A stretch of 64,000 bases of DNA, taken from a virus. The position numbers were made by a program, and so were the translations under genes. Position 1 is the stretch's first letter, and every line of letters begins with the position of its first letter. Below are positions 1 to 64,000 of the stretch, piece by piece. The stretch is from positions 32,001-96,000 of IMG/VR virus record IMGVR_UViG_3300024983_000001. One strand, written 5' to 3'. The notes under the pieces are model-generated. The model did not search any database and was not told the origin of the DNA. It worked only from the letters and a program-made list of their open reading frames with translations.

Positions 1-137
1 ATGTCTGTACGGCGAATAGTGTGGCCGGATTTCCAAAGAGATAACATTATTTGACCCAACGCCACCCCCACGCAAAGACTCCACGCAATTAACAAACCAC
101 TCCAAAAAATAATAACTATGTATAGCTGAGTAATCAT
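1..137 (-). CDS. Small membrane protein, partial (runs off window start)
   Basis: Hand translation MITQLYIVIIFWSGLLIAWSLCVGVALGQ...; hydrophobic, no stop within the window. Confidence 0.5.
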   Translation of the reverse strand, partial: MITQLYIVIIFWSGLLIAWSLCVGVALGQIMLSLWKSGHTIRRTD

Positions 138-142
138 TTGTT

Positions 143-394
143 TTAATTACCTAATACATCATTGTGTTTGGACTTCTCCAAATTGGATAATCTGTGGTCC
201 AAACTATTAATTCGTTTTGTGTTATCTTCTACTTGACCCATTATAGCTTGGTTTCTAAGTAACATATTTGATAGGGTAACATATGCAGGTGGTTTTGAAT
301 GTTTATAGCCAAAATATCCAATAGTACCACCTAATACCAAAACAACTGCAATTAATTTGATCCAAAAAACACGAATTGTTGCTTGTGAAGTCAT
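143..394 (-). CDS. Single-TM coiled-coil protein
   Basis: Start reset to MTSQ after a GAGGA RBS; TM helix then coiled coil; late promoter at 417-424. Confidence 0.7.
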   Translation of the reverse strand: MTSQATIRVFWIKLIAVVLVLGGTIGYFGYKHSKPPAYVTLSNMLLRNQAIMGQVEDNTKRINSLDHRLSNLEKSKHNDVLGN

Positions 395-416
395 GGCTTT
401 ATCCTCTCGTATGTCA

Positions 417-424
417 TATTTATA
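417..424 (-). promoter_or_regulatory. T4-type late promoter TATAAATA
   Basis: Exact consensus ~23 nt upstream of the start; divergent GATAAATA copy at 460-467 (+). Confidence 0.7.
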
Positions 425-490
425 AACATTATCGAAAATCACGAAATAATCTAACAAACGATAAATACTATAAAGATTTGGAGTAACACA

Positions 491-787
491 ATGTCTGAAA
501 ACAACCAAGAAGATAACACAATCAAAGTTCGTATCCCCGCAACTTTAACACTGCGGGATATTGTTACGTTTGTAGCTCTTGCTGTGTCTATTACTATGGC
601 TTGGGGGGTTTTTGGAACACGATTAACAGTTGTGGAAAATCAATTAGTTACTATGACCAAAACCGACGAAGAGCTTAAATCTCAGATAAAGGATATGAAC
701 CAGCGTATTTTTCAATTGGAAAATAGACTGCGTGATAATGAGTCTGCGATGGAAGATATATGGCGTTATGTTAGGAAGGCTCCGTGA
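491..787 (+). CDS. Single-TM coiled-coil protein
   Basis: GGAG RBS; TM IVTFVALAVSITMAWGVF then coiled coil. Confidence 0.7.
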   Translation: MSENNQEDNTIKVRIPATLTLRDIVTFVALAVSITMAWGVFGTRLTVVENQLVTMTKTDEELKSQIKDMNQRIFQLENRLRDNESAMEDIWRYVRKAP

Positions 788-1230
788 TTATCAAAAAAAT
801 CTTGTTTATTTTAACGTTAGTGTTTGTTGTGTTCGGTTCAGCAAACGCAACCGGCCCACAACCCGCTACTATGCCTATTATTGAAGGAGCAAACCCAACA
901 ACTTCATTAACGTATGAAGATTTGCGAGCTATATTCACTCTTGTGGTATCCAGATGGGCAGATGGAAGTAGGATTGTCGTTGTAATCTTATCAAGCGATA
1001 ACGAATTACAACGACAATTTTTATTTGAGTATTTTGGTTTGACGCCAGCCAGATACAACGAAATTGTTGAATCTCGTGTTAGTTCGGGTAGAGCTAAACC
1101 ACCAGTTATTGTCAACACAGAAAGTGAAATGATACGCAAGGTGAGTGGTACTGTAGGGAGTGTTGGGTTCACTAGCCGTGACATATACATCGGCGCCAAA
1201 GATGGCGTCAAGGTTGTTCCGATTTTTTAA
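784..1230 (+). CDS. Secreted periplasmic-binding-protein-like half domain (PstS/PBP2-like)
   Basis: Signal peptide; LTYEDLRAIF..W.DG..I.VV and EMIRKV...GSVGF patterns. Confidence 0.55.
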   Translation: MIIKKILFILTLVFVVFGSANATGPQPATMPIIEGANPTTSLTYEDLRAIFTLVVSRWADGSRIVVVILSSDNELQRQFLFEYFGLTPARYNEIVESRVSSGRAKPPVIVNTESEMIRKVSGTVGSVGFTSRDIYIGAKDGVKVVPIF

Positions 1231-1285
1231 TACAAACGTTGGAAGTTGTTAGGTACTGCTTCTAATTAGACCCGCCGGGGGAAAC

Positions 1286-1312
1286 AATAAAACCGCCAGA
1301 GGCGGTTTTATT
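1286..1312. terminator. Bidirectional intrinsic terminator
   Basis: AATAAAACCGCC-AGA-GGCGGTTTTATT between convergent genes. Confidence 0.85.
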
Positions 1313-1328
1313 TTATAACAGATTGTGG

Positions 1329-2093
1329 TTAGTCTTCCGTTTGTTCAGCAGCAACAATCCAAGCTTTAACCAAATCGCTGCGTACAATATCACTCGATGT
1401 AAATTGTACTGACGAAAACTGTTTCATCTTCTCAGCAGTTGAAAGTAATCGTTGCATGCCTGTTTTTTCGGTTGAACGTTTGTTGAGGTCCGTTTGAACT
1501 AAATCGCCCGTAAAGATAACGCGCGAATTTTCGCCAACTCGAGTCATAACACTGTTGATTTCGTGCCAGGTTAAGTTTTGTGCTTCGTCCACAATAATAA
1601 CTGCATTATCCCACGTCAATCCACGAATGTAAGAAGTGGTTACGAAGCGAATAAGACTAGCCTCTTTCATGTTTTCATATGTACTGTATCTACCAAAAAG
1701 GTCAGCAAGAATATCACGATAAGGAGTTTCGAACAAGGCCGTTTTCTCTTCCAATGTACCAGGCATATATCCCAAATCTCGGGTTGCCACAGCAGACCTA
1801 ACAATCACTACGTGATTTTGTGGACGATTTCCATCTAAAACATCACACAGTGCTAGATAAAATGCGAGATATGATTTACCTGTACCAGCTGATCCGTATG
1901 CTACTAACTGATCTCCCTGAAAATACTGGGTAAACATATTATGTTGGTTGTTCGTTAGAGGTTTAATGCTTTTGAGGTCAAATTTACTCCAAGTTTTCTT
2001 GTTTGGTCCTTCCTCCATTGCACGTTTATTGTTGTTGATCAAATAAACTTCTGCAATTTCATCTCTCTGTCTAGTCCTTCTACTTTTAGCCAT
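1329..2093 (-). CDS. phoH: PhoH-family ATPase
   Basis: GSAGTGKS, LGYMPG, YIRGLT, DEAQN, GDLVQTD, DIVRS motifs; start MAKSRR after AAGGAG. Confidence 0.95.
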   Translation of the reverse strand: MAKSRRTRQRDEIAEVYLINNNKRAMEEGPNKKTWSKFDLKSIKPLTNNQHNMFTQYFQGDQLVAYGSAGTGKSYLAFYLALCDVLDGNRPQNHVVIVRSAVATRDLGYMPGTLEEKTALFETPYRDILADLFGRYSTYENMKEASLIRFVTTSYIRGLTWDNAVIIVDEAQNLTWHEINSVMTRVGENSRVIFTGDLVQTDLNKRSTEKTGMQRLLSTAEKMKQFSSVQFTSSDIVRSDLVKAWIVAAEQTED

Positions 2094-2187
2094 TGTTGTA
2101 GACTCCTTTACGGTTGTTGTTTTTGTTACTTTCCTAGACGATCGTGGTTTTGGTAGTGTTGTTTTGATAAAATCTCCTTTCGAATTG

Positions 2188-2772
2188 TTACACAATCGTA
2201 TCCAAGATACGCTTTCTTTTATTAACGTCCCCATTACTCTGAATAATGTGTGACGATAATTTCATTACATCCACCGGCAAATGTCCGTTTGTAGCACGAG
2301 CATCGATTTTATCCAATATTCTATTGAATGTTTGCTCAACGGATTGTTTTTCTTCAGGTTTGCCAGTAAGATGACCAAGCACTGTTTTGATGTTGTCCAC
2401 CAAATCAATTTGTGTACTGTCAGAATGTGTTGCAGGTTCGAGTTTACGGCTAGTTATATCGGCAGCGACATCAAAAATCATTTTAAGATTTTTTTGTAAC
2501 TCGGGTGTTTTCTTTTTGGTTAATTCAAGTTCCAATTCCTTGGTAAATGCATATACCTTGGCTATGGTAAGTGCAAGTGGTTCCGGAATTACTTTGTTTG
2601 TCATCAGTACCTTGCGTACTGTCTGCTTGAGGTCGTCTACTGTTTCTGAAATTAATTGTGGAGAAGATTCAGACTCCACAAGTACTTTACAGTGGTTCAC
2701 AACAAATTCAAACATTTGCTGTTTTCGATATGTTACATTTTCTAAATCTTTAATCAAAACACTGTCACGCAT
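2188..2772 (-). CDS. Hypothetical late protein
   Basis: GAGGA RBS; CATAAATA at 2800-2807. Confidence 0.7.
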   Translation of the reverse strand: MRDSVLIKDLENVTYRKQQMFEFVVNHCKVLVESESSPQLISETVDDLKQTVRKVLMTNKVIPEPLALTIAKVYAFTKELELELTKKKTPELQKNLKMIFDVAADITSRKLEPATHSDSTQIDLVDNIKTVLGHLTGKPEEKQSVEQTFNRILDKIDARATNGHLPVDVMKLSSHIIQSNGDVNKRKRILDTIV

Positions 2773-2835
2773 TAAACACTAATCCTCTGTAGATGATTGT
2801 ATTTATGCTACTACGTTTTCAACTTAAAATAAGTT

Positions 2836-3027
2836 TCAGATGCCCTTATAAAACATACTTAAATCACCCATCGGCTCTTTAAGCCCAAAATTTCCAAGCA
2901 CCCAATCTTCAGCTTCCTGAAGCTTGAAACCGCAATACAATAAGTTTTCATCAATCGTATCACTGATGGCCTCCAACACCAAGTTGGCTCCCTCAATAAA
3001 ATCTGGATCCATGATATCTGCTCCCAA
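2836..3027 (-). CDS. Small acidic hypothetical protein
   Basis: Fills the gap; start uncertain. Confidence 0.5.
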   Translation of the reverse strand: MGADIMDPDFIEGANLVLEAISDTIDENLLYCGFKLQEAEDWVLGNFGLKEPMGDLSMFYKGI

Positions 3028-3090
3028 TAAAAAAGGTATAATAACCTGAAGTCATTATACCTTTATTTTTGCTTCTGTGCAACAGGTTGT

Positions 3091-3744
3091 TTAAATGCCT
3101 GCTGGCGCCCCTGCACCTGCAGCAGGTGTTCCTCGTGCGCCGCCACCCGCTGGCGTTCCTTGCGCAGATGTTGCGGCAACTGCAGGAGTTTGGTTTGGAT
3201 TTTGCGTTGGTTGCTGTTGAGATGCAGCACCACTTGCTTGTCTGTAGAACGAAGCCAAGCGCTGAAGTTTTTGTGCAAATTGCTGCTTCTGTTGATCATC
3301 CATCTGTTCAATTTGTGACAATGTCTGCTTGTTGCTATCCGCCAAAGCCTTGCCATTTTGTTGTGCCACTTGAATGAGTACCGAATCAACTTTACCAGGG
3401 GCATCCGAAGGTTTGGAAACACCCTTCATGATGGTAGCAAGATTAGAGGCAGGATCGCCTTTGAAGCGTGAAAGAATCGCGCCTTTGGTGTCTTCTTGGC
3501 TCAAAAGCTGAAGAGTTGCAAGCTCACTTGCAATTCTATCGACTTGTGCAGGATCAACTTTGCCTGCGCCAACCATGGCAGTGAGTTGTGTCAAGAATTC
3601 TTCAGCTGTTTCAAACAATGCTGCCGACTTATCGAATCCGGTAAGATTGGATTCGATGATAGCAACAGCTTGTTGATGTGCAGCCCAGTTAGCAGCAACT
3701 GCTTGTTCAAGGCTCTCATTAATGTCTTTAATTAGTTTGGTCAT
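3091..3744 (-). CDS. Hypothetical late (probable virion) protein with Gln/Ala/Gly-rich tail
   Basis: AAGGAG RBS; TATAAATA at 3769-3776. Confidence 0.75.
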   Translation of the reverse strand: MTKLIKDINESLEQAVAANWAAHQQAVAIIESNLTGFDKSAALFETAEEFLTQLTAMVGAGKVDPAQVDRIASELATLQLLSQEDTKGAILSRFKGDPASNLATIMKGVSKPSDAPGKVDSVLIQVAQQNGKALADSNKQTLSQIEQMDDQQKQQFAQKLQRLASFYRQASGAASQQQPTQNPNQTPAVAATSAQGTPAGGGARGTPAAGAGAPAGI

Positions 3745-3778
3745 AGTAAAACTCCTTATTGTTTCATGTATTTATACT

Positions 3779-5281
3779 TCATTTATTCTTTTGAGTATGA
3801 AACAAAGCTTTAATTGTGTTTTTGTTATCAACGGTTTCTAATTTTACATCAAAACCCCACAATGTCACAACGTGTTTAAGAACTTCTTTTGCGGAATCAC
3901 TGTCGAGATACCGATGATTGTTCATGTAGTGGCGTAGAGTCAGAGAACGATCACCCCAGCGATCCACATTGTACACCTGAATATTGGGTTCTGCTGTTGT
4001 CAAGTCATATTGGTTAGCAAGCAATGTGCGTACAGTCTTGTAACCTTCATCGTCGTGAATAGCACTAATGACATAGTCACTATCTTTCTCTTCGTCGCGA
4101 ATGCTAAACAATTTAAGGTCACGCATCACCTTAGGTGACAGATATTGGCGGATGAAACTCTCGTCCTTGAAATTTTCCATCGCAAAGTGAATTGTTTCTT
4201 TCCAATCACTACCAGCGAACTTCGGAAACCACCGCTTGTCTTCTTCAGTTGGTTCTTCACAAATGCGTTTGATGTCCATGAACATAGCAAAACCAAGTGC
4301 ATAAGGATTGATACCACTGTAGTACTTGTGGCTAAAAGGTAGTTGGCGTATAACACCTGTATGAGATGCCATAAATTCCAGCATGAAACCATCAGTGATG
4401 AGGTTTTCTTCACGCAACTTATGCATGATCGTGTAGTGTGTAAACGTAGCAAATCCTTCATTCATCACCTTGGTTTGTTTTTGGGGATAAAAGTATTGCG
4501 AAATTTTGCGCACAATACGAATAATCTCACGTTTCCACTGTGGCAGATTAGGTGCGCTCTTTTCGATGAAATATAAAATGTTTTCTTCCGGTTCAGCAGG
4601 GAAAGTCTGTTTACGTTTGAGTTCAGAATCTGGTTCATTTGATGGAACGGTACGCCACAAATCATTTACCTGGCTTTGTAGCCATTCGTTACGGTCCTTT
4701 TGACGCTGTTCTTCTTTTACCATTGAAATCTTTGACGGGCGTTTGTATTTGTCCACACCATAAGATTGCAGAGCATGACATGCATCAAGCACCTCTTCAA
4801 CTTCGTCAATGCCGTATTTTTCTTCGCAATCGTTGATGTATTTTTTTGCAAAAACCAAATAATCAACAATGCTTTCGGCGTCTGTCCACTGTTTAAACAT
4901 GTAATTGTTTTTGAAGAATGCGTTGTGGCCAATACCCGCATGTGCCATCACGAGAATCTGCATCATCATTGTGTTTTCTTCCATGCAATACACCAAACAC
5001 GGAGACGTGTTCAACACGATTTCGTATGCAAGCCCCATTTGACCGTGCTTATAACCCTTTGCATTGCGCACAAACTCTTTACCAAACGACCAGTGATTAT
5101 AATTGATTGGCATACCCACTGCAGCATAGGCATCCAGCATCTGTTCAGCACTGATAATTTCGATTTGATTTGGATAAATTTTGCATCCGAGGTATTCCGT
5201 ACCAATACGTTCAATCTCCTTGTAATATGCATCAAGTAGTTCGAACGTCCATTCGCTTTTGGTTGTAATAGGTGTACGCAT
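3779..5281 (-). CDS. spoVR: SpoVR/YcgB family protein
   Basis: YPNQIEII, GMPINYNHWSFGK, GLAYEIV, GHNAFFKNN, TKVMNEGFATF, INPYALGF. Confidence 0.95.
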   Translation of the reverse strand: MRTPITTKSEWTFELLDAYYKEIERIGTEYLGCKIYPNQIEIISAEQMLDAYAAVGMPINYNHWSFGKEFVRNAKGYKHGQMGLAYEIVLNTSPCLVYCMEENTMMMQILVMAHAGIGHNAFFKNNYMFKQWTDAESIVDYLVFAKKYINDCEEKYGIDEVEEVLDACHALQSYGVDKYKRPSKISMVKEEQRQKDRNEWLQSQVNDLWRTVPSNEPDSELKRKQTFPAEPEENILYFIEKSAPNLPQWKREIIRIVRKISQYFYPQKQTKVMNEGFATFTHYTIMHKLREENLITDGFMLEFMASHTGVIRQLPFSHKYYSGINPYALGFAMFMDIKRICEEPTEEDKRWFPKFAGSDWKETIHFAMENFKDESFIRQYLSPKVMRDLKLFSIRDEEKDSDYVISAIHDDEGYKTVRTLLANQYDLTTAEPNIQVYNVDRWGDRSLTLRHYMNNHRYLDSDSAKEVLKHVVTLWGFDVKLETVDNKNTIKALFHTQKNK

Positions 5282-6582
5282 TAAACTGATTCCTTTTCAA
5301 AAAGTTTTCTAAACACGGGAAAAATATCTTCTGGTCCATCAATAAACGCCATATCTACGTTATCGTGTGATGGCATCACTTTACTCTCAAACATTCGTGA
5401 CAATACGTTGTCATCATCACCAATTTGAATATAAGCATAATACTGAATTTGTGGAAGAATTTCATTCAACAAATGTGTGCAATACGTACTATCGTACGAA
5501 TCGTTGTCGCCATCCGATGCTTGGCAGAAATAGATATTCCACGTGCCATCATATCGTTCGGCCATAATTTCCTGCGCCAATTCGAGTGATGGCGAAACAA
5601 GTGTACCACCAGTTTCTTTGGAATAGAAAAACTCTTCTTCATCCACCTCTTTTGCGAGTGTGTGATAACGAATCGGCACAATATCAATATGTTCATATGT
5701 TCTATGTAGGAACACATACAATAACATATAGAAACGTTTTGCCATTTCCTTCTTAAATTCGTCCATACTTCCAGAAACGTCCATCAACATGAACATTACA
5801 GCGCGCGTCGTTGGAACAACCACCGTTTCAAATCGGTTGTAGCGCAAATCGATGTTATCAATGAATGGTACTGCTTTAATTTTGCGTTTCAGTGTTTCGA
5901 TTTGTTTGACGAGATCAGCAATTCTAATTTGTTCATCAGAACAATCTTTCTGCAAAATACCTTGATCATCAGTGTTATCCGCAATGTATTGGATCAAGTC
6001 AGCCAACTCTGCTTCTAACTCTTTAAGTTTACGCTTTTTTGGATTACGCAATGCAGCCCGACGTCCAACCGATTGTTTTAGTGAACGCACATAATTCAGT
6101 TTACTCGGAACCCCATCCACCGAAAAACCTGCACGTTTTAGCTTAGTTTCCTCGATGGAAGACAGTTGTTTTTTCACAAGATCGGGCAATTCCAAATCCT
6201 CGAAGAATATGTCCATGTATTCCTTTTTGGAAATCATGAATTCAAAATCATCTTCTCCATCTCCACCATTACCACTACCGCTTCCACCACTATCGCCTAG
6301 CGGTTTGGGGATGCGATCTCCTGTTACATAATCTTTATTTCCTGGATATACACGATCTGTGTCTCCACCTTTAGCATGATGAAACCAAGGTTCGCTGATA
6401 TCTTTTTTCGGAACAACAACGTTCTGATCTTTGCTATCGACAATATCACGAATATTGCCATTTTTAATATTTTCTCTAATTGCTTCTCTTACATGTTTAT
6501 TGACGCGGCGTACAAACCGTTGACGGTTTGACGAACTTTTGTTTTTACCATTAACGCGTCTGTCTACTATGTGAAAACTCAT
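5281..6582 (-). CDS. yeaH: YeaH/YhbH (DUF444) vWA-domain protein
   Basis: IVDRR.NGKNKS..NRQRF, FEDLELP, MIDAS-like DVSGSM, ETGGT, QASDGDN. Confidence 0.95.
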   Translation of the reverse strand: MSFHIVDRRVNGKNKSSSNRQRFVRRVNKHVREAIRENIKNGNIRDIVDSKDQNVVVPKKDISEPWFHHAKGGDTDRVYPGNKDYVTGDRIPKPLGDSGGSGSGNGGDGEDDFEFMISKKEYMDIFFEDLELPDLVKKQLSSIEETKLKRAGFSVDGVPSKLNYVRSLKQSVGRRAALRNPKKRKLKELEAELADLIQYIADNTDDQGILQKDCSDEQIRIADLVKQIETLKRKIKAVPFIDNIDLRYNRFETVVVPTTRAVMFMLMDVSGSMDEFKKEMAKRFYMLLYVFLHRTYEHIDIVPIRYHTLAKEVDEEEFFYSKETGGTLVSPSLELAQEIMAERYDGTWNIYFCQASDGDNDSYDSTYCTHLLNEILPQIQYYAYIQIGDDDNVLSRMFESKVMPSHDNVDMAFIDGPEDIFPVFRKLFEKESV

Positions 6583-6640
6583 ACTATCTCCAATTTTTGG
6601 TTGTATTTGTGGGCTGCATAGTCATATCTCAGTTTCCATT

Positions 6641-6669
6641 ATAATAAACTAAAACCAACAAAAAGTCAA
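6641..6669 (-). promoter_or_regulatory. Sigma70-type promoter for yeaH-spoVR
   Basis: TTGACT-17-TATTAT. Confidence 0.65.
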
Positions 6670-6726
6670 TACTTGTATCTCTATGTATAACGAATATAAA
6701 TATAAACACATAATAAGGAGAACATT

Positions 6727-6969
6727 ATGAAAACATGTAGCAAATGTGGTGTAGAAAAGGACGTTGTAGACTTCAATTATGATGGTATGTCAATTGACCT
6801 TTTGAGTTCTGTATGCAAGGATTGCAAAAGCGGTTCGGTCAAACCTGTAGTTAAAAAACCAGTAGTTAAAAAACCAGTAGTTGAGAGTGTGGCACCAGTT
6901 GTGGACGCAACGACAGCGTCCGTTATACCAGCAAGTGAGGTTACACCTTTAGAGCCTCCAAAAGAGTAA
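6727..6969 (+). CDS. Small Zn-ribbon protein with KPVVK repeats
   Basis: CSKC...CKDC; 15-bp repeat x3 at 6841-6882; TATAAATA at 6695-6702; AAGGAG RBS. Confidence 0.75.
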   Translation: MKTCSKCGVEKDVVDFNYDGMSIDLLSSVCKDCKSGSVKPVVKKPVVKKPVVESVAPVVDATTASVIPASEVTPLEPPKE

Positions 6970-6971
6970 TA

Positions 6972-7000
6972 TAAAATAAGGCCCAATGGGCCTTATTTTA
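6972..7000. terminator. Bidirectional intrinsic terminator
   Basis: TAAAATAAGGCCC-AAT-GGGCCTTATTTTA. Confidence 0.85.
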
Positions 7001-8122
7001 TATCAAGTTTGAAAATGTCACTTTTCTGTAATAGTTTTTGCCTGCACTTTGTTCTTTACCTGTTATAACTTTTCCATAACGTGTTGTCAATAACGTACAA
7101 GGCGCAAATGTGTTTGGATTAATAACTATTCCACTACTGATTGTTAGAATATATGGGCTGTAAATGTACCCCGTATCCGTTTCGCCAGCGGCCCCTTTAT
7201 AACCCACCAACACCACGTTGTTATTTGGTTGTGATTCTACAGTAAAACCGGATGTAGCGTATAGTTTAATAGTGCCACCAACATAACCAACATGCACCAA
7301 CCCATCACCTAGCTTAATATCGTCAAACAAAAATAGTACGTGATTACTTACTTTACTATTATGAGCTTGTAAATATGCTAGCATCGAAGGATCGATAACA
7401 GCAAAGTTGCCCGCACCTCTTCGGGTTGCGCGTGCTATTTCGTTAGCAGCCATGTTAATGTGTAATATTACTGATGTAATCTTTTCCGCACTAGCAAAGA
7501 CATCCTGCGCAATGTTTACTTCTTCATCAACTGCTATTTCGTACAGTTCGTTCATAAGGATGTTGTTTAGTTCAAGAGCTATTTCACTTGCCATTGCCGC
7601 AGTTAGTTCTTGTTTGGTGTCAATATCGTGAAGAGCCTTTAAGTCCTTTTCTGCTTCAACACTCCACGTTGCCGACAGCTTTTGGCTGATCGCTGTCATT
7701 GCTTGTGAAACGATTTCGATCGAAATTTTTTTATCTTGTTCATCCGTTTGGTTTAACAGGCGGGATTGTAATGAATACACTAAGCCAACTGGGCCAGATA
7801 ACGGTTGCATTCCCACTAAATTCCAATGGAAGAGTTTATCCAAAACAAGTTTTGTTATGATAAACATATTATCATTTTTTGCTAAAAAACTTGTTGTAGT
7901 GTCTGAGAATATAGCCAACAATTTATTCAATGCCTTAGGCTGTTCATGCAGTTCGTTGTCTGGAATATTACGCATCGTATTGTCGAGGATGGTGTTATAG
8001 ACTACCAGCCGCTTCTCATCAACACCATTACAGATACTATTTTTGTAAGCTGTCCATTTTTTATCAAATTTGCGTTGTTTGTAAAGTTTGTAAACGTCTT
8101 GTAACAATTGTAGTTTAAACAT
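6998..8122 (-). CDS. Divergent T4 gp23/gp24-family capsid protein paralog
   Basis: VGMQPLSGPVGLVYSL, KLSATWSVEAEKDLKALH, EI.LE, TRRGAGNF, VGYKG..ETDTGYIYSPY, TRYG. Confidence 0.85.
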   Translation of the reverse strand: MFKLQLLQDVYKLYKQRKFDKKWTAYKNSICNGVDEKRLVVYNTILDNTMRNIPDNELHEQPKALNKLLAIFSDTTTSFLAKNDNMFIITKLVLDKLFHWNLVGMQPLSGPVGLVYSLQSRLLNQTDEQDKKISIEIVSQAMTAISQKLSATWSVEAEKDLKALHDIDTKQELTAAMASEIALELNNILMNELYEIAVDEEVNIAQDVFASAEKITSVILHINMAANEIARATRRGAGNFAVIDPSMLAYLQAHNSKVSNHVLFLFDDIKLGDGLVHVGYVGGTIKLYATSGFTVESQPNNNVVLVGYKGAAGETDTGYIYSPYILTISSGIVINPNTFAPCTLLTTRYGKVITGKEQSAGKNYYRKVTFSNLI

Positions 8123-8198
8123 TTGATTTCCCTTTGTTTTTTATTGTATTGATTATATATTAGGGTTATTTTTTGTGATACCAATCGGCTATTTTAAT

Positions 8199-8227
8199 AA
8201 TTTACAGCCTGAAACATAATAAGGCAA
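8199..8227 (-). promoter_or_regulatory. Sigma70-type promoter upstream of the capsid paralog
   Basis: TTGCCT-17-TAAATT. Confidence 0.45.
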
Positions 8228-8294
8228 CAAGTTTGTTAATGCCAATAAAATAAGGAGTACAATTGTTCTCCTTATTTTTGTCTAACTACTTGAT

Positions 8295-10214
8295 TTAGTT
8301 GTTCTTTCTGTAACGCATGTACCACGAAACCAACAACTCGACCTGTTTCCGTGTATAACCTTTTTCAACCATACGGTCAACGAATGCATCGTGTTTGTTC
8401 TGCTCTTCTTTCGAACCTTTTGCGCTAAAGGACACAATAGGTAGCAGTTCTTCGGTGTTTGCAAACATCTTCTTCTCAATCACCTCACGAATCTTTTCGT
8501 ATGAAGTCCAATCAGGATTCTTGCCGTTGTTGTTAGCACGCTGACGAAGAGTGTAGTTGACAACCTCATTACGGAAATCTTTTGGATTTGCGATGCCAGC
8601 AGGTTTTTCAATCTTTTCCAGTTCAGCATTCAGGTTTTCACGATCATACATTTCACCAGTATCTTGGTCGCGGTATTCGGTGTTTTGAATCCAGTGATCT
8701 GCGTAAGTGATATAACGATCGAACAGATTCTGTCCATACTCACTGTACGATTCGAGATAAGCAGTCTGGATCTCTTTACCAATGAACTCACCAAACTTTG
8801 GTGCAAGAATCGTTTTGATGAAATCAATATACTTCTCTTCGGTTTCACCATTAAACTGTTCTTGTTCAATCTGCTTCTCCAAAACATACATCAGGTGTAC
8901 AGGGTTAGCAGCAACTTCGGTATTGTCGTAGTTAAACACCTTCGACAAAATTTTGTATGCAAATCGAGTCGACAGACCACTCATGCCTTCATCAACGCCT
9001 GCATCATCACGATATTCCTGAAGTGGCTTGGCTTTTGGATCGGTGTCTTTTAGATTTTCACCATCATACACACGCATTTTCGAGAAAATAAGCGAATTTT
9101 CAGGTTCCTTGAGTCGAGTCAGCACAGCAAACTGGGCCATCATCTCAAGAGTGCCAGGTGAGCACGGAGCATCAGCGAGCGAGCTGTTACGAAGAAGCTT
9201 TTCATAAATGTTGGTTTCTTCGGTCACGCGCAAGCAATAAGGTACCTTGACAATATAAACACGATCAAGGAAGGCCTCGTTGTTCTTGTTGTTGCGGAAC
9301 GACTGCCATTCAGACTCGTTGCTGTGTGCAAGAACAACACCACTGAACGGAATTGCAGCACCTTCTGTACCATTGAAGTTACCTTCTTGGGTAGCGGTTA
9401 GCAGCGGGTGCAACATTTTGATGGGAGCCTTAAACATTTCAACGAATTCGAGAATACCTTGGTTTGCCAAGCAAAGACCACCGCTGTAGCTGTATGCATC
9501 AGGATCATCTTGCGAATAATCTTCCAACTTACGAATGTCGACTTTACCAACAAGAGCGGAAATATCTTGGTTGTTCTCATCACCCGGTTCAGTTTTAGTA
9601 ATGCCAACTTGATTCAAACGAGACGGCCAAACTTTAACAACCTTGAATTTGGTGATATCTCCACCAAATTCACCAAGGCGTTTTGCAGCCCACGGAGACA
9701 TAACGTGATTGAGGTAGCGGTCAGGAATTCCATAGTCTCGTTCAAGAGATTTGCTGTGTTTTTCCTTACTAAACAAACCAAGCGGAGATTCGTGTACAGG
9801 AGAACCTTTAATGGCATAAAACGGAATCTGCTCCATCAACTCTTTAAGTTTTTCCGCAAGAGACGATTTGCTGGAGCCAACAGGACCCAACAGATACAGA
9901 ATTTGTTTCTTTTCTTCAAGACCTTGAGCAGCATGTTTAAAGTAGGCAACGATCTGTTCGATCACATTTTCAATACCATAAAATTCTTTAAAAGCAGGAT
10001 AACGCTTGATGACACGATTCATAAAGATTCGGCTCAACCGAGGATCGTGTTTCGTATCAATAGTTTCAGGCTCACCAATCGCCATCAACATACGTTCGCC
10101 GGCACTGGCGTATGCAGTTGGGTCTTCTTTGCAGAGGTCGAGATATTCCTGAATGGTCATCTCTTCGGGTTGATGAGATTTGTATTGCTCTTGGTACTCG
10201 GTAAAAATACTCAT
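8295..10214 (-). CDS. prkA: PrkA/YeaG AAA+ ATPase (annotated serine kinase)
   Basis: LLGPVGSSKS, PGDENNQDISALVGKVDIR, ANQGILEFVEMFKAP, HSNESEW, EAFLDR. Confidence 0.96.
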   Translation of the reverse strand: MSIFTEYQEQYKSHQPEEMTIQEYLDLCKEDPTAYASAGERMLMAIGEPETIDTKHDPRLSRIFMNRVIKRYPAFKEFYGIENVIEQIVAYFKHAAQGLEEKKQILYLLGPVGSSKSSLAEKLKELMEQIPFYAIKGSPVHESPLGLFSKEKHSKSLERDYGIPDRYLNHVMSPWAAKRLGEFGGDITKFKVVKVWPSRLNQVGITKTEPGDENNQDISALVGKVDIRKLEDYSQDDPDAYSYSGGLCLANQGILEFVEMFKAPIKMLHPLLTATQEGNFNGTEGAAIPFSGVVLAHSNESEWQSFRNNKNNEAFLDRVYIVKVPYCLRVTEETNIYEKLLRNSSLADAPCSPGTLEMMAQFAVLTRLKEPENSLIFSKMRVYDGENLKDTDPKAKPLQEYRDDAGVDEGMSGLSTRFAYKILSKVFNYDNTEVAANPVHLMYVLEKQIEQEQFNGETEEKYIDFIKTILAPKFGEFIGKEIQTAYLESYSEYGQNLFDRYITYADHWIQNTEYRDQDTGEMYDRENLNAELEKIEKPAGIANPKDFRNEVVNYTLRQRANNNGKNPDWTSYEKIREVIEKKMFANTEELLPIVSFSAKGSKEEQNKHDAFVDRMVEKGYTRKQVELLVSWYMRYRKNN

Positions 10215-10300
10215 TATTTACATCTCCTTTGATATTTGTTTTGAACTTCTGACATTAATCTTCTTACAATTTTAATAATACGTCAACCAATTTTACCAAA

Positions 10301-10585
10301 TCACTTTGTAAAATTGCTTACACTTCCTACAGAATATACTTTGGTAAAACCCATTTGTTCTGCGTAGTTTTCGAACTGGCGAAGATCAGAATCATCATCC
10401 GTTAATCCAAACAAAACAAGTGTATCAGTCGGTTTGTATTTTACACGAAGTGTTGATACATTGCGTAGCACAATATTAGCTGCCCCACCAACCGTACCCT
10501 TTGCGTAGTCAACTGGAGGACGAACATCAATTAGTTTTGCGCCCTTATCAATCAACTTTTGTGCTTTTTGTGCTGAAATTTTCAT
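10301..10585 (-). CDS. Rhodanese-like domain protein without the catalytic Cys
   Basis: LIDVR...Y..G.V.GA.NI and MGFTKVY.VG; no Cys in the protein. Confidence 0.8.
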   Translation of the reverse strand: MKISAQKAQKLIDKGAKLIDVRPPVDYAKGTVGGAANIVLRNVSTLRVKYKPTDTLVLFGLTDDDSDLRQFENYAEQMGFTKVYSVGSVSNFTK

Positions 10586-10607
10586 AATTTCCTCCATCGT
10601 TGTAAAA

Positions 10608-10883
10608 TCAACCAAATATTCTTGTTGCCACTTCCGAACAACCTACAATAAAACAATCGTGCGTATCCCAATATTCCGCTACTTCGTGTACATAAAAAAT
10701 ATACGACATTGTTCCAATAATACGACCAGTATTGGGGTCAAACGTCCTAAAATAGTCTCCTATACGCAAATCAACTACTCTACAACTCTTCCAGTTGAGT
10801 GAATCGTGTTTGACCATTTCCTCACCTTCGGGTTCGATTGTTTGGAAAATCTGATCCGTCCAGTCAGCAACCATCATATTCAT
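10608..10883 (-). CDS. Hypothetical protein
   Basis: Coupled by ATGA overlap to the upstream gene. Confidence 0.65.
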   Translation of the reverse strand: MNMMVADWTDQIFQTIEPEGEEMVKHDSLNWKSCRVVDLRIGDYFRTFDPNTGRIIGTMSYIFYVHEVAEYWDTHDCFIVGCSEVATRIFG

Positions 10884-11476
10884 TTTTTATCGAATCCTTG
10901 TTCTAGAATCTCTCGTTCACCCACCAAGTCTCTGTTGATAGCATTTTCGTTAGTGTATTTTTCTGGGTAGCGCTTCCGCAATTTTGCAATTACAGTATAT
11001 AACCCATCTTCGGGGTTAATTCCAAGCTCATCCCATGCAATTGCTTGATACCAAGCTGTGTCAAATGTTTCTTCGCCGAAATTAACGCGATCAACAGGTT
11101 CACCATTTCTTGTAGCGGAATCAATTGCTTGAAGCATCTCAACAGATTCAGTATACATACCAATTGCAGCATGGAACAAACGAGTGTTTTCAATGCCAAC
11201 ATCGCCTTTTTGACCTTCTTTTAACCAGTTGGGTGAGCCCGAACGTTGAACGACAGCAATATTGTACTGAATTTGCTCAATATACTTATTCCAAGCTTCA
11301 ACATTGATATCACGTTTGTAAAATACGGTTTTTTTAACAATATCCATCACTTCACCCAATGCGATAGCAGCATTCATGAGTGCCCAAAATTGTTCTTGGT
11401 TGAAGTTTATGGTAGGTACCACACTTTCTGTGCGGATGGCGTTTGGAACGAATTCGTTAAGAGTCATTGTTGTCAT
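10880..11476 (-). CDS. MazG-like NTP pyrophosphohydrolase
   Basis: GEVMDIVKKTVFY, ESVEMLQ, EETFDTAWY, KLRKRYPE. Confidence 0.8.
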   Translation of the reverse strand: MTTMTLNEFVPNAIRTESVVPTINFNQEQFWALMNAAIALGEVMDIVKKTVFYKRDINVEAWNKYIEQIQYNIAVVQRSGSPNWLKEGQKGDVGIENTRLFHAAIGMYTESVEMLQAIDSATRNGEPVDRVNFGEETFDTAWYQAIAWDELGINPEDGLYTVIAKLRKRYPEKYTNENAINRDLVGEREILEQGFDKK

Positions 11477-11532
11477 TATTATATCCTTTGTGTGTTATAT
11501 GTTATATGTTATATGAACAGACGAATGTTATT

Positions 11533-11561
11533 ATTGTATGGTATATCCTTCATAAAGTCAA
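11533..11561 (-). promoter_or_regulatory. Sigma70-type promoter (mazG-rhodanese-prkA run)
   Basis: TTGACT-17-TACAAT. Confidence 0.75.
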
Positions 11562-11573
11562 CACATAAAAACA

Positions 11574-11597
11574 AAAAGGAGACCGAAGTCTCCTTTT
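11574..11597 (-). terminator. Intrinsic terminator
   Basis: AAAAGGAGAC-CGAA-GTCTCCTTTT. Confidence 0.85.
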
Positions 11598-11614
11598 AAT
11601 AGTGCAAAGTGGTA

Positions 11615-12067
11615 TTAAAGTGTGCCGTAAGGAACGTAAGTACCAGTTGGTTGTGGAGTCGATGAAGCGTGTGGAGTCATCGAGATTGGAAGACCAAAAC
11701 CATCTTTAGGATTTACAACACCACCACAGAAATCGAGCTTGCCATCAGCAGGAGTCGTATCTACCGTTGGGGCAACAAAGTGTTGATCCATAGGCAAACC
11801 AAAACCTGTGTGGTTTGGATCAAATGTAGCTGCTGCAACAACTTCTGGCCAAGCTTCTGCAAGTGTATCACTAACAACATATGTGGTACCTGGATGAGCT
11901 GCAACGAAAGCTGCATCAACCGTATCACCTAATGCATAAGCAGCGCAACCAGGGTGAGCTGGAACAACTGCCACCACTGCAACTGGAGCAGGTTGTGTTC
12001 CTGCCGAACCACCAAATGGGGTAGGAACTGTTTCTGTTAAACCAAAACCATCTTTAAATGTAGCCAT
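11615..12067 (-). CDS. Pro/Ala/Thr-rich protein with three GFGL motifs
   Basis: KDGFGL, HTGFGL, KDGFGL; AAGGAG RBS; own terminator. Confidence 0.75.
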   Translation of the reverse strand: MATFKDGFGLTETVPTPFGGSAGTQPAPVAVVAVVPAHPGCAAYALGDTVDAAFVAAHPGTTYVVSDTLAEAWPEVVAAATFDPNHTGFGLPMDQHFVAPTVDTTPADGKLDFCGGVVNPKDGFGLPISMTPHASSTPQPTGTYVPYGTL

Positions 12068-12148
12068 TATAAATCTCCTTAAAATAGAAAACGGGTATGT
12101 CGTACTTCATAGAGAGTATTTGTGTAATTGGGTAATTTAAATGAACTT

Positions 12149-12499
12149 TTACATAGTAATGTATTGTGACTGCGCTTTTTTTGTTTGAAGCACGCCAATA
12201 CACTTACCTGTAATGAAACCATTAATCCAATCGGGTGATTTTTCTTTAAATGCAGTTGTCGCCATTATGGCTTCTGCAACCACCACATCGGGAATATTGG
12301 GGTATTTGGCTTTTAAAGAGCTTATAATTTCAGGTACTCCCTTACCACTATCTCGAAGATGTGCTGCAAAGGCAACAAACTCTCCATATTCAACACACAT
12401 CGTTGCTTCCTGGGGGGTAATTTTTGTGGAGTTGGGTTGTACAGCGAAAGTTGCTGTTGGTAGTATGACTAATAGTAAAACAGCAAATAGTTTTTTCAT
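12149..12499 (-). CDS. Secreted two-Cys protein
   Basis: Signal peptide; C...A..RD.G pattern also seen in 39100..39540. Confidence 0.7.
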   Translation of the reverse strand: MKKLFAVLLLVILPTATFAVQPNSTKITPQEATMCVEYGEFVAFAAHLRDSGKGVPEIISSLKAKYPNIPDVVVAEAIMATTAFKEKSPDWINGFITGKCIGVLQTKKAQSQYITM

Positions 12500-12580
12500 A
12501 ATTATTCTCCTGCGTGAGTGTGATATTCTTATATATTACTCAACCGAGAGACGATTTGCATTAATTAAGATACAAAACAA

Positions 12581-12606
12581 AAGGGGCCATTTAGCGGCCC
12601 CCTTTT
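12581..12606 (-). terminator. Intrinsic terminator
   Basis: AAAGGGGCC...GGCCCCTTTT. Confidence 0.75.
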
Positions 12607-13127
12607 TATACTAACGTTGCAGATAAGGTGTAATACAGATCAGATAACGTGGAATCGGCACTACCTGGCGCATCCAACGACAAAACATCGCCGGGGGCGA
12701 ACGACGTTGCAGAGGCAAATGTAAAGGTAGCTGTAGCACTTGCTGCCGCAAAATTTACTGTACCAATAGAAGATCCATTCTTCTTAATAGTGAAACTGCT
12801 TAAAGCGGTGGCTGCTGCATTAGCTTTGCAGAAACTACCCGTCAATCCCACAGGAAGCGTGAACGCTCTTGGGGCAACAAAACGAAGAATGGTGGCACCA
12901 GCGCCCGGCTTTCCAACCGTTCCGCTTGCAAGGTCATATATCTTGCTTCGTGTATCAGCAGTATTTGCTGTTGTTTGTGCAGTAGCAGCAGCAGTAACAG
13001 CAGTATTTGCTGTTGTTTGTGCTGTAGTAACCGAAACACCAATACCACCCGGTGTGCTATCTGCTGCAAGATTAACGGTAACGGATGGGGTATCCAAAAC
13101 GGTTGGATTAACTTTTGTGAGTGACAT
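12606..13127 (-). CDS. Virion fibre/appendage protein
   Basis: TAQTTANTA repeats; C-terminal domain paralogous to 36056..37126 and 38640..39023; late promoter 13160-13167. Confidence 0.75.
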   Translation of the reverse strand: MSLTKVNPTVLDTPSVTVNLAADSTPGGIGVSVTTAQTTANTAVTAAATAQTTANTADTRSKIYDLASGTVGKPGAGATILRFVAPRAFTLPVGLTGSFCKANAAATALSSFTIKKNGSSIGTVNFAAASATATFTFASATSFAPGDVLSLDAPGSADSTLSDLYYTLSATLV

Positions 13128-13167
13128 ATTACATTCTCCTAATTAACACTTTGTATCTATATTTATG

Positions 13168-13665
13168 TTATAGAGGGGTAATACCAAGTTTTTGTAGTTG
13201 GTTTAATGTTTTGGGCCAGGTGCGATGTAAAATGCCGATGCCTCCTTGTGCCTTCCATTGAGCGATATTGTCATTACGATCATCTATTAGAATAGCATTT
13301 GGCTCTGCATATCGTTGTTTATCTGCTGATCTGCACACAATTACAGGAACGTTTCTACCGAGATGTTCAGCACACCATAATTGTTTCTGTTGTGCTCCAT
13401 TTTCGGATGCTGGTAACCCTGTCAAAATCGTAGGATTCCAACCCTTAATGTAATTCCACAAATTTCTGCCTTCTGGGATCCAATCAAGAGTTTGAAAAAA
13501 GTTGGGAATGCTATAAATGGCATTCCACATATCCTTTTTGGACTGTTCATGGGGATATTTGCCTGTTAATTTCTTAACACCCCTTTCAAAATCAGCAAGA
13601 ACACCATCCAAGTCACAATATATTTTGTATTGTGAATTTTCAAACAACTCACGCAATTTCATCAC
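13168..13665 (-). CDS. HAD-family 5'(3')-deoxyribonucleotidase
   Basis: YCDLDGVLADF, ILTG, K..W, LIDDR..NI..W. Confidence 0.9.
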   Translation of the reverse strand: MMKLRELFENSQYKIYCDLDGVLADFERGVKKLTGKYPHEQSKKDMWNAIYSIPNFFQTLDWIPEGRNLWNYIKGWNPTILTGLPASENGAQQKQLWCAEHLGRNVPVIVCRSADKQRYAEPNAILIDDRNDNIAQWKAQGGIGILHRTWPKTLNQLQKLGITPL

Positions 13666-13943
13666 TTACTTCCTGCTTGCACTAACAACGCTTTGATTTC
13701 TTTTGCTCGTGCGCGAGTAGCACCTGTACCCAAATCTGCTGTTACTCCAACGCTATCTCCCACAACACGAATTTCGTATTTGGCTTTACGTTCTTCGATG
13801 ACGTAGACGAGTCTGTCATCTCCCGAAAGTTTATCATCATACACATAGAAATGTTTGTTGATGTATGTTTCTACTTTACGCGAAAATGTTTTAGGAGCCG
13901 AGGCCTCGGTAACCACCTTTTGCAGTATATCTTGTAATTTCAT
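13662..13943 (-). CDS. Hypothetical protein with MKLQDIL N-terminal tag
   Basis: Tight packing; shared N-terminal motif. Confidence 0.7.
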   Translation of the reverse strand: MKLQDILQKVVTEASAPKTFSRKVETYINKHFYVYDDKLSGDDRLVYVIEERKAKYEIRVVGDSVGVTADLGTGATRARAKEIKALLVQAGSK

Positions 13944-13944
13944 C

Positions 13945-14580
13945 TTAATTTCCTGTCCAACTTACAATAATTGCACCTGTTGTTCCTGGGCAACCGGAAT
14001 CGTCACCACAGTTAAAGTTATAACATCCGGTAGTGCCGCCGCCACCTGATCCATTTCCTGTTGGTAAAATTGATGTTGATGTACCACCAACACCATAAAT
14101 GTTTCCAGGGCCGCAGCCGCCGCCATGGCCGCCTGTACCATTTGTTCCTGGTTGGCCATTCGGAACACCACCAGGGCCGCCGGTCCCCCCTTCATATCTT
14201 ACAGATTTTCCTGGCCCACCGCCTGTTGATGTAAAGCCTGCAAATGTAGTGTCACCGCCCGTGCGGGCAGGATAATCTGTTCCAATTGGTCGGTAATGTC
14301 CACCTTCCCCACGTTTTCCAATAGTGTATGGAATTACTTGGCCGGGTGTTACACTAATTGTTTCAACACGCCAGCCACCACCTCCACCACCTGCTCCACC
14401 TGTACAACCATCCTGTTCACCTCCACCACCTCCACCTCCACCAATAATAGTTACTGTAATCGTGTATACGCCGGCAGGCACCGTAAAGGTGCTCGAATAA
14501 TCTACTGTTGGGGTGGGATTGGTTAAGTTAACCGAGCCTGGTAATACTTGTAGTTTGTACGGTTCGATGTATACTAGCAT
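13945..14580 (-). CDS. Glycine-rich virion/tail-associated protein
   Basis: FTVPAGV..I.V...GGGGGGG, V.PGQ...YTIG..G.GG, GAIIVSW. Confidence 0.8.
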   Translation of the reverse strand: MLVYIEPYKLQVLPGSVNLTNPTPTVDYSSTFTVPAGVYTITVTIIGGGGGGGGEQDGCTGGAGGGGGGWRVETISVTPGQVIPYTIGKRGEGGHYRPIGTDYPARTGGDTTFAGFTSTGGGPGKSVRYEGGTGGPGGVPNGQPGTNGTGGHGGGCGPGNIYGVGGTSTSILPTGNGSGGGGTTGCYNFNCGDDSGCPGTTGAIIVSWTGN

Positions 14581-14595
14581 AATTAATTCCTATTC

Positions 14596-15213
14596 TTATG
14601 TTAAGCTACTTGGTTTCCACGACACAATAGCCAAATTTTGCCCATAATACTGTGATACGGGACCAGCCGAAACACCCTGTGTAACATCAGCCGTCGGAAG
14701 CAGGTGTGCTCCATAATACGATGGGTTGCTGATTTGATAGTCAGCAACGAAAAGTGCTGATATATATGGTCCACCATTAAAAGTGCCGTATCCAGCAATG
14801 GCCAATCCCTTATCATATACAGGGATGGAAGTATTTAGTGATGGGTAGTGGGCTTGTGCGGTATTGTCAGGAGGGCCCAATAATTTATCGACCGCATATA
14901 CCCCAACTACCCCAGGGGCATATGGAGAATATCCACCAAAATTTGCTACTCCTGCCACATTATTGATATAAAAAATTGAAATATCCTGATCGTATTCTAG
15001 AGGTGTAATTGATCGTATAGCAAGTGTAGCGGGCACACCATTAACCGTCATGGTGTTAGTGCCGTGTTGTTGATATCCGTTAGTGAGCAATTCTGTTACT
15101 ATAATAAGCGACTTGTATCCCACCGGAACGGTGAGACCACTGCTGTTTCCCAGAAAAAGCAAACTCGGCGCAACTATCGTTTTTTGATATGGTGGCACAT
15201 AAACAAGTGGCAT
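14596..15213 (-). CDS. Beta-rich virion/tail-associated protein
   Basis: MPLVYVPPY start resembles neighbour; Tyr/Gly/Ser/Val-rich. Confidence 0.65.
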   Translation of the reverse strand: MPLVYVPPYQKTIVAPSLLFLGNSSGLTVPVGYKSLIIVTELLTNGYQQHGTNTMTVNGVPATLAIRSITPLEYDQDISIFYINNVAGVANFGGYSPYAPGVVGVYAVDKLLGPPDNTAQAHYPSLNTSIPVYDKGLAIAGYGTFNGGPYISALFVADYQISNPSYYGAHLLPTADVTQGVSAGPVSQYYGQNLAIVSWKPSSLT

Positions 15214-15221
15214 ATGTGCTC

Positions 15222-15620
15222 CTATTTCAACAATTCGACGTTGGTGTGTATGGTTATTGGATCAACTTTTGTATAACCCGATTGTACCAAGGATTTTGAT
15301 TGTACTGGCTTCCTTCCAAGTGACCTATCAAGTGACCACGTAATGTGATAAATACTACCGTCCGGCCTTTGTATTCTTCCGTTTACTTCAACTACAAGTG
15401 CTTCCAACCCCTTACCATCGTCCGCATATCCAACAACTTTAATACTTTTTGCATTTGCTGGTAATTGGACATCTGGGGAAACGCCAAAATTTAGAGTTAT
15501 GTGATGACCAACAAACTCTGGATATTTAGGTGGGAATTTTTCCGCAAGTAGTTTTCTCGACTTTTTGTCAAGCACATATGCAATATACATTTCGTTTAGT
15601 AAAAATCCTATAAAGTTCAT
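15222..15620 (-). CDS. 2H phosphoesterase
   Basis: Two HxT motifs: GHHITLNF and YHITWS. Confidence 0.85.
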   Translation of the reverse strand: MNFIGFLLNEMYIAYVLDKKSRKLLAEKFPPKYPEFVGHHITLNFGVSPDVQLPANAKSIKVVGYADDGKGLEALVVEVNGRIQRPDGSIYHITWSLDRSLGRKPVQSKSLVQSGYTKVDPITIHTNVELLK

Positions 15621-16882
15621 TTTGATAATTGCTTAATTTGTTCTTCTGCAGTATCTATGTTACTTTCCAAATCATGTATAACACACTCATCAAGATTTGG
15701 GGACTTTTTTGCGGCAGATAATTTTACTTTCATTGCTGCAATTTTTGCTTTCAGTTTCTTGATCTCTTCTGTGTTTTCTTTAGTTTCTACACCTTCATGA
15801 TAAGAACTGCGGCGACCCGAACTTTGTTTTTCATGCCAATCGTCGGACGCTGTTCTATCAGCAGTTCCTTCTCTATAACCTAAGTTATAGTATGCTGCGT
15901 TATCATACCCAAACGATTTGACGGGATCAATTTTATCAACACCTGACACACCATGCGACTTTCCCATTTTGTATGCAGCGCGTTGTCCACCGTTCATCTC
16001 CATTAGCTCATCTTCTTTAACAATCTTAAAATCAGCACGTTTGCGTTCGGCTTTAAGATCACGAAGCTTTTTATTAAGTGGGTCAGTTTCTGGAACAGTA
16101 CCACCTTTGCGCCAAATATCGTGTATTTTTAATTCCACAGCATTGATATCTTGATTAATTTCTTTTTTAGAACGACCTGCTTCCGTTACTACATTATACC
16201 CTTCATTGTGGGAGATTGCATAACCTTCCACATATTCGGCTCCATGTACTTTGTAACCTTTGTTTTTAAAATGTTTTTTGGCTTTTTCAACAGCATCAGC
16301 TTTATCACCTTTCACCCTAACAAACTTCTGCACTTGTTCCTTGCGTTTGGTAACTGCTGGATGATCAGGTTCGGATACAGTAACGGCAACACGATGATAT
16401 GGAGCATCAGCCTCCGCAACAACACCTTCAATAATGTGAGCATCAACATAATCATTTACAGCTTTTGTTGCTGCCTTATGGTCCATATTATGCATGCGTC
16501 CAAGTTGAGTAGCGGCATGACCAACTTTGTTAGCAAACCATTCAGCCCCACCACGTTTGTTATACTCAGCAATGTGCTTATCCAACAGATTTTTAATATC
16601 TGCAGTAATACTCCCTGCTGATTCATGAAGCATACCAGGCATTTTTGATTGGGATAGATTATCAAAGTGTCCCTTATCATTGCCTTCACTATCCTTTGCT
16701 GTCCAATAGTTATTATCGGAACCATCTTTTGGATGAACGGCTGAACGAACAACAAATCCTCTATCTTTAGCGGCAGCTTTCCAATCCGATAAACTGCTAT
16801 ATTTGCCACCAATAGCTTCATCAAGACGAGTTACTTTATATTTTGGATGAGGTAACATTGATTCTAAAACTTTTTTTAACAT
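15617..16882 (-). CDS. Modular internal head (ejected) protein
   Basis: Charged modules separated by (L/I/V)xE-A/S/G sites. Confidence 0.65.
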   Translation of the reverse strand: MLKKVLESMLPHPKYKVTRLDEAIGGKYSSLSDWKAAAKDRGFVVRSAVHPKDGSDNNYWTAKDSEGNDKGHFDNLSQSKMPGMLHESAGSITADIKNLLDKHIAEYNKRGGAEWFANKVGHAATQLGRMHNMDHKAATKAVNDYVDAHIIEGVVAEADAPYHRVAVTVSEPDHPAVTKRKEQVQKFVRVKGDKADAVEKAKKHFKNKGYKVHGAEYVEGYAISHNEGYNVVTEAGRSKKEINQDINAVELKIHDIWRKGGTVPETDPLNKKLRDLKAERKRADFKIVKEDELMEMNGGQRAAYKMGKSHGVSGVDKIDPVKSFGYDNAAYYNLGYREGTADRTASDDWHEKQSSGRRSSYHEGVETKENTEEIKKLKAKIAAMKVKLSAAKKSPNLDECVIHDLESNIDTAEEQIKQLSK

Positions 16883-16883
16883 A

Positions 16884-17243
16884 TTATTCTCCGGATGGAA
16901 GCGAATTTTGCAATCTCGTGCTTGCGTTTAAACGCTTATCGATTGAATCGAGTTCACGCTTATAACGCTCTATTAGAGCTTTATCAAGTTGTGTTTTTTG
17001 TTCTTTAAATTCTAACGCAAACAAGTTGTCTTCAATTTGTTTCTTGCGCAACCCGTCAATCATAAGACGTTGCTCAACACGCAGTTGTTTCAGTTGCGTA
17101 GTTTGATTAAGTTGTTCTTTATTAAAGTCATCAGCATGAACATACCTACCATCTATTGCAAACGCAGTCGTGATAATGACTGCGAGAGCTGAAATAGTAG
17201 ATACTCCAATTTTAACAGGATTGTTCTTGATGATGTCCATCAT
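16884..17243 (-). CDS. Single-TM coiled-coil protein
   Basis: N-terminal TM, IDGRYVHA, coiled coil. Confidence 0.7.
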   Translation of the reverse strand: MMDIIKNNPVKIGVSTISALAVIITTAFAIDGRYVHADDFNKEQLNQTTQLKQLRVEQRLMIDGLRKKQIEDNLFALEFKEQKTQLDKALIERYKRELDSIDKRLNASTRLQNSLPSGE

Positions 17244-17245
17244 TC

Positions 17246-18922
17246 TTAGTCCTTTGTTTTAGTAGCGTGTGCTTTAACTTCCCTAAATTTGTCCATTAAG
17301 TTGGATTTTGAAACGGGATTAGCGTAATCAAACGACATAAACTTCCACACTTCCTTTGGTATCAACACCTTTTGGGGACCTTCGAGTGAGGTCAATAGAA
17401 TACCAATCTTCTTCATAGAATATTCACACCCCTTGTCCATCAACTCAAGAATATTAGCCATTACTTGAATCGCCCCATTCATGTTAATGATTTCTTGCTC
17501 CTGACTTGGGAGATGAGATGTATATTTGATTTCGGCTTCCAATTCTTTAATTTTGTCTTTAAGAGATTTTGTAACGGCGGCGGGAATCTTGGCAGTTTCT
17601 ACCTTCTCTTCCTTTTCATCCTTAACAGCATCACCAAAATCAACAACTTTAATTTCTGATTCATCCAGTTTTTCAAACTGGTCTTTTGAAATCTCTTTAA
17701 CAGACACAGAAATCATTCTATCATGAAGTGTTTTAACTTTAGCCTCTGCTTCTTCATTGGACGGAGCCTTAATAACACCCTTTTCAAAATGTTCTTGAGT
17801 ATCGTCACTTTTATCTTCCCATGAGTATTCATAGGAGAAATATTTAGACTCAGACATTGAGGAATAATCATCAACACTCTCTTTGACACCACTGTCTTTA
17901 GCAGCTTTGCCAAGTTTGACGCTATTTTTCAACCGATCAACCAAACGCTTCTGTTTCGCAACTTCATAACGCATATCATCAACAGCATCATTTTCTTTTT
18001 CGGTACGGGCAGCACTCATCATGGAACTCAAATCTTCCTCCATCTCTTTGAATTTGGCTACTTCAGCTTTCAGTTCTGCTTCTTTATCTGCAGATTCTTT
18101 AACGGTTTGTGCAGCGTAAACGGATCCAACTGCACCATCCCATTCACCCACATCTTTACCATCAACAACACAGGCACCAATATCTATATCACCACGGAAC
18201 GAACAACCGGGATGTGCCTTCTTACAAGCAGCTTTCCAGCTACCATAGGATTGATATTCGCGGTCACCCATGTGATTCTTGGCTTCCTGCATACCTTCGT
18301 CGCCTTCTTCCTCTTCGTCAGACTCTTCTTCATTGTCCTTTTCTTGAGCAGCAGCAAGTTCTTTTACAGCACTCTCGACCTTTTTGATCTTTGCTGTAAC
18401 CGTTGTATCGTTTGCATCTTTTGTTCCCTCGTCAGCATCGTCCTTCTCTTGATCCTTCTTGATTTGGGCAACATCCTTTTTAAGCTGTTCAATATCCTTG
18501 TCCACAGCGACATCATTTTCATCAGCATCGTCATCACCTTCTCTTAACAAGGTTGTTCCGAAATAAGCAGCGATGATCTTACGTGCTTCTTTATCGGTGG
18601 TAACTTCGAACACTACGTCACGGCAAGCCGTATCCATATGCGCCCATGCTTTTGCTGCAGCGGCTTGACGACCGCTTGCAACAAGTCCTAAAATTGAATC
18701 ATAATCTTCAGCATCACGTTCATATGTTTTGCGGAGATTGGGGCTTTTAACTTCAGAAGCATCCTTCTCGCACTGACGAACTGCTTTACGAACAGCCAAT
18801 TTAACAGTAGCTACTTCTGGTGAATTTTTTGCAAAATCAACAGCCGCTTTTTCTTCCGCCTCAACCACGTTTGCCGACTCGGTTAAACCAGCAAGTTTCA
18901 AGAATTCTTGTTTGACGTTCAT
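17246..18922 (-). CDS. Acidic modular internal head/core-like protein
   Basis: FLKLAGL start; many xxE-S/A sites; TATAAATA at 18955-18962. Confidence 0.7.
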   Translation of the reverse strand: MNVKQEFLKLAGLTESANVVEAEEKAAVDFAKNSPEVATVKLAVRKAVRQCEKDASEVKSPNLRKTYERDAEDYDSILGLVASGRQAAAAKAWAHMDTACRDVVFEVTTDKEARKIIAAYFGTTLLREGDDDADENDVAVDKDIEQLKKDVAQIKKDQEKDDADEGTKDANDTTVTAKIKKVESAVKELAAAQEKDNEEESDEEEEGDEGMQEAKNHMGDREYQSYGSWKAACKKAHPGCSFRGDIDIGACVVDGKDVGEWDGAVGSVYAAQTVKESADKEAELKAEVAKFKEMEEDLSSMMSAARTEKENDAVDDMRYEVAKQKRLVDRLKNSVKLGKAAKDSGVKESVDDYSSMSESKYFSYEYSWEDKSDDTQEHFEKGVIKAPSNEEAEAKVKTLHDRMISVSVKEISKDQFEKLDESEIKVVDFGDAVKDEKEEKVETAKIPAAVTKSLKDKIKELEAEIKYTSHLPSQEQEIINMNGAIQVMANILELMDKGCEYSMKKIGILLTSLEGPQKVLIPKEVWKFMSFDYANPVSKSNLMDKFREVKAHATKTKD

Positions 18923-18993
18923 GTATTTCTCCTAAATTATGAATCTTTATCAACTATTTATAACAGAACGCATTATGCAAACACTTTTAATAG

Positions 18994-19021
18994 AAAAAGG
19001 CTAACCGAAGTTAGCCTTTTT
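18994..19021 (-). terminator. Intrinsic terminator after RNA ligase
   Basis: AAAAAGGCTAAC-CGAA-GTTAGCCTTTTT. Confidence 0.85.
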
Positions 19022-19036
19022 GTGTGGTGGAACAGA

Positions 19037-20161
19037 TTACTCGATTTCTTGTGCGGGCTCTTCGTCTTTAATACCAAACATTTCGAGGTTTTTGATTGCG
19101 AATGCTTTGTAATCATTTGCCTTTTCGAGAAATAGATTCATTTTCAACGAAAACAGTCCATCATTCACACTCTGACCTTTGATTGCATAATCTTTACGAG
19201 ACAGGTCCTTGTTTTCAGCATGGAAAGCTTCAACAGTCTTGATCATCGCATCAAACTTATGCACAACCTTGTTCTCCATTGCAGTAATCATCCCAAGAGC
19301 AACAGGATCGTCAGCAAACAACGAACGCAGGTCATCCGACGTCTCGTTGATAACACACTCAAACAACCGGCGAGGAGTGTTGATCGAGTCTTTGGTGTGA
19401 TGAAGCACGAGGTATTTGTTAGTCTTGCGCTTGAATGCGAGACCACTCTTCATCAAAAATACAAACCCTTCAATATCTTCTACCATCGTGGGTACGGCAT
19501 CAACGAATGCTATGGGATCATCAGTTTGGATCTTTTCAATAACACGATCTGCCTCAAACTCACTGACCACTTCGTCATACTGCATAAACCCACCCGTCAT
19601 ATAGCTACGGCAATTCAAAACCTTTAGATGGGGGTTCGCATATCCGATCACAATTCTGTGAACCGGGCTGCACCACTCCAAATTAACTGTATATCCACGC
19701 AAGGTGAGTAATTTCAAATCTTCACGAAATGTGTCATTTACCGATTTTTTCAGCCAATCCATAGCAGCAATGCACTGCTCGGAAGATATGGAACCTTTTG
19801 ATTTCAACTTTAGCTCATCATCTTCCATATAAGTTGACATGAGACTGCCGTCTGCTTTCAGCAAAATCTGATCAACTTGAGTCAAGTCAAGATTCATTGT
19901 AAATGGGTTTTCACAAAAATTGAAAAATTTGGGCATTGGTAACGCCTTGATTTCAATAGGATTCCCATCCATATCTACTTCAAACATCACTCCCCGCGCC
20001 TCGAGTGCGCCTGGCTGTAGGAAGTCGGTGTATGATGCAAGTCGATAGTTAAAAATCCGCAGCGTGCGCGCCCCAGAGTAGAAGTCTTTAAAATAAAAGG
20101 CATCGTTTATTGCGACAAGCCCCATTAATTCATTAAAGAGAGAACTTTGAAAAGTATTCAT
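19037..20161 (-). CDS. rnlA: T4 Rnl1-type RNA ligase (gp63)
   Basis: FNYRLASY.DF, ALE.RG, PKFFN, KADGSL (motif I), EGFV, K..KY..LHHTKD. Confidence 0.93.
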   Translation of the reverse strand: MNTFQSSLFNELMGLVAINDAFYFKDFYSGARTLRIFNYRLASYTDFLQPGALEARGVMFEVDMDGNPIEIKALPMPKFFNFCENPFTMNLDLTQVDQILLKADGSLMSTYMEDDELKLKSKGSISSEQCIAAMDWLKKSVNDTFREDLKLLTLRGYTVNLEWCSPVHRIVIGYANPHLKVLNCRSYMTGGFMQYDEVVSEFEADRVIEKIQTDDPIAFVDAVPTMVEDIEGFVFLMKSGLAFKRKTNKYLVLHHTKDSINTPRRLFECVINETSDDLRSLFADDPVALGMITAMENKVVHKFDAMIKTVEAFHAENKDLSRKDYAIKGQSVNDGLFSLKMNLFLEKANDYKAFAIKNLEMFGIKDEEPAQEIE

Positions 20162-20196
20162 AAATAATATCAATCCGATTAGAAGGAGTAGTATTC

Positions 20197-21060
20197 ATGA
20201 TACATCACATATACAAAATAGTCAACAATGTTAATAATAAGGTTTACATAGGTTACACGTCAAGAAAAAGACCAATTGATAGGTGGAAGGCACATATCAG
20301 AGATTCGGTTAAATTGGATAGGCCGTTATATAGAGCTATGCGTAAATATGGTGTAGATAACTTTTCGTTCGTGTTAATATATTGCTCGAAGGATGGGGAA
20401 CATGCACTAAAAACTATGGAAACATTGTTTATTACCACGTTCCATTCCTTTATAACAGATCATGGGTATAATCTCACGCTAGGTGGCGAGTCTAATTATG
20501 GTTGGGTGCCATCATACGAACTAAAGCAGCTGTGGTCACGCCAAAGATCGGGCAGAAAATTAACAGAAGGGCACAAGAAAAAAATAAGTGTGAGTGGAAG
20601 GAAAAGGTATGAAGATAATCCGGGGTTGAAACTTTTTTATAGAGACCTTGCGTTGGCCAACGGAACACGCCCCCCAGCACCCACTCCAGAATCGTGGGCA
20701 AAAAGCGCACTTTCACGAACTGGGAAGCATATTCATACACAAGAACATCGCAATAAATTATCAACTGCTTTTTTGGATACGGACCACCCCTTCAAGCAGC
20801 CAGAAATTATAGAAAAACGTAAACAGGTGTGGATGGAGACGGGGAGAGGTGTAGGAGCTAAAAACGGAAATGCAGTATTTGCTCAGGTAGTTGACCCCGA
20901 TGGTTTGACTGTGGGCGAGGGGTTTTTGAAAGATGTGTGTGAAAAAATCAACGCACCATTCAACAAATTTTTAGCAGCCTCCAGACACCAGAAACCGTTA
21001 GAACGCGGTCTATGGAAAGGTTGGAAAATTCGCCGAATTAACAAACACGAAGTATCTTGA
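20197..21060 (+). mobile_element. Free-standing GIY-YIG (Seg-like) homing endonuclease with NUMOD3-like motifs
   Basis: HIYKIVN..N.KVYIGYT, R...H, GYN.T.GG, TEGHKKKIS; antisense to neighbours; CATAAATA at 20159-20166. Confidence 0.9.
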
Positions 21061-21061
21061 T

Positions 21062-21379
21062 TTACTTCGCGGCTTCTTGCTCCAACTTAGATGATTCAGA
21101 CTTCCAATCATCGTTACGAATGCCTTTATCAGTTGCTTTTTGAAGCTCTTTAACTGCGTACTCAATAGCTTCCTCGTACTGTGCCCACGCATCTTCCATG
21201 GAGGGGGTAGGACGCTGTACATCGGCAACTTCGTATGCTCTATGAACCAAGTCCAAAGCGTTTGCCCAATTGTGATCTTCGTCTTGGGCACCCTTCTTAA
21301 TTAATTTTTTGACTTGTGTCATTTGCTTATATGGAACAGCATCAGACATTTCTTGTTCAAATAATTCTTGCAGTTTCAT
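21062..21379 (-). CDS. Small protein with MKLQELFE tag
   Basis: Shared N-terminal motif; ATGA coupling. Confidence 0.75.
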   Translation of the reverse strand: MKLQELFEQEMSDAVPYKQMTQVKKLIKKGAQDEDHNWANALDLVHRAYEVADVQRPTPSMEDAWAQYEEAIEYAVKELQKATDKGIRNDDWKSESSKLEQEAAK

Positions 21380-21576
21380 TTTACAGTTCTCGCAAATTTG
21401 ATAGCATTCTTTTTTTCTTCAACTTTATCAGCGGCGTCTCGCGGTGTAAAGAAAAATTGATTCATCTTCTTATCACCTTTGAACACCTGCCAGGACGACT
21501 CATCCGTATTTAAACGGATTTCACAATTGTTAACAATCATGGGTGCCGACTCGTTTACAAATTCAGTAAATGTCAT
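21376..21576 (-). CDS. Small protein with MTFTEFVNE tag (T4 internal-protein-like leader)
   Basis: Start reset to ATG at 21576 after GGAG. Confidence 0.7.
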   Translation of the reverse strand: MTFTEFVNESAPMIVNNCEIRLNTDESSWQVFKGDKKMNQFFFTPRDAADKVEEKKNAIKFARTVK

Positions 21577-21965
21577 GTATGTGTATGAACTCCATACTGT
21601 GCACGAGCCCACGCAGCCGCTTCCTTCTTCGCCGCAGGTTTACCATCAGCGTTTTTGAATTTAACAGAATGAACCTTGTTATCATCAAGGTAAACATCGT
21701 AGGACCAATCCTTGTTATTGAGGAAGATGTCGTAAGCGCCGCGCTTAATGTGGGATTCTGTAACGTCTCCTCCCTCTAATTCAGAAATTTCTTTTTTAAT
21801 TGCGCGAAGATCATTTTCCGCATCAGCAATATCGTCTTCGTCTCCGTCGATGAGTGCAGCATTTAATGCCTTTTTTGCTGCATCACGTTCGATGTAGAGA
21901 TTGCGAAGTCTGTTGGATTTTTGGTGCTCGTCTTGACGGGATTCAAACAAATCAGCAAGTTTCAT
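21573..21965 (-). CDS. Small protein with MKLADLFE tag
   Basis: AGGAG RBS; C-terminal module resembles 21376..21576. Confidence 0.75.
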   Translation of the reverse strand: MKLADLFESRQDEHQKSNRLRNLYIERDAAKKALNAALIDGDEDDIADAENDLRAIKKEISELEGGDVTESHIKRGAYDIFLNNKDWSYDVYLDDNKVHSVKFKNADGKPAAKKEAAAWARAQYGVHTHT

Positions 21966-21968
21966 TGT

Positions 21969-22520
21969 TTAAACTCCTGTTAAGTATTTTGCTTTGAATT
22001 CAGGATACATCATCCTATTCAAATCGTTTGTTAGGTCTTTCTTCAACTTGGCATTACCACCCACAATATTTTGTAATGTGGCATAATCAAATGCGCCGGC
22101 AGCATAGGCATCTTTGGCGGTCATATTGTTTTGATCACGATCCATCTTCCAACGAGCTGCGTGTTCTGGATAATCTTTTAACGCACGTTGATATACTTGA
22201 CCAGGGAAGCGGGATGGTCCCGTAATTGAAGCGCTGTCACGAGCCCGAAGATCATTACGTTCTACAAACGCCTCGATTTCGTTTGCGAACACGTCAATCA
22301 TATCAAATTTCAAGTTTTCTTCCCCGCCAGCAATGTTAACCATGCGAACATCACCACGATCGGGATTGTCTTGCCGGTTTGCGCCCACCATGAACGCCTT
22401 TTTAATATCATCACCCATACTATATCCGTAGTATACCTGTTCGGTTGTTGGTGCTGATACTTTGTACACGACAAAATCGGTATAATTTTCTGTTAAAGTT
22501 ACAATTTCAGCAAGTTTCAT
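21969..22520 (-). CDS. GIY-YIG-like domain protein with MKLAEI tag
   Basis: VVYKV......VYYGYS; CATAAATA at 22545-22552. Confidence 0.55.
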   Translation of the reverse strand: MKLAEIVTLTENYTDFVVYKVSAPTTEQVYYGYSMGDDIKKAFMVGANRQDNPDRGDVRMVNIAGGEENLKFDMIDVFANEIEAFVERNDLRARDSASITGPSRFPGQVYQRALKDYPEHAARWKMDRDQNNMTAKDAYAAGAFDYATLQNIVGGNAKLKKDLTNDLNRMMYPEFKAKYLTGV

Positions 22521-22547
22521 ATTAAATCCTTCTACTATTTTAAATAT

Positions 22548-22841
22548 TTATGCCGTAGACTTGATAAAATTGTGAAAACGACTAATAGCACCCTTTAAAG
22601 TTGGCGCAGTATCATACGCTCTGTGTGTATTGGTAATATATGTAACTTTTCCACTATCATCAACACTTTTCCAGACAGCAGGGGAAGCACCGTGACCGTT
22701 GTTCATGTGCCAAACTGCCTTTCTGTCCATACATTCAGCACGTTCTTCTGGCGTTAGAGGAACTTTATTTTTCTTGAGTTTCTTGAAGTGACTCATCTTT
22801 TCAATAAGAAACTCTTCTGTCAAAATTTCACTTAACTTCAT
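22548..22841 (-). CDS. Small protein with MKLSEILTE tag
   Basis: Start reset after AAGGA. Confidence 0.75.
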   Translation of the reverse strand: MKLSEILTEEFLIEKMSHFKKLKKNKVPLTPEERAECMDRKAVWHMNNGHGASPAVWKSVDDSGKVTYITNTHRAYDTAPTLKGAISRFHNFIKSTA

Positions 22842-23124
22842 TGTCCTTTTTCCTGTAACCGTCGATGATTGCATCACGTTCTCTAACTGCTCCTTGGAGC
22901 TGTTTAACGGTAGCTTTCCAGTATTGAACTACTTTGCCAGGGTCTTTCTTATCAGCATCTGTTAGCTTGTTGAAATACAGATCTGGGTCTTCAACTGCAG
23001 CAGGGGCAGGACATTCTTTGGTAATGATTTTATCCACATAAACAACTTCTGTTTTTGGGGGTAAAGTGCCTGCGCACCCAGCCAAAGCTGCTGTGAACAG
23101 TATTAGTAGCGCAACATTTTTCAT
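22828..23124 (-). CDS. o-spanin (Rz1-like lipoprotein)
   Basis: Lipobox LAGC, Pro-rich linker, follows TM coiled-coil gene. Confidence 0.8.
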   Translation of the reverse strand: MKNVALLILFTAALAGCAGTLPPKTEVVYVDKIITKECPAPAAVEDPDLYFNKLTDADKKDPGKVVQYWKATVKQLQGAVRERDAIIDGYRKKDNEVK

Positions 23125-23549
23125 TTTTTGTCTCCCCACTGTAAATCTTTGACGCCATCTACAAGATAATCAATGGCAGACTGGCAATCCTTGGGCTTTG
23201 GACCATGAATAATTGTAAGAACGCCTGAATTGTACATACGACGATATTCAGCCAACTTATCTGCTGCCGCTTTCATTCGCGCATCCTGTTCATCAGATTT
23301 CTTCTTAAAGTCTTCAATTTCCGCATTTTGTTTAGCAATAGTATCTTTAAATGTTGATGATTGAGTATTAAGTTGCACACGCAAATTGACGATCGTATCC
23401 GCTTGTGTTTTAATGGTGTGTGTACGATCTGCCCAGTACAAATATATTAAAACTAGTGCAATAGCAACAACTATTTGTTTCCAGTAGGCCTGAAGAAATC
23501 CAACCACCGGACCTCCCGCCATTCCCGCCATTTTAAATAAGGCTCCCAT
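23121..23549 (-). CDS. i-spanin (Rz-like)
   Basis: TM, coiled coil with QNAEIE, C-terminal P..DC..AID.L. Confidence 0.8.
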   Translation of the reverse strand: MGALFKMAGMAGGPVVGFLQAYWKQIVVAIALVLIYLYWADRTHTIKTQADTIVNLRVQLNTQSSTFKDTIAKQNAEIEDFKKKSDEQDARMKAAADKLAEYRRMYNSGVLTIIHGPKPKDCQSAIDYLVDGVKDLQWGDKK

Positions 23550-23550
23550 A

Positions 23551-23724
23551 TTATTCTCCGTTCTGATTCATGCGTTTTTTAAGATTAAACAGCTCATGTT
23601 CCAACCGAATCGTTTTTCGCTTTTCTTCACGAAGGTTGAGCTCTAACCGCTTGATATAACGTTGTAAACGATCAATGAATGCTCGCAACTTTTTGTTATC
23701 TAGTTCGGTATTAGGTTTAATCAT
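23551..23724 (-). CDS. 57-aa basic coiled-coil late protein (below ORF-track cutoff)
   Basis: Hand translation MIKPNTELDNKKLRAFIDRL...; CATAAATA at 23730-23737. Confidence 0.6.
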   Translation of the reverse strand: MIKPNTELDNKKLRAFIDRLQRYIKRLELNLREEKRKTIRLEHELFNLKKRMNQNGE

Positions 23725-23755
23725 TATGTTATTTATGAACGAGTGATAAAGACTG

Positions 23756-23992
23756 TCAAAGCCAAAACTGTTGACACATCCGCAATATAGGAACTATTAC
23801 ATGCTGCCACGAATATACAATAATAGGAACACCAAAATATACATATACTATGATGGACGGTATAATACCAGCATACATGAGTGGTACAGCCACACGTTCA
23901 AAGGTTTCATAACCAAAAATCTTTGAGGTAAAATACATTAAAATGAATCCGACAAAATTTATATAACTACTCAACAAAATTAATTCAAACAT
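23756..23992 (-). CDS. Two-TM membrane protein
   Basis: GGAGG RBS; hydrophobic. Confidence 0.65.
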   Translation of the reverse strand: MFELILLSSYINFVGFILMYFTSKIFGYETFERVAVPLMYAGIIPSIIVYVYFGVPIIVYSWQHVIVPILRMCQQFWL

Positions 23993-24283
23993 TTATCGCC
24001 TCCGTTTATTCTTGCGGTCATTTGTGTCTTTTGACTTGATGTAAAAATCAATAGGTTTGTTTTGTAACCACTTAACGAAGGCAACAATATCTGCATTCTC
24101 GAGCAAGCGTTCTATAGTATGATAGTAATTCAGCAACTCTCGCTCACTAAACACAGTATGAATTTTTCGGTGACACACTTTGTGTAACCAAACTGTTTCT
24201 TTACCCTTGAAGGTTTTAGGAATTAGGTGATGTTCATCTGCAGTATCATCCAACTCACGTTTACATAGTGGACATAAACTCAT
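23993..24283 (-). CDS. Small HNH-family protein
   Basis: CPLC, EHHLIP, LHKVCHRKIH. Confidence 0.85.
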   Translation of the reverse strand: MSLCPLCKRELDDTADEHHLIPKTFKGKETVWLHKVCHRKIHTVFSERELLNYYHTIERLLENADIVAFVKWLQNKPIDFYIKSKDTNDRKNKRRR

Positions 24284-24284
24284 T

Positions 24285-24611
24285 TTATTCACTCTCAATA
24301 GCAAAGTGACCATCAGAACCCACACGAATTGTTTCAGGAGCAATTTTGCAGCACGCTGCTTTGCGCTCAAGTACTCTCGCCTCATGCAACACAAGGGCCA
24401 TGCGTAGATGGTGGATAATTCCTGCATTACCGTCCCAATGAAGCTTGTTTTCAAGGTACTGAACTCTGTTGATTAGAGCACGTAACACTTCTTGGTTTTG
24501 TGTGCCTTCATGACTGCAATTGCCTTCACGATTCACAAAAGTTAGTTGCTGGGTGCCGTCTCCATCTATATGAGCTAATTCATAAATGTGACCTTCTTCA
24601 ATTATTTTCAT
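24285..24611 (-). CDS. Tad1/Acb2-fold-like putative nucleotide-sponge protein
   Basis: H.Y...F...G...E.L..LI.R...L...N..I.HL..AL....R...R pattern resembles Tad1. Confidence 0.55.
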   Translation of the reverse strand: MKIIEEGHIYELAHIDGDGTQQLTFVNREGNCSHEGTQNQEVLRALINRVQYLENKLHWDGNAGIIHHLRMALVLHEARVLERKAACCKIAPETIRVGSDGHFAIESE

Positions 24612-24623
24612 AATGTTTTCCAT

Positions 24624-24655
24624 AAAAATGAGTCCACAATTACTTATGGACTCAT
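24624..24655 (-). terminator. Terminator closing the Pth2 operon
   Basis: ATGAGTCCA-loop-TGGACTCAT followed by a T run. Confidence 0.7.
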
Positions 24656-24682
24656 AAAGTATAACCAAATTACAAATTTAAA

Positions 24683-25009
24683 TCAACCACGAAACAAACT
24701 GTGCTTTTTTAGGGGCAATCGTTCTTCCCCGTACAGGGGTTTGGTAGCAATTGCAGTATATCCTGTATTATAGTCTGGTTCGTAAAATATTTGACTTTCA
24801 ATACCACAGTTCCCCAGTCTTTTACGAATTTTTAACAGTTCTTCCTGATTTTTTGCACCCATTAAAACGATGTGCGTGCTTCCCTCCGGTTTGTTGTAAG
24901 CAAACCCAGCCTCAAGGGCTGCGTGTGATGCTTGCACGATTTTTTGTGGTGTTGTTAAATCTTCACGCACAAAAATGTACATATATGGTTTCTCTTCAAT
25001 CTAAATCAT
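24683..25009 (-). CDS. Peptidyl-tRNA hydrolase 2-like protein; RBS-linked start has an in-frame TAG at codon 3
   Basis: YIFVREDL..Q..VQASHAA, FYEPD, TAIA; AAGGA-6nt-ATG ATT TAG ATT GAA GAG AAA CCA TAT ATG TAC in frame. Confidence 0.85.
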
Positions 25010-25367
25010 TGTTAATCCTTTCTAACCACGCTTCAGCCAAATATCGACTGTCACATTCGTTGTACATTGCAGCAATATCTCTGTTTAAACTAATGCGTAA
25101 GGCAAAATTCTTTTCCACTGACATGATGGCGTATAAGCCACTTCTGCTACGTTGACCACTCTCCAATGGTTGACCAGTTGTGTAAACGAATCGTTCTGCC
25201 TTATAGTCACCACCCAACGTGGCTGCTATCATTTCGCACAGGCTCTTACTAAAAGTAAGTCGGTGTAATTTGTTGGTTTTGGTGTTGATAAGCCCCCAGA
25301 TTTTATTCTGTTGTTTACAACCACCGCCCAAATAACACGCATTTTCGATATTGTCAATCTATTTCAT
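24996..25367 (-). CDS. Hypothetical protein; RBS-linked start has an in-frame TAG at codon 3
   Basis: AGGA-7nt-ATG AAA TAG ATT GAC AAT ATC GAA AAT GCG TGT TAT TTG GGC, in frame with the 111-aa ORF. Confidence 0.7.
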
Positions 25368-25369
25368 TT

Positions 25370-25696
25370 TCATTTCCTTTCAATATTAACTGCAAAATTT
25401 TTAATAACTTCATCCTGAATCGTTTGTTTAACAACCCCTTGCACATAATCAACAAATGACGAAGTGTGATATCTATCCACTTTAACACCATGTTCGATAA
25501 AATCAAGCACCACCTTTTTAATAGTACGTTCTAACAAATTGGTGTTCAATTCACGTAGATATTCTTGCGTTACGCTCGATATTTTTTCTTCGATCAGTTG
25601 TTGTGCATACTCTTTGGTAATACCATATTCGTTATTGACCAAATTTCGAATAGCTTTGTGAGCCTGTGTACCCGTCATGTGTTGCATAGTATCCAT
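25370..25696 (-). CDS. Hypothetical protein
   Basis: GGAG RBS; tight packing. Confidence 0.7.
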   Translation of the reverse strand: MDTMQHMTGTQAHKAIRNLVNNEYGITKEYAQQLIEEKISSVTQEYLRELNTNLLERTIKKVVLDFIEHGVKVDRYHTSSFVDYVQGVVKQTIQDEVIKNFAVNIERK

Positions 25697-25698
25697 GT

Positions 25699-26232
25699 TT
25701 ATTCTCCCTTCTTGTGGTAGTCAACTTCTTCGAGGTTGGCTAGGTGATCAACTGTAACAGTTCCGGCGAACGGTGCCAAAAATTTACTCACGGTGGCAAT
25801 GCGATCGATTTGAAGTTTGACCAAGTATTCCTTCGATTGCTTTAATGTCCAGGGCGAATCCACATCTTTGCCAACAATAAGTCTTGCCTGTTTGCATACA
25901 GAATTGATAGTATGAACTGCACAATTAAGCGCATTATACGGATCGTTTAGATTGCTGGTGATTTTATTGGCACCCTTGATCGGCGAAAACCCCACCGAGG
26001 CGTCCTTACCACGGATAATATTAAACAGCACGTGGTGTTCGGCACAAATCCATCCTTTAACAAGACGCCGTCCAGTTCCTTTGGACAAAGTCCATTTGTA
26101 TGACGTTCTGTCAACGAGGTATTCATCACAAGGTTCAAGAATTGGTTTAATACGAATATCGTTCACTGCTAATTTCCATGCGGAACGAAAATTGAGGTAT
26201 TGCTCTTTTGTTTCAAAAAAATTGGTTTTCAT
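25699..26232 (-). CDS. Hypothetical protein
   Basis: AAGGAG RBS before MKTNFF; EHH..FN..RG....GFSP motif. Confidence 0.75.
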   Translation of the reverse strand: MKTNFFETKEQYLNFRSAWKLAVNDIRIKPILEPCDEYLVDRTSYKWTLSKGTGRRLVKGWICAEHHVLFNIIRGKDASVGFSPIKGANKITSNLNDPYNALNCAVHTINSVCKQARLIVGKDVDSPWTLKQSKEYLVKLQIDRIATVSKFLAPFAGTVTVDHLANLEEVDYHKKGE

Positions 26233-26298
26233 GGTATTTCTCCTTAAATTAAAATATAGTTGTTCAAAACATTGCATCTTGATAAATCTACACTACTT

Positions 26299-26331
26299 TT
26301 ACGGAGGACCGTTATTCAAAATCTACATCAT
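26299..26331 (-). promoter_or_regulatory. Putative leader peptide MM(amber)ILNNGPP
   Basis: GGAG-8nt-ATG ATG TAG ATT TTG AAT AAC GGT CCT CCG TAA; ATGA-coupled to the upstream stop. Confidence 0.6.
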
Positions 26332-26555
26332 GATTTTTTCTCCTGTTTAATGTCATACACTTTGGGCCAAACGACATCGGTTATATCACTCGACGTCAAA
26401 TCCTTTAAAATCTCACGCTCTTTATCTGAAAGAGCTAAAATAGCATCACCTGGCTTATATTTTATTGATTCAATCCAACGTGCAAATTCGTATTTATCTG
26501 CAAGGTTGGCCATCAACTGCCGTTGGCGATTACAGATTCTCTCACTCATAATCAT
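26328..26555 (-). CDS. Hypothetical protein
   Basis: Tight packing. Confidence 0.6.
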   Translation of the reverse strand: MIMSERICNRQRQLMANLADKYEFARWIESIKYKPGDAILALSDKEREILKDLTSSDITDVVWPKVYDIKQEKKS

Positions 26556-26747
26556 ACCAATTTGGATGAAGCTCTTTGAGAGCTGCTAAAACATATTTAT
26601 CATCAAGTTCACAAAGATTGTCGCAATCAGCATCTTCAAAGATGGTAACCAATTTTTTACAAACAGTCAACTTTTTGCTTTCTGGAATATTTTTTTAACA
26701 ACATCCCACACATCATCAAAAACATTTACGCCGCTGCTCCAACCCAT
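26542..26747 (-). pseudogene. Small MGWSSG protein split by a frameshift at an A7 run
   Basis: MGWSSGVNVFDDVWDVVKK continues in the -1 frame as NIPESKK...FEDADCDNL...WYDYE. Confidence 0.55.
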
Positions 26748-26748
26748 A

Positions 26749-26910
26749 TCAATGCACCTTTTTTTCAACTGCGGCCGAAATGGCCGTCGCAATAATACCA
26801 AAGTTTCCATTTATACAATGTTGAGCAAGTTTTGTTAAATCTTCTGCAGTCAATTTTTCAAAAACTTTAACCAACTCTACGTTTGGTTCATTCTTTGTAA
26901 TATACGACAT
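26749..26910 (-). CDS. Hypothetical protein
   Basis: GGAG RBS before MSYITK. Confidence 0.6.
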   Translation of the reverse strand: MSYITKNEPNVELVKVFEKLTAEDLTKLAQHCINGNFGIIATAISAAVEKKVH

Positions 26911-26960
26911 AATGTAAACTCCAACAAGTGATATATTATATATCTGTACGATCAAAGAGG

Positions 26961-27179
26961 TTATTTACCCCTTTGGTTTTTATTTCTTTCGTCCCATTCT
27001 TTTGCTTCGATTGCATAATCAATAACAGCTTCTATATCATTGAGTGTGTCAACATCATTTTCGGAAAACTGAAAAAACAAAGGTTTCAGCTCCAAGAGTC
27101 CATCACCTTCCCAAAAGTCAACATGGACAACTTTAAGATATTTTATTAGAAATGCGTATCGTTCTTCAATTGTCTTCAT
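26961..27179 (-). CDS. Hypothetical protein
   Basis: MKTIEERY start coupled to the upstream stop. Confidence 0.6.
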   Translation of the reverse strand: MKTIEERYAFLIKYLKVVHVDFWEGDGLLELKPLFFQFSENDVDTLNDIEAVIDYAIEAKEWDERNKNQRGK

Positions 27180-27331
27180 TCTAACATACAAAATAAACAA
27201 ATTACAGCGCTCATAACGGTCGATAACCCAAGAGCAAGTTGTGTGTGGTGCAAATTGAGATCGCCCGCAACGCCTGTAGCAATACCGAGAGTGATTCCCA
27301 CCATAGCCCAAAAATTCCAAGTTTTTGTCAT
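27176..27331 (-). CDS. 51-aa two-TM protein (not in ORF track)
   Basis: GGAG RBS; MTKTWNFWAMVGITLGIATGVAG...VICLFCMLE. Confidence 0.6.
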   Translation of the reverse strand: MTKTWNFWAMVGITLGIATGVAGDLNLHHTQLALGLSTVMSAVICLFCMLE

Positions 27332-27520
27332 TTCTTTGCTCCAATGTCCTTAAAATAAGATGATGTAAACATTCAGCTTCAATTTCCTGCAGTTCTCATA
27401 CCCCAGCCCATAAATGAACTGTTGCGTTCTCAACATTTATCTCTCCGGAAACTCAAATCCCGATTGCCTACTATATCCAGGGTTTTTATGAACCAGTTAC
27501 GGATACTGTTTACATCAATC

Positions 27521-27596
27521 TGGTGCGCTCGGGGAGGATCGAACTCCCACCAAATCGGGTTTAGAAGCCGTTGCTCTACCATTGAGCTACGAGCGC
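27521..27596 (-). tRNA. tRNA with CUA anticodon (amber suppressor-type), encoded CCA
   Basis: GCGCTCG/CGAGCGC acceptor stem, GCTC/GAGC D stem, TT-CTA-AA loop on a CGG/CCG stem, GGGAG-TTCGATC-CTCCC T arm, ACCA end. Confidence 0.85.
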
Positions 27597-27601
27597 AAAA
27601 A

Positions 27602-27904
27602 TCATTTCCACAGTTTATACTTTTTAACTTGTGGAGGAAAAACGTGTCTTGGCATAAGCACAAGAGCAACTTCTTTATTATCTAACGAACTTTCAGTAAT
27701 TACAACACATCGTTCTATTTGTTTCGATTCTTCGAATTCTTCGCGGGTTACTTGTACTACCACTTTCTTAAAAGATTTTGTTACCCACTCAATAGTGTCT
27801 GGATCGTTTACAAACCGCAAATAAGCAGACAGGCTGGCGTGTGCAGTAACCAACGGCACGATTCCAGTTGGCACGTCATCGGGAATAAGAATATACATTT
27901 TCAT
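27602..27904 (-). CDS. Second peptidyl-tRNA hydrolase 2-like protein
   Basis: KMYILI..D.P.G.....AHASL, W...SFKKVVV, ALVL.PR. Confidence 0.8.
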   Translation of the reverse strand: MKMYILIPDDVPTGIVPLVTAHASLSAYLRFVNDPDTIEWVTKSFKKVVVQVTREEFEESKQIERCVVITESSLDNKEVALVLMPRHVFPPQVKKYKLWK

Positions 27905-27910
27905 GGTACT

Positions 27911-28165
27911 TTACCGTATTTTTCCGTTATGAAAATTTACTAAAAACTCTGCTTCTAATGCATATACAAAAAACTGTTGGTGGTTCACCAAATCAACCCC
28001 ACCATTATTGCTTGTTCGTTGTATAGACTGCACCAAACACGGATAACTCACCGGAGGGTTACCAACTATATTATGGCACTCACCTCTGCTCTTTGTAACA
28101 ACCAAATGTGTTTGGTAATGTTCCCAATCTTCAGTTCCCCGCAATAATTTCCATGGTGAATACAT
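27911..28165 (-). CDS. Hypothetical protein
   Basis: First ORF after the early promoter. Confidence 0.55.
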   Translation of the reverse strand: MYSPWKLLRGTEDWEHYQTHLVVTKSRGECHNIVGNPPVSYPCLVQSIQRTSNNGGVDLVNHQQFFVYALEAEFLVNFHNGKIR

Positions 28166-28192
28166 TGTTTAGTCTTTCTTTGATTATGAATA

Positions 28193-28221
28193 ATTATATA
28201 TCAAAAAGAAAAACCGGTCAA
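28193..28221 (-). promoter_or_regulatory. Sigma70-type promoter driving the Pth2/tRNA cluster
   Basis: TTGACC-17-TATAAT. Confidence 0.8.
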
Positions 28222-28253
28222 CGACCGGTTTTATATTACTTATTAGACAGGAG

Positions 28254-28415
28254 TTATTCCTGGTCTGTACGATACTTTTTCTTTTTTGTACGAACGTAGT
28301 CCCGGTGATAAACCTTCTGTGCGAGTGTCTTTGCAACCTTAGGAGCGCCTTCCTTTTTCTTTTCTTCCTCTTCTTTTAAGAGGTTATCCATTTCTTGTAA
28401 CAGCTTGAATTCCAT
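28254..28415 (-). CDS. Small charged late protein
   Basis: AAGGAG RBS before MEFKLLQEM. Confidence 0.65.
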   Translation of the reverse strand: MEFKLLQEMDNLLKEEEEKKKEGAPKVAKTLAQKVYHRDYVRTKKKKYRTDQE

Positions 28416-28426
28416 TTGTATACTCC

Positions 28427-29095
28427 TTATGAACACTTAGCTGCATCAACCGATACAACTTTTCCCTTTGATGATCCATCAACGATGCGAGTGGTATAAA
28501 ACTTCTTACCAGCATCATTTTTACCTATACGAGCGATCTTGCCTTCAACCTTCTCGCCATCGTGATCAAATTTCACAAAATCCCCAACACCAGGATTATC
28601 AGCAGCTTCATTAATTAAAAACTCCATGAAAGTGGATGCTTTCAGTGCCTTCAGTTTCTTTTGAACCTTAGCTTCTTGGACAAGAATAACAGCTTTTGCA
28701 ACCTTATCTCTTGCTGACTCATTTGTGTTGTGATATGCCTTGTATCCATCCATAAATTCTGCACTAGCTTCTTTATCACCAGCATATGGATTGTTGGATA
28801 ACGAAAATGGTCCTGATTTTGGACTATGAAATGTATCCCCTTTAGCCTTACTATCTGCCTCTAACCTAGCAGACGACATCCCCGCCTTCCAATAAGTGGA
28901 GCGAACTGGTTTATTCTTATTTGGGGTGGGTGCACCCTCCCCCATCATTTTTTTGAAAATTCCAGTCACATAAGCAAAATCTTCTTCGTGCCCTTCCTTA
29001 GCAGCAGATTTTTTAGCAGCACTCCAGTGTTTCTCAGCGGCGGCTACTGTCATTTTGTGCTTTTTAGCTAATTTTTCAACATATGCTTGTGGCAT
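28427..29095 (-). CDS. Basic modular internal head protein
   Basis: MP.AYVEKLAKKH..AE..W..AKK module, internal TFMEFLINE, C-terminal SH3-like segment; CATAAATA at 29125-29132. Confidence 0.65.
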   Translation of the reverse strand: MPQAYVEKLAKKHKMTVAAAEKHWSAAKKSAAKEGHEEDFAYVTGIFKKMMGEGAPTPNKNKPVRSTYWKAGMSSARLEADSKAKGDTFHSPKSGPFSLSNNPYAGDKEASAEFMDGYKAYHNTNESARDKVAKAVILVQEAKVQKKLKALKASTFMEFLINEAADNPGVGDFVKFDHDGEKVEGKIARIGKNDAGKKFYTTRIVDGSSKGKVVSVDAAKCS

Positions 29096-29133
29096 TCTAT
29101 TTCTCCTAACAACAAGTTTAAAAGTATTTATGG

Positions 29134-29550
29134 TTAAACCACAATAACAATATCATTTTGCGCCGTTTTAAAGTTGGCTTTATTCATTATGGTCTTAACA
29201 ACAAATTTAAACTTATTTCTTCCAATCGGTTCTATAACACATGGTATATTAATGACACCACCATCCATTGTGTGTTTAATAGTAATCTGTACTGGAGTTC
29301 CTTGAGCAGCTTGTGTAAACGCATCCACCACGGCAGGGTGTTTATTATCGAAGGCTTTTAAAAATAACTGGAGGGTTTCCATAACATGCGCTTCTTCTAC
29401 AGAATCACCTCTACCAACTTCGGTGGCACGGTCAAAAGAGTGAGTGGGTAGCAATAGGGATAACCCCCTACGGGCAAAATTACTAGAGTGAACCATCTTC
29501 ACGGTAGTAAATGATTGAGCAGCCATTTCAATTATATCGCGTATTTTCAT
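29134..29550 (-). CDS. Protein with MKIRDIIE tag, possible RelE-like/BECR RNase fold
   Basis: THSFDR helix and terminal VVKTIM.K.NF strand; fold call is tentative. Confidence 0.5.
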   Translation of the reverse strand: MKIRDIIEMAAQSFTTVKMVHSSNFARRGLSLLLPTHSFDRATEVGRGDSVEEAHVMETLQLFLKAFDNKHPAVVDAFTQAAQGTPVQITIKHTMDGGVINIPCVIEPIGRNKFKFVVKTIMNKANFKTAQNDIVIVV

Positions 29551-29561
29551 TATGGATCCTA

Positions 29562-30440
29562 TTACAAGACTGGCACTCTCATCTGATGTGCGACAGTTTT
29601 AGTTTTTTCATTTGTTCTGTCAAATATAACACGTTGGACCGCTGGTGGGAATCTATCCTTAATCAATTGGATGATCTGTTCCGCTGTTTCAACATCTTCT
29701 ATATTTATACCACCACCAAACATTACTTCCAATGCTTCTTGAGGATCATCGATTACGATCGAATCACCAACAAAATCCAAATCTGGATGTGCCCTTTTGA
29801 TATCATCTGGAGTCACGGATTTCATGGTGGATAGATAACCATCCCCACGAACCTTTTTTGGTCGCATTTGAAAGATTCTCTTGAGACCTAAGTTCATATC
29901 CATTGAACGACCCACGCGAACGATTAGGTCACCCGTCTTATCATCATAAACGAATTTATCAACACCTTTTTGATCCAAAACAGAAGCAACAGCCTGTAAC
30001 AACATTCTGCGAATTGCCCCTTTGTAAATACTCTTATCTCCTGCTGATGCATATGCAAATTGTGCCCATTTAGTATTGGGCACATACATGAAGTCTACCT
30101 GTACTAAGCCGTTATTTGGATCTCCAGCAATCGGGACCGCATAAGAACCCACCTTTGTTCCTGGATTGTATGCGGTGTAGTCATCACCCAATACACCAAC
30201 CATTTTTTCGTGTATATCTTGTGGGTTATGAGTAGTAATGTTGACTGCGATATCAATATCACCACTTGTTGCTGTTTTTCCAGTTGACCCCAATGGAAAC
30301 ATATCAGCAACAGAAATCCCTGAAATTTTACTCACATATTGTAGAGTGGAAGGAATGTCGCCCCTATTGATGCGAATAACGCCTGCATTTTTTAGTGCAT
30401 ACCCACCTTCTTTGATAAGCTTGATTTCACGAATCTTCAT
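29562..30440 (-). CDS. Pol-beta-superfamily nucleotidyltransferase with MKIREI tag
   Basis: LGSTGK...SGDIDIAV and VQVDFM catalytic motifs. Confidence 0.8.
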   Translation of the reverse strand: MKIREIKLIKEGGYALKNAGVIRINRGDIPSTLQYVSKISGISVADMFPLGSTGKTATSGDIDIAVNITTHNPQDIHEKMVGVLGDDYTAYNPGTKVGSYAVPIAGDPNNGLVQVDFMYVPNTKWAQFAYASAGDKSIYKGAIRRMLLQAVASVLDQKGVDKFVYDDKTGDLIVRVGRSMDMNLGLKRIFQMRPKKVRGDGYLSTMKSVTPDDIKRAHPDLDFVGDSIVIDDPQEALEVMFGGGINIEDVETAEQIIQLIKDRFPPAVQRVIFDRTNEKTKTVAHQMRVPVL

Positions 30441-30448
30441 ATAAAAAA

Positions 30449-30619
30449 TTATTCATCCGCCAATGTTTCCAACTCGTCTCTCAATTCTCTTGCAAGCTCG
30501 ATTGCGTTTTCAAATATATCAATATCCAAATCAAGGCCAGCGCCGTCGCTCATCTCGGCAATCATGTTATTAATGCGATCGACCAAATCAATGACAAAAT
30601 CCGTTTTGCTTTCAAACAT
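30449..30619 (-). CDS. 56-aa acidic protein (not in ORF track)
   Basis: AGGAG RBS; MFESKTDFVIDL... Confidence 0.6.
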   Translation of the reverse strand: MFESKTDFVIDLVDRINNMIAEMSDGAGLDLDIDIFENAIELARELRDELETLADE

Positions 30620-30714
30620 ACTACTATCTCCTGTGGATGGGTTTCGTAGTATTTAGAAATATAATGCGTTTTTACAAAGATTTTACGACAATATGTGGTC
30701 GTTGAGTACTAATT

Positions 30715-30909
30715 TTAGCCGAACAAAATATCCTGTCCCGATTCGGTTTTTTCAAGAATGTTATTAGGAACTCCAGGGGTTTGAGGAATCTGGCCCATGG
30801 CAATAGCCATTTCAACGAGATTTCTCGAAGGATATGGTCCAAAAGTACCGTTAGCATTTTTTACATAAAATACCGTTTTCGTTGGGTTATCGTTAGTAAG
30901 CATAAACAT
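30715..30909 (-). CDS. Hypothetical protein
   Basis: GGAG RBS; FGPYPSR motif. Confidence 0.6.
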   Translation of the reverse strand: MFMLTNDNPTKTVFYVKNANGTFGPYPSRNLVEMAIAMGQIPQTPGVPNNILEKTESGQDILFG

Positions 30910-31333
30910 CTCCAGTTGAAATTAGTCTTGGCTCGAGCCATTCTTTCAAGTGAGGCTCGTATTGTTCTACATAGTTATCAGGCATGTCAAGAAAATAATT
31001 ATACAACCGAATGCCGACACAACGACGATTGTTTAAAATATCACCTATCGTTACAAATATAAAGCGTTGGCCGTTTGGCACAACATACAATTCTGTGGTC
31101 GACATCAGATTGTGTTTAATATGTTCTTCTACCAAAACATCGCTGAAAATACGCATTAGTTGTTTGGCCCATGTATCAGTATGAGTCACAATCATGGTTT
31201 CAGCATAAGCGTTACCAACTTGAGCAATGCCCAAAAGTTGTGTTAACATAGCAGTGGTTTTCCCCACTCCCCTTCCTACCAGTTTTCCTTCTATAACAGC
31301 GTGTAGTCTTTCAGTATCAAGTGTATCAATCAT
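30893..31333 (-). CDS. Short P-loop protein (terminase/helicase-ATPase-like)
   Basis: GRGVGKTT Walker A. Confidence 0.6.
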   Translation of the reverse strand: MIDTLDTERLHAVIEGKLVGRGVGKTTAMLTQLLGIAQVGNAYAETMIVTHTDTWAKQLMRIFSDVLVEEHIKHNLMSTTELYVVPNGQRFIFVTIGDILNNRRCVGIRLYNYFLDMPDNYVEQYEPHLKEWLEPRLISTGDVYAY

Positions 31334-31379
31334 TATAAATCCTTTTTGTAATATTTACTGTAACTTTTTGGGGGGATTC

Positions 31380-31847
31380 CTATTGTTCACACACAAACAC
31401 TGCTGTACCATATTGTTTCGACAACGTTTTCATAACAGGTTCAACTTCAGTTGACCATGACAGGCCACCCAAACCGCACCCAATTTTTGGCATATAAAAT
31501 GGTAAACCTAATGCATCCGCCAGGTCAAGTGCATTGTGAACGGACTCCTCAACAGCTTCAAGTTTTGCAAATTTGGCACCGGTTCTTCCATAATACTCTT
31601 GGGTAAAACAATTTGCAATTATTAATTCTGAATTAATAGTAGCAAAATCAACAATACCCAACAAGTATCCCGCATTATTTTTTCGTTTATATATTTCACA
31701 CAGCTCGTGATATTTTGTAAAAATAGACGGATGTTTATCACGAAGACATTTTGCTACGCCGGAACCCATTACACCTTGACAATTTACACCATGTGCCACA
31801 ACTCCACGAGTAACAGTAGCAATGTCCTTTTTAATATATGTTAACAT
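31380..31847 (-). CDS. Macrodomain ADP-ribose hydrolase (Poa1p/DarG-like)
   Basis: AHGVNCQGVMGSGVA, IANCFTQ, MPKIGCGLGGLSW. Confidence 0.92.
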   Translation of the reverse strand: MLTYIKKDIATVTRGVVAHGVNCQGVMGSGVAKCLRDKHPSIFTKYHELCEIYKRKNNAGYLLGIVDFATINSELIIANCFTQEYYGRTGAKFAKLEAVEESVHNALDLADALGLPFYMPKIGCGLGGLSWSTEVEPVMKTLSKQYGTAVFVCEQ

Positions 31848-32129
31848 TCAAACGCTTCCATTTTCAAATTCTTTTTGGTTTTCGTATGGTGCTACATATT
31901 TGCGGTAGTATTCTTGTTTGCAGGATTCCAACATTCCCATTACTTCATTATATCCATGATAATTTTGTTTTGAGTCGGGATACACAGACAAAATTAGTTT
32001 AGTAATGGCATAATTCATCAATCCCGCACGTTCACTTACACCAAGTTCATACATCTCATTGATTCCACCTGCAAGCAATCCAATTTCATTATCAATGTTA
32101 TCTCTATATTCTACTTTAATGTATGGCAT
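31848..32129 (-). CDS. Conserved phage hypothetical protein
   Basis: MPYI, G.MNY.IT, G.LE.CK.E.YR...APYE..K..ENG.V. Confidence 0.75.
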   Translation of the reverse strand: MPYIKVEYRDNIDNEIGLLAGGINEMYELGVSERAGLMNYAITKLILSVYPDSKQNYHGYNEVMGMLESCKQEYYRKYVAPYENQKEFENGSV

Positions 32130-32140
32130 AATTCTTCTCC

Positions 32141-32455
32141 TCAATAATGTGCGTTAATTACAAATACTTCTTCTTCAGGATGTTTATATGCACTAAATGC
32201 CGCTATATAATCAGACATATCTCTCATATATAACACCCCATCGATTATTTCTGTGTTGGCTTGCTCTTCTGTTGTTAATTCATTTTCATAACCAGCAGGT
32301 ACGTGGTGTCTTTCCCACAACAAAACTTTTGGTGACCACCCATGTTTTTGAAAATAAACATCTTCAATTCGTTGATATAACACAGGCATATCATCGGGTA
32401 GGTTTTCCATGGCCTTTTTTAGCCCGCCCACAGTTAAACAAAATGAATCTATCAC
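32141..32455 (-). CDS. Hypothetical protein
   Basis: LTVG.L....LPDDM.V motif. Confidence 0.7.
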   Translation of the reverse strand: MIDSFCLTVGGLKKAMENLPDDMPVLYQRIEDVYFQKHGWSPKVLLWERHHVPAGYENELTTEEQANTEIIDGVLYMRDMSDYIAAFSAYKHPEEEVFVINAHY

Positions 32456-33186
32456 GTTTTATTTTCCTTTATTTCGTTGTCGCGTTCTGTTTCAAGATGT
32501 GAAACAAAAAAGTCGTATCTGTCCACATGATCTTCGTGTGTTTCTTTGACTAAATCAACACATCCCTTACAATACAAGGGAGAAACCTTTGACACATAAT
32601 GTGTTTTATTTTTCTTGAATGGATTACCACACAATGAGCACAAATAGTGGTCACCTATGTGTCTATTACCAAACACATCACGCCGCAGTAATTGTGGTGG
32701 TAGCCTATCAAGATATTCGTACAACTCGTCAAAGGTGTCGAAAATTTTTGTGCTTAATCCAAAAAGCCACCCACTAATTTTTTCCGTTTTTGGTAATGAA
32801 TTAACCACAAAAACAGGAATATCATGGTTGTAAGCATATTGACATTCACTAATAGTACCAGCACCTTTTCTTACACCTTCATCGAGTAATACCACTAACG
32901 CATCACTATCATTAAGAATTAATTGCAAATCAGTATAAATGAAATGCTTTCTAATGTGCATTTTACGCTGCAGTGGGTCAGTCGTATCAATTTCACGAAA
33001 GATGTTGCCATGTTTGGAAGAATAGGCAACATCCAGTGCTGTAATATCGAGTGGATAATAACCCATCTCCTTCAACTTATTGGAGCATTCGCTTCGCCAC
33101 GTCCCACCAAGTTTTCCATCTGGTGCAAACTCCATTGACCCCGAAAGGTACAAATTACCACGTTTATATTTTGGGTGGTTAATCAT
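32452..33186 (-). CDS. Nucleoside 2-deoxyribosyltransferase-like protein with C-terminal Zn ribbon
   Basis: LYLSGSME, WR, DL..I...SDALVV, GT.SE...AY, CSLC/CKGC. Confidence 0.75.
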   Translation of the reverse strand: MINHPKYKRGNLYLSGSMEFAPDGKLGGTWRSECSNKLKEMGYYPLDITALDVAYSSKHGNIFREIDTTDPLQRKMHIRKHFIYTDLQLILNDSDALVVLLDEGVRKGAGTISECQYAYNHDIPVFVVNSLPKTEKISGWLFGLSTKIFDTFDELYEYLDRLPPQLLRRDVFGNRHIGDHYLCSLCGNPFKKNKTHYVSKVSPLYCKGCVDLVKETHEDHVDRYDFFVSHLETERDNEIKENKT

Positions 33187-33542
33187 AGTTTTGCAATATC
33201 TCCAGTAAGTAATTCAATTTCAGCTTTATGTTTAGCAATTTGCTCTTGCAGCGAATATCTAACACGTTCCTTAGCTAAAATAACCTCAGCTTGGTGTTTG
33301 AGTTCATCGATTGATAATAGTGGTGAGTCTATAAAAATGCGTTTGACGTTATCACTTACAATAATGAGAGGTCCTTCTCTCCACCGATTTTTTATTTCCT
33401 GACCCGTTGCAAGATTTACAATAAAGTTGGCGGAATATCCTATCCGTAACGGCAAAACCTGGAAGGGTTCTCGCTCATGTTTGTTGTCATACCCCACACG
33501 AAACACATCTCCCGTAAAATAGATTATACCAAGTTCCGTCAT
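33183..33542 (-). CDS. Hypothetical protein
   Basis: ATGA coupling. Confidence 0.65.
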   Translation of the reverse strand: MTELGIIYFTGDVFRVGYDNKHEREPFQVLPLRIGYSANFIVNLATGQEIKNRWREGPLIIVSDNVKRIFIDSPLLSIDELKHQAEVILAKERVRYSLQEQIAKHKAEIELLTGDIAKL

Positions 33543-33991
33543 TTAAACTTCTCTCTCATTTCGGTCCGAACTCGCATTAAAATTAATCCGAGATTGTTTT
33601 GACCAACGCCGTCGCACACTCCCCACACCACATCACCCCAATTATTGCCCTCTTCGAGGTGGCAATCACCAGTAGCAATCAGTTTTTCGCGTAGATGAGG
33701 ATTTTGGTTGAATTTTTGATACACGATTTCGTACATGGTAGCAATCTTAATATCCGCAAATCCCTCACGAAGAGTTAAAGTTTTGCCCAACCGTTTGGTG
33801 TCGCTTGGATTTTTAATCTTTGAAATAGCAATCCGCCCTTCACGGTCATCAATTTTTGCTGCTTGATATGCGTGCTCTGAAGAGGGCCATAGTATTCCAT
33901 CCCACACAAACTCTGCTGGATAAAAATTTGATAAGTATCGATACTCGCCAAAAAATGTTAAAATAGGTTCATTATTCATAATATTCTTCAA
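33539..33991 (-). CDS. NADAR (YbiA) family protein
   Basis: LSNFY, SEHAYQAAK, KFNQN, L..TG, EGNNWGD..WG, GQNNLG.ILM.VR. Confidence 0.93.
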   Translation of the reverse strand: MKNIMNNEPILTFFGEYRYLSNFYPAEFVWDGILWPSSEHAYQAAKIDDREGRIAISKIKNPSDTKRLGKTLTLREGFADIKIATMYEIVYQKFNQNPHLREKLIATGDCHLEEGNNWGDVVWGVCDGVGQNNLGLILMRVRTEMREKFK

Positions 33992-34227
33992 TAGATATTG
34001 TCACATGATGTTTCATCTTCAACAACATAAAAAGTTATTACCTTTACGTCATTATAACACCCACCCCGCTTTGCAATCGACTTCGCAAGGCTCAAAGCTA
34101 CTCCGTGTTTTGAGTATAGATAAGCTGATTGAAATTTTTCTGTATGACCACCATTGGCCGATAACCACATGTGTTGTCCATCATATACTGTATATCTAAC
34201 AGCCCAACGCTTAAATTTGTTTTCCAT
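33988..34227 (-). CDS. Hypothetical protein
   Basis: Tight packing. Confidence 0.6.
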   Translation of the reverse strand: MENKFKRWAVRYTVYDGQHMWLSANGGHTEKFQSAYLYSKHGVALSLAKSIAKRGGCYNDVKVITFYVVEDETSCDNIY

Positions 34228-34230
34228 ATA

Positions 34231-34458
34231 TTATTTCCACCTCGGAAAGTTGCACTGCATCAAAAGTGGACGAGGAGGCTCATTTTGTTTCATCCTGATG
34301 ATTGTGTCGGTTAATGTTTTATTTTCCTTAACAAAATGATCAACAGCAAGCATCATTGCTTCTTCCCACGTAAGAAACCCGTGCCTTGCTTGATACACAC
34401 ACATACTCAAGGCACTATTATCGTGGGACAAGTTAATTATCTGTTCTCTTGTGACCAT
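34231..34458 (-). CDS. Hypothetical protein
   Basis: AAGGAG RBS. Confidence 0.65.
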   Translation of the reverse strand: MVTREQIINLSHDNSALSMCVYQARHGFLTWEEAMMLAVDHFVKENKTLTDTIIRMKQNEPPRPLLMQCNFPRWK

Positions 34459-35045
34459 AGCTTCTTATCTCCTTCACAAAAATATCCTTTGCTGCGATGC
34501 AACGCTTCCAGCTGTACAAATTCCCACGACATGTTTGAACGAGCACGAGCCTCAAACTCACGGCGAAAATGTTCTGTATGAAAAATATAGTCTCTGTTAC
34601 AAAATGAAACTATCCAATTCATTCTACCTTCTAACCACTCTTGTTCAGTTAGGTGTGCAAACTCAGCACGAACATTATCTGTGTTCTGTTTGAATTCTTC
34701 CCACGCCGACCCCAATCCCATCAAATCAAGGTCTAATACCACTTTCGATTCGTCCAAAGACGAAATGTGTGTTTTCGTATCAAGAATGATTTGTCGAGCG
34801 ACGTGCATATCGAGACGGTTGTTATGCTCCAACCATTCCATCATTTTGTTTGCACTATCCTCTTCGTTGGTTTTCGATTGGGGATTATATACAAAATCAT
34901 GCCACCAAATAGCAGTTACTTGTGCATTTGATAAAGTAATACCTTCTTTTGTGGCATATTTAAACATGCTGGTAATGTGATCTAATGTGTGGTAATACCG
35001 ATGGGATTCAGTATAAGCATTTGTTAATTGTACAATATCAAACAT
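34437..35045 (-). CDS. HD-domain metal-dependent hydrolase
   Basis: RYYHTLDHI, AIWWHD.VY, NEEDSA, TKTH, LDLDL..LG, VRAEF, ARSN. Confidence 0.85.
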   Translation of the reverse strand: MFDIVQLTNAYTESHRYYHTLDHITSMFKYATKEGITLSNAQVTAIWWHDFVYNPQSKTNEEDSANKMMEWLEHNNRLDMHVARQIILDTKTHISSLDESKVVLDLDLMGLGSAWEEFKQNTDNVRAEFAHLTEQEWLEGRMNWIVSFCNRDYIFHTEHFRREFEARARSNMSWEFVQLEALHRSKGYFCEGDKKLWSQENR

Positions 35046-35048
35046 AAA

Positions 35049-35924
35049 TCAACTCCATCCCAACTTTGTGGTCAACACTTCAAAGAAGTTCCAAGCGGGT
35101 GTGTGTAACAACCGCACTTTATTTGGTTGTGTGTTGATTGTAAAGGTAGCAGCCTCACCACTATTATGAGTATCAAACGAACCGAACAATTGCCCATCAC
35201 CACGAATTGATACCGTTCCACCATCACGGATTCGTGCAGATACCTTAATAACGGCATCACCACCTACAATAATAGGACGAGAGGCCATCGTCATGGGTGC
35301 AACTGGTGTGATTTCTAATACATTTAATGAAGGATAAATAATCGCGCCGCCCGCGGATAAAGCGTAGGCGGTAGAACCGGTAGGAGTGGAAATAACAACA
35401 CTATTGGCACGGTGAGAACCAGCGCTCATATTGTCAACCCAAACTTCATATTCGATAGCTGAATCGGAATTGCTGTTAGCAATGGAGATCTCGTTCATTG
35501 TCGAAAACTCATAGCCTTCCGGGGTGGTTGTGAACAACATAATTCTATCTTCACGTGGAAACAAAGACGTTTTCCCCACATCAAGGATGCTGCCAAGATA
35601 ACTGTTTTTTTGCAAATCCTCAAAGGAAAAGTCAGTCAAAAATCCCACTCGTCCTGTATTAATGCCCATTACCGTTGCACCAGTTGATACCGCAATGTCA
35701 CTAGCATACAACATTGTACCATCGCCACCAATGGCCACGATAAGGGTATCCTGCGTAATGTCGCATTGGTCGGAGATGATGATCACTTGGTTTGTCGGCG
35801 ACAACAACTGATTAACACTTCTGAGCTGCTTGCGGATTTCCTTTTCCGCTTCATCGACACGTTCAACATCCTGCCCGTTTACTTTACGGACGATATATAC
35901 AGATTGAAATGCGGGCTTATTCAT
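35049..35924 (-). CDS. nadK: NAD kinase
   Basis: GGDGTML, GIN.G..GFL, NE, STPTGSTAYALSAGG, DGQ. Confidence 0.93.
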   Translation of the reverse strand: MNKPAFQSVYIVRKVNGQDVERVDEAEKEIRKQLRSVNQLLSPTNQVIIISDQCDITQDTLIVAIGGDGTMLYASDIAVSTGATVMGINTGRVGFLTDFSFEDLQKNSYLGSILDVGKTSLFPREDRIMLFTTTPEGYEFSTMNEISIANSNSDSAIEYEVWVDNMSAGSHRANSVVISTPTGSTAYALSAGGAIIYPSLNVLEITPVAPMTMASRPIIVGGDAVIKVSARIRDGGTVSIRGDGQLFGSFDTHNSGEAATFTINTQPNKVRLLHTPAWNFFEVLTTKLGWS

Positions 35925-35994
35925 AATTACCTCAATTCTTACATTCATTAATTATGGGGTTATTGTCCAACATTTGTTTATAAAACACAACAAC

Positions 35995-36002
35995 CATAAA
36001 TA
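35995..36002 (+). promoter_or_regulatory. Late promoter for the fibre operon
   Basis: CATAAATA. Confidence 0.65.
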
Positions 36003-36055
36003 TATTAAACAAGTTGCGTCTCACTATCACAACGTTCATAAAAAGGATTATAATT

Positions 36056-37126
36056 ATGTTACTCGACGGCATTACACTTACAAGCACTTCGGAAGTTCAA
36101 AACGTTCATGTTGAATCCGGCACGACTTTCCCTTTATCTCCAACTATCGGGCGTGCGTTTTATCTCACTGCCTCAGGTGGTGGTTATGATATTGGTTTTT
36201 ACATTTATAATGGCACAGATTGGATCACTGGTGATGTAACAGGGGTTTCTGTTGGTACTGGTTTAACTGGCGGCGGCGTTTCCGGCAACATCACGTTAAA
36301 CATCGACACCACCGTTATGGCAACAAAGGACTATGTAAACACTCTCGTTACAACTGGTGCTGTTTGGGTTGAGCCAATTGCAGCTAACGGTTTGGTTGGT
36401 GATAACCTTTCTACACCTCCTGGTTCTCCAGCAGTGCACGATTCGTATATTGTTTTAGCTACCGGAACCGGTGCATGGACAGGACTTGACGGACATTTGG
36501 TAGAGTGGAACGGTTCCGCTTGGGTGGATTTGGGACTTGTTACAATTGGTATGAGAATTGGTTTATCTATGGAGTCTGTTACTACTTGTACAGGTTCCTT
36601 TGTCGGACACGATAACGAAATTGTTACTATTACAGGTGTCGGCCCTCTTACGTATTCATACACAGCACTCACAGATGGTATGTCTGTTTTGGTGAACACT
36701 GCTGCATCCTATGATGCGTATCATGCTTACTTCTACCAGGGGGCTACTTCGTCTTGGGTTGAGTTCGTTGGTCCACCAGTCGTCCAAACAATTCCGTACG
36801 ATATCAGTGGTTCTATTCTCGGTAAACCAGCTGGCGGTGCTGTTGTAACACGATTTGTTGCCGTTCGTGGTTTCAGTATTCCTGCAAACTGCACAGGTAG
36901 TGTTGGTAAAGCAGCAACAGCCGCAACCAATTCGACCACCTTATCCCTTCAAAAGAATGGTGTTCAGTTTGGTACAATGGTATTTGCTGCAAGCGGAACC
37001 GTCGCTACATTTACTGCATCCAGCACATCGTTCATCGCCGGTGACATCTTTACTGTTGTTGCGCCAGGTACCGCAGATACAACATTTGGTGATGCTGAAT
37101 ACACATTCGTGTGCACATTAGCTTAA
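36056..37126 (+). CDS. Virion fibre protein (DUF2793-like middle domain)
   Basis: GTGLTGGG..G..T, ATKDYV, PP..P...D.Y.V...TGAW.G.DG; shared C-terminal domain. Confidence 0.75.
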   Translation: MLLDGITLTSTSEVQNVHVESGTTFPLSPTIGRAFYLTASGGGYDIGFYIYNGTDWITGDVTGVSVGTGLTGGGVSGNITLNIDTTVMATKDYVNTLVTTGAVWVEPIAANGLVGDNLSTPPGSPAVHDSYIVLATGTGAWTGLDGHLVEWNGSAWVDLGLVTIGMRIGLSMESVTTCTGSFVGHDNEIVTITGVGPLTYSYTALTDGMSVLVNTAASYDAYHAYFYQGATSSWVEFVGPPVVQTIPYDISGSILGKPAGGAVVTRFVAVRGFSIPANCTGSVGKAATAATNSTTLSLQKNGVQFGTMVFAASGTVATFTASSTSFIAGDIFTVVAPGTADTTFGDAEYTFVCTLA

Positions 37127-37154
37127 TCATCACACATTTTCAAAGAGCAGTAAT

Positions 37155-38624
37155 ATGTTATTAGATGGTGTAACTCTCGTAGCCGGTTCGGAAATACAGA
37201 ACGTTCATGTAGAATCAGGCACTACATTCCCTGTTGGACCAGCTCAAGGTAGGATGTTCTATTTAACGACCGCGAGTGGTGGTAATTCTATCGGTCTTTA
37301 TGTGTTTGATGGAACCTCGTGGATTACGGGGGACATTACAAGCTTGACAGCCGGAAGTGGTTTGACTGGAGGTGGTGTCGCGGGGGACATCAGCTTTGCT
37401 GTAGACACTTCTGTTATTGCAACCAACACGTCTGTTTCTACAGCCTTAGGTGTTGTTAGTGGTGATCTTGCTACTCACACTGCGGATGCAACAGTGCACT
37501 TGACATCTGCTCAAAACACTTTGCTAGATGGACTAAATGGTTCTTTGACGTCTGCCGAAGTTAATTATTTGGTGGGCGTAACGGGTGCTGTTCAAACACA
37601 AATCGATTCCAAAGTTGCAAAAGCTGGTGATACAATGACTGGTAATTTGGTCATGCAAGCCGAACAAACAATTACGGTACCAACACCAACTGGTGGTTTT
37701 ACTGCTTCAAATGCTGTTAATAGAGCTTATGTTGATGCTCTTGCATCAGGATTAACGTGGTTAAACCCAATCCTTGATCCAGATTTGATGGATGATAGTT
37801 TGAGTGCACCTCCTGTATCTCCTGTTGTAAATGCCGTGTATTTAATTGGCGCCACTGCATCCGGTGCTTGGACGGGTCTTGAAGGACACGCTGTATATTG
37901 GTCGGGTACTGCATGGGTTGATATTTTGGGCCGGGTTGTTGCTGTTGGTGATCGTTTTGGTGTCACTATGGAGCATGGTTCGGGTACTGAGGGTGGTAAT
38001 ATGGCTACACACCATAACGACATTGCCCAAGTTACTAACGCAACCCCAGGTTCATATGCTTATACATTTACAACACCACTTTCTGGCCAAGCCACTTTTG
38101 TAAACAATGCATCTTCACAACACTTTGGACACTCATACGTATACGATTCAGCTTCAACAGCGTGGATAGAATTTGGTGGTCCTAATGCAACCCCAGCAGG
38201 TGTTGGTTTGGGTTATACAGGTAACGTGTTGAATGTTAATTTAGGTGCAGGTGTTGCTGAGTTACCAACTGATGAAGTTGGTTTAGATTTATATTCCGCC
38301 TCCGGGTTAATGTTAACATTGGATGGTACAACTCCATCATCTGCAACTGCCGCACAACTTGCTGTAAAAGTGGATGGTACAACGTTAACTCGTTCAGCAA
38401 ATGGATTGAAGGTTGCAGATGTTGGATATAATGTTTTCACAGCAACTGCTTCACAAACCGTATTCACATTCTCCGGATTTACCAATGTGGTTGGTTCACA
38501 TCGCTTGATGGTATTTGTGAGTGGTATCAAACAATTGGAAAGTGCTTACACAGAGACTACTACAGATATTACACTATCTACTGGTCTTACTGCCGGTACA
38601 TCTGTAGAAATCTACTTTAGATAA
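37155..38624 (+). CDS. Virion fibre protein, paralog of the upstream gene
   Basis: Same MLLDG.TL...E.QNVHVESGTTFP start; KAGDTMTG, GVT..VQTQID, TATASQTVF motifs. Confidence 0.8.
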   Translation: MLLDGVTLVAGSEIQNVHVESGTTFPVGPAQGRMFYLTTASGGNSIGLYVFDGTSWITGDITSLTAGSGLTGGGVAGDISFAVDTSVIATNTSVSTALGVVSGDLATHTADATVHLTSAQNTLLDGLNGSLTSAEVNYLVGVTGAVQTQIDSKVAKAGDTMTGNLVMQAEQTITVPTPTGGFTASNAVNRAYVDALASGLTWLNPILDPDLMDDSLSAPPVSPVVNAVYLIGATASGAWTGLEGHAVYWSGTAWVDILGRVVAVGDRFGVTMEHGSGTEGGNMATHHNDIAQVTNATPGSYAYTFTTPLSGQATFVNNASSQHFGHSYVYDSASTAWIEFGGPNATPAGVGLGYTGNVLNVNLGAGVAELPTDEVGLDLYSASGLMLTLDGTTPSSATAAQLAVKVDGTTLTRSANGLKVADVGYNVFTATASQTVFTFSGFTNVVGSHRLMVFVSGIKQLESAYTETTTDITLSTGLTAGTSVEIYFR

Positions 38625-38639
38625 TAGGAGAGTTTAATT

Positions 38640-39023
38640 ATGTCGTTAACAACAATTTCATTAGATGTGGTACCAGCAGCACTAAAGGCATATGATATTG
38701 CTGGCAGTACTATTGGAAAACCAGCAAATGCAGCAACCATTGCAAGGTTTGTTGCAGTCCGTCCTTTCACTTTACCAGCCAACTTAACGGGTAGCTATGC
38801 AAAAGCTGGTGTAGCATCAACAGCCGCCGCATTATTCACTATCAATAAGAACGGTTCTTCTGTTGGCAATTTTACATATGGTATTGGTTCTGCAATCGGT
38901 GCATTTACGTTTGCATCTGATGTTTCGTTTGCAGCAGGTGATGTGTTAACCGTTGTTGGTCCAGGAACTGCTGATAGTACATTGTCCGATCTTCAGTTCA
39001 CGTTTGCTGGTGTATTGGTATAA
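38640..39023 (+). CDS. Stand-alone copy of the shared fibre C-terminal domain
   Basis: YDIAG...GKP...RFVA.R.F..P. Confidence 0.75.
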   Translation: MSLTTISLDVVPAALKAYDIAGSTIGKPANAATIARFVAVRPFTLPANLTGSYAKAGVASTAAALFTINKNGSSVGNFTYGIGSAIGAFTFASDVSFAAGDVLTVVGPGTADSTLSDLQFTFAGVLV

Positions 39024-39070
39024 AGAATTCACGCTTAGGACCGTGATATCAGTAGAGGGATACTACTGAG

Positions 39071-39097
39071 AAAATCCCCACGAAAGTGGGGATTTTT
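39071..39097. terminator. Bidirectional intrinsic terminator
   Basis: AAAATCCCCAC-GAAA-GTGGGGATTTTT. Confidence 0.85.
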
Positions 39098-39099
39098 GT

Positions 39100-39540
39100 T
39101 TATTGAGGTTGTACCTTACGAATAACTTTACGTGTTTTGTGATACTTTTTAACCACATGACGTTTTTTCTGTTGTTTTTCGATTTTGGGTGGCGGTTTAA
39201 GACTGTTTATACGGTCCTCTTCCATTCGTTTCATATCTTCCAGTAAGTTGTTGTAGCCCACAGTTGTACATTGATTATAAAAATTTGTATATGTGTCGGC
39301 AGGATTTTTTGTTTTAAGGTAAAAAGCTTCCTGTTTAATACGTTGAAATGGAAATGTGACCGCTACAGGTTCACCTGTAAAAGAATCAATATCCGGCAAG
39401 GTTACACCCATGTCGCGTAGAGTTGCTACACTACGTGCATATGCACCTACCTTATCACATTGAGTATCGATGTGTTGTTGTGGGAACCCAGCACATCCTG
39501 TTAGTAACACTACGATTCCAATCGATAGTAATTTTAACAT
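39100..39540 (-). CDS. Lipoprotein with basic tail
   Basis: Lipobox LTGC; AGGAG RBS. Confidence 0.75.
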   Translation of the reverse strand: MLKLLSIGIVVLLTGCAGFPQQHIDTQCDKVGAYARSVATLRDMGVTLPDIDSFTGEPVAVTFPFQRIKQEAFYLKTKNPADTYTNFYNQCTTVGYNNLLEDMKRMEEDRINSLKPPPKIEKQQKKRHVVKKYHKTRKVIRKVQPQ

Positions 39541-39549
39541 ACAGTTCTC

Positions 39550-39891
39550 CTATTTAATTAATAATGTGTCGTTTGAGCAACACGATTTTAATTTTTCATA
39601 CACATCAGGCATGACGTTGATGCATCCATTCGTTATGGTTCTATCTCCAACATTTCCTGACATCAACCGGTCCATTCGGTGCTGCGTTGGATTTAACAAA
39701 TAAACACGATGGATTGCATACCATTCTGTGGATGTTTCTTTAAATTGTAACACATCACCACCATAACCTCGTTGTTCTGTAATAAGTTGATGAATTTGAA
39801 ATTCACCTTTTGGTGTATGTGTACCAATTAATGCTGGATAGCACGAATTAGCAAAACAAATTGTTGCTGTGATTAGATTAACTATAACCAT
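39550..39891 (-). CDS. L,D-transpeptidase (YkuD-like) catalytic domain
   Basis: TPKG.F, AIH, TNGCIN catalytic His/Cys pattern. Confidence 0.8.
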   Translation of the reverse strand: MVIVNLITATICFANSCYPALIGTHTPKGEFQIHQLITEQRGYGGDVLQFKETSTEWYAIHRVYLLNPTQHRMDRLMSGNVGDRTITNGCINVMPDVYEKLKSCCSNDTLLIK

Positions 39892-39921
39892 AATACGATA
39901 AAAAGGGGGCAACCCCCCTTT

Positions 39922-40317
39922 TTATTCTTTACCCTTCTTTACTGGAACCTCTTTATAAATCACAATTGGTACCGCCGGAACAGGCTTTTCCGTGACATGT
40001 GGTCGAATATACAAATATTCCCCCCGTCCAAGTTTTGGAGCCCAGTTGTAACTGTCACACTTCAACGTTGTTGACTCTTTCGCGCAATCAACATCGACAA
40101 CACGAGGCCAAATTGTTGCAGCAGTAGGAAATCCAGGCATGTATTGTGGAGCATGGTACATACCATCCATCACTGGTGGGGCTTGTTCTACCCCAACTTC
40201 ACCAGGAGTTCCCGAACCAAGCGGTGTGCGGACGATGCTAACATCTGTTGCTAATGCCACTTGAGAACATGCCAATGCAGCTAACAACGTCACTACCCTA
40301 ATATCTTTTGTATTCAT
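39922..40317 (-). CDS. Secreted hypothetical protein
   Basis: Signal peptide ending ALA; AAGGAG RBS. Confidence 0.75.
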   Translation of the reverse strand: MNTKDIRVVTLLAALACSQVALATDVSIVRTPLGSGTPGEVGVEQAPPVMDGMYHAPQYMPGFPTAATIWPRVVDVDCAKESTTLKCDSYNWAPKLGRGEYLYIRPHVTEKPVPAVPIVIYKEVPVKKGKE

Positions 40318-40345
40318 GTGCTTCTCCTTTTAGAAATAAGTCAAA

Positions 40346-41092
40346 TCACTTATCGTCTTTGGTTGGGCACTTAAAACCAGTTTCTTCAAGAGCTTCTTTG
40401 TTGAGATCATCCATACACATACGGGCCATAGCCGCAGCCTTGAATCCCATATTCCACATTTCACGGGAGTTCTTCAACATTACACAGTTTTTGTCAGACC
40501 ACGTAGAGCCGAGATTGATTCCGAATCCAGGAACTGAAATACCGCCACTAGACGAACCCATACAGGTATCATTGGAACTAGTTAATGCAGAGGCACTAAC
40601 ATCAGGTGTATTACGAATCGTTACTTTGCTGGGACTCGTAAAAGTGACATTTTGTGAGGCATTGTTGGAATTAGCGTTTGCGCCGGCGCCTACGGAACCG
40701 CCACTAACGTCACCAACTGTTGCATTGACGTCACCCACTTTGGCGGATGGAGAAAAGTTTCCGCCGCCATTACCAACAGAGGAATTTCCACTATCTTTAA
40801 CGGACGAATTACCACCCGCGACGTTACCTACCGATCCACCTGCTCCACCAATACCAACTCCCACCCCAACTCCAAAGCCGGTTGCGGTCGAACTTGAACT
40901 CGATGATGAACTTGAACTCGACGATGAACCATTGGAACCGCCATTACAACTATTGCCTTGACAATAGTGAGTGTTGGTATGAGTGTTGGTTTTGGTATCA
41001 CCATGTTTGCCGTTACCGAGGGGTTGGGTTGCGAAAGCCGAGCCGGAGACAAGCATAGCAGCTAATGCAACTGCAAGTAATGTTTTATTCAT
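40346..41092 (-). CDS. Secreted Gly/Ser/Asn-rich protein with Cys-containing C-terminal domain
   Basis: MNKTLLAVALAAML..AFA signal; poly-Ser; DTCMGSSSGG..W.D.NC. Confidence 0.8.
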   Translation of the reverse strand: MNKTLLAVALAAMLVSGSAFATQPLGNGKHGDTKTNTHTNTHYCQGNSCNGGSNGSSSSSSSSSSSSSTATGFGVGVGVGIGGAGGSVGNVAGGNSSVKDSGNSSVGNGGGNFSPSAKVGDVNATVGDVSGGSVGAGANANSNNASQNVTFTSPSKVTIRNTPDVSASALTSSNDTCMGSSSGGISVPGFGINLGSTWSDKNCVMLKNSREMWNMGFKAAAMARMCMDDLNKEALEETGFKCPTKDDK

Positions 41093-41126
41093 TTGTAAAT
41101 CTCCTTTAATTGAAATTAATGGAAGA

Positions 41127-41217
41127 CTCACGGTAATTCCCGCTGCCATTGAAGTTACTCTTTAGGCCGGTGAACTTTGTGCCCCAGTCTTTCGAACTGG
41201 TATACCCTTTACATGTA
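41127..41217 (-). ncRNA. c-di-GMP-I (GEMM-I) riboswitch aptamer
   Basis: GGGTATACCAGTTC-GAAA-GACTGGGGCACAAAGTTCACCGGCCTAAA...ATGGCAGCGGGAATTACCG: GNRA loop, receptor and junctions match the consensus. Confidence 0.88.
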
Positions 41218-41268
41218 TTCTTCTTGTTTTACTTACCCTTTCGCGGAATGCAAAAGGACAATATTAAT

Positions 41269-41297
41269 ATTGTATTTCCAATATCTTAAAAAGTCAA
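41269..41297 (-). promoter_or_regulatory. Sigma70-type promoter for the riboswitch leader
   Basis: TTGACT-17-TACAAT. Confidence 0.75.
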
Positions 41298-41854
41298 CAG
41301 TCTATAATTGACCACATCTCACTGCTAATATAACTCAACAATTGCTGGAATCTGTTTTCTTTTTGTAGATTAAAAACAGGAATTTTGTAGTCGTCAGCAA
41401 TTCGTATTGCTTGTCCAGTCCCACCCGTACCAACAGTTGTTTGTGATCCTTGTTCCACACCATCTTGTGTCCAACACACAACTAGTTTAACAGGGTCATT
41501 GAGATTGGGACCCAGTACTTGATACCCATTGCGTGCCATAAGTTTTCGTGCAAATGGTGGCAATATTTTCCAAGTGGGGTGATATTTTTCAGCTAAATCA
41601 AACGCTTCATCTGTAAGGTTATATAAAGAAGAGGTACTATTGTTAAATCCTCTTGATGGCAGATATATTTCTTTATTCCCACCAAATTGGTCATATGCAA
41701 TCTCAAACGCCAGGTCGGCGCCGTCGGCGCCACCTGATCGCAACACCCAATTTCTTTTTGCTAACAAAGAAGAAATAGCAATAATCTGTTTAGTTGCGTG
41801 TGGAGGTGTAGAACGACTACCTATTCCAGCAAAACTTATAACACCGTTACTCAT
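41294..41854 (-). CDS. SLOG-superfamily (DprA/Smf-like) protein
   Basis: AGIGSRSTP, LRSGGADGAD.AFE, ARN..QVLG, GGTGQA.RIA. Confidence 0.85.
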   Translation of the reverse strand: MSNGVISFAGIGSRSTPPHATKQIIAISSLLAKRNWVLRSGGADGADLAFEIAYDQFGGNKEIYLPSRGFNNSTSSLYNLTDEAFDLAEKYHPTWKILPPFARKLMARNGYQVLGPNLNDPVKLVVCWTQDGVEQGSQTTVGTGGTGQAIRIADDYKIPVFNLQKENRFQQLLSYISSEMWSIIDC

Positions 41855-42051
41855 TTTACTACCCTTACGCCAATATCAAAATCACATTCTGTGCAATAAA
41901 CGTGACCTTTCGTTCTCACGAGAGAATCATATCCATGAATAGGACAACAAAACAGGTCATGCCGCAGGTTTTCGTCCAATGGATATTGTGCTTCAGAGTA
42001 TGGATACCCACAATCAGGACACTCCATGCGCATGCTTATTCTGTTACACAT
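41851..42051 (-). CDS. Small Cys-rich Zn-ribbon protein
   Basis: CPDC, CPIH, CTEC. Confidence 0.6.
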   Translation of the reverse strand: MCNRISMRMECPDCGYPYSEAQYPLDENLRHDLFCCPIHGYDSLVRTKGHVYCTECDFDIGVRVVK

Positions 42052-42053
42052 AA

Positions 42054-43025
42054 TTAATCTTCGATATAAACGTGATCGATGTGGTGTAGAACAAACAACA
42101 ACATAATACTCGATACCAACATCAACAGAGGATTGAACAGCCAACACACAAACGGAATAGAAAGATAATAGCTCCTCATACCAAGACTATAATAAGCGCC
42201 ACCCCTATTAAGAACTCGTGACACATAATCACTGTCGATATACGGCGATTTACAGTTGACCAAATAACCTACGTGGTTGAACATTCGTACGGACAAAGTG
42301 AACATAAAGAAGGCGGTAAATAACGTGAACAACAACGGCCCAACCTTGAAAGCATGTAACGCTGAATGTTGAGACGAAACTGCAATTGCATCTGATACTG
42401 TGCCAAAGTGTGAAATGTTCAACACTCCAATTATCAACAAGATTGCTGTAGATGCTAAAAATGTCGCAGCCATTGTTGAATTTCGTAGTGTTTGCACTGC
42501 CAACACCTCAAAGTTATCGTGTGACATAATGGACCGAACCCACGCGGAACGGGCTTGAGTGGTAATAGTTTGGAAAGTTGAATATGATGGGTCTTTACGA
42601 GTTCGGACATAAACCACTATATGATATCCAGCTAACAAAACAATACTAATGGAAAATAAAATTAGGTTACGATAGTGTCCCCACACTACATCAATAACTG
42701 TTTTCTGATGCCGCTCAAACGTAATGACGGGTGGGGGCTGATTTTTACTTTTCATTAGAGTTTGAGCATATTCGCTGCCATTTTTAGCAGCAAGGCCAAT
42801 CCATTTATCCGCCATCACAGCGTCGGGTTTGAGACCATATTCACCACTTTGATATGCCAAACCAAGCATTAACTGTCCTTTTCGATCGCCACTATCCGCA
42901 AGATTTTGCAAAACTGCCAGGTCAGATTTGTTAATATCAGCTTGATTTCTAGGTTCGAAAATATAAGCGGCTGTAATTACAGCAATCATTACAGCAATGA
43001 ATGATAGAGTTTTAAGATGTTTCAT
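42054..43025 (-). CDS. Sel1-repeat plus DUF599 membrane protein
   Basis: LGLAY.SG..G...D...A..W...AA..G; LAVQTLRN..MAATFLASTA; G.R.YY...P...W. Confidence 0.8.
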   Translation of the reverse strand: MKHLKTLSFIAVMIAVITAAYIFEPRNQADINKSDLAVLQNLADSGDRKGQLMLGLAYQSGEYGLKPDAVMADKWIGLAAKNGSEYAQTLMKSKNQPPPVITFERHQKTVIDVVWGHYRNLILFSISIVLLAGYHIVVYVRTRKDPSYSTFQTITTQARSAWVRSIMSHDNFEVLAVQTLRNSTMAATFLASTAILLIIGVLNISHFGTVSDAIAVSSQHSALHAFKVGPLLFTLFTAFFMFTLSVRMFNHVGYLVNCKSPYIDSDYVSRVLNRGGAYYSLGMRSYYLSIPFVCWLFNPLLMLVSSIMLLFVLHHIDHVYIED

Positions 43026-43052
43026 TTTTTATCCTTTGTGTGTTTATTTTGG

Positions 43053-43358
43053 TTATTTTAAATCGTTCCAATTAACACGCACAAGCACGATGTGTAAATC
43101 CGGGCGAAATTGTGATGCCATTTTCATTAATGGTTCGTCGTTAATGAAATACAATGTTACTGGTGAGTGTGATGGGAATTTTGTAAGAACACACACAAAA
43201 TCTACGGTATCCGCAATCACCACTCTCTTAGCGTCGTGTAACTCCAACATGGATGTATTTTCCATAGTGTCGAACACAACTTTTGGTCCATCTGTCCACT
43301 GTTTAAATGTGGATGGAGTGTAATCAATTGTTTTAATAATCGTAAGCAGTTCATCCAT
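43053..43358 (-). CDS. Hypothetical protein
   Basis: TAATG coupling. Confidence 0.6.
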   Translation of the reverse strand: MDELLTIIKTIDYTPSTFKQWTDGPKVVFDTMENTSMLELHDAKRVVIADTVDFVCVLTKFPSHSPVTLYFINDEPLMKMASQFRPDLHIVLVRVNWNDLK

Positions 43359-43780
43359 TATTTTTCACCTTTAGTCCAATATGAGTATGGAATGTAATCG
43401 ATATTTTGGTAATTGTAGTGGCCTCTGATATATTGTCGGTTGTACTCATTTACAGTTTCTTGGTCTAACCGCGGATCATTAATGTGAGTGTTCAGTAGCT
43501 CCGCAATATGTATTCGTATTTGACGCAATTCGCGCATTTTGCGGGTATACTTGGGATTACCGTGTTCTTGTGTACCTCTATTCCGAGCATCCGCCAACTT
43601 TTTACGATAAATTTTATGCTCACGCAATTGTTCCTCTGTCATTCCCGATTTTTGCATCAAACGCCGCAATTCCTTAGCCTCTTCCTTATTCGGAATATGT
43701 TTACCTGTTACAGTTGCAGCATAAAACTTTTTTGCGGTAAGAAAACTGTCTTGTTCATCCATTTTAGTACTCCTTAACAT
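43358..43780 (-). CDS. Basic hypothetical protein
   Basis: Tight packing. Confidence 0.65.
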   Translation of the reverse strand: MLRSTKMDEQDSFLTAKKFYAATVTGKHIPNKEEAKELRRLMQKSGMTEEQLREHKIYRKKLADARNRGTQEHGNPKYTRKMRELRQIRIHIAELLNTHINDPRLDQETVNEYNRQYIRGHYNYQNIDYIPYSYWTKGEK

Positions 43781-43807
43781 GCAACAGCATATGCTGTCTG
43801 TGTTCTC

Positions 43808-44035
43808 TCACAAAATTCCCCAATATGTGTCAATTTTTTCAATAATATCACGAGCCTTATCAACATTAGAGTTGTGCATCAAATCGATTGTGACTCGTCG
43901 AGGATTGGTTCCTCCACCCACTCTATAACCATTCTCCGACAAAGCTTTGGTGGCCCGCATCGCCTGGAACTCATCTTTCACAAGGAAATCGTGCTCACCC
44001 CAGCCACTTTCGTGTACTTCTTCAAATATTATCAT
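43808..44035 (-). CDS. Hypothetical protein
   Basis: GAGGA RBS before MIIFEE. Confidence 0.6.
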   Translation of the reverse strand: MIIFEEVHESGWGEHDFLVKDEFQAMRATKALSENGYRVGGGTNPRRVTIDLMHNSNVDKARDIIEKIDTYWGIL

Positions 44036-44045
44036 TAAGTTATCC

Positions 44046-44279
44046 TCACCACGCAACAGCATATGCCGTCCACGACCCATCAGCATTTTGTTCAGTTTCC
44101 CAACCCACTCGACGATTGCCACAATCACAACGCCTATCATCACCATCCCATCCTTGACAGTCATTGCCACCGTCCCAAACATCAGCACAGTTCCAACCAG
44201 AAAATTCAATGTATACTTCTTCTGCACATGCTTGCATACCAGCAGCAATTGCCTCTTCTTCAGTTAAACCATGATACAT
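44046..44279 (-). CDS. Small Cys/Trp-rich protein
   Basis: F.G.NC, C.GWDG..RRC.CGNRRV.W. Confidence 0.75.
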   Translation of the reverse strand: MYHGLTEEEAIAAGMQACAEEVYIEFSGWNCADVWDGGNDCQGWDGDDRRCDCGNRRVGWETEQNADGSWTAYAVAW

Positions 44280-44290
44280 GTTAACATCCT

Positions 44291-44473
44291 TTATAAATAA
44301 ACATCAGACACAGATTCACTTATAACTTCATCATCTAACAGCACCTTTACGGTTGTTTCGATACGCTGTGTATCAAAATAAAGGTCTGCAGACCCGCGCA
44401 TCACGCTGTTAATCTCAATTTTCAGGTTGTTGCGAAGATATTCTATTACCTCGATAGCTTCAGAACTCAACAT
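44291..44473 (-). CDS. Hypothetical protein
   Basis: GAGG RBS; TTGCCT-17-TATAAT at 44506-44534. Confidence 0.65.
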   Translation of the reverse strand: MLSSEAIEVIEYLRNNLKIEINSVMRGSADLYFDTQRIETTVKVLLDDEVISESVSDVYL

Positions 44474-44535
44474 AACTAATTCCTCACATTTGATTTATGA
44501 AATCAATTATACCCACATTCACACTCATAGGCAAC

Positions 44536-44561
44536 AAAAAACCACCCGAAGGTGGTTTTTT
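44536..44561 (-). terminator. Terminator after NAMPT
   Basis: AAAAAACCACC-CGAA-GGTGGTTTTTT. Confidence 0.85.
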
Positions 44562-44575
44562 GATGGTTTAGTTAA

Positions 44576-45949
44576 TTACATAGTGCTGTTTGCTCGCACT
44601 TCATCGAACGTATATTCCCTAACAATTTTTCCATTAACGAATACAGTTTCAAGTGCATCAACCACTCCAGGTGTTTCAATGTCAGAAAAATACCCACCAT
44701 CTTCACTCTTATACAGAGTAACACGCCCCTTCTTCGACCGCTTGCCAACATCGGTAACAGGATCCTTATACACATCAACCCAGTTTCCATCAATGCACGC
44801 TGCAGACGTTTTCATCGCAAATTTCAAAGTGTCGCGGTTTACCTGTTGAAGCAGTGCTCCACCCATACCAAAAGCAACGTTGTCAGCACTATATCCAGCA
44901 AACTTCAATGTACGAAGAATCGATTTAATGCTACCCTCATTGATTCCATCGCCCTGAATAACACGTACTACCGGATTAAGAACTTTATATCCCTTCTCAT
45001 TCACTGTTGATCCAAATGCAGCATCAAGTGCTCGGACAACCTCACACACGACCGAAGCAGGATCACCACTATCGGGGCGAATAACAACAGTAGCACCACT
45101 ATCAAGCACTTCTTGTTTCAGTTCTTTACCCCACAGATTTGTGACGGCATTGAGAATGTCGTACGAATCACTAACAGCCGCAAACATCTTGCCTTTGCCA
45201 CCAAACTGTTTAATCATGTTGCGGTAAGCATCAACCTCGTTTTTACGACCCCACGACGTGTAGGAGCTGTGTTCACCAGCCGGAATCGAGTAACCAGGCA
45301 TACCAATTGCATTGTAATATTTCTGTGCAAAACGAATACCCGATACAGTGTCCGACCCCATAAAGTTGACCAAGTGGGCAGCGCCGCCAATACCAGCACT
45401 TTCAAAGGAACTAACGCCACGGGCGCCAAAATCATGCAGTTTGAACGACAGACCTGCAGGATCACCAGTCTCTTCTAATGCTGCACGAATCACTTGCTTG
45501 ATGCTCCAACTATTGGTAGCAACAGTCGTACCATACCATACAGCACGAAGAATTGCAGGCTCGATATACGACGTCAGCCAGAAACATTTGTCGTCAGTGT
45601 TTTCAACGGTAACAAGTACGTTTTTTGTACCGAGGACCATACCTTCAGGAACGGCACGGACAACAAGAGGTAGATAACCAGCGTATTTGTCCACAATATA
45701 CTGCCATCCGGCTCGGTTAAACGGTTCACCGTGAGCAGCGAAGAATTCATCAGCTTCTTCAATCATCTCTTGAGTGACGGGCTTTGTCAGATATTCCTTT
45801 AAGAAAATTTGAAGACCGAACATAACGGTTTTGTCATATTCGCCGCCTCGAGACTCAATGTAAGAGAACACTTTGGTGGTATTGGGTGGATATTGAAGAA
45901 AGTGTGATGCTTTGTATGAATCAGTATTAAGAATAATGTTTGTTTCCAT
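44576..45949 (-). CDS. nadV: Nicotinamide phosphoribosyltransferase (NAMPT)
   Basis: TDSYKASH..QYP, LHDFGARG, SIPAGEHS, VSDSYD, IRPDSG, QGDG, FGMGGALLQ..NRDT. Confidence 0.96.
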   Translation of the reverse strand: METNIILNTDSYKASHFLQYPPNTTKVFSYIESRGGEYDKTVMFGLQIFLKEYLTKPVTQEMIEEADEFFAAHGEPFNRAGWQYIVDKYAGYLPLVVRAVPEGMVLGTKNVLVTVENTDDKCFWLTSYIEPAILRAVWYGTTVATNSWSIKQVIRAALEETGDPAGLSFKLHDFGARGVSSFESAGIGGAAHLVNFMGSDTVSGIRFAQKYYNAIGMPGYSIPAGEHSSYTSWGRKNEVDAYRNMIKQFGGKGKMFAAVSDSYDILNAVTNLWGKELKQEVLDSGATVVIRPDSGDPASVVCEVVRALDAAFGSTVNEKGYKVLNPVVRVIQGDGINEGSIKSILRTLKFAGYSADNVAFGMGGALLQQVNRDTLKFAMKTSAACIDGNWVDVYKDPVTDVGKRSKKGRVTLYKSEDGGYFSDIETPGVVDALETVFVNGKIVREYTFDEVRANSTM

Positions 45950-45996
45950 GATAAAACTCCTTTATCAAAAATTATACAAACCGTCTATCAGTTTGT
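45950..45996 (-). promoter_or_regulatory. Two-hairpin leader motif, copy 1 (nadV)
   Basis: ACAAAC-tGATAGACg-GTTTGT then GATAAA-GGAGT-TTTATC-ATG. Confidence 0.7.
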
Positions 45997-46011
45997 TTGG
46001 TACTACAAAAA

Positions 46012-46257
46012 TTAACGAGAACGGTCCACCGGACTCGCTTGTTTAATTGTTGCTGTGATTCCACTGAACGTCGGATCGCCAGGGCCACGATCATACATAT
46101 CGTACGAACGCATTGTTGCGTTAAATTTGATGTCAATATCAGACAGGCTTACGTCGATATTATATTTGTCGCGAAGTAAATTGAAGACAGCTTCTTGGAC
46201 GAGCTTGTGTGCATCAGCCTCCGAGAAATCAAACGTCATCTTGGTATTAATATTCAT
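46012..46257 (-). CDS. Hypothetical protein
   Basis: AAGGAG RBS; TTGACT-16-TATAAT at 46317-46344. Confidence 0.7.
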   Translation of the reverse strand: MNINTKMTFDFSEADAHKLVQEAVFNLLRDKYNIDVSLSDIDIKFNATMRSYDMYDRGPGDPTFSGITATIKQASPVDRSR

Positions 46258-46304
46258 GTTAAGCTCCTTAACAAGTTATGAAGGTGAAGGGTCTGTCCCT
46301 TCAC
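46256..46304 (-). promoter_or_regulatory. Two-hairpin leader motif, copy 2
   Basis: GTGAAGGG-ACAGA-CCCTTCAC then TGTTAAG-GAG-CTTAACA-TG. Confidence 0.7.
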
Positions 46305-46352
46305 ATGTTATTTAATATTATAACTAATAAAATATATAAGTCAACACTTATT

Positions 46353-46511
46353 TTAAGCGTAAGTATCAATTCGACCTTTTGGTACTGGTTTCTTTTTCAC
46401 ATCAGGATCATTTTCCGTCTTAACAATTCGTTTAACTGGCTGAACCTTTGTTGTTGACGATTTGTCTAACAACTTTGTGATGGGTGAAACAAATATTTCT
46501 CTTAACAACAT
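46353..46511 (-). CDS. Small protein with MLLREIF tag
   Basis: AAGGA RBS. Confidence 0.55.
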   Translation of the reverse strand: MLLREIFVSPITKLLDKSSTTKVQPVKRIVKTENDPDVKKKPVPKGRIDTYA

Positions 46512-46555
46512 ATAATTCCTTTGTGATTGTGTATCTTTATATTTACACAAATAGA

Positions 46556-46909
46556 TCAAAGTTCACTTAACTGACGGTCAATATCAGCGATTTGTTCGAG
46601 CAAATCTCGTTTTTGCTTTTCAAGTTTGGTACGTTCCCAAACTTCATCAGGCTTCGAAATTTTAATCAGTTCAAAATCTCCGCCTGCCCCCCATTGCCAA
46701 AAACGTTCCATTTCTACGGCCATATCGATAATGTCGCCTAGACGACCTTCAAAATAGCCAAGTGATGGTTGATAGTGCGGTCCGTGAAGATCACAATTGG
46801 GATCTTCCCCCTTAACATGCCACAATCCATAGTCATCAAGATCATATTTTTGCAGCAACTGCCGATAATTCCACGAAACAATATATTTGTCTTTTGCTTT
46901 TGAGTCCAT
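46556..46909 (-). CDS. Conserved phage hypothetical protein
   Basis: G.W.V.GED.NCD..G.H..P.LG..EG; FW.WG.GG. Confidence 0.75.
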   Translation of the reverse strand: MDSKAKDKYIVSWNYRQLLQKYDLDDYGLWHVKGEDPNCDLHGPHYQPSLGYFEGRLGDIIDMAVEMERFWQWGAGGDFELIKISKPDEVWERTKLEKQKRDLLEQIADIDRQLSEL

Positions 46910-46958
46910 AAGGAAATCCTCCTAATGATTTGAATGATTAACGTCTATCGTTAATCAT
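46910..46958 (-). promoter_or_regulatory. Two-hairpin leader motif, copy 3
   Basis: ATGATTAACG-ATAGA-CGTTAATCAT then AGGA-GGATT-TCCT-T-ATG. Confidence 0.65.
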
Positions 46959-46983
46959 AATAATACACTAATACTTATTTATG

Positions 46984-47508
46984 TCAACTATTTTTGAAAC
47001 TTCCTATTAACATTTGTGTTTTAACAACACCTGGGGACACTTCCCTCGTGTAGTGGAATCCGTCTGGATCCAATTCCAATATTTTTTGGCCGAGGATTCG
47101 TTCTGCTTGAGTGTTAGGTATTGGTTTGCCACCTAAATTCAACATTACCTTTTCCAAATTGCCGCTAAACTCACCCCACGATTTGTTTCCTGTGATATCA
47201 TCCGAAAGAATGGCCTTCAACGCATTTTTTCCATCTCTCGTATCGTTATGAAAAACTAATCGAACTTTATGCCCACTACTATTACGATAGATTACTCCAG
47301 CAACGATTTTACCATCAATAAACGACGCCTTCCATACTCCAGGTGTATTGATTAAATTGTCTAAATTTGCACCACTTAATCCCATTCCCGAACCATATTT
47401 GTCGTATGTATTTTGCAATAACTGCCATACATAACTGGCATAACGCTTTCGTTGGGTAGGTGTTACAAGATTTACAAAGTTCTCACACAGAATTTCGTAT
47501 ATTTTCAT
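46984..47508 (-). CDS. Protein with MKIYEILCE tag, possible GNAT-like fold
   Basis: CATAAATA at 47541-47548; fold call is tentative. Confidence 0.6.
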   Translation of the reverse strand: MKIYEILCENFVNLVTPTQRKRYASYVWQLLQNTYDKYGSGMGLSGANLDNLINTPGVWKASFIDGKIVAGVIYRNSSGHKVRLVFHNDTRDGKNALKAILSDDITGNKSWGEFSGNLEKVMLNLGGKPIPNTQAERILGQKILELDPDGFHYTREVSPGVVKTQMLIGSFKNS

Positions 47509-47543
47509 GTGGCATTTACCTAATATTGATTTAATATCAATAT

Positions 47544-47750
47544 TTATGACATCATGTCTGTCAAATCTCGTCCGTTTAAATAAGTAATCAAAAAATCGTG
47601 AAGATTGTATGTGACACCATCATACCCAAGGATAATATCAGGTGGTATGACTGATTCAACGACCACCATACCAGTGTTTAACATCCAAAATGCAGGGTCT
47701 CTAGGTGCAAGTTTGATTATATCTCCCGCATTAATAATAACTTCATACAT
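47544..47750 (-). CDS. Hypothetical protein
   Basis: Overlaps the upstream stop. Confidence 0.55.
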   Translation of the reverse strand: MYEVIINAGDIIKLAPRDPAFWMLNTGMVVVESVIPPDIILGYDGVTYNLHDFLITYLNGRDLTDMMS

Positions 47751-48303
47751 TTTTATAAACTAAATCATTCATGATGTGATGTACAGTGTCCACATTTTTT
47801 CCGTATACATTATCAACTTCGAAGAAAGGTACGCCTGTATCAATCAATAATGCTCTCAAATCCTTATCAATTTGAATAGCCTCATTCTCATCTTGATTTC
47901 TACCAACCGTTTCATACGGAACCCCCCGTCGAATAAGAACGTTGATGTTGTTGTATGAATTGTATGTGTCCATTACATAATCAAAAAATGATGGGGGGAA
48001 ATCCTCTGGCATATACATAAACCCCAACAACAACGAAGTGTCAGCAACAATATAATCTACTTGACCCACCAAACGTCTAAACCTGTTATTTTGTTTACTG
48101 AAAATATAATCTTGTTCCGTCAACATATGATGACGACCTTCAAAGGTATAATCTTTTGCAACTTCGGGTACATACTCAACCTTCCCTTTTTGGGCTAGCG
48201 ACATATAGTAAGCGAGACCAAGTGCAGTAGTGGATTTACCAACGCCGGGTCCACCCAACATATTGATTATAGTAACGTCTTTGTTATTCGAATATGGTAA
48301 CAT
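47743..48303 (-). CDS. NadR/AAA_28-like P-loop kinase
   Basis: GGPGVGKSTTA, EYVPEVAK, Q..R, DTSLL, Y...GR.Q.E.EA..ID. Confidence 0.8.
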   Translation of the reverse strand: MLPYSNNKDVTIINMLGGPGVGKSTTALGLAYYMSLAQKGKVEYVPEVAKDYTFEGRHHMLTEQDYIFSKQNNRFRRLVGQVDYIVADTSLLLGFMYMPEDFPPSFFDYVMDTYNSYNNINVLIRRGVPYETVGRNQDENEAIQIDKDLRALLIDTGVPFFEVDNVYGKNVDTVHHIMNDLVYKNV

Positions 48304-48314
48304 TTCATCTTCCT

Positions 48315-48524
48315 TTATAAGTTGTGCATTTGCTTGTCGTAATAATATCGCGCAAAATCACAAATCTCCGCTGCTTGTTGTTTTGTACATATGATAACAC
48401 GTGTACACGGATCGGTAATTAGTTGTTGATCCATCAACCATTTAATCATTCCGGAATTAGGATCCGCACATATACCAATATGCACAGAGTCCAAATCGTT
48501 TAGTTCGGTGGGGATGTTGTTCAT
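48315..48524 (-). CDS. Hypothetical protein
   Basis: ATGA coupling. Confidence 0.55.
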   Translation of the reverse strand: MNNIPTELNDLDSVHIGICADPNSGMIKWLMDQQLITDPCTRVIICTKQQAAEICDFARYYYDKQMHNL

Positions 48525-48886
48525 GGCATCATTGGCGAAGGTACTTCACCTCTCGTAACGCACGGCAAGTTGGAAACATCGGGATTTACACTTGTAAACA
48601 CTTCTTCCCCGTCTTTGGCTGCAAACAATGCGGTATTGTTATCAAGACTGTATATGGTCCAGCCACCTGAAACCATTTGCCAACCAGTCAGTTTATCTTC
48701 GGGTCCAACATCAGGAAATTTAACCAACAAAACATATTTGTCTCCAGATGATGGATTGTGAATACCCCAGCATGCTTTTTCAGAGCGTGCGTAATAATCT
48801 AGTGCTGCTTTTGCATACACCAATCCCGTACTAAAAGAATCATCCTTTGATGCGCCCTGTGACGACGTATCTTCCTTTTTGCGCAA
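48521..48886 (-). CDS. Hypothetical protein (start uncertain)
   Basis: Fills the gap. Confidence 0.55.
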   Translation of the reverse strand: MRKKEDTSSQGASKDDSFSTGLVYAKAALDYYARSEKACWGIHNPSSGDKYVLLVKFPDVGPEDKLTGWQMVSGGWTIYSLDNNTALFAAKDGEEVFTSVNPDVSNLPCVTRGEVPSPMMP

Positions 48887-48950
48887 CCCAACAACATTAA
48901 CGTCATTAGTGCAGAAACTATCATATGTTTTTTCACAACAAACTCCTCAA

Positions 48951-49361
48951 TTAGTGATTAATAACATAACAGCGCGACAACAAAGCCATGATAACTTTGT
49001 TGTTATAATCTCCACAACGACCATTAACTAATTCGGTTGGGGTAACCCATTGAACGTTAATATCTCGTTCCATTTGAGAGGCTGCTTCCGATTCGACGGT
49101 ATGAACGTATCTAAATGTTGTTACGTGATAGCCTCCATCATCAACACCTTCATACAACTGAATCAATTGTCCACGTTGTGTAACCAATCCAGTTTCTTCC
49201 TGTAATTCTCGTATTGCTGCATCAATAGGTTTTTCGTTGTCTTCAAGTTTTCCACCGGGAAGACCAAAAACATTGTATTCACCCCTAACAGATGCGGCAA
49301 GAATCTTACCTTCTCTGTTAAAGACTACTACACATGCAGCATTACGAGTTTCACCATTCAT
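48951..49361 (-). CDS. Nudix hydrolase
   Basis: LPGGKLEDNE...AAIRELQEETGL. Confidence 0.92.
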   Translation of the reverse strand: MNGETRNAACVVVFNREGKILAASVRGEYNVFGLPGGKLEDNEKPIDAAIRELQEETGLVTQRGQLIQLYEGVDDGGYHVTTFRYVHTVESEAASQMERDINVQWVTPTELVNGRCGDYNNKVIMALLSRCYVINH

Positions 49362-50389
49362 TAAATTTGCCCAAGAAAATATTGAATTATGTGATAATGA
49401 TCCTCAAAACATTTCGATTCGTCAAGCTCATTTAATGGAATCCACTTTGCTTTTTCAGCATCATCATTACCTTTAACTTTTGGAAGGTCACCGGCCGGTA
49501 GCTCAATGAGGTACGCATGTGTGATTGTGCGCCCACGAAGAGACCTGTTGGGTGTATCAAACACATGAGATGTTTTGACACTACCACGGAGAACTGCCTC
49601 CGGTACTTTAATTTTAGTTTCCTCGCGAAGTTCACGAATTGCCGCGTCAAGCAGCCGTTCGTTTTGATTAACAAATCCACCCGGCAATGCACCAAGTCCA
49701 CGACCTGGGGCGGCTCGACGTTTAATCATCAGTACATGTCCGGACTGAACAACAACAGCATCAACAGTAACAAAAGTTGGAGCATACGGTGCCCTATCCC
49801 ATGAGTTTTTGTAGGCTTGAATATAAAAATATTCTTCCACGAGTACATAAAATCCTGGCGTTTTCATCCAATCAACGATATAGCTCTCGACAGCTTTTGA
49901 AACGGTTGGGTACACATGTTGTTTAACAGCAAACATTTCTTCGCGAATTTGTGTGGCATTTATACCTTGAAAATTAGGTACTTCAACAACACTCCATTGT
50001 GGAAACAGCTTTAGATAAAAGCTACTTTCGTCTTTACTGTGACCAATAATACCTATTTTGTGAGGGTTGGGTACGGCTATATAATCATCTTCTGCAATAA
50101 CACTATCAATAGTGTTTTGAATATCACGAACCCACTTTTGGTCATTGTATGGTTTATCTTTAGCCGCGACAACAACATAATTGGTATGTGAGGACCCCAT
50201 CGCAGCAAGAATCATTTGCTTGCGCTCGACAAAATTCCATGGGTTTTTAATGGTTCGTGGTTGGTTAGTAGAACCAACCACGACAATGACTTTTTCGGCC
50301 ATTTCACACGCCTGTTTGAGCACTGCTTCGTGACCATTGTGAAACGGTGAAAAACGACCGATATAAATTAGATAATTAAACTTTTTCAT
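49361..50389 (-). CDS. nadM: Bifunctional NMN adenylyltransferase / ADP-ribose pyrophosphatase (NadM-Nudix)
   Basis: IGRFSPFHNGH, KNPW...ER, GHSKDESSFYL, NATQIRE, FVTVDAVV, LPGGF..RELREET, RSLRGR.IT. Confidence 0.95.
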   Translation of the reverse strand: MKKFNYLIYIGRFSPFHNGHEAVLKQACEMAEKVIVVVGSTNQPRTIKNPWNFVERKQMILAAMGSSHTNYVVVAAKDKPYNDQKWVRDIQNTIDSVIAEDDYIAVPNPHKIGIIGHSKDESSFYLKLFPQWSVVEVPNFQGINATQIREEMFAVKQHVYPTVSKAVESYIVDWMKTPGFYVLVEEYFYIQAYKNSWDRAPYAPTFVTVDAVVVQSGHVLMIKRRAAPGRGLGALPGGFVNQNERLLDAAIRELREETKIKVPEAVLRGSVKTSHVFDTPNRSLRGRTITHAYLIELPAGDLPKVKGNDDAEKAKWIPLNELDESKCFEDHYHIIQYFLGQI

Positions 50390-50437
50390 AATAGAGCTCC
50401 TCTATCAAAATTGTAATACGAAGTCTATCTTCGTATT
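50390..50437 (-). promoter_or_regulatory. Two-hairpin leader motif, copy 4 (nadM)
   Basis: AATACGAAG-ATAGA-CTTCGTATT then ATAGAG-GAG-CTCTAT-T-ATG. Confidence 0.72.
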
Positions 50438-50493
50438 TTATTACTACAAATATTACATCATAATTATATTACACTAAACCATTAATGTCAACT

Positions 50494-50880
50494 TCAGTGT
50501 TCAAGCCACTGCCAGTCTGTTGTGTTATGAAAATTACCATCAAAACAATGTTTAACTTCGTGACCAAGCGTCATCATACTTTCGGGTGTGTCGTCAGAAT
50601 ATACATAACACACATTATCTTTCCACCCATAACACCCCAAGGCTCCTGGAATGGGAAAGATAAAACCAATAACTCTTGAACACACAACTGGAATATCATC
50701 CTCTTTAACACGAATCCACCGTATTATGACGGGTGCATTTTTATCCATTTGTTCTGGTGTTTGTTTACTACCTCTTATAATAAGGTACTTGGAATCAAAA
50801 GAGTCGCAGTCACCTTTACCTGCAAAGATGACTGCGACTATGATGAATACTGTTAGTAATGTTACTTTTACATAATCCAT
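50494..50880 (-). CDS. Exported zincin-like protein
   Basis: N-terminal TM; LGHEVKHCF (HExxH). Confidence 0.65.
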   Translation of the reverse strand: MDYVKVTLLTVFIIVAVIFAGKGDCDSFDSKYLIIRGSKQTPEQMDKNAPVIIRWIRVKEDDIPVVCSRVIGFIFPIPGALGCYGWKDNVCYVYSDDTPESMMTLGHEVKHCFDGNFHNTTDWQWLEH

Positions 50881-50933
50881 GTTGTTCTCCCCACCCCAAA
50901 TACGTATTTAGGGTAAGGGAGAATGATTATGGA

Positions 50934-51494
50934 TTATCGTAGTTTTACAGGACTCGACTCTTTACCAGTTTTGAATGCGTTGTCGGCATAATCGTTGGTA
51001 ATAGCCTTGTACTTTTCGAGGTCGATACGGGGATATCCAGCAAAACGCATCCACATACCCTTCCACACATAACCAAGATTGGTGCTATATGCACGTTTGG
51101 CATCAATCAAGCGAGTTTGAGACATTTTAAATTCATCACGACCAGCTTCAACAATTTGTTGAATTTTGCGATAAAGTTGCGCATCAACAGTAGGGTTCTG
51201 TTCTTTCAGCCACTGAAACGTTGCCTTGCTGCCATCAGCACCATAACGACCACTCAATGCTGCTGTGACCACTTCCTTCAAGTCATCTTTCATCATAGTG
51301 GGGACTTGGGCTGCTTCTTGCACCTTTTGGGTGTATTGAGCAAGGATGTTCTGGTTGTTTTCCCAAATTGCCTTGATCTCATTTTCTGCGGTGTTACCGT
51401 AATTGGCACTGCTAATATATGACGCAACTGCTATAAATATAATTGAGACGATTACACCAACAATCGACATAGTTGTTACGGTTTTTGAATTCAT
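50934..51494 (-). CDS. LemA-like membrane-anchored protein
   Basis: TM; E.AQVP, GRYG..GS, W.KE.NP, IQQ..EAGR..F; TTGACT-17-TATAGT at 51532-51560. Confidence 0.7.
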   Translation of the reverse strand: MNSKTVTTMSIVGVIVSIIFIAVASYISSANYGNTAENEIKAIWENNQNILAQYTQKVQEAAQVPTMMKDDLKEVVTAALSGRYGADGSKATFQWLKEQNPTVDAQLYRKIQQIVEAGRDEFKMSQTRLIDAKRAYSTNLGYVWKGMWMRFAGYPRIDLEKYKAITNDYADNAFKTGKESSPVKLR

Positions 51495-51565
51495 TATAAA
51501 TCTCCAAGAGGTTGAAATTAACTACACAATAACTATACAATAACAAAAACAAAGAGTCAACAATC

Positions 51566-52330
51566 GTGCCAAGAAAAAATACAATAAACGATATTCAAAG
51601 TAAGTTAGACACTAAATGGGGTAAGAACAATTATGTGTGTCGCACATACACAAATCTCGATGTTGAGGCATTGTTTTATTGTACGTTACACAATGAAGAA
51701 TTTTTATGTATCCCAAAAAATGCTTTTTGGGGTAAAAACATTTCTCCTGGTTGTAACAAATGTAATCTAAAGAACAAACGACAATCACACGCATTTACAA
51801 CACAGGAGTTTATCTTTCAGGCCAATAAGGTACATTCAAACAAGTACAATTATTCCGACGTTGTTTATATAAATGCGCACACAAAAGTAAAGATTGGTTG
51901 TGAGAAACATGGTCCCTTTTTCCAATTACCAAATAACCACACGTCACACAAGCAAGGATGTCCGGTTTGTAAGTGTTCTAAAGGAGAGACAATCATTGAA
52001 AGTTGGTTGTCGTTGAATAATATTCCATATATCCGTCAAAAAACTTTTAATGGATGTGTCAATAAACGACAATTAAAATTTGATTTCTATATACCATCTC
52101 ACAATCTCTGTATTGAGTTTGATGGTGAGCAACATAGTTTAGTTGGCAAATTCACCAAACACAAAGACAAAGCCCAACAACTATTTGATTATATACAAAG
52201 TAATGATCGCACCAAAAATGATTACTGTAATCAAAATAATATTGGAATGTTACGAATTCCATATACAGAAATTCGTAACATATTCAAAATTCTTGACGAT
52301 CACTTCAATATCTTCCGTAACGACCTCTGA
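51566..52330 (+). mobile_element. Free-standing homing endonuclease (Zn repeats plus Vsr/PD-(D/E)xK-like nuclease)
   Basis: C..H repeats, Y.YS.V.Y....KV.I.C..HG.F, SKGE, FDFYIP, IEFDGEQH, D..KN; antisense insertion. Confidence 0.85.
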
Positions 52331-53411
52331 AACGACTACGTTGTGAAATGATGCTGTTACTCGTTAAATCAACATCATAAAACTTAAAGAATACCGATAA
52401 ACCAATACTACCAAAAATAGCAATTGCAATAGCAATGTAGAGTACCCAATCAGGTGGCATAATCTCTTCATCAAGATACTTGAAATCCCGCATATGTTTC
52501 CGCGCAAAAGATTTGGCTACATTACTACCAATAACACTCAATACTTGTTGTTCATTAACTGTTTTCAAGTCCAATAACGCATCACGAAGTTGTACTTTAA
52601 ACAGCTGATTGTCTGTCCAACTAACAACACGAGCCCACTCGATGTTGGGATAATTCGGGGTACCAAGAATTACAACAACATCATTCTTTTTAGCACCTTG
52701 CCATTTACCTTGTAAAGCATACTCGTAGGTTGGGTCATTAACGTTAGTGATTACCACAATAACATTCACTTGTTTTGCCGGACCAAGTTCACGTAACATC
52801 AACGCAAGATCATAATTCCAACGCTTGAGGTCAGGAACATTTACACCAACAGGTAATACACGGTCGAGGTATTGGTAATCATACACTCCAGTTGGATAAG
52901 GAGGAACAGATGATCCCCACTTACTCAACGCCTGTTGGTTGTGATTAAACAGACTTTCAGGAACAGCCTTCACATAGTTAGTAAAGGAGTGTTCGAGAGC
53001 TACTGGCTGGCCAGGCTTAACCGCAGTCCAACGAGGAGGTTCATCAGAACCACGGCGGTCAATACGATTAATGGTAAAATCACCAGCTGTGCTATGTACG
53101 TCCCAATCCCAATCATTGGTGTGTTCGTAACAAATATCACAACTCGTTCCGTTTTTTGTTGAGCGACAGTGACAGGAATAGGAATGTGAGCAAGGAACGC
53201 TGTTTTGTTCTTTACTTGTAACTTGACCATTCCATATTTCCGTATCAGCTGTTTGCGAATTCTTTCCAAGAAACCAAATTGCTGACACAATAATAACAAT
53301 AAGAAACACGTTGAGGAACATTTCCTGCCACGTGACATCAGAGTTCCACAAACGTTTAGCAATCCACGGCCAGATAAGAGGGAAAGCAAGAAGAATTAAA
53401 AAGTTTTCCAT
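52305..53411 (-). CDS. Three-TM membrane protein, likely partner of the LemA-like gene
   Basis: D.EIWNG.VT.K, C.HSY.C.C, NYVKA, W.G.KKND, F.R..M.DF.YL. Confidence 0.75.
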   Translation of the reverse strand: MENFLILLAFPLIWPWIAKRLWNSDVTWQEMFLNVFLIVIIVSAIWFLGKNSQTADTEIWNGQVTSKEQNSVPCSHSYSCHCRSTKNGTSCDICYEHTNDWDWDVHSTAGDFTINRIDRRGSDEPPRWTAVKPGQPVALEHSFTNYVKAVPESLFNHNQQALSKWGSSVPPYPTGVYDYQYLDRVLPVGVNVPDLKRWNYDLALMLRELGPAKQVNVIVVITNVNDPTYEYALQGKWQGAKKNDVVVILGTPNYPNIEWARVVSWTDNQLFKVQLRDALLDLKTVNEQQVLSVIGSNVAKSFARKHMRDFKYLDEEIMPPDWVLYIAIAIAIFGSIGLSVFFKFYDVDLTSNSIISQRSRFRGRYGRY

Positions 53412-53584
53412 AAGGGGACCTTTAAGTTTAATGAATTCACATTCTACATTATTCTTAATAAAGGTCAACAAATTTGTGTGTTGACATATTTGCAGTTTTG
53501 GTGTAATTATATCAAATATTGTCAATCTCGAAACATTTAAAATGTTCCCATAAATACATACAAAAATTGAGAGGAACATGTAAA

Positions 53585-54301
53585 ATGACGAAACCAATTA
53601 TTGTGGGTGAACGAAGAAACAATCTTGAATTTGTTCACAAATTCAAAGATGGTTCTTACACAAAATATAAATGTTTGTGTTTGGATTGTGGTAGAGATAC
53701 AATAATACATGCTAATAATTTTGGTAAAAACAAAAATTGTGGTTGTACGAAAAAAAACCGTAGCAGAAAGGTGGGTGATGTTAAGAACGGACTTACTATT
53801 ATAGAAAAGTTGTATAAAGGGAACGTTGTTACCAAACTAAAGTGTTATTGTTCACATTGTGGTAACAACGCGGCAATTATTCCATATACTATGTTTGGAA
53901 GACAACAGAGTTGTGGTTGTTTTGATGTAAGAACACATAAAAATCATCCAAACTTTAAAGGATATGAAGGTATCTATAGTGAAATGTGGAAACAGTTACA
54001 TTCCAATGCAACGAAACGAAATTTGGAATTTACCATAACGATCGAATATGCGTGGCAGTTGTTTATAATGCAAAACAAAAAATGTGCATTGAGTGGGATA
54101 GAAATACAAATGTGGCCTGGTTCACATTATTTAGAACGTAGTAAGGGTACCGCCAGCCTGGATAGAATAGATAATAAATTAGGATATGTTGTTGGCAATG
54201 TTCAGTGGGTACACAAAGATGTAAATAGGATGAAATCGGACTTCTTGCAAAGTGAGTTCATAACATGGTGTATAAGGATAGCAAAAAATGAGAATAATTG
54301 A
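53585..54301 (+). mobile_element. HNH-type homing endonuclease
   Basis: C.C..CG repeats, KCALSG, SLDRID...GY..GNVQWV...N.MK; CATAAATA at 53549-53556. Confidence 0.85.
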
Positions 54302-55538
54302 AGATGTAAAATTAGATTTTTCAGATGTGTTGTTGTTACCAAAAAGATCCTCTTTAACTTCTCGTAATGAAGTTAATCTGGAACGTGTTTTTAAATTTAA
54401 ACATTCCAATAATATTTTATCCGCGATCGGGATTATCGCCGCCAATATGGACGGCACCGGTACGTTTAGTATGGCAAAAAAATTGGCCGAACAAAAAATG
54501 CTAACATCATTACATAAACACCACGATGTTGATGAATTGGTGCAGTTTTTTACAGCAAATGAAGCCATACTTCCTTATATATTTTATTCAATTGGTGCAA
54601 ATGAGAGAGATGTGAATAAAATGAAACTCACGTATTCAAAATTGGGGTCTACTCCCACGAACATTACCATTGATGTGGCAAACGGATATGCTGAATCCTT
54701 TATACGTTTCGTGAGCGAAATACGTGATTTGTATCCTGATGCAGTAATTATGGCGGGCAATTGTGTTACGCCGGAGCTGGCCGAACAATTAATACTGTCG
54801 GGGGCTGATATAGTAAAGACCGGTATAGGGAGTGGGGGGCAGTGCACAACACGAATTGTTGCAGGTGTAGGTTATCCACAATTATCTGCTGTTATCGAAA
54901 CTTCTGATGCGGTTCATGGGCTTGGTGGACATTTGTGTAGTGACGGTGGATGCGTTGTTCCTGGTGATGTGGCAAAGGCATTTGGTGCTGGCGCGGATTT
55001 TGTAATGTTGGGGAGTATGTTAAGTGGTCATGATGAGTCCGAGGGTGATATTGAAGGTGTAACAATACGCTATGTTGGTACCTCTGTAAACAAGGCGGTT
55101 AATTCCCAGCAAGCAAACTATACTTATTTGGTAAAAAACAGCACATCTGGAATACTAGTGCCGGTTTCTGAGGCAGATATAGATAATCTCTCACGCTGTA
55201 CCAAAACATCAGATTCACTATATCAGAAGTATAAACAGTTGTTCGAAATAACCATTCCTGCTGACCCAAAGATGGTTTTTTATGGAATGAGCTCCAAAAC
55301 AGCACAAGATAAACATAATGGGGGTGTTGCTGATTACCGCGCAAGTGAGGGGCGAACAACATTAGTGCCTTATAAAGGCCCTGTACAAAACACAATGCAG
55401 CAGATTTTGGGTGGTATTAGAAGTGCTTGTACATATTGTGGGGCTAGAACGCTAAAGGAACTACCCAAACGAGCAACCTTTGTGAAAATTAACAGAACCC
55501 ACAACACAGCATTTGAAAATAATACCATATCGTATTAG
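54288..55538 (+). CDS. guaC: GMP reductase with an internal insertion
   Basis: KLDFSDVL..PKRS.L.SR, AANMD, IDVANGY, GIGSGGQCTTR, SDGGC, FYGMSS, YRASEG, RSACTY. Confidence 0.95.
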   Translation: MRIIEDVKLDFSDVLLLPKRSSLTSRNEVNLERVFKFKHSNNILSAIGIIAANMDGTGTFSMAKKLAEQKMLTSLHKHHDVDELVQFFTANEAILPYIFYSIGANERDVNKMKLTYSKLGSTPTNITIDVANGYAESFIRFVSEIRDLYPDAVIMAGNCVTPELAEQLILSGADIVKTGIGSGGQCTTRIVAGVGYPQLSAVIETSDAVHGLGGHLCSDGGCVVPGDVAKAFGAGADFVMLGSMLSGHDESEGDIEGVTIRYVGTSVNKAVNSQQANYTYLVKNSTSGILVPVSEADIDNLSRCTKTSDSLYQKYKQLFEITIPADPKMVFYGMSSKTAQDKHNGGVADYRASEGRTTLVPYKGPVQNTMQQILGGIRSACTYCGARTLKELPKRATFVKINRTHNTAFENNTISY

Positions 55539-55549
55539 GGTGATAGCAA

Positions 55550-55750
55550 ATGAGTTTGACTCTTAAAGAAATAGTACAAAAACTGCAAGGTGCGTGTCGC
55601 ACAGAGGACGAAATGATAGCATATGAGATTGGTTTTGCTCATGGTTATGATATGAGTCCAAAAGAAACAGAACTAACACCTCATCATATACAAGAAGCGT
55701 ATAATGAAGGATATGAACGAGGATACAGCAAAGGTGGTCCTCATATTTAA
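55550..55750 (+). CDS. Small protein with AY..G...G repeats
   Basis: AYEIGFAHGY and AYNEGYERGY. Confidence 0.6.
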   Translation: MSLTLKEIVQKLQGACRTEDEMIAYEIGFAHGYDMSPKETELTPHHIQEAYNEGYERGYSKGGPHI

Positions 55751-55761
55751 AGGAGTGAAAT

Positions 55762-56088
55762 GTGGCGACAATAGAAAGAGTGTTGATAATTGATTTCTTG
55801 GATTTGCCAAGAGAACAACAGGAAGAAATTCAAGGCTTTGAAGCATTTGGTAATGATAGGGTTTTGAATTATACATCAGAGATGGCACCTACAGGAAATG
55901 AATTATGGTCCGATATTCTATCCCATCAGGCGATTGAGTCGTATTGGGAAGATCAATCAGCAACTAATAACTATAAAGGCACTCTACCCGAGTTCATTGT
56001 AGATTACGGGTTAACATTTGATGTTTGGTTGTTGGCTCAAGATTTTGATCTTGCTGTAACAAAAATACTTGTACAAATTTGTTGGTAA
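55762..56088 (+). CDS. Acidic hypothetical protein
   Basis: AAGGAG RBS; GTG start. Confidence 0.65.
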   Translation: MATIERVLIIDFLDLPREQQEEIQGFEAFGNDRVLNYTSEMAPTGNELWSDILSHQAIESYWEDQSATNNYKGTLPEFIVDYGLTFDVWLLAQDFDLAVTKILVQICW

Positions 56089-56089
56089 T

Positions 56090-56114
56090 AAAAAGGGGCC
56101 ATTGGCCCCTTTTT
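56090..56114. terminator. Bidirectional intrinsic terminator
   Basis: AAAAGGGGCCA-T-TGGCCCCTTTT. Confidence 0.8.
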
Positions 56115-56580
56115 AACTTCTATACTTGATTCCTTCTTTCTTCTTAATCAATCCATATGCAGCTTTAACAACACCCTTATGTAAGGGACGGCCGGTTGCA
56201 ACATATTCATCAATGGTCATCCATTTAGTAGCACCAGTTTCAAAATGTGGATCTCCAAAATCATCAGGGTTTGCGATTTTACACACATAGAAGAAATTCT
56301 TTTTAAGAAACTCTCCCAAATACCACAACTTCATGATGTTGCTCTCACGAAGCCCCAATTCTTCACTACCTTCACGCAATGCTGCTTCCTTTGCATTTTC
56401 ACCTGGATCAATTCTTCCTTTACAGCACTGGAAATCGGCGCCGCCGAAGCGTGGGTCCGACGGCAGCATAAAGTACATTTGGACTTCACCATCCTTGATG
56501 TAGTACGGAATTATGCCTGCTCTTGATATGCCATCTGATAAGAATCTAGATTGTTCATTTATGATATCATCTACTTTCAT
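56113..56580 (-). CDS. Nudix hydrolase with MKVDDIINE tag
   Basis: KGRIDPGE....AALREGSEELGL; TATAAATA at 56606-56613. Confidence 0.9.
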   Translation of the reverse strand: MKVDDIINEQSRFLSDGISRAGIIPYYIKDGEVQMYFMLPSDPRFGGADFQCCKGRIDPGENAKEAALREGSEELGLRESNIMKLWYLGEFLKKNFFYVCKIANPDDFGDPHFETGATKWMTIDEYVATGRPLHKGVVKAAYGLIKKKEGIKYRS

Positions 56581-56678
56581 GTTATTCTCTTATAATCGTT
56601 TAAGATATTTATACAAGTGTATCTTACACTTTAACCGAAGTTATATCAACATGATTGTTTAGCATCGTAAAGGATACG

Positions 56679-56924
56679 TTATAAAGCCAATTCAGCCTTT
56701 CTTAAAGGGCGTCTAATTGTGTAGGTTACGCCTCTGTTGTATTTTTCATTCCATTCACCAAATGCTTTGACGGCTGGTTTTTTCAAATCACTCGTAGCAA
56801 AGATTTTTTGTTTATCACCTGTTGTTGTATGAGTTACAGCACCCATGGCTTTAACAGCACGAGACCATTCACTAAAGTCATCGTATTCTTTTGCAACACC
56901 CTCAAATAGTTCGTCAAGTTTCAT
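56679..56924 (-). CDS. Small protein with MKLDELFE tag
   Basis: Module shared with 15617..16882 and 17246..18922. Confidence 0.7.
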   Translation of the reverse strand: MKLDELFEGVAKEYDDFSEWSRAVKAMGAVTHTTTGDKQKIFATSDLKKPAVKAFGEWNEKYNRGVTYTIRRPLRKAELAL

Positions 56925-56926
56925 AC

Positions 56927-57499
56927 TTATGCTCCATCCAATTCGTTAGCAATGTCTAATTCATATGCACGATTCTTCCAACCACGCGCAAACACTGCAA
57001 GTTTAGGATTGTTTGCAATCAATCTTTGATAAAAACCATATTGTTCATCACAAATGTTGTTTAACAACAACTGCTCTGTATCATCAGTACAAGCATTAAG
57101 TGTGTGAATGGAAGCAGGACCCAACACTCCATCAACCGTTAAACGTAGGCTAAAAGCCTTATTTAGTGCAGTTTGTGTGATAATATGTGCACGCTTAGCA
57201 CCCATGTTAACGGACATATCAAATATTTTAGTGGCCACAGTTTGGTCGTCAATGTTTCCATAATGAAATTTATCCCACCAAAAGGTTTGGTACACCTTTT
57301 TGGCATCATCAATGGTCATGTTTTTGATATCTTCAGCATCAACATCCCCATCCCCATCAAAATCACCAACTTCGGGATGATCTACAAGAAATCTCAAACT
57401 CACCCCGTAGTTGGTAGCACCTCCTGGATCATTAGGATTATTAACCCAACCACCCTCTTGTTTTAAAATAAATGGTATTGCTTTATCAAACGTAGCCAT
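56927..57499 (-). CDS. GH108 endolysin with peptidoglycan-binding domain
   Basis: EGG.VNNP.DPGG.TNYG, FD..VN.G, VDG.LGP, F..GW..R; TATAAATA at 57524-57531. Confidence 0.93.
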   Translation of the reverse strand: MATFDKAIPFILKQEGGWVNNPNDPGGATNYGVSLRFLVDHPEVGDFDGDGDVDAEDIKNMTIDDAKKVYQTFWWDKFHYGNIDDQTVATKIFDMSVNMGAKRAHIITQTALNKAFSLRLTVDGVLGPASIHTLNACTDDTEQLLLNNICDEQYGFYQRLIANNPKLAVFARGWKNRAYELDIANELDGA

Positions 57500-57545
57500 A
57501 ATAATATCTCCTATAATATGAACTATTTATATGACACCAATGATT

Positions 57546-57573
57546 AAAAAAGCCATCTCGAAAGATGGCTTTT
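57546..57573 (-). terminator. Intrinsic terminator
   Basis: AAAAAGCCATCT-CGAA-AGATGGCTTTT. Confidence 0.8.
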
Positions 57574-57589
57574 CTTTTCTGGGCTAATA

Positions 57590-58264
57590 TTACTTAGCTT
57601 TAACTTGAGAGAACTTTTTGCCCACTACCTTTGCAGATTTAACAGCACCTCTCATTTTTGCAACATAAGCTTTTGCAGAAATTGCATCTTTAAACACCTC
57701 GATGTTCTTAACAGGTACCTTTTCTGTGAAACATTCGGTAATAACCAAATACACATCAGCATCCTGTTCACCTTCAACAACGATTTCGTGGGAAGGAACA
57801 CCAGCGATTTGACGATACTGCTCAAGAGACTCTTCAACTTCCTTGGAAGCTTTCTTAACAGCCTTCTTCTCTTCTTTTTTGTCTTCTTTGTCAATTTTTG
57901 CCTCTTCGCTCTTGCTTAATTTAGTTCCCATTTTAGCAAGTTCTTTTTCGGCAGGTGAAAGATCATCTTCATCTTCATAAGCCTCAACAATAGTGTCGAT
58001 TTCTTCATCCGAATATTCAACACCTTCGTGTGCCATCTTTTTCCACATAACGGAAGCAGCTACCTTTTCACCAGCTTCTTTAGAACCATATCGTTTTGTT
58101 GCTTTGGCAGCAATTTTTGCAAAATTTTTACCTTTACCACCAATGTCTTCACCTTTTTTTGCAGCTTTGACGACAGTGGATTTTTCACCTTTGGACATCC
58201 CAGCTGATGGTGCAGCTTCTTCAACCGTAATGCCTGCAATTCTTCTAATTTCGTTCAAGTCCAT
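57590..58264 (-). CDS. Lys/Glu-rich internal head protein
   Basis: RRIAG and RQIAG motifs; GATAAATA at 58300-58307. Confidence 0.7.
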   Translation of the reverse strand: MDLNEIRRIAGITVEEAAPSAGMSKGEKSTVVKAAKKGEDIGGKGKNFAKIAAKATKRYGSKEAGEKVAASVMWKKMAHEGVEYSDEEIDTIVEAYEDEDDLSPAEKELAKMGTKLSKSEEAKIDKEDKKEEKKAVKKASKEVEESLEQYRQIAGVPSHEIVVEGEQDADVYLVITECFTEKVPVKNIEVFKDAISAKAYVAKMRGAVKSAKVVGKKFSQVKAK

Positions 58265-58375
58265 GTTATATCTCCTTTGATAATGATGACCAATAAATGT
58301 ATTTATCGTGTAGGCGACAACGAGTTGCGATTTCGTATAAATAATTTATGAATCATTCACCAAAGGACTATAAAC

Positions 58376-60700
58376 ATGCCACCACTTATTGTATTGCAAC
58401 CATATATCCAAGCACAACAAACGTACCTATCACAACACAGCTTGCGCTTTAACAGTAATGATCTTTCTTATATGTCAAGAGCATTTGCTCCAAGCGGAAC
58501 AACTGCTACGTTTTCTTTTTGGATTAAACGCTCTGCACTTGGTACCACACAATCACCATTTGGTTGGTCAAATGGCTCAACTGTGTCTTTTAATATCCTG
58601 TTTAACACAAGTGACCAATTAGACCTTGCTAGTTATTCATCTGCGTACAACGCAAGAAAATTAACCAATCGAGTTTTTCGTGACGTTTCCAGTTGGTATC
58701 ACATCGTTTGTGTAGTTGATACAACTAATGCAACGGCAGCAGACCGAATGAGGGTATATGTAAATGGTGTAAGAGAAACCTCCTTTTCTGCCTCCGTTGA
58801 CCCATCACAAAATCTATCAACAGCTTTATCGTCAAACGTAACTTGGGGTATTGGTGGAACAACTGGTGTAAACATCAATTATATAAATGGATACTTGTCA
58901 GAGTTTAACTTCATCGACGGTCAAGCTTTGACGCCATCAAATTTTGGCGTAACCGATTTTGCAACTGGACAGTGGAAGCCCATAACATACACAGGTACTT
59001 ACGGCACCAGTGGTTTCTATCTACCATTTAATGATGGTACGTCAACAACCACACTTGGTTACGACAGAAGTGGTAATGCTAATAATTGGACATTGACAAA
59101 CTTCAGTATTGTCCCTGGCGTCAATAACGACTGGTATCAAGACACACCAACAAATAATTTTTGTACACTGAATCCTCTGCAACAGGGAACATACGCCCCA
59201 ACTATCAGCAATGGTGGTCTAAACGCTTCGGGTACATACGGCCAAGCTAATGCGACAATGGCTGTTAGTACAGGCAAGTGGTATTTTGAATATGTAGCGA
59301 CAAGTATTGGAGCTCAACTCGCGGGTGTTGGTATTGAGGCAGGACCTGTAACTAGCCCAAATATTCAAAGCTCTGTTGCTTATAGCTACACGAATAACGG
59401 TAATAAGTTTGTTCGTGCTTCAAACACCACATATGGTGCAACTTGGACAACCAACGACATCATTGGAGTTGCTTTTGATTTGGATAACCATACAATTGAG
59501 TTCTTTAAGAATGGTGTATCACAAGGCGTTGCTGCTTCCGACATTACCACCGGATTGTATTATTCACCAACAACTGGTGCTGGGGGCACCGCTGGCACTA
59601 ATGTGTTCTATATAAACTTCGGTCAACGTGCATTTGTGTATACCCCACCAACAGGATTTAAACCGTTGTGTACAAGTAACCTTTCTACACCAACAATTGT
59701 ACAAGGTAATATTCACTTTGATGTTAAGACGTACGTTGGTAACGGAACATCAAATTCAGTAACTGGGTTAAACTTTCAACCGGATCTTGTATGGGGTAAG
59801 TCAAGAAGCTTTGTTCAATCTAACGGTTTGTATGATTCAGTAAGAGGTGTACAAAAAGCCTTATATTCAGATTTGAATTACGCCGAAACGACAGATGTTA
59901 ATGCTTTAACAAGTTTCAATACCGATGGCTTTTCACTGGGTAGTTCAGCTAGCCTTAACCAAAACAGCTCAACATATGTTACGTGGAATTGGAAAGCTGG
60001 CGGAGCGGCAGTAACTAATACAGATGGTGCTATAACATCTCAGGTTAGCGCAAACACAACTGCGGGGTTTTCTATTGTTACATTTACAGGTAATGGTGCC
60101 ACCAGTACCTCAGTCGGCCATGGCCTGGGCGCCGCACCAAAACTATATATGATCGCACCAAGAAGTACAACGGGTGGTTTTGCTATGGTACACACACTTG
60201 TGGATGGAACTGTGGATTATATGTTTTTAAACTCGCCAAATGCCAACGGAAACGCTACACAAACTGTTCCAACATCAACAACATTCAATGTTCGTGCGGA
60301 TGCTGCTGAGAATGCAACAGGTAGACTTAACGTGGTTTACTGTTTCGCAGAAGTTGCTGGTTTTTCTAAGTTTGGTAAATACACCGGTAATGGTAATGCT
60401 AATGGACCATTTATTTACTGTGGATTTAAACCAAAATACTTACTGGTGAAAAGAGCGGACGCGTCTGCGCACTGGTACGTAACTGATGGCGGTCGCGATA
60501 CCATCAACGAAGTTCAGACATTCTTATATCCAAGTTTGTCCAACGCTGAATCTATTGGTACGGCTGGCTCATACAGGGAAGACTTCCTATCCAATGGATT
60601 TAAAGTAAGAGGTACTGGTGCTGATATTAACGCATCGGGGGGTACATACATCTTCATGGCCTTTGCAGAAAGCCCGTTTGTGTATAGTAATGCAAGATAA
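58376..60700 (+). CDS. LamG/concanavalin plus SPRY-domain virion appendage protein
   Basis: SLRFN, T.SFWIKRS, FRD.SSWYH, FIDGQAL.P..FG, GKWYFE, DIIGVA.D, FQPDLVW.K.R, YIFMAFAE; TATAAATA at 58336-58343. Confidence 0.85.
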   Translation: MPPLIVLQPYIQAQQTYLSQHSLRFNSNDLSYMSRAFAPSGTTATFSFWIKRSALGTTQSPFGWSNGSTVSFNILFNTSDQLDLASYSSAYNARKLTNRVFRDVSSWYHIVCVVDTTNATAADRMRVYVNGVRETSFSASVDPSQNLSTALSSNVTWGIGGTTGVNINYINGYLSEFNFIDGQALTPSNFGVTDFATGQWKPITYTGTYGTSGFYLPFNDGTSTTTLGYDRSGNANNWTLTNFSIVPGVNNDWYQDTPTNNFCTLNPLQQGTYAPTISNGGLNASGTYGQANATMAVSTGKWYFEYVATSIGAQLAGVGIEAGPVTSPNIQSSVAYSYTNNGNKFVRASNTTYGATWTTNDIIGVAFDLDNHTIEFFKNGVSQGVAASDITTGLYYSPTTGAGGTAGTNVFYINFGQRAFVYTPPTGFKPLCTSNLSTPTIVQGNIHFDVKTYVGNGTSNSVTGLNFQPDLVWGKSRSFVQSNGLYDSVRGVQKALYSDLNYAETTDVNALTSFNTDGFSLGSSASLNQNSSTYVTWNWKAGGAAVTNTDGAITSQVSANTTAGFSIVTFTGNGATSTSVGHGLGAAPKLYMIAPRSTTGGFAMVHTLVDGTVDYMFLNSPNANGNATQTVPTSTTFNVRADAAENATGRLNVVYCFAEVAGFSKFGKYTGNGNANGPFIYCGFKPKYLLVKRADASAHWYVTDGGRDTINEVQTFLYPSLSNAESIGTAGSYREDFLSNGFKVRGTGADINASGGTYIFMAFAESPFVYSNAR

Positions 60701-60771
60701 ATCGTTTTAAAGAAACGCGCCGCCCCTTTGTGATATATACGATATAACATATATTACAAAGGAGTGAGTAC

Positions 60772-61410
60772 ATGAACGAAATAACAGAATTAACAATCGA
60801 AGACTCAGACAATATTCTTAAAGAATTGGAGGATGCTTTCTTTGATATTCCATTCGATAATTCAGCGTTTCAGACAGAAAATTTTATTATTGCTGCTCAA
60901 ATTACTCCTGAACGGGCATACCGTGCTATTGGTCTTCGTATGAGTGAAAAACTACGTGCATTAAATGAAGCCAAATACAGCCGCATGAAGGAAGATATTG
61001 ATATCGAGGAGTTGCGTGAAAAACTAACTCTACCTGATGTGAGTAAATGGGACAAACGAAGAGCTGAAGTTGATATTCAATACAAACTGGAAAACAGGCA
61101 GTTTTCAAATAAATTAATAAACGATGCACTCGCTGAGCTATCAATATTATACAAACATTTTAAGGCATTGCCAAAATTCACAAGAGAACAGTTTGAACAG
61201 GGTGAAAAACTTCATTTTGAACAAAAATTACAACGACAATTAATCGGTGTTAGTGGTGCAAGAGAATCTCTCGCAAACATGACAGATGATATTAGGGCGA
61301 TTGTATCATACGAACATAATGTTGCTGCACTCTCATCAGCTCCCACAACCGATGAATTACGTGACTGTCTCACGGATATCAATCTCATCGTTGCCCAAGA
61401 GCAAAAATAA
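60772..61410 (+). CDS. Coiled-coil hypothetical protein
   Basis: AAGGAG RBS; S.FQ...F......TP.R.YR. Confidence 0.75.
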   Translation: MNEITELTIEDSDNILKELEDAFFDIPFDNSAFQTENFIIAAQITPERAYRAIGLRMSEKLRALNEAKYSRMKEDIDIEELREKLTLPDVSKWDKRRAEVDIQYKLENRQFSNKLINDALAELSILYKHFKALPKFTREQFEQGEKLHFEQKLQRQLIGVSGARESLANMTDDIRAIVSYEHNVAALSSAPTTDELRDCLTDINLIVAQEQK

Positions 61411-61422
61411 TGTTGTGATGTA

Positions 61423-62340
61423 ATGGAGCAAAAACCAAAAAGAACAGGTGGTCGACCACGTGGTGAGTTTGTTTCGTTTGAAGAAGCTCGTGAATGGGTC
61501 AGTCGCCTCAAATTAAAAAATTATAAGGAATGGTTAAAATATGCAAAGCGTAGGGTTCCTCGTGGCAAACGAAAAGGACTAAAATATAAACCCAAGATTA
61601 TTCCTGCAAATCCCCAATGCTATTACAAGGATGAATGGATAAGTGATGCCCACTTCTTGGGTCACGTACCGTATATGTCTTACGAAGATGCTAAAAGATT
61701 TGCCACAAATATGCAATTCAGAAATGTTGTTGAGTGGCATGATTGGCATGTATCCGCCAAACCCGAAAACATACCACGAGACCCTGCCGTATTTTATAAA
61801 GAGTGGGAGTCGTGGGGTGTATTTTTAGGAACAGGAAATGTTAGCAGTAGTGTGCAACATAAAAATTATAGACCTTATCTTGAAGCGTTGAAATATGTGC
61901 ACACACTGAATCTATCAAGTGAAATGGAATATAGGGAGTGGCACAAAACGCACAATATCACAGACTTGCCTGTGCTACCCCAAGCAACTTACAAAGATTG
62001 GGAAGGTTGGCCAAAGTTTCTTGGAAAGGATATTACATCAAAGGTTGAAGGACATACTGTGGATGTGAGTGTGCTTGTTATTACTCAACACCAAGGATTT
62101 CCAAGCAATGTATATGAAATACGTATTGATAGGGGTGGGAAGAGTTCGGTATTAAGTAAACAGAAAGAAAACCAGTTTAGAATCATTAAAATTTACAAGA
62201 ATGAAGCGGATAAACAAGTCCAAATACAAAGACTCATATCATCGTGTGGGTCGCCTTGGTGGGAAGGTAATAATATGTTTTTAATTCAAAACATTCACCA
62301 ATTGTTGTTTGATTTGGATAATCTGTTGCTTTGGGCTTAA
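61423..62340 (+). CDS. Integrase-repeat-unit DNA-binding protein (endonuclease-associated)
   Basis: Three copies of EA..........EW.......IP..P...Y..W..W..FLG. Confidence 0.7.
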   Translation: MEQKPKRTGGRPRGEFVSFEEAREWVSRLKLKNYKEWLKYAKRRVPRGKRKGLKYKPKIIPANPQCYYKDEWISDAHFLGHVPYMSYEDAKRFATNMQFRNVVEWHDWHVSAKPENIPRDPAVFYKEWESWGVFLGTGNVSSSVQHKNYRPYLEALKYVHTLNLSSEMEYREWHKTHNITDLPVLPQATYKDWEGWPKFLGKDITSKVEGHTVDVSVLVITQHQGFPSNVYEIRIDRGGKSSVLSKQKENQFRIIKIYKNEADKQVQIQRLISSCGSPWWEGNNMFLIQNIHQLLFDLDNLLLWA

Positions 62341-63131
62341 ATAGCTTTGTTTTCAGCAATCTGTCGAGCCTTGATGGCATCAGTGATGCGTGTTTTGCTG
62401 TTTTTTGAATCCAATAAAATGATGGTTAATGTGTGTGTTGCAGTTTTAACTTTCATAACAAGGCACTTACCAGCTTCCTTTATATACCCAGTCTTCGACA
62501 CAACAATATCCCACTTACCGTCCTTAACTAACTTGTTTGTATTGTTGAACATTGAAGGTTTGTCACCAACCACCACTTCATAATGTTTGGTTGTAGTAAA
62601 ATCCCGTATTACGTCGTATTTAGATGCAGCATTTACCATTTTTGCCAAATCAACAGCTGTTGATTTATTGTGGTGAGTTAATCCTGTCGGGTCACTAAAA
62701 GTGGTGTTTTTCATTCCTAGTAATTTGCTTTTACTATTCATTCTATCAACAAATTCAACAACACCCCCAGGATAGGTACGAGCTAACGCGTGAGCGGCAC
62801 GATTGTCTGAGGACATCAAAGCAAGACGCAGAATTTCATTTCTGGGAAGAGTTGTGCCCACAACTAGTCGTGAGGATGAATGTCGAAGCATATCCACATC
62901 GTCTTCAGTAATTGAAATTTCTTCATCCATTGGTAAATCTGCATCAAGAACAACCATTGCTGTCATCAGCTTTGTAATCGATGCGATTGGACGAACAACA
63001 TTAGCATTTTTTGCGATTAGTTGTTTGTTGTTCTCAGTTGTTACCAACACGGTTGCCGTTTGCATAGCATAGCTTGTGGTGGATACTGCTCCACACCACA
63101 AACAAAGGCATAACAGAAAGATTTTATTCAC
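62337..63131 (-). CDS. pbpG: D-alanyl-D-alanine endopeptidase, peptidase S11 (PBP7-like)
   Basis: Signal peptide; ASITK (SxxK), SDN, SKTG, AG.CLV. Confidence 0.9.
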   Translation of the reverse strand: MNKIFLLCLCLWCGAVSTTSYAMQTATVLVTTENNKQLIAKNANVVRPIASITKLMTAMVVLDADLPMDEEISITEDDVDMLRHSSSRLVVGTTLPRNEILRLALMSSDNRAAHALARTYPGGVVEFVDRMNSKSKLLGMKNTTFSDPTGLTHHNKSTAVDLAKMVNAASKYDVIRDFTTTKHYEVVVGDKPSMFNNTNKLVKDGKWDIVVSKTGYIKEAGKCLVMKVKTATHTLTIILLDSKNSKTRITDAIKARQIAENKAI

Positions 63132-63330
63132 CGGCTATAACTCGTGTCTTTTTAACACGCACGAAATGGACAAAACCAATGCTGATAATGATGAAAAATA
63201 AAGTTTCGCACACGAACCCAGCGTACATCAACATTAAATTTGGGTGGGCAATATAACTAGCCAGCAATATATTGTCAAGTGTTAAACAAGCAATCGCAAT
63301 TGCTAGAATCGTCTCCAGCTTCGTTAACAT
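63124..63330 (-). CDS. Two-TM membrane protein
   Basis: AGGAG RBS; TTGACC-17-TATAAT at 63361-63389. Confidence 0.65.
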   Translation of the reverse strand: MLTKLETILAIAIACLTLDNILLASYIAHPNLMLMYAGFVCETLFFIIISIGFVHFVRVKKTRVIAGE

Positions 63331-63391
63331 GTATGTCTCCTATAAGTGAATACTATATGAATTATAGTACAAAACTCTTAATGGGTCAACG

Positions 63392-64000
63392 TTACAATTT
63401 TAGTGTTAAACATTTGGCTGCACCACCAGATTTCATAAACTCTGATAAATCAACCTCAATCACCTTGAATCCAATATTATTCAATCGATTTTTTAGATTA
63501 TCAGACGCTTTATTGAGTATAATTGTGTTGCCAATGTTGACAGCATTGCATGCAAACATAGTAGCATCCTCTTCTGTTACGGGGATGGAGTGACCATTGT
63601 AATAACTCACAATCTTGTTCTGACTCTGTTCACTAAATGCTTTCGGAAAATACAAAACAAAACCATTATTAATTGGACAGAAACATGTATCCAAATGGTA
63701 AAAACGAGCGTCTGTTAACTCCAATAAGTTGGTTGACATTTGATGTTGGTGTAGTGTACTTGTAACGAAGGTCCCAGCACCTTGTGTGCTTCTAAATCCG
63801 TGACCCACCCACGCCATATCATCTTCACCTGTTAAACAATCACCCGCACCCTCAAAAGTAAGAGGAGAAGGTGGAATAATGGTAGTGAACCCATTGTTCG
63901 CAAACCATTTTTCAAAGTGTGCTTCTTCACCCTTACGCTGAACGTTTCTAAAGGTGGATGTGATAGCATATTTTACATTTTTATCATCAAACACATATGC
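63392..64000 (-). CDS. Amidinotransferase/dimethylarginase-family protein, partial
   Basis: R.GE, FEGAGD, G.GFRS, FYHLDT, FACNA, EF.KSGG..KCL. Confidence 0.88.
   Translation of the reverse strand, partial: AYVFDDKNVKYAITSTFRNVQRKGEEAHFEKWFANNGFTTIIPPSPLTFEGAGDCLTGEDDMAWVGHGFRSTQGAGTFVTSTLHQHQMSTNLLELTDARFYHLDTCFCPINNGFVLYFPKAFSEQSQNKIVSYYNGHSIPVTEEDATMFACNAVNIGNTIILNKASDNLKNRLNNIGFKVIEVDLSEFMKSGGAAKCLTLKL

What the first reader, a model, noticed from the sequence alone, without database searches (positions are those of the whole stretch)
24683..28221. Amber-gated operon: three ATG-NNN-TAG-ATT starts, a CUA suppressor tRNA and two Pth2 genes
Seen: three RBS-preceded starts in one minus-strand run carry TAG at codon 3, followed by ATT. 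They are ATG ATT TAG ATT (25009, in frame with Pth2), ATG AAA TAG ATT (25367, in frame with the 111-aa ORF) and ATG ATG TAG ATT (26331, leader ending GPP). A CUA tRNA and a second, uninterrupted Pth2 lie upstream, behind a sigma70 promoter at 28193-28221. By hand count, only 4 of about 100 called genes end in TAG (15222, 31380, 39550, 55538), and all four are TAG-G. Known: A after TAG favours suppression, and Met-X-stop minigenes (lambda bar) cause peptidyl-tRNA drop-off that Pth must recycle. Inference: expression of Pth2 and its neighbour depends on competition between suppressor tRNA and RF1, forming a phage sensor of translation status. I know of no description of this arrangement.
Basis: partly seen in the sequence, partly recalled or inferred. 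Interest (0 to 1): 0.93.

Follow-up and report, generated by a model that had tools for sequence, protein, structure and literature searches.

The report
Private suppressor tRNA unlocks phage operon
A large phage with the normal genetic code puts a UAG stop at the third codon of two genes and of a tiny leader in one operon, so they appear to be translated only when a stop-reading tRNA from that same operon overrides the stop; distant phages keep this lock and change stop codon and tRNA together.

Summary
Confirmed and extended. All three amber starts, the CUA tRNA, promoter and terminator are real; the 257-kb phage otherwise uses the standard code. The early stop is conserved: 60 of 117 distinct Pth2-like homologs, 11 of 17 homologs of the 120-aa gene and a neighbouring HD-like family keep it. 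The third start is a translational attenuator: its Pro-Pro codons pair with the Shine-Dalgarno of the 177-aa gene (26/29 leaders versus 31/125 controls; 10/10 independently chosen homologs have such a leader). Gate codon matched the nearby tRNA anticodon in 48/48 loci (44 TAG, 2 TAA, 2 TGA), and three relatives use four-base codons with matching tRNAs. So the lock is a private codon/tRNA pair; RF1 sensing, the TAG-A rule and the minigene/Pth loop are not supported as its general logic. Both 'Pth2' proteins have the Pth2 fold but lack the catalytic Lys, so hydrolase activity is unshown. Nothing is tested experimentally; the signal is inferred. No paper found in nine searches; this scan has already noted the same system in many other genomes.

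The parts
28193..28221 (-). sigma70-type promoter (11/12), overlapping the upstream terminator hairpin 28210-28232
   Evidence: consensus match only
27602..27904 (-). ungated Pth2-fold-like gene A (100 aa), catalytic Lys absent
27521..27596 (-). amber suppressor tRNA (CUA), G1-C72, A73, encoded CCA, only 3 anticodon-stem pairs (27:43 and 31:39 mismatched)
   Evidence: six double-sided stem changes against the relative in L016
26328..27331 (-). run of small unassigned ORFs between the tRNA and the leader; the last overlaps the leader start
   Evidence: no family
26299..26331 (-). amber-gated leader peptide, TAG at 26325-26323, ends Gly-Pro-Pro-stop
26233..26310 (-). attenuator hairpin: Pro-Pro codons (26307-26302) pair with the SD (26245-26240) of the next gene
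   Evidence: predicted
25699..26232 (-). 177-aa gene of unknown function controlled by the leader
25370..25696 (-). 108-aa ungated gene with its own SD, unknown function
24996..25367 (-). amber-gated 120-aa family gene, TAG at 25361-25359; internal two-fold repeat, no known fold match
24683..25009 (-). amber-gated Pth2-fold gene B, TAG at 25003-25001; weak in-frame bypass ATG at 24982
24628..24655 (-). intrinsic terminator closing the operon

Best explanation
The operon carries its own key and locks. The CUA tRNA is a weak private decoder. A ribosome starting at 25367 or 25009 meets UAG at codon 3 and is released by RF1 unless the charged private tRNA reads it; then the 120-aa family protein and the Pth2-fold protein are made (the inserted residue is immaterial). 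At the leader, read-through carries the ribosome to Gly-Pro-Pro-stop, where it pauses on the anti-SD arm and frees the SD of the 177-aa gene. Three gates make output a steep function of the functional pool of one tRNA. Shown by comparison: conserved gates, gate/anticodon covariation, standard code elsewhere. Predicted: the hairpin. Inferred: read-through, pausing, and the signal. The most likely signal is how much private tRNA is charged and wins the A site, rising when normal tRNA supply or termination is disturbed in infection, which switches on tRNA/ribosome-rescue-type proteins.
For: 60/117 Pth2-like homologs with SD-ATG, 1-7 codons, in-frame TAG; TAG tied to the start (codon 3 in 36) and not to the fold (6-14 codons before the conserved Arg); 53 of 56 have no other in-frame start. 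At least 8 gains or losses on the tree. 120-aa family 11/17 and HD-like family 16/27 gated. 48/48 gate/anticodon matches, no mixed loci. Cultured gated phages Yen9-03, BF, GAP32, ME3, RsoM2USA, Xoo-sp13, Arash, KP2025, BUCT-ZZ01, Astolliot hold CUA tRNAs; no CUA tRNA was found in ungated K64-1. Leader/SD pairing 26/29 vs 31/125; 10/10 loci chosen on the 177-aa gene have an amber leader ending xPP, 4 of them with two TAGs. 31:39 pair broken in 18/54 CUA tRNAs vs 25/411 others. Four-base variants in L012, L159, L037.
Against: No experiment. In this genome ATG 24982 could make a 99-aa Pth2-fold protein without read-through (weak SD). The window tRNA's anticodon stem is only 3 pairs, so its activity is unproven. 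Loci are related and were picked by short motifs, so counts overstate independence. No CUA tRNA was found in gated Slickus01 or in two partial contigs by one pattern. The hairpin is energy-predicted; z only -1.3 to -2.3, 3 two-sided changes in 3 sequences. Functions of all gated proteins are unknown.
Confidence: 0.8

Rival explanations
1. RF1-level sensor: the tRNA is a constant competitor and the switch reads release-factor shortage, like prfB.
For: TAG is the commonest gate; purine after TAG in 57/60; weak tRNA suits a competition sensor.
Against: TGA, TAA and four-base sense-codon gates with matching tRNAs replace TAG in the same gene families; no release-factor gene in G000, 78% complete. 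Compatible with the best explanation as one input only.
Confidence: 0.25
2. Timer or dose switch without an outside signal: the tRNA must first be transcribed, matured and charged, so the gated proteins appear late and non-linearly with genome copy number; the private code also keeps them silent in the absence of the tRNA.
For: tRNA and gates share one promoter and terminator; double-TAG leaders add cooperativity; codes differ between phages.
Against: In several phages the tRNA lies far from the gated gene; a pure delay needs no arrest-type leader nor weakened stems.
Confidence: 0.25
3. Minigene/Pth feedback: Met-X-stop minigenes shed peptidyl-tRNA, and the gated Pth2 recycles it.
For: Pth2 fold; minigene drop-off is established (PMC8012679); jumbo-phage PTH2 is proposed for ribosome rescue (PMC7824862).
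Against: Conserved Lys replaced by Gln13 and the Asp/Thr loop reshaped; codon before TAG varies freely; gates at codon 5-9 exist.
Confidence: 0.15
4. Neutral relic: pseudogenes, sequencing errors, or tolerated nonsense codons under an early stage of TAG recoding.
For: Stop-codon accumulation after gain of a suppressor is a published route to recoding (10.1101/2021.08.26.457843).
Against: Stops sit only at codons 2-9 of the same few families across very distant phages, downstream frames are intact, no other such gate was found in the genome; cultured phage genomes carry them.
Confidence: 0.04

Closest known systems
Stop-codon-recoded phages (code 15/4) with phage suppressor tRNAs (10.1101/2021.08.26.457843)
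   Same: Phage tRNA reads a stop; proposed to time gene expression.
   Different: Here the genome is standard code; one stop per gene at codon 2-9 of a few non-structural genes; tRNA body is not Gln-like.
Orphan CUA tRNAs of jumbo phages, e.g. XacN1 (PMC5852040)
   Same: CUA tRNA in a standard-code jumbo phage that also encodes a Pth-like gene.
   Different: That paper looked after annotated amber stops and found no target; here targets are at gene starts.
Translational attenuators with arrest leaders: ermC/cat (own knowledge), RAPP peptides ApdA/ApdP and RxPP/HxPP motifs (PMC10951233), PepNL (PMC11890864)
   Same: Short leader, Pro-Pro pause motif, downstream SD hidden in a hairpin; PepNL shows stop read-through as a regulatory input.
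   Different: The ribosome must first pass a stop read by a dedicated tRNA; the window's NGPP-stop lacks the Arg of RAPP.
prfB early-stop autoregulation (PMC12421855)
   Same: Early in-frame stop makes synthesis depend on beating a release factor.
   Different: No frameshift in this window, no release-factor gene, dedicated tRNA needed.
Streptomyces bldA tRNA / TTA-codon regulon (own knowledge)
   Same: One tRNA is the key to a set of genes with a rare codon.
   Different: Sense codon and cognate tRNA there; stop or four-base codons and a co-encoded non-cognate tRNA here.
Pth2 (archaeal/eukaryotic; PDB 3erj, 2zv3, 1q7s); PTH2 in jumbo phages (PMC7824862)
   Same: Fold, TM 0.75-0.79.
   Different: Catalytic Lys replaced; resembles the PTRHD1-like branch (own knowledge); no translational gate reported.

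Membership tests
TAG-recoded (code 15) phage | many genes interrupted by in-frame TAG; coding density jumps under TAG=Gln | tested here: not met
   ORF coverage 0.87 (code 11) vs 0.90 (TAG read) vs 0.92 (TGA read) at 100 aa; long genes intact, 30 of 360 ORFs end in TAG
TAG-recoded (code 15) phage | phage-encoded CUA tRNA | tested here: met
TAG-recoded (code 15) phage | Gln-type tRNA identity (U1-A72, G73; own knowledge) | tested here: not met
   G1-C72 in 45/54, A73 commonest; window G1-C72, A73
Pyrrolysine system | tRNA-Pyl architecture (no GG in D loop, no TΨC, 3-nt variable loop; own knowledge) | tested here: not met
   canonical D-loop GG, T-loop UUC, 6-nt variable region; matches RF00005 at 59 bits; ARAGORN's 'Pyl' is an anticodon label
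Pyrrolysine system | pylS/pylBCD genes; conserved residue position in the protein | tested here: inconclusive
   pyl genes not searched; TAG position floats against the fold, 6-14 codons before the conserved Arg
Pth2 peptidyl-tRNA hydrolase | Pth2 fold | tested here: met
   pLDDT 93 model, Foldseek TM 0.79 to 3erj; Pfam PTH2 24.5 bits
Pth2 peptidyl-tRNA hydrolase | catalytic Lys/Asp/Thr set (own knowledge) | tested here: not met
   Lys position is Gln13 in 90% or more of 68 homologs, Lys also absent in gene A; Asp to Glu68 and loss of the Thr loop read by eye
Pth2 peptidyl-tRNA hydrolase | hydrolysis of peptidyl-tRNA | not testable with these tools
   needs assay; invariant R6, Q17, H20, E68, D70 could form another site
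Leader-peptide translational attenuator | short leader overlapping a helix that hides the next SD | tested here: met
   (predicted pairing, with control)
Leader-peptide translational attenuator | ribosome stalling in the leader opens the SD | not testable with these tools
   blocking the ribosome footprint raises SD unpairing from 0.26 to 0.54 here, mean 0.19 to 0.51; stall itself untested
RAPP-type arrest peptide | R/H-x-P-P motif | tested here: not met
   window has N-G-P-P-stop; R or H in 15 of 29 relatives
prfB-type autoregulation | +1 frameshift at the early stop in a release-factor gene | tested here: not met
   all three gates are in frame; no RF-1 family match in G000

The most novel reading that the evidence does not exclude
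A widespread phage 'private code' circuit: a cassette of tRNA-related genes is locked by an interchangeable codon (UAG, UAA, UGA or a four-base word) that only the cassette's own non-cognate tRNA reads, and the charging of that tRNA acts as a sensor of host tRNA-targeting defence, switching on counter-defence or rescue proteins, with the Pth2-fold protein possibly feeding back on the tRNA.
Probability: 0.4. Interest if true: 0.93.

Novelty: new variant of a known kind. Interest (0 to 1): 0.82.

Why it matters
It gives the long-unexplained suppressor tRNAs of standard-code jumbo phages conserved targets and makes their role directly testable in cultured phages (GAP32, BF, ME3, Arash, KP2025, Mx1). 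It shows a natural counterpart of the amber-dependent and quadruplet switches that synthetic biologists build, explains why these genes are missed or truncated in annotations, and points to three uncharacterised protein families that a phage keeps under tight translational lock.

Tried and rejected
Genome-wide recoding: rejected. Pyrrolysine: rejected on tRNA architecture. tRNA-Arg(UCU) misread by one base: loop and body look Arg-like, but A20 is absent, the genome has a separate Arg(UCU) gene and the family keeps the CUA loop. Four-base reading of UAGA in this window: rejected, all three frames continue after a triplet and the ungated relative L016 has the same N-terminal length. TAG-A/TAG-G rule: rejected. 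HD-like partner: not found in G000. Release factor: not found. 120-aa protein: no Pfam/PHROG family, best Z 4.0, Atlas TM under 0.5, which shows no novelty of fold. 177-aa protein: only an unknown-function PHROG. Neither family was found in prokaryote genomes by short patterns. My hand-written structure was out of register and is void; one search replaces it. The covariance model R1 lacked the anticodon stem and was not used. Nine literature searches found no description.
Full report
Observation. The window lies in a 257-kb phage record (78% complete) with about 60 tRNA genes. The three starts, the CUA tRNA, the promoter and a terminator directly after the last gene are as described. ATG-NNN-TAG-ATT occurs five times in the genome; the three in this operon are the only ones with an SD, and about 0.006 are expected in 1.4 kb. 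The code is standard: reading TAG adds no more coverage than reading TGA, and 30 of 360 ORFs end in TAG.

Gated Pth2-fold gene. Homologs in cultured phages (Yen9-03, GAP32, BF, ME3, RsoM2USA, Arash) keep an early in-frame TAG and are unannotated or truncated in GenBank. Among 117 distinct homolog loci, 60 are TAG-gated, 2 TGA, 1 TAA, 53 ungated. The stop is fixed relative to the start codon (codon 3 in 36, 4 in 11, 5-9 in 13) and floats relative to the fold, which points to regulation and not to a special residue (inference). 53 of 56 gated genes have no other in-frame start before the first strand; the window gene is one of the three exceptions. The tree needs at least 8 gains or losses (104 rows, 107 columns, 6 mis-anchored rows and one edge row left out). 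The fold is Pth2, but the Lys four residues before the conserved Gln is Gln13, and the Lys is also missing in the upstream gene, so 'Pth2' is a fold label only.

Other gated families. The 120-aa gene has gated homologs in KP2025, BUCT-ZZ01, Slickus01, Astolliot and metagenomic phages, often next to the suppressor tRNA; 11 of 17 are gated. An HD-like gene that flanks or is fused to the Pth2-fold gene elsewhere is gated in 16 of 27 and is absent from this record.

The leader. It belongs to a family Met-x(1-11)-stop-x(2-11)-Pro-Pro, with or without a closing stop. The Pro-Pro codons are complementary to an SD, and the predicted fold pairs them with the SD of the gene 48-97 nt downstream in 26 of 29 cases, against 31 of 125 control starts (Mann-Whitney p about 1e-8 to 1e-10). 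The regulated genes are mostly homologs of the 177-aa gene. As an unbiased test, all 10 loci picked by that gene alone had an amber leader ending xPP in frame, four with two TAGs. Ten different Pro-Pro codon pairs are used and Arg or His stands two residues before in 15 of 29, which fits published RxPP/HxPP stalling motifs (PMC10951233) and suggests selection on both RNA and peptide. In three close relatives the hairpin is kept with 3 two-sided changes.

The key. In all 48 distinct loci that held both a gate and a stop-reading tRNA, codon and anticodon matched: 44 TAG/CUA, 2 TAA/UUA, 2 TGA/UCA; no locus mixed gate codons. Whole-record searches found CUA tRNAs in most further gated phages. The CUA tRNAs are a coherent set (G1-C72, mostly A73) with the 31:39 pair broken in 18 of 54 against 25 of 411 other tRNAs; the window tRNA differs from its relative in L016 by six two-sided stem changes with an unchanged loop, a sign of purifying selection. 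In three relatives the same genes begin one base out of frame and a nearby tRNA carries the complement of a four-base word at positions 34-37: CAUU/AAUG for both genes of Myxococcus phage Mx1, GAUU/AAUC in L159 (that gene also has an internal TGA), CUAG/CUAG in L037. The constant element is therefore a private codon/tRNA pair, not RF1 or UAG-A.

Mechanism. Shown by comparison: conserved gates, covariation with the tRNA, standard code elsewhere. Predicted: SD-hiding hairpin. Inferred: read-through by the private tRNA, pausing at Gly-Pro-Pro-stop, SD release. I give 0.8 to tRNA-gated translation. For the input, which is open: charging or availability of the private tRNA under translation stress about 0.45, release-factor level about 0.25, timer or copy-number switch about 0.25. 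The charging idea rests on own knowledge that non-cognate suppressors are charged in competition with the cognate tRNA. The output is most likely a tRNA or ribosome rescue function, from the Pth2 fold, the HD-like partner and neighbours such as RNA ligase, Thg1 and peptide deformylase in relatives; this is inference.

Known and new. It works like recoded-phage timing (10.1101/2021.08.26.457843), prfB, arrest-peptide attenuators and the bldA regulon, but fails membership of code-15 recoding, pyrrolysine, prfB and RAPP in the tested features. The XacN1 paper found no target for its CUA tRNAs (PMC5852040), and a jumbo-phage survey lists PTH2 without mention of suppressors (PMC7824862). Nine searches found no description. 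This scan has noted the gated Pth2-like gene, the leader and the four-base variant on many other genomes; I reached each before reading those notes, and they are not independent support. This window adds all three gates in one operon and the gated 120-aa family.

Noticed in passing
L012:1650-2020 and 2419-2493 (Myxococcus phage Mx1, OR576727); L159:4985-5010 and 6231-6305; L037:9681-9757 and 9963-9985: Four-base-codon versions of the same lock: CAUU/AAUG (two genes, cultured phage), GAUU/AAUC, CUAG/CUAG; L157:4972-5000 also needs a +1 shift, no tRNA found in the locus.
   Followed up: partly
window 41129-41216 (-): c-di-GMP-I riboswitch (Rfam RF01051, 57.5 bits) in the phage, ahead of genes for secreted-looking proteins.
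   Followed up: no
   Followed up: partly
L007:3891, L008:2437, L063:11616, L148:6388: HD-like family resembling the HD domain of CCA-adding enzymes (by eye), gated by TAG or TGA and sometimes fused to the Pth2-fold domain; PHROG 14850.
   Followed up: partly
L163, L164, L166, L168, L169, L001, L019, L074, L099: Leaders with two in-frame stops (TAG twice, or TAA twice in L099) before the Pro-Pro motif.
   Followed up: partly
L037, L040, L042, L047, L052, L056-L062, L064-L069, L094: Suppressor tRNA beside a Pth2-like gene with no gate found by my strict filter; other gated genes may be present.
   Followed up: no
window 3779-10214 (-) and 44576-50389 (-): By eye from translations: PrkA/YeaH/SpoVR-like gene trio and an NAD salvage cluster; not tested.
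   Followed up: no
G000:C1 122191-220358: About 60 tRNA genes in clusters far from the lone CUA tRNA, covering nearly all amino acids.
   Followed up: no
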